Part shown: piece after piece, positions 1 through 22,798 of the stretch
Layout of the letters: each line of letters opens with the position of its first letter
Position numbering within the stretch: position 1 is the first letter of the stretch
Assembly: GCF_006345805.1 (NCBI RefSeq)
Contig: NW_021836717.1
Location: forward strand, 1 to 22,798
Reading direction: 5' to 3'
Source of the DNA: Octopus sinensis
Taxonomy: Eukaryota
Length of the DNA stretch: 22,798 bases
Made by a program: the position numbers and the translations under genes
The notes under the pieces: generated by a model
What the model was told of the DNA's origin: nothing
Databases searched by the model: none
The model's input: only the letters and a program-made list of their open reading frames with translations

Positions 1-46
1 TCAAGGAGGAACAGTGAGGGAGAGAGAGGGAACGATCGCGGAGTAG

Positions 47-300
47 ATAAAGCAGGGGACAACTGATGAAGGGTATGCTCTTTATGTTGCCTGTCTCATT
101 TCTCTATTTGTTTCTTTCGTTGTTCGAAAAAGAAAACAGAAAGTTCGTTTTCCATGTTTTGTGTTTTATGGTCTCGTTTCTCATTTTGATCACGTTTTTT
201 GACGTCCTGTACCCATATATGCATGTTTATATACATATATATGTAGGTATGTACATATATGTATGTATATATGCATACATATTTGATTTATATTATTATA
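47..300 (+). repeat. Dispersed repeat, diverged homolog of 3790-4030 (possible PLE-derived non-autonomous element)
   Basis: Colinear similarity with 3790-4030: gggaca(a/g)ctgatgaaggg ... gtcctgtac ... atatgcatgt.tatatacat ... atgtaggta.gtacatatatgt. Family assignment is inference. Confidence 0.6.
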
Positions 301-423
301 TGATCGAACGCCACGCATCCATTTCCAAGTAAGTGTTATATATATATATATACAGGTATGTTGATGCAAACAGGAAAAATAGAACTCAAGACATCAGTAT
401 ATCTATCTTTTATCTTTTATCAG

Positions 424-472
424 TTACTTCTTTCAGTCATTAGACTGTGGCCATGCTGGGGCACCGCCTTGA
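424..472 (-). mobile_element. 3' tail fragment of the CORE-type tRNA SINE family seen at 8605-9035
   Basis: tttcagtcattagactgtggccatgctggggcaccgcctt matches 8630-8670 (tttcagtcatttgactgcggtcatgatggagcaccgcctt). Confidence 0.8.
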
Positions 473-574
473 TGTTTGTATATATTTGATATATGTATAT
501 TTCTATTAATATATGTATATATGTACCTGCGCCTTTGTTTCTATGTTTGACTTCACTATCACCATTTCCCAATT

Positions 575-720
575 AGTGTAGCATAACGGTTCAGCAAAAG
601 AGTACAATAAAGTATTTCCAAGACTTAAAAAATAAGAACTGAAATCAATTTGTTTGGTTAAAATCTTTAAGCTGTTGCTTACATTAACCTCAGTCCTGTG
701 ACTGAGACACACAAAAAGAT
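575..720 (+). mobile_element. Degraded 3' half of the same CORE-type SINE
   Basis: cggttcagcaaaagag...aataagaactgaaatcaatttgtttggttaaa...gactgagacac is a diverged match to the reverse complement of 8625-8750. Confidence 0.55.
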
Positions 721-790
721 AATGTGTGTGTGTGTATGTGTGAGTGTATAATTCTATATATGTCCCTTCTCAAAACGTGGTTATATTGGT

Positions 791-1397
791 GATTTAAAGT
801 CTATTCTCGGCATATTTGGTATTCGAATTTTTTCTTTTGCCCTTATTTATAAGTTGTTTATAAATTTCACCCTAAAATGTATTTTTTTAATATACTGGCC
901 ACTGAAAAAGTTTTTTGAAAATTTTATCCTATAGTAGATGTAAATTTAATACCATTCACTTCCGAACTGTCTCTTACTCCATGAGAATTTTCAGTCTGAT
1001 CACACGTGTCTCGAGGTGTACTGCAAAATTTCTGTTTGGATATATTTGGGGTACTTAAGTGTACACATGACTTTGTATCTACTTCTTCCATGAGTGCAAG
1101 TAACTATTTTATATATTTCTTAATGTATTTACCGCTGATGACGAGAAAATTCTTTATGAATTAACTCAGAAATCCGACCGATCCGGTAATAACGGAATTA
1201 AAACAAAATTTTTGTCAGCTTGCTTCGAGACGCGTGCTTATAGTGACGAATTATAATGTAGTTATCGACGATTTAAAGTCTATTCTCGGCATATTTGGCA
1301 TTGGAATTTTTTTCTTTTGCCCTTATTTAAAATTTTCACCTCAACGGTATTTTTAATATGCTAGCAATGATAACTTTTTTGAAAATTTAATCTTATA
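791..1397. repeat. Diverged direct repeat pair (791-933 and 1270-1397), about 480 bp period
   Basis: Both units begin gatttaaagtctattctcggcatatttgg.att.gaattttt.cttttgcccttattta and end ttttttgaaaattt.atc.tata. Confidence 0.85.
1131..1195 (+). ncRNA. Weak, decayed hammerhead-like motif between the direct repeats
   Basis: CTGATGA at 1135-1141, gag/ctc stem (1143-1145/1165-1167), GAAA at 1169-1172, GTA at 1186-1188. Stems I and III are imperfect. Confidence 0.3.
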
Positions 1398-1437
1398 TAT
1401 ATACATACGTACATATATATATATATATAATATAATA

Positions 1438-1472
<35 letters not shown>

Positions 1473-1484
1473 TATATTATATAT
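1394..1484. repeat. (TA)n microsatellite, imperfect
   Basis: Direct reading. Confidence 0.95.
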
Positions 1485-1967
1485 AAGTGCAGCGTGGATG
1501 TGGATGTCGAAAAAAACAATGAGCATGCTCTTGATTGTGCTGCGGCTCTGTCGTGCATTTTTGAGCCCCGTGCCACTTGAAACATTGCGTACGGCCCATT
1601 ACCTCCTCGCCGTAAGCTTGTCGAAGCTTGCTCTATGTTTCTGTAGCAGACTTCCCAAGTTGAACTCAAAATTACACGCTGGAACTTTGTTTCAACTTCC
1701 TGTCCATGACAAAATCGCAGTCAACATCATACACATGACCACAAAGACTCAATTTCACAACTAGCAAAGTAAACATACTGATGTCACTCGATACACTGCC
1801 TCATGCAGGTCACTGCTAGCTCTCACTGCGCACGCAACCGTGTGCTGTCATCTGTTGATGCGCTACAGAACTAGTCCGTGAACGTTTTGATATCACATCG
1901 TAGATATGTATATATGTATGTAAGCCTATGTGTAATTTTATGTATGTGTGAACGATTATATGTGTAT

Positions 1968-2007
<40 letters not shown>

Positions 2008-2019
2008 ATATATGCCTAT

Positions 2020-2144
2020 GGACATGAATAGAGCTACGTGAAATTAAATGCTTTGCTCAAGAACATAACGCATCATCGGTATGGGAAATCGAAATTACGA
2101 GCTTGCGATTATGAGTGCAACGTTCTACCCACTAGGCCACGCAC
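2020..2144 (-). mobile_element. 5' part of a tRNA-derived SINE with CORE-like central domain
   Basis: Minus strand gcgtggcctagtgggtagaacg (A-box TGGCCTAGTGG), degenerate B-box tttcgatttcc, then gcgttatgttcttgagcaaagcatttaatttcacg (CORE-like). Confidence 0.7.
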
Positions 2145-2167
2145 TTTTACACGTGCAAAAACGCCAA

Positions 2168-2236
2168 TATATATAATATATATTATATATATTATTATAT
2201 ATATAATATATATATATATAATATATTAATATATAT

Positions 2237-2325
<89 letters not shown>
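2168..2325. repeat. (TA)n microsatellite
   Basis: Direct reading. Confidence 0.95.
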
Positions 2326-2326
<1 letters not shown>

Positions 2327-2341
2327 AATATAAATATATGA

Positions 2342-2412
2342 AATGGAGCTGAACGCCGAATTAACAAAATTCTTTTTAAAGGAATTTTGTTAATTCGGCG
2401 TTCAGCTCCATT
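2342..2412. repeat. Perfect 31-bp-arm inverted repeat (palindrome)
   Basis: 2342-2372 aatggagctgaacgccgaattaacaaaattc is the exact reverse complement of 2382-2412; spacer tttttaaag. The ORF track shows the same peptide MLIRRSAPF on both strands. Confidence 0.95.
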
Positions 2413-2555
2413 CTTTCATATATTTATATTTTTAAACATACAAATTTCCACACGAAAGCACGTAAACGTGTTTTTTTTTTATGTCAATTTGCTACCCAGG
2501 TATCGGTCAATTCGAATTATCCTTAATAAGATAATTCATTCAACTACTCAAATAT

Positions 2556-2559
<4 letters not shown>

Positions 2560-2610
<51 letters not shown>

Positions 2611-2858
2611 TGAGAGAGAGAGAGAGAGAGAGAATTCTTTCTTTCTTCCTATCATCTATCTTCTATCTATATAATCTATCTATCTATAGATCATCTATCT
2701 ATCTATCTTATATCTAGCTATCAACATATCTATCTATCTTATATACAAACACCACACAGAAATGCATAACATACATACGTACATGCATGCCTACATACAT
2801 ACATGACATACATACATACATACATACATACATACATACATACATACATACATACATA
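2560..2858. repeat. Compound microsatellite (TA)n/(GATA)n/(GA)n/(TCTA)n/(TACA)n
   Basis: Direct reading. Confidence 0.9.
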
Positions 2859-3267
2859 CTTAGCAAGCTGAGTAGCGAGATAAACACGGTTTTAAAAGCT
2901 ATAAAAATACCTTTCCAGTAACCGATAGCAAAATGTAATTATCAAGGATATAAAGAAAGCAATATTGTTCTGACTTTCACTTTGTTCTTTTACCGGTTAC
3001 TTTCCTGTTTTTTTTTCCTCTATTCAGTGTGTCTGTACATTTATGATCAAACGTTTCTAAGTGTAGTAATAATTTCGTTTTCTTTGTTTACTTCAGTATA
3101 AAATATACCTGTTGTATATTCTTTAACCTATACTTCCAACGACAGTTGCATATTTTACTAAATTATACATAATCCGGGTGGCGCGTTATGTTCCTGAGCC
3201 CACTACCAAAAAAAAAACAAACAAAAAAACAACTTGATTTCATATTTCTCTCCGATCGTTTCGACAG

Positions 3268-3306
3268 CTGACGTTTCGGTATGACCACGACCACTTGATT
3301 GAGAAA
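3268..3306 (+). other. Candidate 39-nt frame-preserving microexon (LTFRYDHDHLIEK), unverified
   Basis: Pyrimidine-rich tract ending ...tttcgacAG (3266-3267), donor AAA|GTAAGC at 3307, one open frame in phase 0. No homology recognised. Confidence 0.2.
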
Positions 3307-3490
3307 GTAAGCCTTATTTAAATACAAACATTTGGCCACTGTAAATGGATTATTTGTGCGGTTGTTCAGCGAGAAATTGCGGAATCCTCAAGTGTCGTCT
3401 GATAACGGGAGAATCCATAATATACGCACATCACACGCACCCCCCGCACATGTATTTATATGTGTGAGTGTATATATTTATGTATATACA

Positions 3491-3698
3491 TACAAGATGT
3501 TCCTGGCTTCACGGTATCTCGAAAGGTTTGTTTGGAAGCCCAACCTTCCGAGTTTTCTTACAAGGTTTTGAAAGTCTGAACGACCGCTGGAATAAGCGTG
3601 TGAATCTGAGAGGGGAATATGTTGAATGAATTCCTAATTCACTGACCCTCCTGTATTTTCTTGTACCCAAGCCAGGAACTTTTCAGTAACTCTTTGTA
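3491..3698 (+). mobile_element. Mariner-derived MITE or deletion derivative
   Basis: Termini ta-caagatgttcctggctt and ccaagccaggaacttttcagtaactctttg-ta share the inverted core gttcctggctt; TA at both ends. Internal frame reads FLQGFESLNDRWNKRVNLRGEYVE*, matching the mariner C-terminal consensus (GI..L..RW.KCV...G.YVE*). Confidence 0.85.
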
Positions 3699-3701
3699 TA
3701 T

Positions 3702-3770
<69 letters not shown>

Positions 3771-3775
<5 letters not shown>

Positions 3776-4030
3776 CTTCGAAACACGCTGGAGTTGAACT
3801 AGGGACAGCTGATGAAGGGGATTTTTCCTTGTGTAGTTGTCTTGTACTCTGTTTTTCGTTTTAAAAAAATGGTCTGTTCCATGCTGTTTTTACGTTTTCG
3901 TTTCTCGTTGAGTTCTACGTCTATTTGTGGTGTCCTGTACACACGTATATATATTTATATATGCATGTATATATACATGTAGATGTAGGTACGTACATAT
4001 ATGTTTGTATGTATGCATATATTTATTTAT
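3771..4030 (+). repeat. Dispersed repeat, homolog of 47-300, flanked by (TA)n on both sides
   Basis: Similarity as described for 47-300; (TA)n at 3700-3772 and about 4040-4126. Confidence 0.6.
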
Positions 4031-4048
4031 TACACTATTATATATATA

Positions 4049-4108
<60 letters not shown>

Positions 4109-4396
4109 ATATATATATATATATTAGATGTATAAATACACAAAGAGGAAATCATGTTCGTTCTAGTGCTATAAATTCATGAATTCTCTTTTTCGTGGTT
4201 TGGGTTTTAAGTGTCTTTTTTTTTTAGCATGTAAGGATTCTTGTCAATGGTATCCTCTTTGTGTATAAAAAAATTTTGTACACTCTTATATCTTTAAAAA
4301 TATGTTATGCCTTTTGGCTTTATTTATACATGCTAACCACTGGTAATAAATTATCTTAATTTATTAGCCTCATATTTACGATAGTTTTACATAAAT

Positions 4397-4430
<34 letters not shown>

Positions 4431-4841
4431 TATTGTGTCTGAGAAGAGGAATGCATGCGTACAACCGTACACATATGTATACATATATATGCATGCTCAC
4501 ACGTACATACATGCATACATACATACATACATACATACATACATAAATTCATACATACATACATACATACCCACATATGTGTATATACATATAAAACCTG
4601 ACGCGCACACATGCGCACAAACACACAAAAAGAACGCAGATCTGATAACGGACAGAGTCAACGACTATTGAAAAGGTTGCAAGACACAACGACAACTTTA
4701 GAAAAAATATGTAAGTAAATGAGTGGAAATCGAATCGGTGTGTTAAATAATAAGGCACTAAAAGAGAATGACTCTTCCCAGACACAGTAAATTATGCTCA
4801 ACACACAATTCGCATAAAGAATCTTGCAAACCGAATGCAAA

Positions 4842-4908
<67 letters not shown>

Positions 4909-5211
4909 TATATATATAATATATATATATATACGTATATGTATGCATATATATGAATATATATACATACGCATTTATCTATCTATCTGCCTGTCTATCT
5001 GTCTGCCTATGTGTCTGTCTGCCTGTCTGTCTATCTGTGTCTGGCTTCCGTTCTCTCTCGCTACGCACACACACATATATGATGTAAGGTGTATAGTTAC
5101 GTTTGAGATTTCTATATATCTGAGAGTAGCATTTAATATTTCATACATAAGTCTTTGATCATAATCCTGCTCGATCAGAGATCACCTTAGGTGAAGCAAT
5201 AACATTACGAG

Positions 5212-5370
5212 CGACAGCATTGCAACGTTGCTTAGAAGTTCGTTTGCAAAAGTATGGTTCCGCGTTCGATCCTAGCGCGCGACACATTGGCAAACGTAAC
5301 CGAACATGACCTCGTGGTGAACAAAGCTTTCAAAATGACATTTGGTAAATGAAAACTGTGTGGAGGTTGC
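5212..5370 (+). mobile_element. Old degraded copy of the CORE-type SINE 5' half
   Basis: atggttccgcgttcgatcc (B-box) ... gacacattggcaaacgt ... aaagctt ... atttggtaaatgaaaactg aligns to the sense strand of 8880-9035. Confidence 0.55.
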
Positions 5371-5580
5371 TGGATTCATTGTAGCCTTTACCTTTTGTGA
5401 ACTGTAGACTTAACCGCTCGCCGAATTTAACTTCACTGTATGGTCCTTGGGTGCATTTAGAGAATCCTTTCTGTTGAAAGCATTGGTCTCAGGGCCTGAG
5501 TATAATGTCCACCCCATAACTCACATGTAATGGATATTCTATGATTAAGTCATTAATACATATATACATACATGCATGCA

Positions 5581-5664
5581 TACATACATACATACATACA
5601 TACATACATACATACATACATACATACATACATACATACATACATACATACATACATACATACA
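5581..5664. repeat. (TACA)21 microsatellite
   Basis: Direct reading. Confidence 0.95.
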
Positions 5665-6249
5665 CATGCATGCATACATATATATACATACATATATACA
5701 TATACATATACATACCCACATATACACATACATATATGTGTGTCTATATGTAAATATATATATATGCATATATATATATACATACTTGCATGCATAGACA
5801 CACACAAACATACATGCTCACATGCATACATATAGATATACACACATACACGTATATCTATCTATCTATCTATCTATTTATCTATCTATCTATTTTGCTA
5901 TCTATGTGTCTGTATGTCTGTCTATCTACACGCACGTACACACACACATTCGTCATCTCCACATAAGGCCGTGATGCACAGATAATTTACAGACGAGAAA
6001 TATAGACGACTGAAATGTCTTCCAATACATAACTGGCACACATATTAGTGATCTCGTGGAGAATGAAGGCCAAAATCATAGAAATTCAAATTAGTGAATT
6101 CAGTTACGTATATAAAAAAAGAAGCTCCAATGCAAAATTATTCATTTATAATTCATCACAGGAAATCACCGAAACAATATATGATCCATAAACATTTCAT
6201 TGCCCTCAAAATCAGGAATTCAAATTTTTCTATCTGGTATTAATCTCAC

Positions 6250-6660
6250 AGGTTGTCTCAGAAACAATAGATGAATATTCAGTGGTGTTGTAAAAAACAG
6301 AACGAAATTTAGAATGTACCCGTAATCAACTGAAATACGATATATTTGACTCTGTTGGTAGCTTGTATCAAGATAGATCTTCAGAAGCGTTTCTCTGAAG
6401 TGGATCTTATCGCTCCATGAATACGTTGATATTATTTTTGAAAGCTATAGTACCGAAGGAGAGTTTGTATGTGCTGATAGTATCCGAAATGTGAGATATG
6501 ATAAAGGAGCTTTGAGATTGTCTTGATGGTCCATACAGCAGGTTTCGTATAGCATCTCACTCCTCTCTGCTATTTTTACATAATCCTCGGTAGGGTTTGC
6601 TTATCACTGTTGCCGTGTTGAACAACAGGTCACCTGTACTTTTGGAGACTCACGCCATTT
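6250..6660 (+). pseudogene. Highly decayed non-LTR (LINE) reverse transcriptase fragment
   Basis: One frame reads VACIKIDLQKRFSEVD, resembling the RT motif FIDLxKAFDxVD; later DMIKEL and SPVLL resemble downstream RT motifs. Many stops and frameshifts. Confidence 0.35.
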
Positions 6661-7042
6661 AATAAACAACAAAGACCTCTCAAATATATGAATGCCGTAG
6701 GCGGAGACAACACGAAATTGAGGACCTTCGAAATCTAATAAGGGTTAGAGATTCCTAGCGCCGCATTGTGAGATGCATCTCGGTTGAAGTACACTGTGAT
6801 ATGGATGAGGTATAGGATAGGATAAAGGATATGGATGATGGAGTGTAGAATGAAAAACAGAAAGAAAAAAAAACATACGAACAAAAAACAACCCCCACAA
6901 CAATAAAAGTGGTAACCTGAAACATATTGAGTTTTTTTGTTTCGCAGTATCCAGTATCAGATTCACAATCTTGCTTTTGTAATTCAGTTCGCGCTTGAAC
7001 AAAGATCACATGCGTTTAATATACATACAGTCATACCTGCAC

Positions 7043-7096
7043 GTATGTATGTATGTATGTATGTATGTATGTATGTATGTATGTATGTATGTATGT
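7043..7096. repeat. (TATG)n microsatellite
   Basis: Direct reading. Confidence 0.95.
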
Positions 7097-7218
7097 CGGT
7101 AGGTATTGATGTACGTATGCATGAATATATATGTATGTATATATACATGAAATGTATATATATATATATATTATATATATATATATATCTGTATGTAATT
7201 ATACTGTATATATGTATA

Positions 7219-7257
<39 letters not shown>

Positions 7258-7336
7258 CTACATATAATTTTGATGGAACAAATTTTCGTAACATTGCGAT
7301 TTTGAGTCGATTATGTATATCCCTTTTCTCTAACAA

Positions 7337-7378
7337 AAAACAAACAAACAAACAAACAAACAAACAAACAAACAAACA
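7337..7378. repeat. (CAAA)n microsatellite
   Basis: Direct reading. Confidence 0.95.
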
Positions 7379-7779
7379 GACAAACAAAAGAAACAAAAAC
7401 AAAATAAAAAGACACCCTTGTTTCTATATTAAAGAGAAATCATTATTTTGATAAATACATTCTGAATGTTTGATTGATAGCAAGCGACACCACTAAGCAC
7501 GAGAGTCAATTTAACCACGCTATATTTCATCTCGGATAAGGTTTAGCAGTTTCCTGTAACGTAACATTATAATATGACGAAAGACATTAGTCGCGTAACA
7601 TTAATTTCGTTCCGCATCATTTGGTTGCTGTATTACTAACCGAAGCATTCTACCGCTGTATCAGCATCACCATCACATCAGTATCATCTCCCCAAACCAC
7701 AACAATCTAGCTATGTATTTCTCCTCTCTCTCTCCTTCTCTCTTCAATATATACATACATACATACATATACAGCAATC

Positions 7780-7809
7780 ATATATATATATATTATATAT
7801 ATATATAAT

Positions 7810-7861
<52 letters not shown>

Positions 7862-7978
7862 CATATATATAATATATTATATATTATATATGTATATATA
7901 TGTATGTATATATATATATGTATATATATAATATATATATATAATATATATATGTGTATGTATGATGTATATATGTAT

Positions 7979-8016
<38 letters not shown>

Positions 8017-8037
8017 GATATATAGTATATATATGTA

Positions 8038-8085
<48 letters not shown>

Positions 8086-8128
8086 TATATATTGTATATA
8101 TATGTATATATATATATGTATATATATA

Positions 8129-8210
<82 letters not shown>

Positions 8211-8230
8211 GTATATATATATATATATAT
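7780..8230. repeat. Long imperfect (TA)n tract, about 450 bp
   Basis: Direct reading. Confidence 0.95.
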
Positions 8231-8604
8231 TATCTTTCTTTCACAGCCTTATGCAGACGCAAACATACGCATTACACACTCACTCTGTCTCGCTTGTTTT
8301 GTTTACTTTTGAAAGATTTAAACAGTGAGGAACCACCAATATCAGGACTGTTTATAAATATTTAAAGTTGTCGGTCATTTTTTATTGTTTTTATTGCGGA
8401 TATCATTGCTGTTAATATTGATGTTATTATTAGTGTATCGGTGGAGAATGACGAGAACCAAGGCAACGGATTTCTAGTTTTATTTTCGAGTTTTCACCAT
8501 GATTTTTGCTTTTAATTCATTAATTTATAATTGAAGAAATTTCTCTGTGTTTATAAGTCTGCATTTCGGAGTCATTTGGAAGATTTCCTTCTGGTCTTTG
8601 AAGG

Positions 8605-8822
8605 TTACTCTGTTTTACTCTTTTACTTGTTTCAGTCATTTGACTGCGGTCATGATGGAGCACCGCCTTTAGTCGACCAAATCGACCCCAGGACTTATTC
8701 TTTGTAAGCCCAGTACTTATTCTATCGGTGTCTTTTGCCGAACCGCTAAGACCCGGTACGCGCGTAAACCCCCACCATCGGTTGTCAAGCATGCTGGGGG
8801 ACAAACACAGACACACAAACAT

Positions 8823-8872
<50 letters not shown>

Positions 8873-9035
8873 GACGGGCTTCTTTCACTTTCCTTCTACC
8901 AAATCCACTCACAAGGCTTTGGTCGGCCCGAGGCTATAGTAGAAGACACTTGCCCAACATGCCACGCAGTGGGACTGAACCCGGAACCATGTGGTTGGTA
9001 AGCAAGCTACTTACCACACAGCTACTCCTGCGCCT
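8605..9035 (-). mobile_element. Near full-length tRNA-derived CORE-type SINE with internal (TA)n/(TG)n and (AGTAAA)-like tail
   Basis: Minus strand: ggcgcaggagtagctgtgtggtaag (A-box), ggttccgggttcagtccc (B-box), gtggcatgttgggcaagtgtctt (CORE-like), internal microsatellite, tail gactgaaacaagtaaaagagtaaaacagagtaa. Resembles the octopus OR-type SINEs. Confidence 0.9.
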
Positions 9036-9104
9036 ATGTGCATAATTTTTCTATATATAATTTAGTCAGATAAAAAAGGTCATGTCCAGTATATTTGAAC
9101 AACT

Positions 9105-9247
9105 GCTGAAACTGTTGAAATCGAAGACACTTATGCTGACCACCATTAATTCAAGCTCCACAGAAAAGACCAGCTGGGTTGTATGAGAATTCCAGTCGGT
9201 TGCCTCTCTGTGAAGCCATGATTAGTTGCAAAAAATTGTCAGTGTGG
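9105..9247 (+). repeat. Inverted copy of 10241-10383
   Basis: Gapless 143-bp alignment to the reverse complement of 10241-10383 with 13 mismatches by manual count (about 91%). Confidence 0.95.
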
Positions 9248-9347
9248 TATCTGAGAGTTACGAGATTGTAAAGCTGACGAGAATAAGTCAGTTGTGTTTG
9301 ATGGGATTGAATGGCAGTGATATATAACTAGTCAGTGACATATAACT

Positions 9348-9579
9348 AAGGCGGCGAGCTGGCAGAAACGTTAGCACGCCGGGCGAAATGCGTAGCCGTA
9401 TTTCGTCTGTTGTTACGTTCCGAGTTCAAATTCCGCCGAGGTCGACTTTGCCTTTCATCCTTCCGGGGTCGATAAATTAAGTACCAGTTGCGTACTGGGG
9501 TCGATGTAATCGACTTAATCCCTTTGTCTGTCCTTGTTTGTCCCCTCTGTGTTTAGCCCCTTGTGGGTAGTTAAGAAAT
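9348..9579 (+). mobile_element. Full-length tRNA-derived SINE (second family)
   Basis: aaggcggcgagctggcagaaacgttagc (A-box-like), gagttcaaattc (B-box GTTCRANNC), 3' end gtttagccccttgtgggtagttaagaaat; same family as 19544-19944. Possible short TSD aacta. Confidence 0.9.
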
Positions 9580-10007
9580 CAACTAGTCTGTTCTGATAAA
9601 CCAACATTGTTTAAAAGCAGTAGGAGTAAAGCATGACCTAATAATGGCTGTAATGTGTAGAGTAAATTTATGCCAATCCGTTTGATCCTTTTCGTTGAGA
9701 AGTACTTTAGAATGTGATCCAAAACGTTTGCAGCACCGTTATATTTATGTGGACATCATTCTGATGTGTGACTTCATTCAGCTTTGTAGGGAGTCAGCAT
9801 TTGCGAAAGGGTGAATTATTTTCTTTCTATAAAATTATGCTAGTTTTGTAGTGTTAGATATGCTAGTTCAACATGAGAGATTAACAGAGACCGTAACCAA
9901 GTACGTATTTGTAACAACATTGTGTTGTTCATGTGTAAAGTGTATAGTAAAGGATTATTTCCCTTTAGTGTATCCTTGTTGCTCTTATGACCCAACTGTT
10001 ATATGTT

Positions 10008-10383
10008 TACGAGGTCTGTTTATAAATACGACATTTTTGCGTGTGCATGGTGTTTGAATGAGAAATGAAAGAAAATAAAAGAATGGTATTATTAATTTTT
10101 TGTTGTTGAAATTATCAAGAAATAGGTAGCGAATGTTGAGAACGAACAGTATCGGAAATACACTTCTGTTCTGTCTAGGTACACCAGAGTTGATGTAGTG
10201 TGTACAGGAGAGAGATCTACCAATAGATCTCTCTCCTGTGCCACACTGAACATTTTTTGCAACTAATCATGTCTTCATAGAGAGGCAACTGACTGGAATT
10301 CTCACACAACTCAGTTGGTCTTTTCTGTGGAGCTTGAATTAATGGTGGTCAGCATAAATATCTTCGATTACAATAGCTTCAGC
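10008..10383. mobile_element. Fragment of an unclassified repeat with a mariner-like terminus and internal hairpin
   Basis: Starts TA-CGAGGTCTGTT, resembling mariner TIR starts; contains the hairpin at 10197-10247 and the segment duplicated at 9105-9247. No partner TIR found. Confidence 0.35.
10197..10247. other. Hairpin with a perfect 16-bp stem and 4-nt loop
   Basis: 10204-10219 acaggagagagatcta / loop ccaa / 10224-10239 tagatctctctcctgt; extends through agtgtg/cacact after a one-nucleotide bulge. Confidence 0.9.
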
Positions 10384-10990
10384 TTCTTATTTGAGAGGCG
10401 GGATACATCGGAGGATAATGGGCGGTCACCTTAGCTTGACAGTTTTCGTACCAGACTCGATTAAAAATCTTGATGATATCAAAAGCCAAAACGTTACTTT
10501 TCCCCATATTTGGCTCTGAAGTATCTGTTTGGGAAATGGATCAGTAATTACTCTCTTTGGTGATGGGACACATAAGTATAGTTTCCCAAACTGAGATAAA
10601 TACCAATTGAAAGAAAATGACGAATAACTTAGCACGAACAAGACTCAGAATTGAGGAGTACAATCTGAGAGCAGCACAAGGAGCACTGTCGGTCACGGTT
10701 GCTTCTATTATTAGCAATATAGTTACTCTTTGATATCCACGTGTATGTTATATTGAGGCGACTGGTGGTGGAGTAATAAAGTTCAAGAAGAGTTTAGCTA
10801 ATTGTTTGAAGCGTAGAACCTGACATAAAATTTTGCGCCTTTTGATCTGGAGGTACACTTCGAAAGTTGTGCAAGATGAAGAATTGCGAGCATGAGAATT
10901 CCAGATGAAGCATGGTTCGTAGAAGGATTCTGGTTGAGGAATGATAAGTTGGAAAATTCTAAGTGGTTAGACAGATTGCGGTGTATAGGA
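10384..10990 (-). pseudogene. Decayed LINE (CR1/Jockey-like) reverse transcriptase fragment
   Basis: Minus translation with frameshifts: LRLYSSILSLVRAKLF...SVWETILMCPITKESNY*SIS (consensus LAKLF...WK.A.V.PIPK...NYRPISL), then ESNVLAFDIIKIFNRVWYENCQAK (consensus ALDISKAFDRVWH). Confidence 0.8.
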
Positions 10991-11595
10991 GCCTGCATTG
11001 TGCTACGTAATTATAACTGTTAAAGATGTCGATCTCTGCCTGCTGAACAGCAAATGTTTAAGAAAAATGATTTATTAACAAGTGACTGTAAAAAAGGAAG
11101 AAATATAACACACAAATAAAGACAAATTCAGGCATTTCAAATTATACGAGCATCTTCAGAAACATGTGTGAAGAATACCATTTATTTGGAACAGCATGTG
11201 TGATCATTAAAAGGGAATTGAAGAAACGGCACTGAAATTAAATAGTTAATCATCAGACCTGCCACGTCTCTTGTATGCAATTAACGTTCAACAATTTCAG
11301 AGCAAGATATATTAGTTTCAGTATTTTTCCACGCGTTTCTACTCTGAAACCTAAAAGTGCGAACTTTGGTTTGGAAAACAATAAAAATGCAAAAATATCA
11401 ACCCAAATATAACAAAAGAAATAGTTGCTTCAATCATTTGCAAGAGGTAAAAGCGTGTTGACGGCTTATAATAAAAGCCGGAAGAAATACTCTCAACCCA
11501 AGTCTTCACAAAATCCTATGAATTACTATCACACTTTACATTATTGTATGTGTTATGCATATATATGTATGCATGGATACATAAGTATGCATGCA

Positions 11596-11651
<56 letters not shown>

Positions 11652-11693
11652 GTATGTATGTATGTATATATGTATGTATATATGTATATATAT

Positions 11694-11864
11694 AGTTGGA
11701 ATTTATAAAAAAAAACAAAAGACAAAGACAGGTGTATAAACAACAAGCAGGTGTATTAGTTTAACGCTCGGGAAGGTGAGAACGTCTTTTGCGTTTCGAG
11801 CCTATGCTCTTCAACAGAAAGGAACAAGTGAAAAAAAAAGCAAAAAAAAAAAAACAGAGAGAAT
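11694..11864 (-). mobile_element. Short HHR-bearing element embedded in (TA)n, distantly related to 18799-19005 and 21237-21448
   Basis: Contains the motif at 11786-11821; shares gtatta.t...acgctc.gga/aag and the 3' end -AACTA with the 18.8 kb and 21.3 kb copies. Confidence 0.6.
11786..11821 (-). ncRNA. Minimal hammerhead-like motif, core variant
   Basis: cttt CTGTTGA a gagc-atag-gctc GAAA cg CA aaag. Stems I and II are perfect; A6U and U16.1C depart from the canonical core. Confidence 0.55.
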
Positions 11865-12041
11865 TATATATATATATATATCGTGTACATGTCACCAGAT
11901 GTGTGAGCATTCATGTATGAATGTGTGTGTATATATATACATATACATACATGTGTGTGTATGTATGTATATACATATGTATATGTGCATATATACAGTA
12001 TATATATACACATGTATATATGTATATGTGTATATATACAG

Positions 12042-12080
<39 letters not shown>

Positions 12081-12426
12081 TATATATATATATGTAGTGT
12101 ATGTATGTACAAGTATGTGTATATATATCCTGCTTTTACTTGTTTCAATCATTTGAGTGAGGCCATTTGAATGTGGAACCAACTTGAATGGTTTTAGTCG
12201 AACAATCGACGTCAAGACTTTTTAAAGACTAGTATTTATTCTATCAATCTGTTTTGCCGAACTGCTAAGTTACGTGAAGTAAATGCACCAATACCGGTTG
12301 TCAAGCAGTGGTGATGAGACAAACAGTTACAAAGCTACACATACATATATGTACACACGTACACACACACACACACGCACGCATATATATATATATATAT
12401 CTATAGATATATATTATAATTATATA

Positions 12427-12682
12427 AAATAACAATAAGGGTCTTTGCAACAAGTTGCTTGACCACATACCGAAAATTTTAGAAATAGCAGCCAGAGGAC
12501 TGCTATTTCCTTTTACTACAAAAATATGTCTCCACAGACAACAATATTTGTAACTCACATATGGCAAATAAAGAAGAAAAGTAACGAAATCAAACAGTCC
12601 ACGGTCAATTATGGACGCACATTTCTGGATTAGAATCATAAGATTCATTTCCTTCATCAACATAATATTCCGATAAATAAAA

Positions 12683-12683
<1 letters not shown>
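12427..12683 (-). mobile_element. Nested HHR-bearing insert inside the SINE's (TA)n
   Basis: Non-SINE sequence flanked by (TA)n; contains the HHR at 12608-12666 and a 10-bp hairpin gaaatagcag/ctgctatttc (12482-12509). Confidence 0.65.
12608..12666 (-). ncRNA. Type I hammerhead ribozyme motif, slightly decayed
   Basis: attatg TTGATGA a gga-aat-gaatc-ttat-gattc-taa-tcc a GAAA t-gtgc-g TC cataat. Perfect 6-bp stem I, bipartite stem II, GUC cleavage triplet; C3U and a U.G pair at 15.2/16.2. Confidence 0.7.
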
Positions 12684-12741
<58 letters not shown>

Positions 12742-12984
12742 AGATTCTTTCAGTTTTCGTCTACCAAGTCCAATCACAAGGCTTTTATATATACTTAGCT
12801 ATTTGTTAGTATGAATAGTTTCACATTGCCGTTGATTGCAGATAGGAAGTTATATTTCAACACGCATATATTTCTCTGAGAGTTGCAAGATGTTCAGAAA
12901 AAATAACTGGGTTGGTCAGAAGGATGAATACAATGAATATTATGCAAGAATTGGATATGTAACTTGTGACAAGTGATATCACAT

Positions 12985-13190
12985 AATGATAGGAAACACA
13001 GAAGTAAACGTCTATACAATCAGTCATATAACACACTCTTTAAAAGTAATAACGTAAAAGTCAGTTACAGTTGTACCAAAGATTTTCTGTTGCTGCCATA
13101 TCAAGGATCATCAAAACAATTTTCAAAGCACATAGTTCAAACACTCTATATCATTGTAATTTCAGTAACATCATATGTTGTCTTAAGCGG
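12985..13190 (+). pseudogene. Penelope-like element RT-to-GIY-YIG linker relic
   Basis: LFKSNNVKVSYSC (NNVKVSYSC at 13048-13074) matches the PLE motif FNRNxVKVSYSCMPN; followed after frameshifts by ISRIIK and CNFSNIICCL, resembling CNCR...CPL. Confidence 0.65.
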
Positions 13191-13267
13191 TTACTATTCG
13201 ATTATTCACTGAGGGCAAAATATACGTAATCAGCGCTCAGCAATTTAAAAGCAAAATAGTTTCAGTT

Positions 13268-13371
13268 CTCTGCCATATGCCCGGGCATATGGCGTAGTGG
13301 TTAAGAGCACGGGCTACTAACCCCCAAGATTCCGAGTTATATTCCAAGCAGTGACCTGAATAATAATAATA

Positions 13372-13406
<35 letters not shown>

Positions 13407-13421
13407 AATAATAATAATATT

Positions 13422-13456
<35 letters not shown>

Positions 13457-13618
13457 CAACATCGAAAATACCTTAGGAATGAGAACCCAGGTTCGATATT
13501 TCCCCCAAGACACTTGAAGAAGGCTGGAGGGTATACCTGCCGAAACGTTGTTTTAACAACAAACAAGATGACAAATATCCGTTCAATGTAAATAATGTAA
13601 ATAATGTAAATAATGTAT
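13268..13618 (+). mobile_element. Complete tRNA-Ser(GCU)-like SINE carrying a hammerhead motif, with 15-bp TSD
   Basis: TSD aaaatagtttcagtt at 13253-13267 and 13619-13633. Head gggcatatggcgtagtggttaagagc...gggctactaaccc resembles the tRNA-Ser-GCT D and anticodon arms; degenerate B-box gagttatattcc; internal (AAT)/(GAT)n 13359-13460; HHR 13509-13554; tail (aatgtaaat)3-aatgta 13585-13617. Confidence 0.85.
13509..13554 (+). ncRNA. Minimal (dimer-type) hammerhead motif, decayed
   Basis: gacac TTGAAGA a ggc...gcc GAAA cg TT gtttt. Palindromic ACGT stem III; C3U and one stem I mismatch. Confidence 0.6.
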
Positions 13619-13659
13619 AAAATAGTTTCAGTTGCTTATTTTCCATTTCTACATTAAAA

Positions 13660-14310
13660 TGTGTATATTTCTCCTTAAGCCTGGCCTATGTATGCACATT
13701 CGTCCTTTTGTCTATCTTTTACATCACTACTATATTAGCTTCTGCAGTTCGAGGATAGCTGGGTTCGTGCCACCTCCATTTAAGCCCTCTCGAATCACTC
13801 ATCTCTACTTGTATTGTTTACTCTTCATCTACCATCAGGTCATATACTACTCACTGTCCAGTCCTATTTCTCTAAACCATTTACTCTCTAAAGCTTTCTT
13901 TTAAGTCATGAGCTTGACTTGTGACTGCTAAAGAACATTACTAATGTTGATCCACAGGTTTCGGAAAGATTGAGGCGGAAATGGCCACAAACTCTTCTTT
14001 GAGATCAAACTATTAAAAACGTTTAATCTATATTTTGTTTTTTATCTTTCAGTCAAGAAAGAAAGGTGGTGTCCAGAACCCTTTACAAGGTCTCCGTGTT
14101 TGGTAGAAAGGATGGAGCGAAGGTGGAAGATATTCTCAAACCGGGGACCAGCCCGAATACTTGCAACAGGGTGTATTCCTCTAAAGGTACCCAAGTTTCC
14201 ATGCCGTGGTTTTAACTTGCACAATGGATGAAATTTACGATCCAAGTAGCCCTCTTCCCCCAGTTTTGTTAAACCACCGCTCTGGATTGGGTAATCTTTA
14301 AACCTCTCCT
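13660..14310 (-). pseudogene. Decayed, internally deleted Penelope-like element (RT fingers, linker, GIY-YIG remnants)
   Basis: Minus translation gives, in PLE order: LGTFRG..IHPVASIRAGPRFENIFHLRSIL (cf. G.FYGLPK..RPIVS..GSP.ENIS..L..IL), PPQSFRNLWINISNVL (cf. PP.vaFRRp.NlrdiLV), ECAYIGQ (GIY-YIG YIG half-motif). Matches are loose. Confidence 0.45.
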
Positions 14311-14639
14311 GAAGGATGGAAGATAAAATTAACTTCAGTTATATTTGAACACAGAGCGCCGTGTGTCAGAAAAAATAACGCGAGAGATTCTCATACGATG
14401 CTCTAATGGTTTTGTCAATTCGATACATTTGTACACAACTTTCATAGCAAGGATACGAACTATTGACCATTCTACATCCATCCATCCATAATCACAGTGC
14501 ATTTTTATATATAAATTATGACGAGGGCGACGACGACGACAACGACGATAACGATAACGACAACGATGATGTATACAGTTAAGAATATAGAAAAGCGGAA
14601 GTGGAAAAATACGGGGGCGTAAAATCATGTTTCCTCATG

Positions 14640-14651
14640 GTGGTGGTAGTG

Positions 14652-14687
<36 letters not shown>

Positions 14688-14835
14688 AGAAAGAAAAGAC
14701 AGAAAGGAAAATAGAAAGCAGTGAAGGTAAAATATAATGGTAGTAGTGACAGAAGATTTGTTGGATGTGATTTGTAGTGGTAGTGGTAGTAGTAGTAGTG
14801 GTAGTAGTAGTAGTAGTAAGTAGTAGTAGTAGTAA

Positions 14836-14881
<46 letters not shown>

Positions 14882-14963
14882 TGTAGTAGTAGTTGTAGTA
14901 ATAGTAGTAGTAATAGTAGTAGTATTAGTAGTAGTAGTAGTAATAGTAGTAGTAGTAGTAGTA

Positions 14964-15007
<44 letters not shown>

Positions 15008-15093
15008 AGAAAGAAAAGACAGAAAGGAAAATAGAAAGCAAATGAAGGTAAAATATAATGGTAGTAGTGACAGAAGATTTGTTGGATGTGATT
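14640..15093. repeat. (TAG)n tracts with a tandemly duplicated 86/87-bp unique unit
   Basis: 14687-14772 and 15007-15093 are nearly identical (aagaaagaaaagacag...ggatgtgatt); each is preceded by (TAG)n. Confidence 0.9.
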
Positions 15094-15264
15094 AAGAAGA
15101 TTTATAAGTCAGACAAGGAGATGGTCGTGGATAAGGAATGGTATCAGAGTTAGAGGCTACAAGACAGAGAAGAGAAGAAAAAAATAAGGGGAGTTCGGAG
15201 AGAAGGAGAGAAAGAAAATACAAGGGAAAGGAATATGACGGAGAAGGAGCGGGAGAGGAATGAA

Positions 15265-15310
15265 AAGAAGAAGAAGAAGAAGAAGAAGAAGAAGAAGAGA
15301 AGAAGAAGAA

Positions 15311-15353
<43 letters not shown>

Positions 15354-15363
15354 GAGGAGGAGG
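15265..15363. repeat. (GAA)n/(GGA)n polypurine tract
   Basis: Direct reading. Confidence 0.95.
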
Positions 15364-16345
15364 AGAAATAATTGTAGTAGTAGGTACAGAAGAAGAAGAA
15401 GAAAGAGGAGGAGAAACAGAAGAGGCAAATAATGAAAAAGCAGAAGAATGAAAATAAGATGAAATAGAAGATGTGGAGGAGGAAGAAAGACAAATAACAG
15501 AAGTTCTGGGACAGAGAAAACAAAAACAAAAGAACAAAAACGAAAAAAAAAAAAAATAGGAGAGGCAAATACGAATCATTCCAACAAAATAAATACAAAG
15601 TCAATATCAGACTCTTTGGTGAAATTTATTTAGTTCATTCCTTCCTTTCTTCCTTTTTCCCGTCATTCTTTCTTTTCTTCTTCATTCTTTCTTTCAATCA
15701 TTTAATATTTTCATTTGTACAGTATTTCATGTATTAATGTCTGTCTTTTATTTCTTTTTATATTTCATATATCTATTTTTGTTTTCTTACGTTTTTAAAT
15801 TATTTCCTTTAAATCTGAGTTTGGAAAGTCTTATTTTCTTGAACATCTATTTATCATGGAGTCGACCAAGTGGAAACAGCTTAACAGGAAAAGGTGCAAA
15901 ACACATACATGGAAATGGGATTTCTGTTTTTTACTTTATTTTCATATGCTATTTATTAGGTTTCCATTTTATTTCCTGATTTCTTCTTTTATATTTATTA
16001 TCTGCCTTTTCGTACTTATCTTTTTTATATTTTTAAAACGATTTTTATTTTTGTTTTCATTCTTCGTATTTTTATTTTTGTTTTGTTATTATTTTCTTTA
16101 TACTTTTTTGTTTTTGCTTCTTTTCGGGGTTTAGAGCAAGCGGAGATTAAGCAGATTTCAAATATGGATACAAAACACAAATTGCACTCTAAAATAACGA
16201 CATAACTCTATCACTCTATCACACAAGAACAAACTCACCTACAATACGCGTACACAGACAAAACACACAAACTGCTACTATGTATGTATTTATGCATATT
16301 TCTAACTGAGCATATGTGTGTGTACTTATACTTGTACTATATATA

Positions 16346-16481
<136 letters not shown>

Positions 16482-17330
16482 TAGTATGTATATATATATA
16501 TGTATATATCAGTATTTATATATATACATAGATGTATGTGTGTGCGTATTCATATGCGAACACATGCACACACACACATATATAGGTACTTATAGGTATA
16601 TGTATTTTGAAGCATAAGTATGTATACATGAATATACATATATATATATACATGTATGTATATATGTATGTATATATATATGTAATTATACAAAAGTACA
16701 TATTCACGCGCACAAGAGGACACGAACACACGCATGATTATGAGAATATGCATAAAAACATTAGCTATAATATCCGACCAATCTACACAAACACGTCTGA
16801 AAACGAAATCACGCCGTGATACCGTGGAGAACATGTATAAAATCACTGATACATACATACATATGAGTACCTATAAACATATATATGTACATTTATATGT
16901 ATCTTTGTGCAATTTCTCTAATTTTTTTTTTATGAGCAGCAACAGTAATCATGGTTACTTTTCGAGTTCACTGTTATAATGTTGCCAGTTGTACGTATTT
17001 TTAAGTCTCGGATTTAAAGTCGTACCATATCTCTGCTTATCAGTTGTATCCGTAGTTTTAGAAATAATTAAGAAAAAAAAAAGCTTCTATAAATGTCTCA
17101 AGAGCTTTTCTTTTTGACTTATATCTTGCAACGTATTCCGGGGAATGATGGAATTGGCATACAGAAAACAATAAAAGCAGTTTTGAAAAATTTACTTTCG
17201 TGCATACATACATACATACATACATACATGCATACATATATATGTACGTACATACATATATACGTACATCTATGCTTTTCTGTGCGTGCATATATGTCTC
17301 TCTTTGTGTGTGTTGTGTATAAGCATATAC

Positions 17331-17363
<33 letters not shown>

Positions 17364-17381
17364 TGTATACATGGCTATATG

Positions 17382-17492
<111 letters not shown>

Positions 17493-17547
17493 ATGTATGT
17501 ATGTAGTATGTATATATCACACATCTGTATGTATATATACATACACA

Positions 17548-18382
17548 TACAGTGTGCGGTGAATATATTGTCACCTAATTTACGCAAAAATGAAAAATAC
17601 ACTCACATCTCATTTTAACAGATAAAAATATCTTGAAATACTGAACTGTGAATTCATTCAATAAAATTGCCATTGGCTTCAACTACGGCCTCCAGATGAC
17701 TTCGGAATCTTTTACAGTCCTTGTGAACGGTCTCCTCTTTTAAGCTGGTGAATGCTGCCATAATCCTTGTCTTCAGTTCATCTTTGGTGTCAGTAGAAGT
17801 TTTGTTGGTCTCTCGCACAACTGGGCCTCACACATAATAATTAAGGAGGTTGCAGTCTAGGAAGTTAGGTGGACAGATGTTAGGCGTGGTGTGGTCGCAG
17901 AAATTGTCTGACACCCATGACTGGTGTAGCATTGTGCAGAGTCCTGTTGCTAGACATAGGGTCTTCCAGCAGCCACCCTCTTGACCCAGGGCATCACTAT
18001 CTCCTCAAGGCACTTCATGTACGCATCTGTGTTGAATCTGAGGCCACGTGGGAAGATGAATGGAGGCATAACGTCGCCATCATTAATGATCACTCCAAAC
18101 ACCATGATGTTGAATGGATGTTTTGATTTTTATCACTCTCGGTACATATTTTGGGGACATTTTGTTGTCAGATTGACAACCAAAGCCCCTGAAATGTTCC
18201 GGTGCGAATGCCAAGTAGTACAAATTTCTGGCAGAATGAATTGCGTCATGGTGCTGTTTCTCTCACAGACGGTGTCCAACTGACCCTACTATACTTTGCA
18301 GTCGACAAAATCAAAAACAAACAATGCGTATGCAGGAAATTAGAAATATAAAATGGCTACAATTTACCCCTCGCATCCTGTA
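17548..18382 (-). mobile_element. Internally deleted Tc1/mariner element, maT/DD37D-like
   Basis: Imperfect TIRs tacagtgtgcggtgaatatattgtcacc (17548) and reverse complement tacaggatgcgaggggtaaattgtagcc (18382), TA ends, internal transposase relic. Confidence 0.85.
17654..18126 (-). pseudogene. C-terminal DDD transposase pseudogene
   Basis: HPFNIMVFGVIINDGDVMPPFIFPRGLRFNTDAYMKCLEEIVMPWVKRVAAGRPYV*QQDSAQCYTS / SWVSDNFCDHTTPNICPPNFLDCNLLNYYV*GPVVRETNK...RFRSHLEAVVEANGNFIE*. Two stops, one frameshift; N-terminal half and first catalytic D missing. Confidence 0.92.
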
Positions 18383-18717
18383 TGTATATATTTTCATATT
18401 CTTACAGCATGGCCATACTTATTAGTAAAGCAAACTTATATTATATTATATATTTTATAAGATACACACAGAGATGCACGTGCACACACATATACATACC
18501 TGCGCATATACATATATACCTATGTCTTGTGTATAGGGATAGCGGGTATGGCTGTGCGGGTGAGAAAATAGTTTCGTAAATTCATGGCTACTGCATCGGT
18601 AAAGGTATAGATATATGCATATACACTACATACATACATAAATACATACATACATACCTACAAGCACGCATACATACATACATACATACATATATGCATT
18701 TATACATACATACGTAC

Positions 18718-18748
<31 letters not shown>

Positions 18749-18798
18749 CATACATACATACATACATACATACATACATACATACATACATACATACA

Positions 18799-19005
18799 TA
18801 GTTAATCCAAACAAGAAAGCACAAAAAAAATACAACAACGCGAGGACGTGGAACAAATATAGTATTATTGGACGCTCAAGAAAGAAGGAAAGAAGGAGGG
18901 TTTAACGTTTCGAGCGGAGCTCTTCGTCGGAAACATAGAAGAAAAGATCCAGAGAAGGGAAGACAGAGGAAAAAAAATCGCCAACGGTACACACGAGGTC
19001 ACATT
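18799..19005 (-). mobile_element. About 210-bp HHR-bearing non-autonomous element between (TACA)n tracts
   Basis: Homologous along its length to 21237-21448 (opposite strand); the ORF track shows the matching peptides. Confidence 0.85.
18900..18934 (-). ncRNA. Minimal hammerhead motif (U4C)
   Basis: gttt CCGACGA a gagc-tcc-gctc GAAA cg TT aaac. Perfect stems I and II, palindromic ACGT stem III, single core change. Confidence 0.75.
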
Positions 19006-19169
19006 TTGAAAGATACATACATACATATATGATAGCTGTCCACTCGTAACCAAGGAAGGTCATCAATGACCATTAAAGAACGTTTTGCACTCAGACAAAA
19101 ATCGTACATAGCATTTGGGGATTCACTGATGGGAACAAATGAATCCAGCTCTTGATAAACACACACGTC

Positions 19170-20100
19170 CATAGATATTGCAGACTATGTTTCCTCCATT
19201 CATTACGTTACCGGTGCGTTTTCGAGCAGCTCGCTTACGTTCATCATGAAAAAAAACGTGGAATTTTCAAAACCTTTATCTCATTCCTTTTCCTCTTTCC
19301 CCCTTTGGTGGCAATGACAAGCATTGCTTTTCCAACTCATTTCCTATATCTCTCATAACTTCAAAAAGAAATTCACCACAATCCTTAAACCGTGGTCTTG
19401 GTTTCTGCTGGGGACGCTTCCCACGAACGAAGCAAATGCATACATACTCAAAAATTAAAACAGTCACCAAGTTAAAATACAACCGACCAGATATCGTTGT
19501 ATGGGACCACAAAGATATGTTCTGTTGTAGAAATCAGCTGCCCTAAAGCGGCGAGCTGGCAGAAACGTTAGCACACCGGGCGAAATGCTTAGCGGTATTT
19601 CGTCTGCCGTTACGTTCTGAGGTCGACTTTGCCTTTCATCCTGTCGGGGTCGATAAATTAAGTACCAGTTGCATACTGGGGTCGATGTAATCGACTTAAT
19701 CCGTTTGTCTGTCCTTGTTTGTCCTCTCTGTGTTTAGCCCCTTATGGGTAGTAAAGAAATAGGTATTTCGTCTGCCGTTACGTTCGAGTTCAAATTTCGC
19801 CGAGGTCGACTTTGCCTTCCATCCTGTCGGGGTCGTTAAATTAAGTACCAGTTGCATACTGGGGTCGATGTAATCGACTTAATCCGTTTGTCTATCCTTG
19901 TTTGTCCCCTCTATGTTTAGCCCCTTGTGGGCAATAATGGAATAAGAAATCAGCTGCCTTCTGGACATCAATTTGGTTAGAAAAATACAAGGGAAAGAGG
20001 GCATCTATGGACCATTGATAAGGCTTTGCAAATCCAACAACAAAATACACTTTCAACTTCATACCCATTATTACTGGAAGAAAAAGATACATACGAACCC
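19170..20100 (+). pseudogene. 3' relic of an RLE-type (R4/Dong-like) non-LTR retrotransposon, split by the SINE dimer
   Basis: CRLC zinc-knuckle start at 19179; NRPDIVVWDHK at 19481-19513; after removing the insertion and one TSD copy the frame reads VVEISCLLDINLVRKIQGKEGIYGPLIRLC; FIPIITG at 20058-20078. Order fits the CCHC plus PD-(D/E)xK RLE C-terminus. Confidence 0.75.
19544..19944 (+). mobile_element. Head-to-tail dimer of the 9348-9579 SINE family with one shared 14-bp TSD
   Basis: TSD agaaatcagctgcc at 19529-19542 and 19945-19958. Unit 1 (19544-19761) lacks the B-box segment; unit 2 (from 19762) lacks the A-box. Confidence 0.9.
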
Positions 20101-21117
20101 ATCTGGAGGAAAGTATGGCTGCACTTAGGATCACGATTTCACACAATGTCATTGTTTGGCTGTTTGCTTAAAGCAGCATGAGAGTGGGGTTTCGAACCTG
20201 CAACAGGCATACACGTTTTTCTACAGTTTAAGATGTAGCAACGACGGGTGATCCTTGTAGCAGGTGTTCTTTGAGTTACCACACACGCTAACATATTTTT
20301 ATAAGTTCATCTATTTCAAAGAATTTCCATTTGAAATATTTGGGCGAACATAGGCGTGCGCTAACATATATGTATGGAATACGTATGCATGATCTTGTGA
20401 ACATTAATGAAGCATACACACACACAAATATTCACACACAAACATACACGCACACGCACACACACACGCACACACACAGATAAACACACAAACACACACG
20501 CACACACACGTACGCATACGTACACACACACATACGCACACGTACACACGTTTACCAGCATTCGCTCACATATATGCATCTATTAACCAATTCAGAAACT
20601 GTGTACTGCAACAACTGACTTAAATTAAAAGTAAGTATCTCACCACTTTGTCAGTGATGGGCCTAAGTTCTGCAGGGGAAAAATTTAATTAATCCCAAAG
20701 GAATCATGCACAGATAAGACCTTGATATGCAGTAGTGATATGTTTATTACATTGCAGCTTAAAAGTTGCCTGCATGCAACTTAGGACCAAGATGTCCTCA
20801 CTAAGAACCCAGGGTACTGAAAATGAATAACTGTTCGGCTGACAACAAATATAATCTATGTGAAACGACAGCAAAGGACTTTAACAATATGATTGCCTGA
20901 GACATGCTGTGGAAGCTAGAACGGTTTGAAAGAGGCTGAGGAAGACAACAATGAAAACGAATAAACATGTATATACTGAGGGTGATGGATCGAAAGAATT
21001 TTGATGGAACCAGAAAAAATATATATTAAAAAAAAGACATTAAGCAAATTGAAACAGAGCCAACTGGATATTGGTGTCTGGAAACACTAACACCATATAT
21101 TTGTATGTATACACACA

Positions 21118-21156
<39 letters not shown>

Positions 21157-21169
21157 ATATGCATGTATG

Positions 21170-21203
<34 letters not shown>

Positions 21204-21236
21204 TCTATAATATATATGTTATATATATGTTTAATT

Positions 21237-21448
21237 ATGTGACAGCGTGCGTATCGTTGGCGATTTTCTTTCCTCCGTCTTCCTTTCCTTGGATCTTTCC
21301 TTTTCCTATGTTTCTGACAAAGAGCTCCGCTCGAAAAGTTAAATCCTCTTTCTTTCTTTCCTTTCCTGAGCGTCCAATAACACTACACTTGTTCCACCTC
21401 CCCGCGTTGTTGTGTCTTCTCTTTGTGTTTTCATGTTTGGATTAACTA
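21237..21448 (+). mobile_element. About 210-bp HHR-bearing element between (TA)n tracts, inverted homolog of 18799-19005
   Basis: Colinear match, e.g. gttggcgatttt, agagctccgctcgaaa, gagcgtccaataa, cgcgttgttgt, tgtttggattaacta. Confidence 0.85.
21310..21344 (+). ncRNA. Minimal hammerhead motif (G8A, C15.2A)
   Basis: gttt CTGACAA a gagc-tcc-gctc GAAA ag TT aaat. Confidence 0.65.
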
Positions 21449-22324
21449 TATATATTTAAACATACACACATATATTTATATATGCAACATGCGAACGTGT
21501 ATGCTTTTCATAGTGTTTTGTTGGTATCAAGTGATCAGATCTGGCTGGTCAAGAGATCTGATCACGTGACGCAAACGAACCTATAAAAATGCAGGAGGAA
21601 GACGATATCTACGGATCACTGTTGAGGAGTTTGCAAATCCGGTAGGCAAAATATTTCCAGTTTTATTTCCATTATTCTTTGGGCAAGTGGATATGCACCT
21701 ACTTATGTAAATGAAAGAAATGCCAAACTTCTATCACCAGAGACAAACAAGGGCAGCATAGTTCGTGCAGTACAGATGATGACACTGAGTAGGATAGAAA
21801 ATGAAAATAAAAATATCAGCAACTGATTCCTAAAATTGAAAGAATGAATTTGTTACGCATTGAATGATAAAGAAAACAAAACTCTTTTCTTCACAGCTCT
21901 CTCTCTGAGCCTGTGGTTGACCACATTAAACGTATATATCAAATTCTGCTTATGACAAATGAATATAGCAACGTCTAACACTTAGTGTATTTTGAATTGG
22001 GTTTACAAACCAATTAATTCTCGTCGACTCATCACATTCTAAGTGTTTATAAATATCTTTGCTTATATAGTGTCACGCTGCTTCATTTCTTTAATTGCTT
22101 AAACGATCAGCAACGTGACTCTCAAACTAACGATTCAAGAAGACTTAACTTATACAAACTCTATTCTCTATATCCAATACTATTTTCAGTGTCTGCTCAC
22201 ACAAAAGTACAAAATACACACACAGGCACACACACACACGCAGACACACGAAGGCAGACACACACATACACACACAGAGTGATGCACAGTTTTAAAGGAA
22301 GAAAGAGAGTGTGAATGTGTGAGT

Positions 22325-22427
22325 GTATGTATGTATGTATGTATGTATGTATGTATGTATGTATGTATGTATGTATGTATGTATGTATCTATCTATCTAT
22401 CTACCAATCTATCTGTGTGTGTGTGTG

Positions 22428-22500
<73 letters not shown>
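22325..22500. repeat. Compound (TATG)n/(TCTA)n/(TG)n microsatellite
   Basis: Direct reading. Confidence 0.95.
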
Positions 22501-22798
22501 GTTCGTATGTATACTCTTATGAATTATTGACCTCTATTTGTTCTGTTTGTTCCACACACATATGTTTGAGTGCTTGTTCGTATCTGTGTATGTGTGAATG
22601 CATGCAGACATATACATACATATACACATAGATACAAACATACACATACATAGACACACACAGAGACACAATCACACACCACACACACACACACACACAC
22701 AGACACATATACATACCTACATATACATATGCACAAACATTTCACACGCACAAGCATACGCTTTCCAATATGCTCGAACTGAAGGTGCCAAATATTGA

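What the first reader, a model, noticed from the sequence alone, without database searches (positions are those of the whole stretch)
13253..13633. tRNA-Ser-headed SINE with a built-in hammerhead ribozyme
Seen: one TSD-bounded insertion (15 bp, perfect) combining a Pol III tRNA-Ser(GCU)-like head (anticodon loop ctactaa versus ctgctaa), an (AAT)n spacer, a minimal HHR in the sense orientation (gacac-TTGAAGA-a-ggc..gcc-GAAA-cg-TT-gtttt) and a tandem (aatgtaaat)n tail. Known: SINEs normally borrow LINE tails; minimal HHRs typify PLEs; the schistosome Sm-alpha repeat is a precedent for Pol III plus HHR. Inference: a chimeric SINE that captured a PLE terminus. Because stem III is a loop-less ACGU palindrome, cleavage should need two transcripts, so the tail needed for reverse transcription would be cut off only when RNA is abundant. 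That would be a concentration-dependent self-limiting switch, or a way to process read-through multimers. This copy has C3U and one stem I mismatch.
Basis: partly seen in the sequence, partly recalled or inferred. Interest (0 to 1): 0.85.

Follow-up and report, generated by a model that had tools for sequence, protein, structure and literature searches.

The report
Ribozyme-bearing SINE moved by Penelope elements
This is one decayed copy of a short retrotransposon present more than 10,000 times in this (probably octopus) genome; it joins a tRNA-type promoter head to a tail carrying a minimal hammerhead ribozyme, and its insertions carry the integration scars of Penelope-like elements rather than of LINEs.

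Summary
Window 13268-13618 is a single insertion between perfect 15-bp target-site duplications. It has a Pol III A/B-box head, an (AAT/GAT)n spacer, a hammerhead-like motif and (AATGTAAAT)n.

It belongs to a family with more than 10,000 copies. The family consensus restores the predicted canonical core: GACAC-CUGAAGA-A-GGCUGG..UCAGCC-GAAA-CG-UU-GUGUU. Head and ribozyme modules are always collinear, so they are not independent insertions.

The integration scars are those reported for Penelope-like elements (PLEs):
- TSDs vary from 9 to 15 bp.
- 5' truncation points vary.
- Head-to-head inverted dimers are common.
- A 33-nt optional tail sits on exactly one arm in 32 of 34 dimers.
- The two arms sometimes come from different subfamilies.

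Intact RT plus GIY-YIG PLE ORFs are abundant in the genome.

Three points are not supported or not tested:
- The tRNA-Ser assignment fails. The head has class-I box spacing, and neither ARAGORN nor Rfam recognises a tRNA.
- The autonomous partner was not found.
- The concentration-dependent switch is untested. The dimer requirement of such minimal ribozymes is already known from the literature.

The window copy is dead: C3U, a stem I change that creates TTTT, a mutated B box, and about 8% divergence.

Verdict: a real, PLE-type, tRNA-headed SINE and a new variant of a known kind.

The parts
13253..13267 (+). left target-site duplication AAAATAGTTTCAGTT
   Evidence: Identical 15-mer at 13619-13633. 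Family-wide, exact flanking repeats of 9 bp or more occur in 19/60 loci against 2/60 in a shifted control, with lengths of 9-15 bp.
13268..13282 (-). 15-nt inverted stub: reverse complement of the first bases of the head (GCCATATGCCC | GGGCATATGGC)
   Evidence: Read directly. It is the minimal form of the head-to-head inverted arm seen in most other copies.
13283..13360 (+). Pol III-type head: A box 13290-13300 (TGGCGTAGTGG); decayed B box 13335-13345 (AGTTATATTCC, consensus AGTTCGATTCC)
   Evidence: 94.9% identical to the head consensus. A 41-mer of the head occurs 6,764 times in the genome at up to 3 mismatches, with 0 in the reversed control. Not recognised as a tRNA by ARAGORN or Rfam.
13359..13456 (+). 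internal (AAT)n/(GAT)n/(AAC)n microsatellite spacer
   Evidence: TRF finds period 3, 31.7 copies. It sits at the same place in all full-length copies, with variable length and composition.
13457..13618 (+). 3' module (PLE-type): leader, hammerhead, AC-rich hairpin, (AATGTAAAT)n. It ends at the proximal end point, without the 33-nt extension.
   Evidence: 91.9% identical to consensus positions 1-159. Differences from the consensus are listed.
13509..13554 (+). Minimal type-I hammerhead, inactivated here. Stem I is 13509-13513 / 13550-13554. The core TTGAAGA (C3U) is 13514-13520, followed by an extra A at 13521. Stem II is 13522-13527 / 13536-13541 with a U.U mismatch. GAAA is 13542-13545. The ACGU palindrome is 13545-13548. 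The predicted cleavage site lies after T13549.
   Evidence: The consensus 41-mer CTGAAGAAGGCTGGAGGGTATATCAGCCGAAACGTTGTGTT occurs 10,758 times at up to 3 mismatches, with 0 in the control. Descriptor and shuffle test. The consensus MFE fold gives stems I and II around an open core.
13585..13617 (+). (AATGTAAAT)n: zone of the proximal reverse-transcription start / 3' end
   Evidence: TRF finds 3.7 copies at 100%. The 3' ends of arms lacking the extension fall at consensus positions 132-171, mostly 142-160, inside this repeat.
13619..13633 (+). right target-site duplication AAAATAGTTTCAGTT

Best explanation
The window holds one old, dead copy of an abundant composite non-autonomous retrotransposon.

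Structure of the unit:
- a roughly 78-nt tRNA-derived head with internal Pol III A and B boxes;
- a variable (AAT)n spacer;
- a roughly 185-nt 3' module. This holds a helix-III-less (minimal, PLE-type) hammerhead, an AC-rich hairpin, (AAUGUAAAU)n and a 33-nt terminal extension.

Proposed mechanism:
1. Pol III transcribes from the head through the element. This is inferred from the boxes; the consensus has no T4 run.
2. The RT/GIY-YIG protein of a Penelope-like element recognises the 3' module. This is inferred.
3. The protein cuts both target strands 9-15 bp apart and primes cDNA synthesis on SINE RNA from both nicks.
4. One nick uses the distal start (position 185, giving the 33-nt extension). 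The other uses the proximal start inside the 9-mer repeat.
5. The two cDNAs grow towards each other, stop at variable points and are joined head-to-head. When only one side is productive, a monomer results, as in the window copy, which keeps only a 15-nt inverted stub.

Steps 3-5 are shown by the scars in the genome, not by any assay.

The hammerhead is most likely inherited as part of the PLE RNA module. If it cleaves (after GUU, consensus positions 91/92), it separates the promoter head from the RT-start tail. It would then act on read-through or paired transcripts, as a dimer or with protein help. It is unlikely to be needed for insertion.
For: Family and consensus:
- Copy counts at up to 3 mismatches: 10,758 for the hammerhead core, 6,764 for the head, 16,328 for the post-hammerhead 41-mer and 10,658 for the extension-bearing end. 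All reversed controls gave 0. The 5'-to-3' rise in copy number is what 5' truncation predicts.
- In 30 copies picked only for an exact ribozyme core, the upstream sequence is always the same unit, truncated at various points. No other upstream sequence recurs.
- The consensus hammerhead is canonical: CUGANGA, GAAA, UH, a 5-bp stem I and a 6-bp stem II. It matches 1 of 200,000 shuffles.
- The only high-frequency variant inside the ribozyme is the free position N7 (A or U, about 40%).

PLE-type scars:
- Of 34 head-to-head dimers, 32 carry the 33-nt extension on exactly one arm, 0 on both and 2 on neither. Monomers split 12 with and 13 without.
- Both arms always contain the element's 3' end and are truncated at their 5' ends. 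L1-style twin priming does not produce this.
- The two arms of a dimer differ at the N7 subfamily marker in 6 of 23 cases. In those cases two RNA templates were used.
- TSDs are 9-15 bp.
- These features match published PLE hallmarks. These are an inverted 5'-truncated copy and a 30-40 bp tail on one end (PMC8557442), cleavage and extension of both strands, two internal RT start sites with the tail lying between them, and a hammerhead cut site about 85-92 nt upstream of the RT start (PMC11167929). Here the cut site lies 93 nt upstream of the distal end.

PLEs in the genome:
- The genome has thousands of GIY-YIG candidates. Open frames reach 883 aa, and one such frame (L067, 596 aa scanned) gave RVT_1 + GIY-YIG.
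- Family copies are young, with a median 4.3% divergence from the consensus.
Against: - No autonomous PLE sharing the 3' module was found. Thirty PLE loci (1.5 kb either side of the EN domain) show no similarity to the tail and contain no minimal hammerhead.
- Head-to-tail tandems (pLTR-like), another PLE hallmark, were not seen in 60 loci.
- Short 3' tandem repeats also occur in stringent-type LINE/SINE pairs.
- Rfam hammerhead and tRNA models and ARAGORN do not recognise the modules.
- The nearest-neighbour energy of the double hammerhead (-24.3 kcal/mol) is no better than two monomers (-26.0) or the non-hammerhead dimer MFE (-31.4).
- No transcription, cleavage or retrotransposition was observed.
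Confidence: 0.75

Rival explanations
1. A LINE-dependent (stringent-type) tRNA SINE. The (AATGTAAAT)n end is a LINE-type tail repeat, the hammerhead is an incidental passenger, and the inverted dimers arise by twin priming.
For: The 3' ends inside a short tandem repeat with a variable unit count resemble slippage at LINE tails (my own knowledge of L2/CR1-type partners). No PLE partner was found.
Against: Twin priming joins an inverted internal segment to a direct 3' segment of a single RNA. Here both arms carry the 3' end, and they come from different subfamilies in 6 of 23 dimers. The strict one-arm-only 33-nt extension (32/34) is a described PLE signature (PMC8557442, PMC11167929). A canonical PLE-type minimal hammerhead sits at the expected distance from the RT start.
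Confidence: 0.08
2. In this window, two independent neighbours: a tRNA SINE ending in (AAT)n and a separate PLE-derived hammerhead fragment that landed in its tail.
For: PLE endonuclease prefers ATT/AT-rich targets (PMC11167929), so an (AAT)n tail is a plausible landing site. This may be how the family first arose.
Against: A single 15-bp TSD brackets the whole unit. The same head-spacer-module order recurs in all full-length copies, in both arms of dimers and in copies chosen only by the ribozyme core. The head is less numerous than the ribozyme module, not more.
Confidence: 0.03
3. A retrozyme-like element: tandem hammerhead repeats that are cleaved at both ends, circularised and spread as circular RNA.
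For: Non-LTR retrozymes of animals carry type-I hammerheads and are thought to be PLE-dependent (bioRxiv 10.64898/2026.07.22.740005; PMC7761336).
Against: No head-to-tail tandem was seen in 60 loci. Each unit has one ribozyme, so a monomer transcript cannot release a circle. The Pol III head and TSD-bounded dispersed copies are SINE features.
Confidence: 0.05
4. One reading: cleavage needs two transcripts pairing through the ACGU palindrome. The RT-start tail is then cut off only at high RNA concentration, which limits copy number.
For: The consensus lacks helix III and has the palindrome A15.1-C-G-U16.1. A nested double-hammerhead pairing can be drawn. Minimal PLE hammerheads cleave only as dimers or multimers in vitro (PMC4209133). 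Cleavage would indeed separate the head from the RT-start region.
Against: The double hammerhead is not favoured energetically. PLE hammerheads show low activity and one is protein-assisted and dispensable for insertion (PMC4209133, PMC11167929). 5' ends of genomic copies are not enriched at the cleavage site: truncation density is about 0.11, 0.15 and 0.16 per nt across positions 1-56, 57-97 and 98-140 in 35 secondary arms read. With more than 10,000 copies there is no sign of effective self-limitation.
Confidence: 0.12
5. A foldback/MITE-type DNA transposon whose long inverted repeats are the two arms.
For: Many copies are long palindromes flanked by direct repeats.
Against: TSD length varies from 9 to 15 bp. 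The termini are asymmetric, with the extension on one arm only. Arms are truncated at variable points at the centre. TSD-flanked monomers are common. Arms of one dimer can belong to different subfamilies.
Confidence: 0.02

Closest known systems
Sm-alpha / Sj-alpha SINE-like elements of schistosomes
   Same: A short non-coding retroposon that combines a Pol III promoter with a type-I hammerhead in the sense strand. Cleavage separates the promoter from the rest of the RNA (PMC6765202, PMC8490949).
   Different: Sm-alpha carries a canonical hammerhead with helix III and loop contacts, and is largely tandem or satellite-like. The element here has a helix-III-less minimal hammerhead and is dispersed, not tandem. 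It also shows explicit PLE integration scars: inverted arms and a one-sided 33-nt tail. The host is a different phylum (mollusc, if my identification is right).
Minimal hammerheads in pseudo-LTRs of Penelope-like elements (Cervera & de la Pena 2014; Frangieh et al. 2024)
   Same: The ribozyme architecture is the same: short stem I, longer stem II, no helix III, and a palindrome allowing dimers. The cut site lies about 90 nt upstream of the RT start. The insertion scars match: inverted 5'-truncated copy, a 30-40 bp tail on one end, and two RT start sites.
   Different: There is no RT/EN ORF and no pLTR or tandem structure. The 5' end is a tRNA-type Pol III head instead of a PLE promoter. One extra A lies between A9 and stem II.
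Animal non-LTR retrozymes
   Same: Non-autonomous and hammerhead-bearing, and proposed to depend on PLEs (bioRxiv 10.64898/2026.07.22.740005).
   Different: Retrozymes are tandem repeats processed into circular RNAs and have no Pol III head. This family is made of dispersed monomers and inverted dimers.
Non-autonomous Chlamys PLEs such as MRC1 of Chlamydomonas (PMC8557442)
   Same: Non-autonomous elements that share a 3' end with PLEs and are mobilised by them.
   Different: Those form pLTRs and head-to-tail multimers, and carry no tRNA head and no canonical hammerhead.
Classical tRNA-derived SINEs with LINE-derived tails
   Same: A and B boxes at tRNA positions, a modular head-body-tail build, TSDs, 5' truncation and very high copy number.
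   Different: The tail and the integration scars point to a PLE, not a LINE. There is no poly(A).

Membership tests
tRNA-derived SINE | Internal Pol III A and B boxes at tRNA-like positions | tested here: met
   In the consensus head, TGGCGTAGTGG at positions 8-18 matches TRGCNNAGTGG exactly. AGTTCGATTCC at 52-62 matches 10 of the 11 positions of GGTTCGANNCC. In the window copy the A box is intact and the B box is decayed to AGTTATATTCC.
tRNA-derived SINE | Recognisable similarity or fold of a tRNA | tested here: not met
   ARAGORN finds nothing in the window or in the head consensus, even at lowered thresholds. Rfam tRNA gives no hit at E<=10 on the near-consensus copy L033.
tRNA-derived SINE | Short, non-coding, dispersed, TSD-flanked, high copy number | tested here: met
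tRNA-derived SINE | 3' end shared with an autonomous partner retrotransposon | tested here: inconclusive
   No similarity to 30 PLE loci. ORF 5' ends and pLTRs could not be read. No LINE library was available.
tRNA-derived SINE | Transcribed by Pol III | not testable with these tools
   No expression data. The consensus lacks a T4 run, while the window copy has TTTT at 13551-13554.
tRNA-Ser(GCU)-derived head | Class II geometry: a long variable arm between the anticodon and T arms | tested here: not met
   The B box starts at head position 52, as in class I tRNAs, which leaves only about 5 nt for the variable region (consensus). That tRNA-Ser has a long variable arm is established knowledge.
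Hammerhead ribozyme, minimal type I (PLE type) | Conserved core C3-U-G-A-N-G-A9, G12-A-A14, A15.1/U16.1, H17 | tested here: met
   Met in the consensus: CUGAAGA, GAAA, U16.1, U17, with one extra A after A9. NOT met in the window copy, which has U at position 3 with G8 unchanged.
Hammerhead ribozyme, minimal type I (PLE type) | Stems I and II flanking the core; no helix III but a palindrome allowing a dimer | tested here: met
   Stem I is GACAC/GUGUU (5 bp). Stem II is GGCUGG/UCAGCC (6 bp). ACGU is palindromic. The monomer MFE gives exactly stems I and II, and a nested double-hammerhead can be drawn.
Hammerhead ribozyme, minimal type I (PLE type) | Match to curated hammerhead covariance models | tested here: not met
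   No Rfam hammerhead hit at E<=1-10 on the window or on consensus-like copies. This is expected for helix-III-less variants.
Hammerhead ribozyme, minimal type I (PLE type) | Self-cleavage | not testable with these tools
   Needs in vitro transcription.
PLE-mobilised (non-autonomous Penelope-like) element | Inverted 5'-truncated copy abutting the insertion | tested here: met
   34 of 60 loci are head-to-head dimers. The window copy has a 15-nt stub.
PLE-mobilised (non-autonomous Penelope-like) element | Optional 30-40 bp tail present on one end only (two RT start sites) | tested here: met
   The 33-nt extension is on exactly one arm in 32 of 34 dimers, with 0 on both. Monomers split 12 with and 13 without.
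PLE-mobilised (non-autonomous Penelope-like) element | Partial tandem / pseudo-LTR arrangement | tested here: not met
   No head-to-tail tandem in 60 loci.
PLE-mobilised (non-autonomous Penelope-like) element | EN+ PLEs with intact ORFs in the same genome | tested here: met
   PF01541 gives 4,846 candidates, with 149 scored matches and open frames up to 883 aa. One frame scanned against Pfam (L067) gave RVT_1 + GIY-YIG.
PLE-mobilised (non-autonomous Penelope-like) element | Sequence identity of the 3' module with a specific autonomous PLE | tested here: inconclusive
Non-LTR retrozyme | Tandem units each with a hammerhead, giving circular RNA | tested here: not met
   No tandems were found. Circular RNA is not testable here.

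The most novel reading that the evidence does not exclude
This would be the first SINE family shown to be driven by Penelope-like-element machinery rather than by a LINE. Its 185-nt tail would be a natural minimal template for a PLE reverse transcriptase. Its helix-III-less hammerhead would act in trans between transcripts, as a dose-dependent cutter that uncouples the Pol III head from the RT-start tail.
Probability: 0.12. Interest if true: 0.8.

Novelty: new variant of a known kind. Interest (0 to 1): 0.6.

Why it matters
The textbook view is that SINEs ride on LINEs. A tRNA-headed SINE with more than 10,000 copies and PLE integration scars would extend SINE parasitism to the third class of retrotransposons.

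It would also explain part of the thousands of 'orphan' dispersed minimal hammerheads reported in animal genomes.

The copies form a large natural data set on how PLEs integrate. They show priming on both strands, two start sites, use of one start site per strand, and two template RNAs in at least some insertion events. This agrees with, and extends in vivo, the single in vitro study of a PLE.

The 185-nt module is a candidate minimal RNA substrate for biochemical work on PLE reverse transcriptases and on what PLE hammerheads are for.

Tried and rejected
- Rfam, at gathering thresholds and at E<=10, on the window, six consensus-like loci and L033: no hammerhead or tRNA hits. This is uninformative for helix-III-less ribozymes.
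- ARAGORN on the window and on the head consensus: nothing.
- Search for the autonomous partner. BLAST (word size 7) of the tail and head consensus against 30 GIY-YIG loci found no tail match. The minimal-hammerhead descriptor found nothing in them. The main PLE family's 3' UTR is unrelated to the SINE tail. I did not try to obtain the same DNA through other tools.
- A signature of ribozyme cleavage among 5' truncation points. The 24 truncated starts read show no cluster at position 92. A post hoc cluster at 54-60 (5 of 24) is not trustworthy.
- Double-hammerhead thermodynamics. It is not favoured, but nearest-neighbour models ignore the tertiary core, so this does not decide the question.
- Covariation in the stems. 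The family is too young (median 4.3% divergence) to give compensatory changes, so no covariance model was built.
- Whether the extension-bearing arm is the shorter one: 21 against 10, p=0.07, and confounded by how the loci were chosen.
- Literature searches for a described tRNA-headed, PLE-dependent or hammerhead SINE in cephalopods found none. Lunse et al. 2017 and Ferbeyre et al. 1998 were not available.
Full report
**1. The observation**

- A perfect 15-bp direct repeat, AAAATAGTTTCAGTT, sits at 13253-13267 and 13619-13633. It brackets 351 bp.
- The head runs from 13283 to 13360. It has an exact Pol III A box (TGGCGTAGTGG, 13290-13300) and a decayed B box.
- A period-3 microsatellite covers 13359-13453.
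- The hammerhead-like motif is gacac-TTGAAGA-a-ggctgg..cctgcc-GAAA-cg-TT-gtttt at 13509-13554.
- 3.7 copies of AATGTAAAT lie at 13585-13617.
The 15 nt between the left repeat and the head (13268-13282) are the reverse complement of the first bases of the head.

Curated models see nothing here. ARAGORN finds no tRNA. Rfam finds no family at gathering score, and no hammerhead or tRNA at E<=10.

**2. It is a family, and the consensus repairs the ribozyme**

The window belongs to a 2.72-Gb eukaryotic assembly of 13,516 contigs. From memory, these statistics, including a 105.89-Mb contig C10, match the published Octopus sinensis assembly. I did not verify this with a tool.

The element is a high-copy repeat. 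The first search gave 5,165 first-look candidates. Other copies read GACAC-CTGAAGA-A-GGCTGG-AGGGTATA-TCAGCC-GAAA-CG-TT-GTGTT.

Copy counts at up to 3 mismatches, with zero hits for every reversed control:

| 41-mer | Copies |
|---|---|
| Head | 6,764 |
| Hammerhead core | 10,758 |
| Just downstream of the ribozyme | 16,328 |
| Extension-bearing end | 10,658 |

The 5'-to-3' rise is what variable 5' truncation produces.

Fifty-one copies not selected on the core differ from the consensus by a median 4.3% (range 0.7-10%). The window copy differs by about 8%. Inside the ribozyme the only high-frequency variant is N7 (A or U, about 40%). N7 is the one core position that is free to vary.

**3. Is the hammerhead more than chance?**

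I wrote a descriptor for a helix-III-less hammerhead. It requires CUGANGA, 0-1 extra nt, a stem II of at least 4 bp, GAAA, 0-8 nt, UH, and a stem I of at least 4 bp.
- It hits the 185-nt consensus once, on the sense strand.
- It hits 1 of 200,000 shuffles of that consensus.
- It hits nothing in the window plus 30 unrelated loci, about 240 kb counting both strands.
- It gives 48 hits in the 60 SINE loci.

The minimum-free-energy fold of the consensus is exactly stem I (5 bp) plus stem II (6 bp) around an open core. There is no helix III. A15.1-C-G-U16.1 is the palindrome ACGU, so a double hammerhead can be drawn without pseudoknots.

That double hammerhead scores -24.3 kcal/mol. Two monomers score -26.0 and a non-hammerhead dimer scores -31.4. 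An alternative hairpin, GUUGU/ACAAC, sequesters the 3' strand of stem I.

Rfam's hammerhead models miss even consensus-like copies. This is expected, because those models require helix III.

**4. One unit or two neighbours?**

I examined thirty loci chosen only for an exact ribozyme core. In all of them the sequence upstream is the same: leader, (AAT/AAC/GAT)n, then head, cut off at various points. No other conserved upstream sequence, such as an ORF, appears.

The head is rarer than the ribozyme module, not commoner. The window copy has one TSD around the whole unit. The 'independent adjacent insertions' reading is therefore rejected for the family. It remains a plausible account of how the family first arose, since PLE endonuclease prefers ATT-rich targets (PMC11167929).

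**5. How it integrates**

This is the main new result. Mapping head and tail consensus onto 60 loci shows the following.
- 34 loci are head-to-head inverted dimers: tail(-) head(-) | head(+) tail(+).
- Both arms of a dimer contain the element's 3' end. Both are truncated at variable 5' points where they meet.
- Many copies extend 33 nt further than the window copy: ACATAATTCCTCATCTCTTAAATATAGAACTGT.
- In 32 of 34 dimers exactly one arm has this extension. None has it on both arms and 2 have it on neither. Monomers split 12 with and 13 without.
- If the two arms were independent, half of the dimers would be 'one-arm' and a quarter 'both'. The observed pattern is far from that.
- Arms without the extension end inside the 9-mer repeat, at consensus positions 132-171 and mostly 142-160.
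- Exact flanking repeats of 9 bp or more occur in 19 of 60 loci, against 2 of 60 in a shifted control. Their lengths are 9-15 bp.
- In 6 of 23 dimers the two arms differ at the N7 subfamily marker. In those cases two different RNAs were copied. Snap-back copying or post-insertion duplication cannot explain that.

These features match what is described for Penelope-like elements:
- high 5' truncation, an inverted 5'-truncated copy, and a 30-40 bp 'tail' often on one end only (PMC8557442);
- for the purified Anolis PLE, cleavage and extension of both target strands;
- two internal RT start sites, with the tail being the sequence between them;
- a hammerhead cut site roughly 85-92 nt upstream of the RT start (PMC11167929).

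In this SINE the predicted cut site (positions 91/92) lies 93 nt upstream of the distal end.

L1-type twin priming would instead give an inverted internal segment plus a direct 3' segment from one RNA. A DNA-transposon foldback would have symmetric ends and a fixed TSD length.

**6. Is the machinery present?**

Pfam GIY-YIG finds 4,846 candidates in the genome. The 149 scored include open frames of 780-883 aa. Those I could read are C-terminal-EN PLEs (RT ... CX4CX2C ... GIY-YIG), and one (L067, 596 aa scanned) gave RVT_1 and GIY-YIG hits.

Their 1.47 kb downstream of the EN domain has no similarity to the SINE tail and no minimal hammerhead. I could not read their ORF starts or pLTRs, which is where a PLE's hammerhead and RT start lie. 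The partner therefore remains unidentified. This is the main gap in the argument.

**7. The head**

The consensus head has a perfect A box at positions 8-18 and a 10/11 B box at 52-62. The unit starts 7 nt before the A box, as a tRNA would. That is good evidence for a tRNA-derived Pol III promoter.

Neither ARAGORN nor the Rfam tRNA model accepts it, and the T stem is not complementary. The B box at position 52 is class-I spacing. tRNA-Ser is class II, with a long variable arm, so the Ser(GCU) label is not supported.

The consensus has no T4 run. Pol III would therefore read through into the flank. This is compatible with a PLE RT that starts internally on its template (PMC11167929).

**8. The ribozyme's role**

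Nothing here tests activity. Published work gives the following.
- Minimal PLE hammerheads cleave poorly, and only as dimers or multimers (PMC4209133).
- One PLE hammerhead needs the PLE protein, yet is dispensable for insertion in vitro (PMC11167929).

Cleavage here would sever the promoter head from the RT-start tail. However, the dimer idea itself is not new, and the genome shows no footprint of cleavage. Among 35 secondary arms read, truncation density is about 0.11, 0.15 and 0.16 per nt for positions 1-56, 57-97 and 98-140.

My best guess is that the ribozyme came along as part of the PLE RNA module. If it acts at all, it acts with protein help or on paired transcripts.

**9. The window copy**

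It is a monomer without the extension, with a 15-nt inverted stub and a 15-bp TSD. It is dead several times over:
- C3U with G8 unchanged;
- a stem I G-to-U change that also creates TTTT (13551-13554), a Pol III terminator;
- a U.U mismatch in stem II;
- B box CG changed to TA;
- a 3-nt deletion.

**10. Novelty**

Three related things are already known. Pol III plus hammerhead SINE-like elements exist in schistosomes (Sm-alpha). Minimal hammerheads are known in PLEs and as thousands of unexplained dispersed motifs. PLE-dependent non-autonomous elements are known too (retrozymes, MRC1).

I found no description of a tRNA-headed dispersed SINE with PLE integration scars, and none of a hammerhead SINE in cephalopods. 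Repbase-type libraries could not be checked.

I rate it a new variant of a known kind. Interest is moderate to high for transposon and ribozyme specialists.

Noticed in passing
window 13551-13554 (also L003, L005): The stem I G-to-T change (GTGTT to GTTTT) creates a TTTT run right at the predicted cleavage site. This would be a Pol III terminator. The same variant occurs in the two copies most similar to the window copy, so it may mark a small subfamily.
   Followed up: partly
window 13530-13537: The stem II loop of the window copy is the perfect palindrome GGTATACC (consensus GGTATATC). The predicted dimer MFE pairs the two RNAs through this region rather than through the hammerhead stems.
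   Followed up: partly
window 13490-13500; consensus module positions 33-43: A second B-box-like motif, GGTTCGAAATT (GGTTCGATATT in the window), lies inside a small hairpin upstream of the ribozyme. It may be a remnant of another tRNA-like piece, or chance.
   Followed up: no
L039, L049, L057, L010, L013, L003 (dimers): The two arms of a single insertion carry different N7 states (CUGAAGA against CUGAUGA) in 6 of 23 dimers. Random pairing would give about 10 of 23, so the arms are often, but not always, copied from different RNAs.
   Followed up: yes
32 dimers among L002-L059: The arm carrying the 33-nt extension is the more 5'-truncated one in 21 cases against 10 (p=0.07). The result is confounded by how the loci were chosen. 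It might reflect an order of events between the two strands.
   Followed up: partly
L013, L032, L033, L038, L041 head junctions: Full-length heads are usually preceded by (AT)ATGCCC-AC/GT-GGGCAT(AT). This is a short palindrome even in 'monomers'. It suggests either a systematic snap-back at the cDNA end or a few extra transcribed bases.
   Followed up: no
L061-L090, e.g. L067, L068, L077: An abundant, apparently young PLE family, with open frames up to 883 aa around the GIY-YIG match and a CX4CX2C linker before the GIY-YIG domain. One subgroup (L072, L076, L080, L085-L087) has repeated units containing GATTGGTCA(A/G)AA..TTGATGACGTC in its 3' UTR. No canonical minimal hammerhead lies within 1.47 kb downstream of the ORF.
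   Followed up: partly
L040, about 1640-1720 in element orientation; L049 1225-1297: Other tRNA-like SINE heads lie next to copies of this family. Examples are GGCGCAATGGCCCAGTGGTTAGGGC... and an Rfam tRNA hit of 26.1 bits, just under the gathering score.
   Followed up: no
window 8605-9040, 9341-9579, 19544-19944, 3695-4051: Other interspersed repeats shared with many of the fetched loci. The window is 33.5% GC and is packed with di- and tetranucleotide microsatellites.
   Followed up: no
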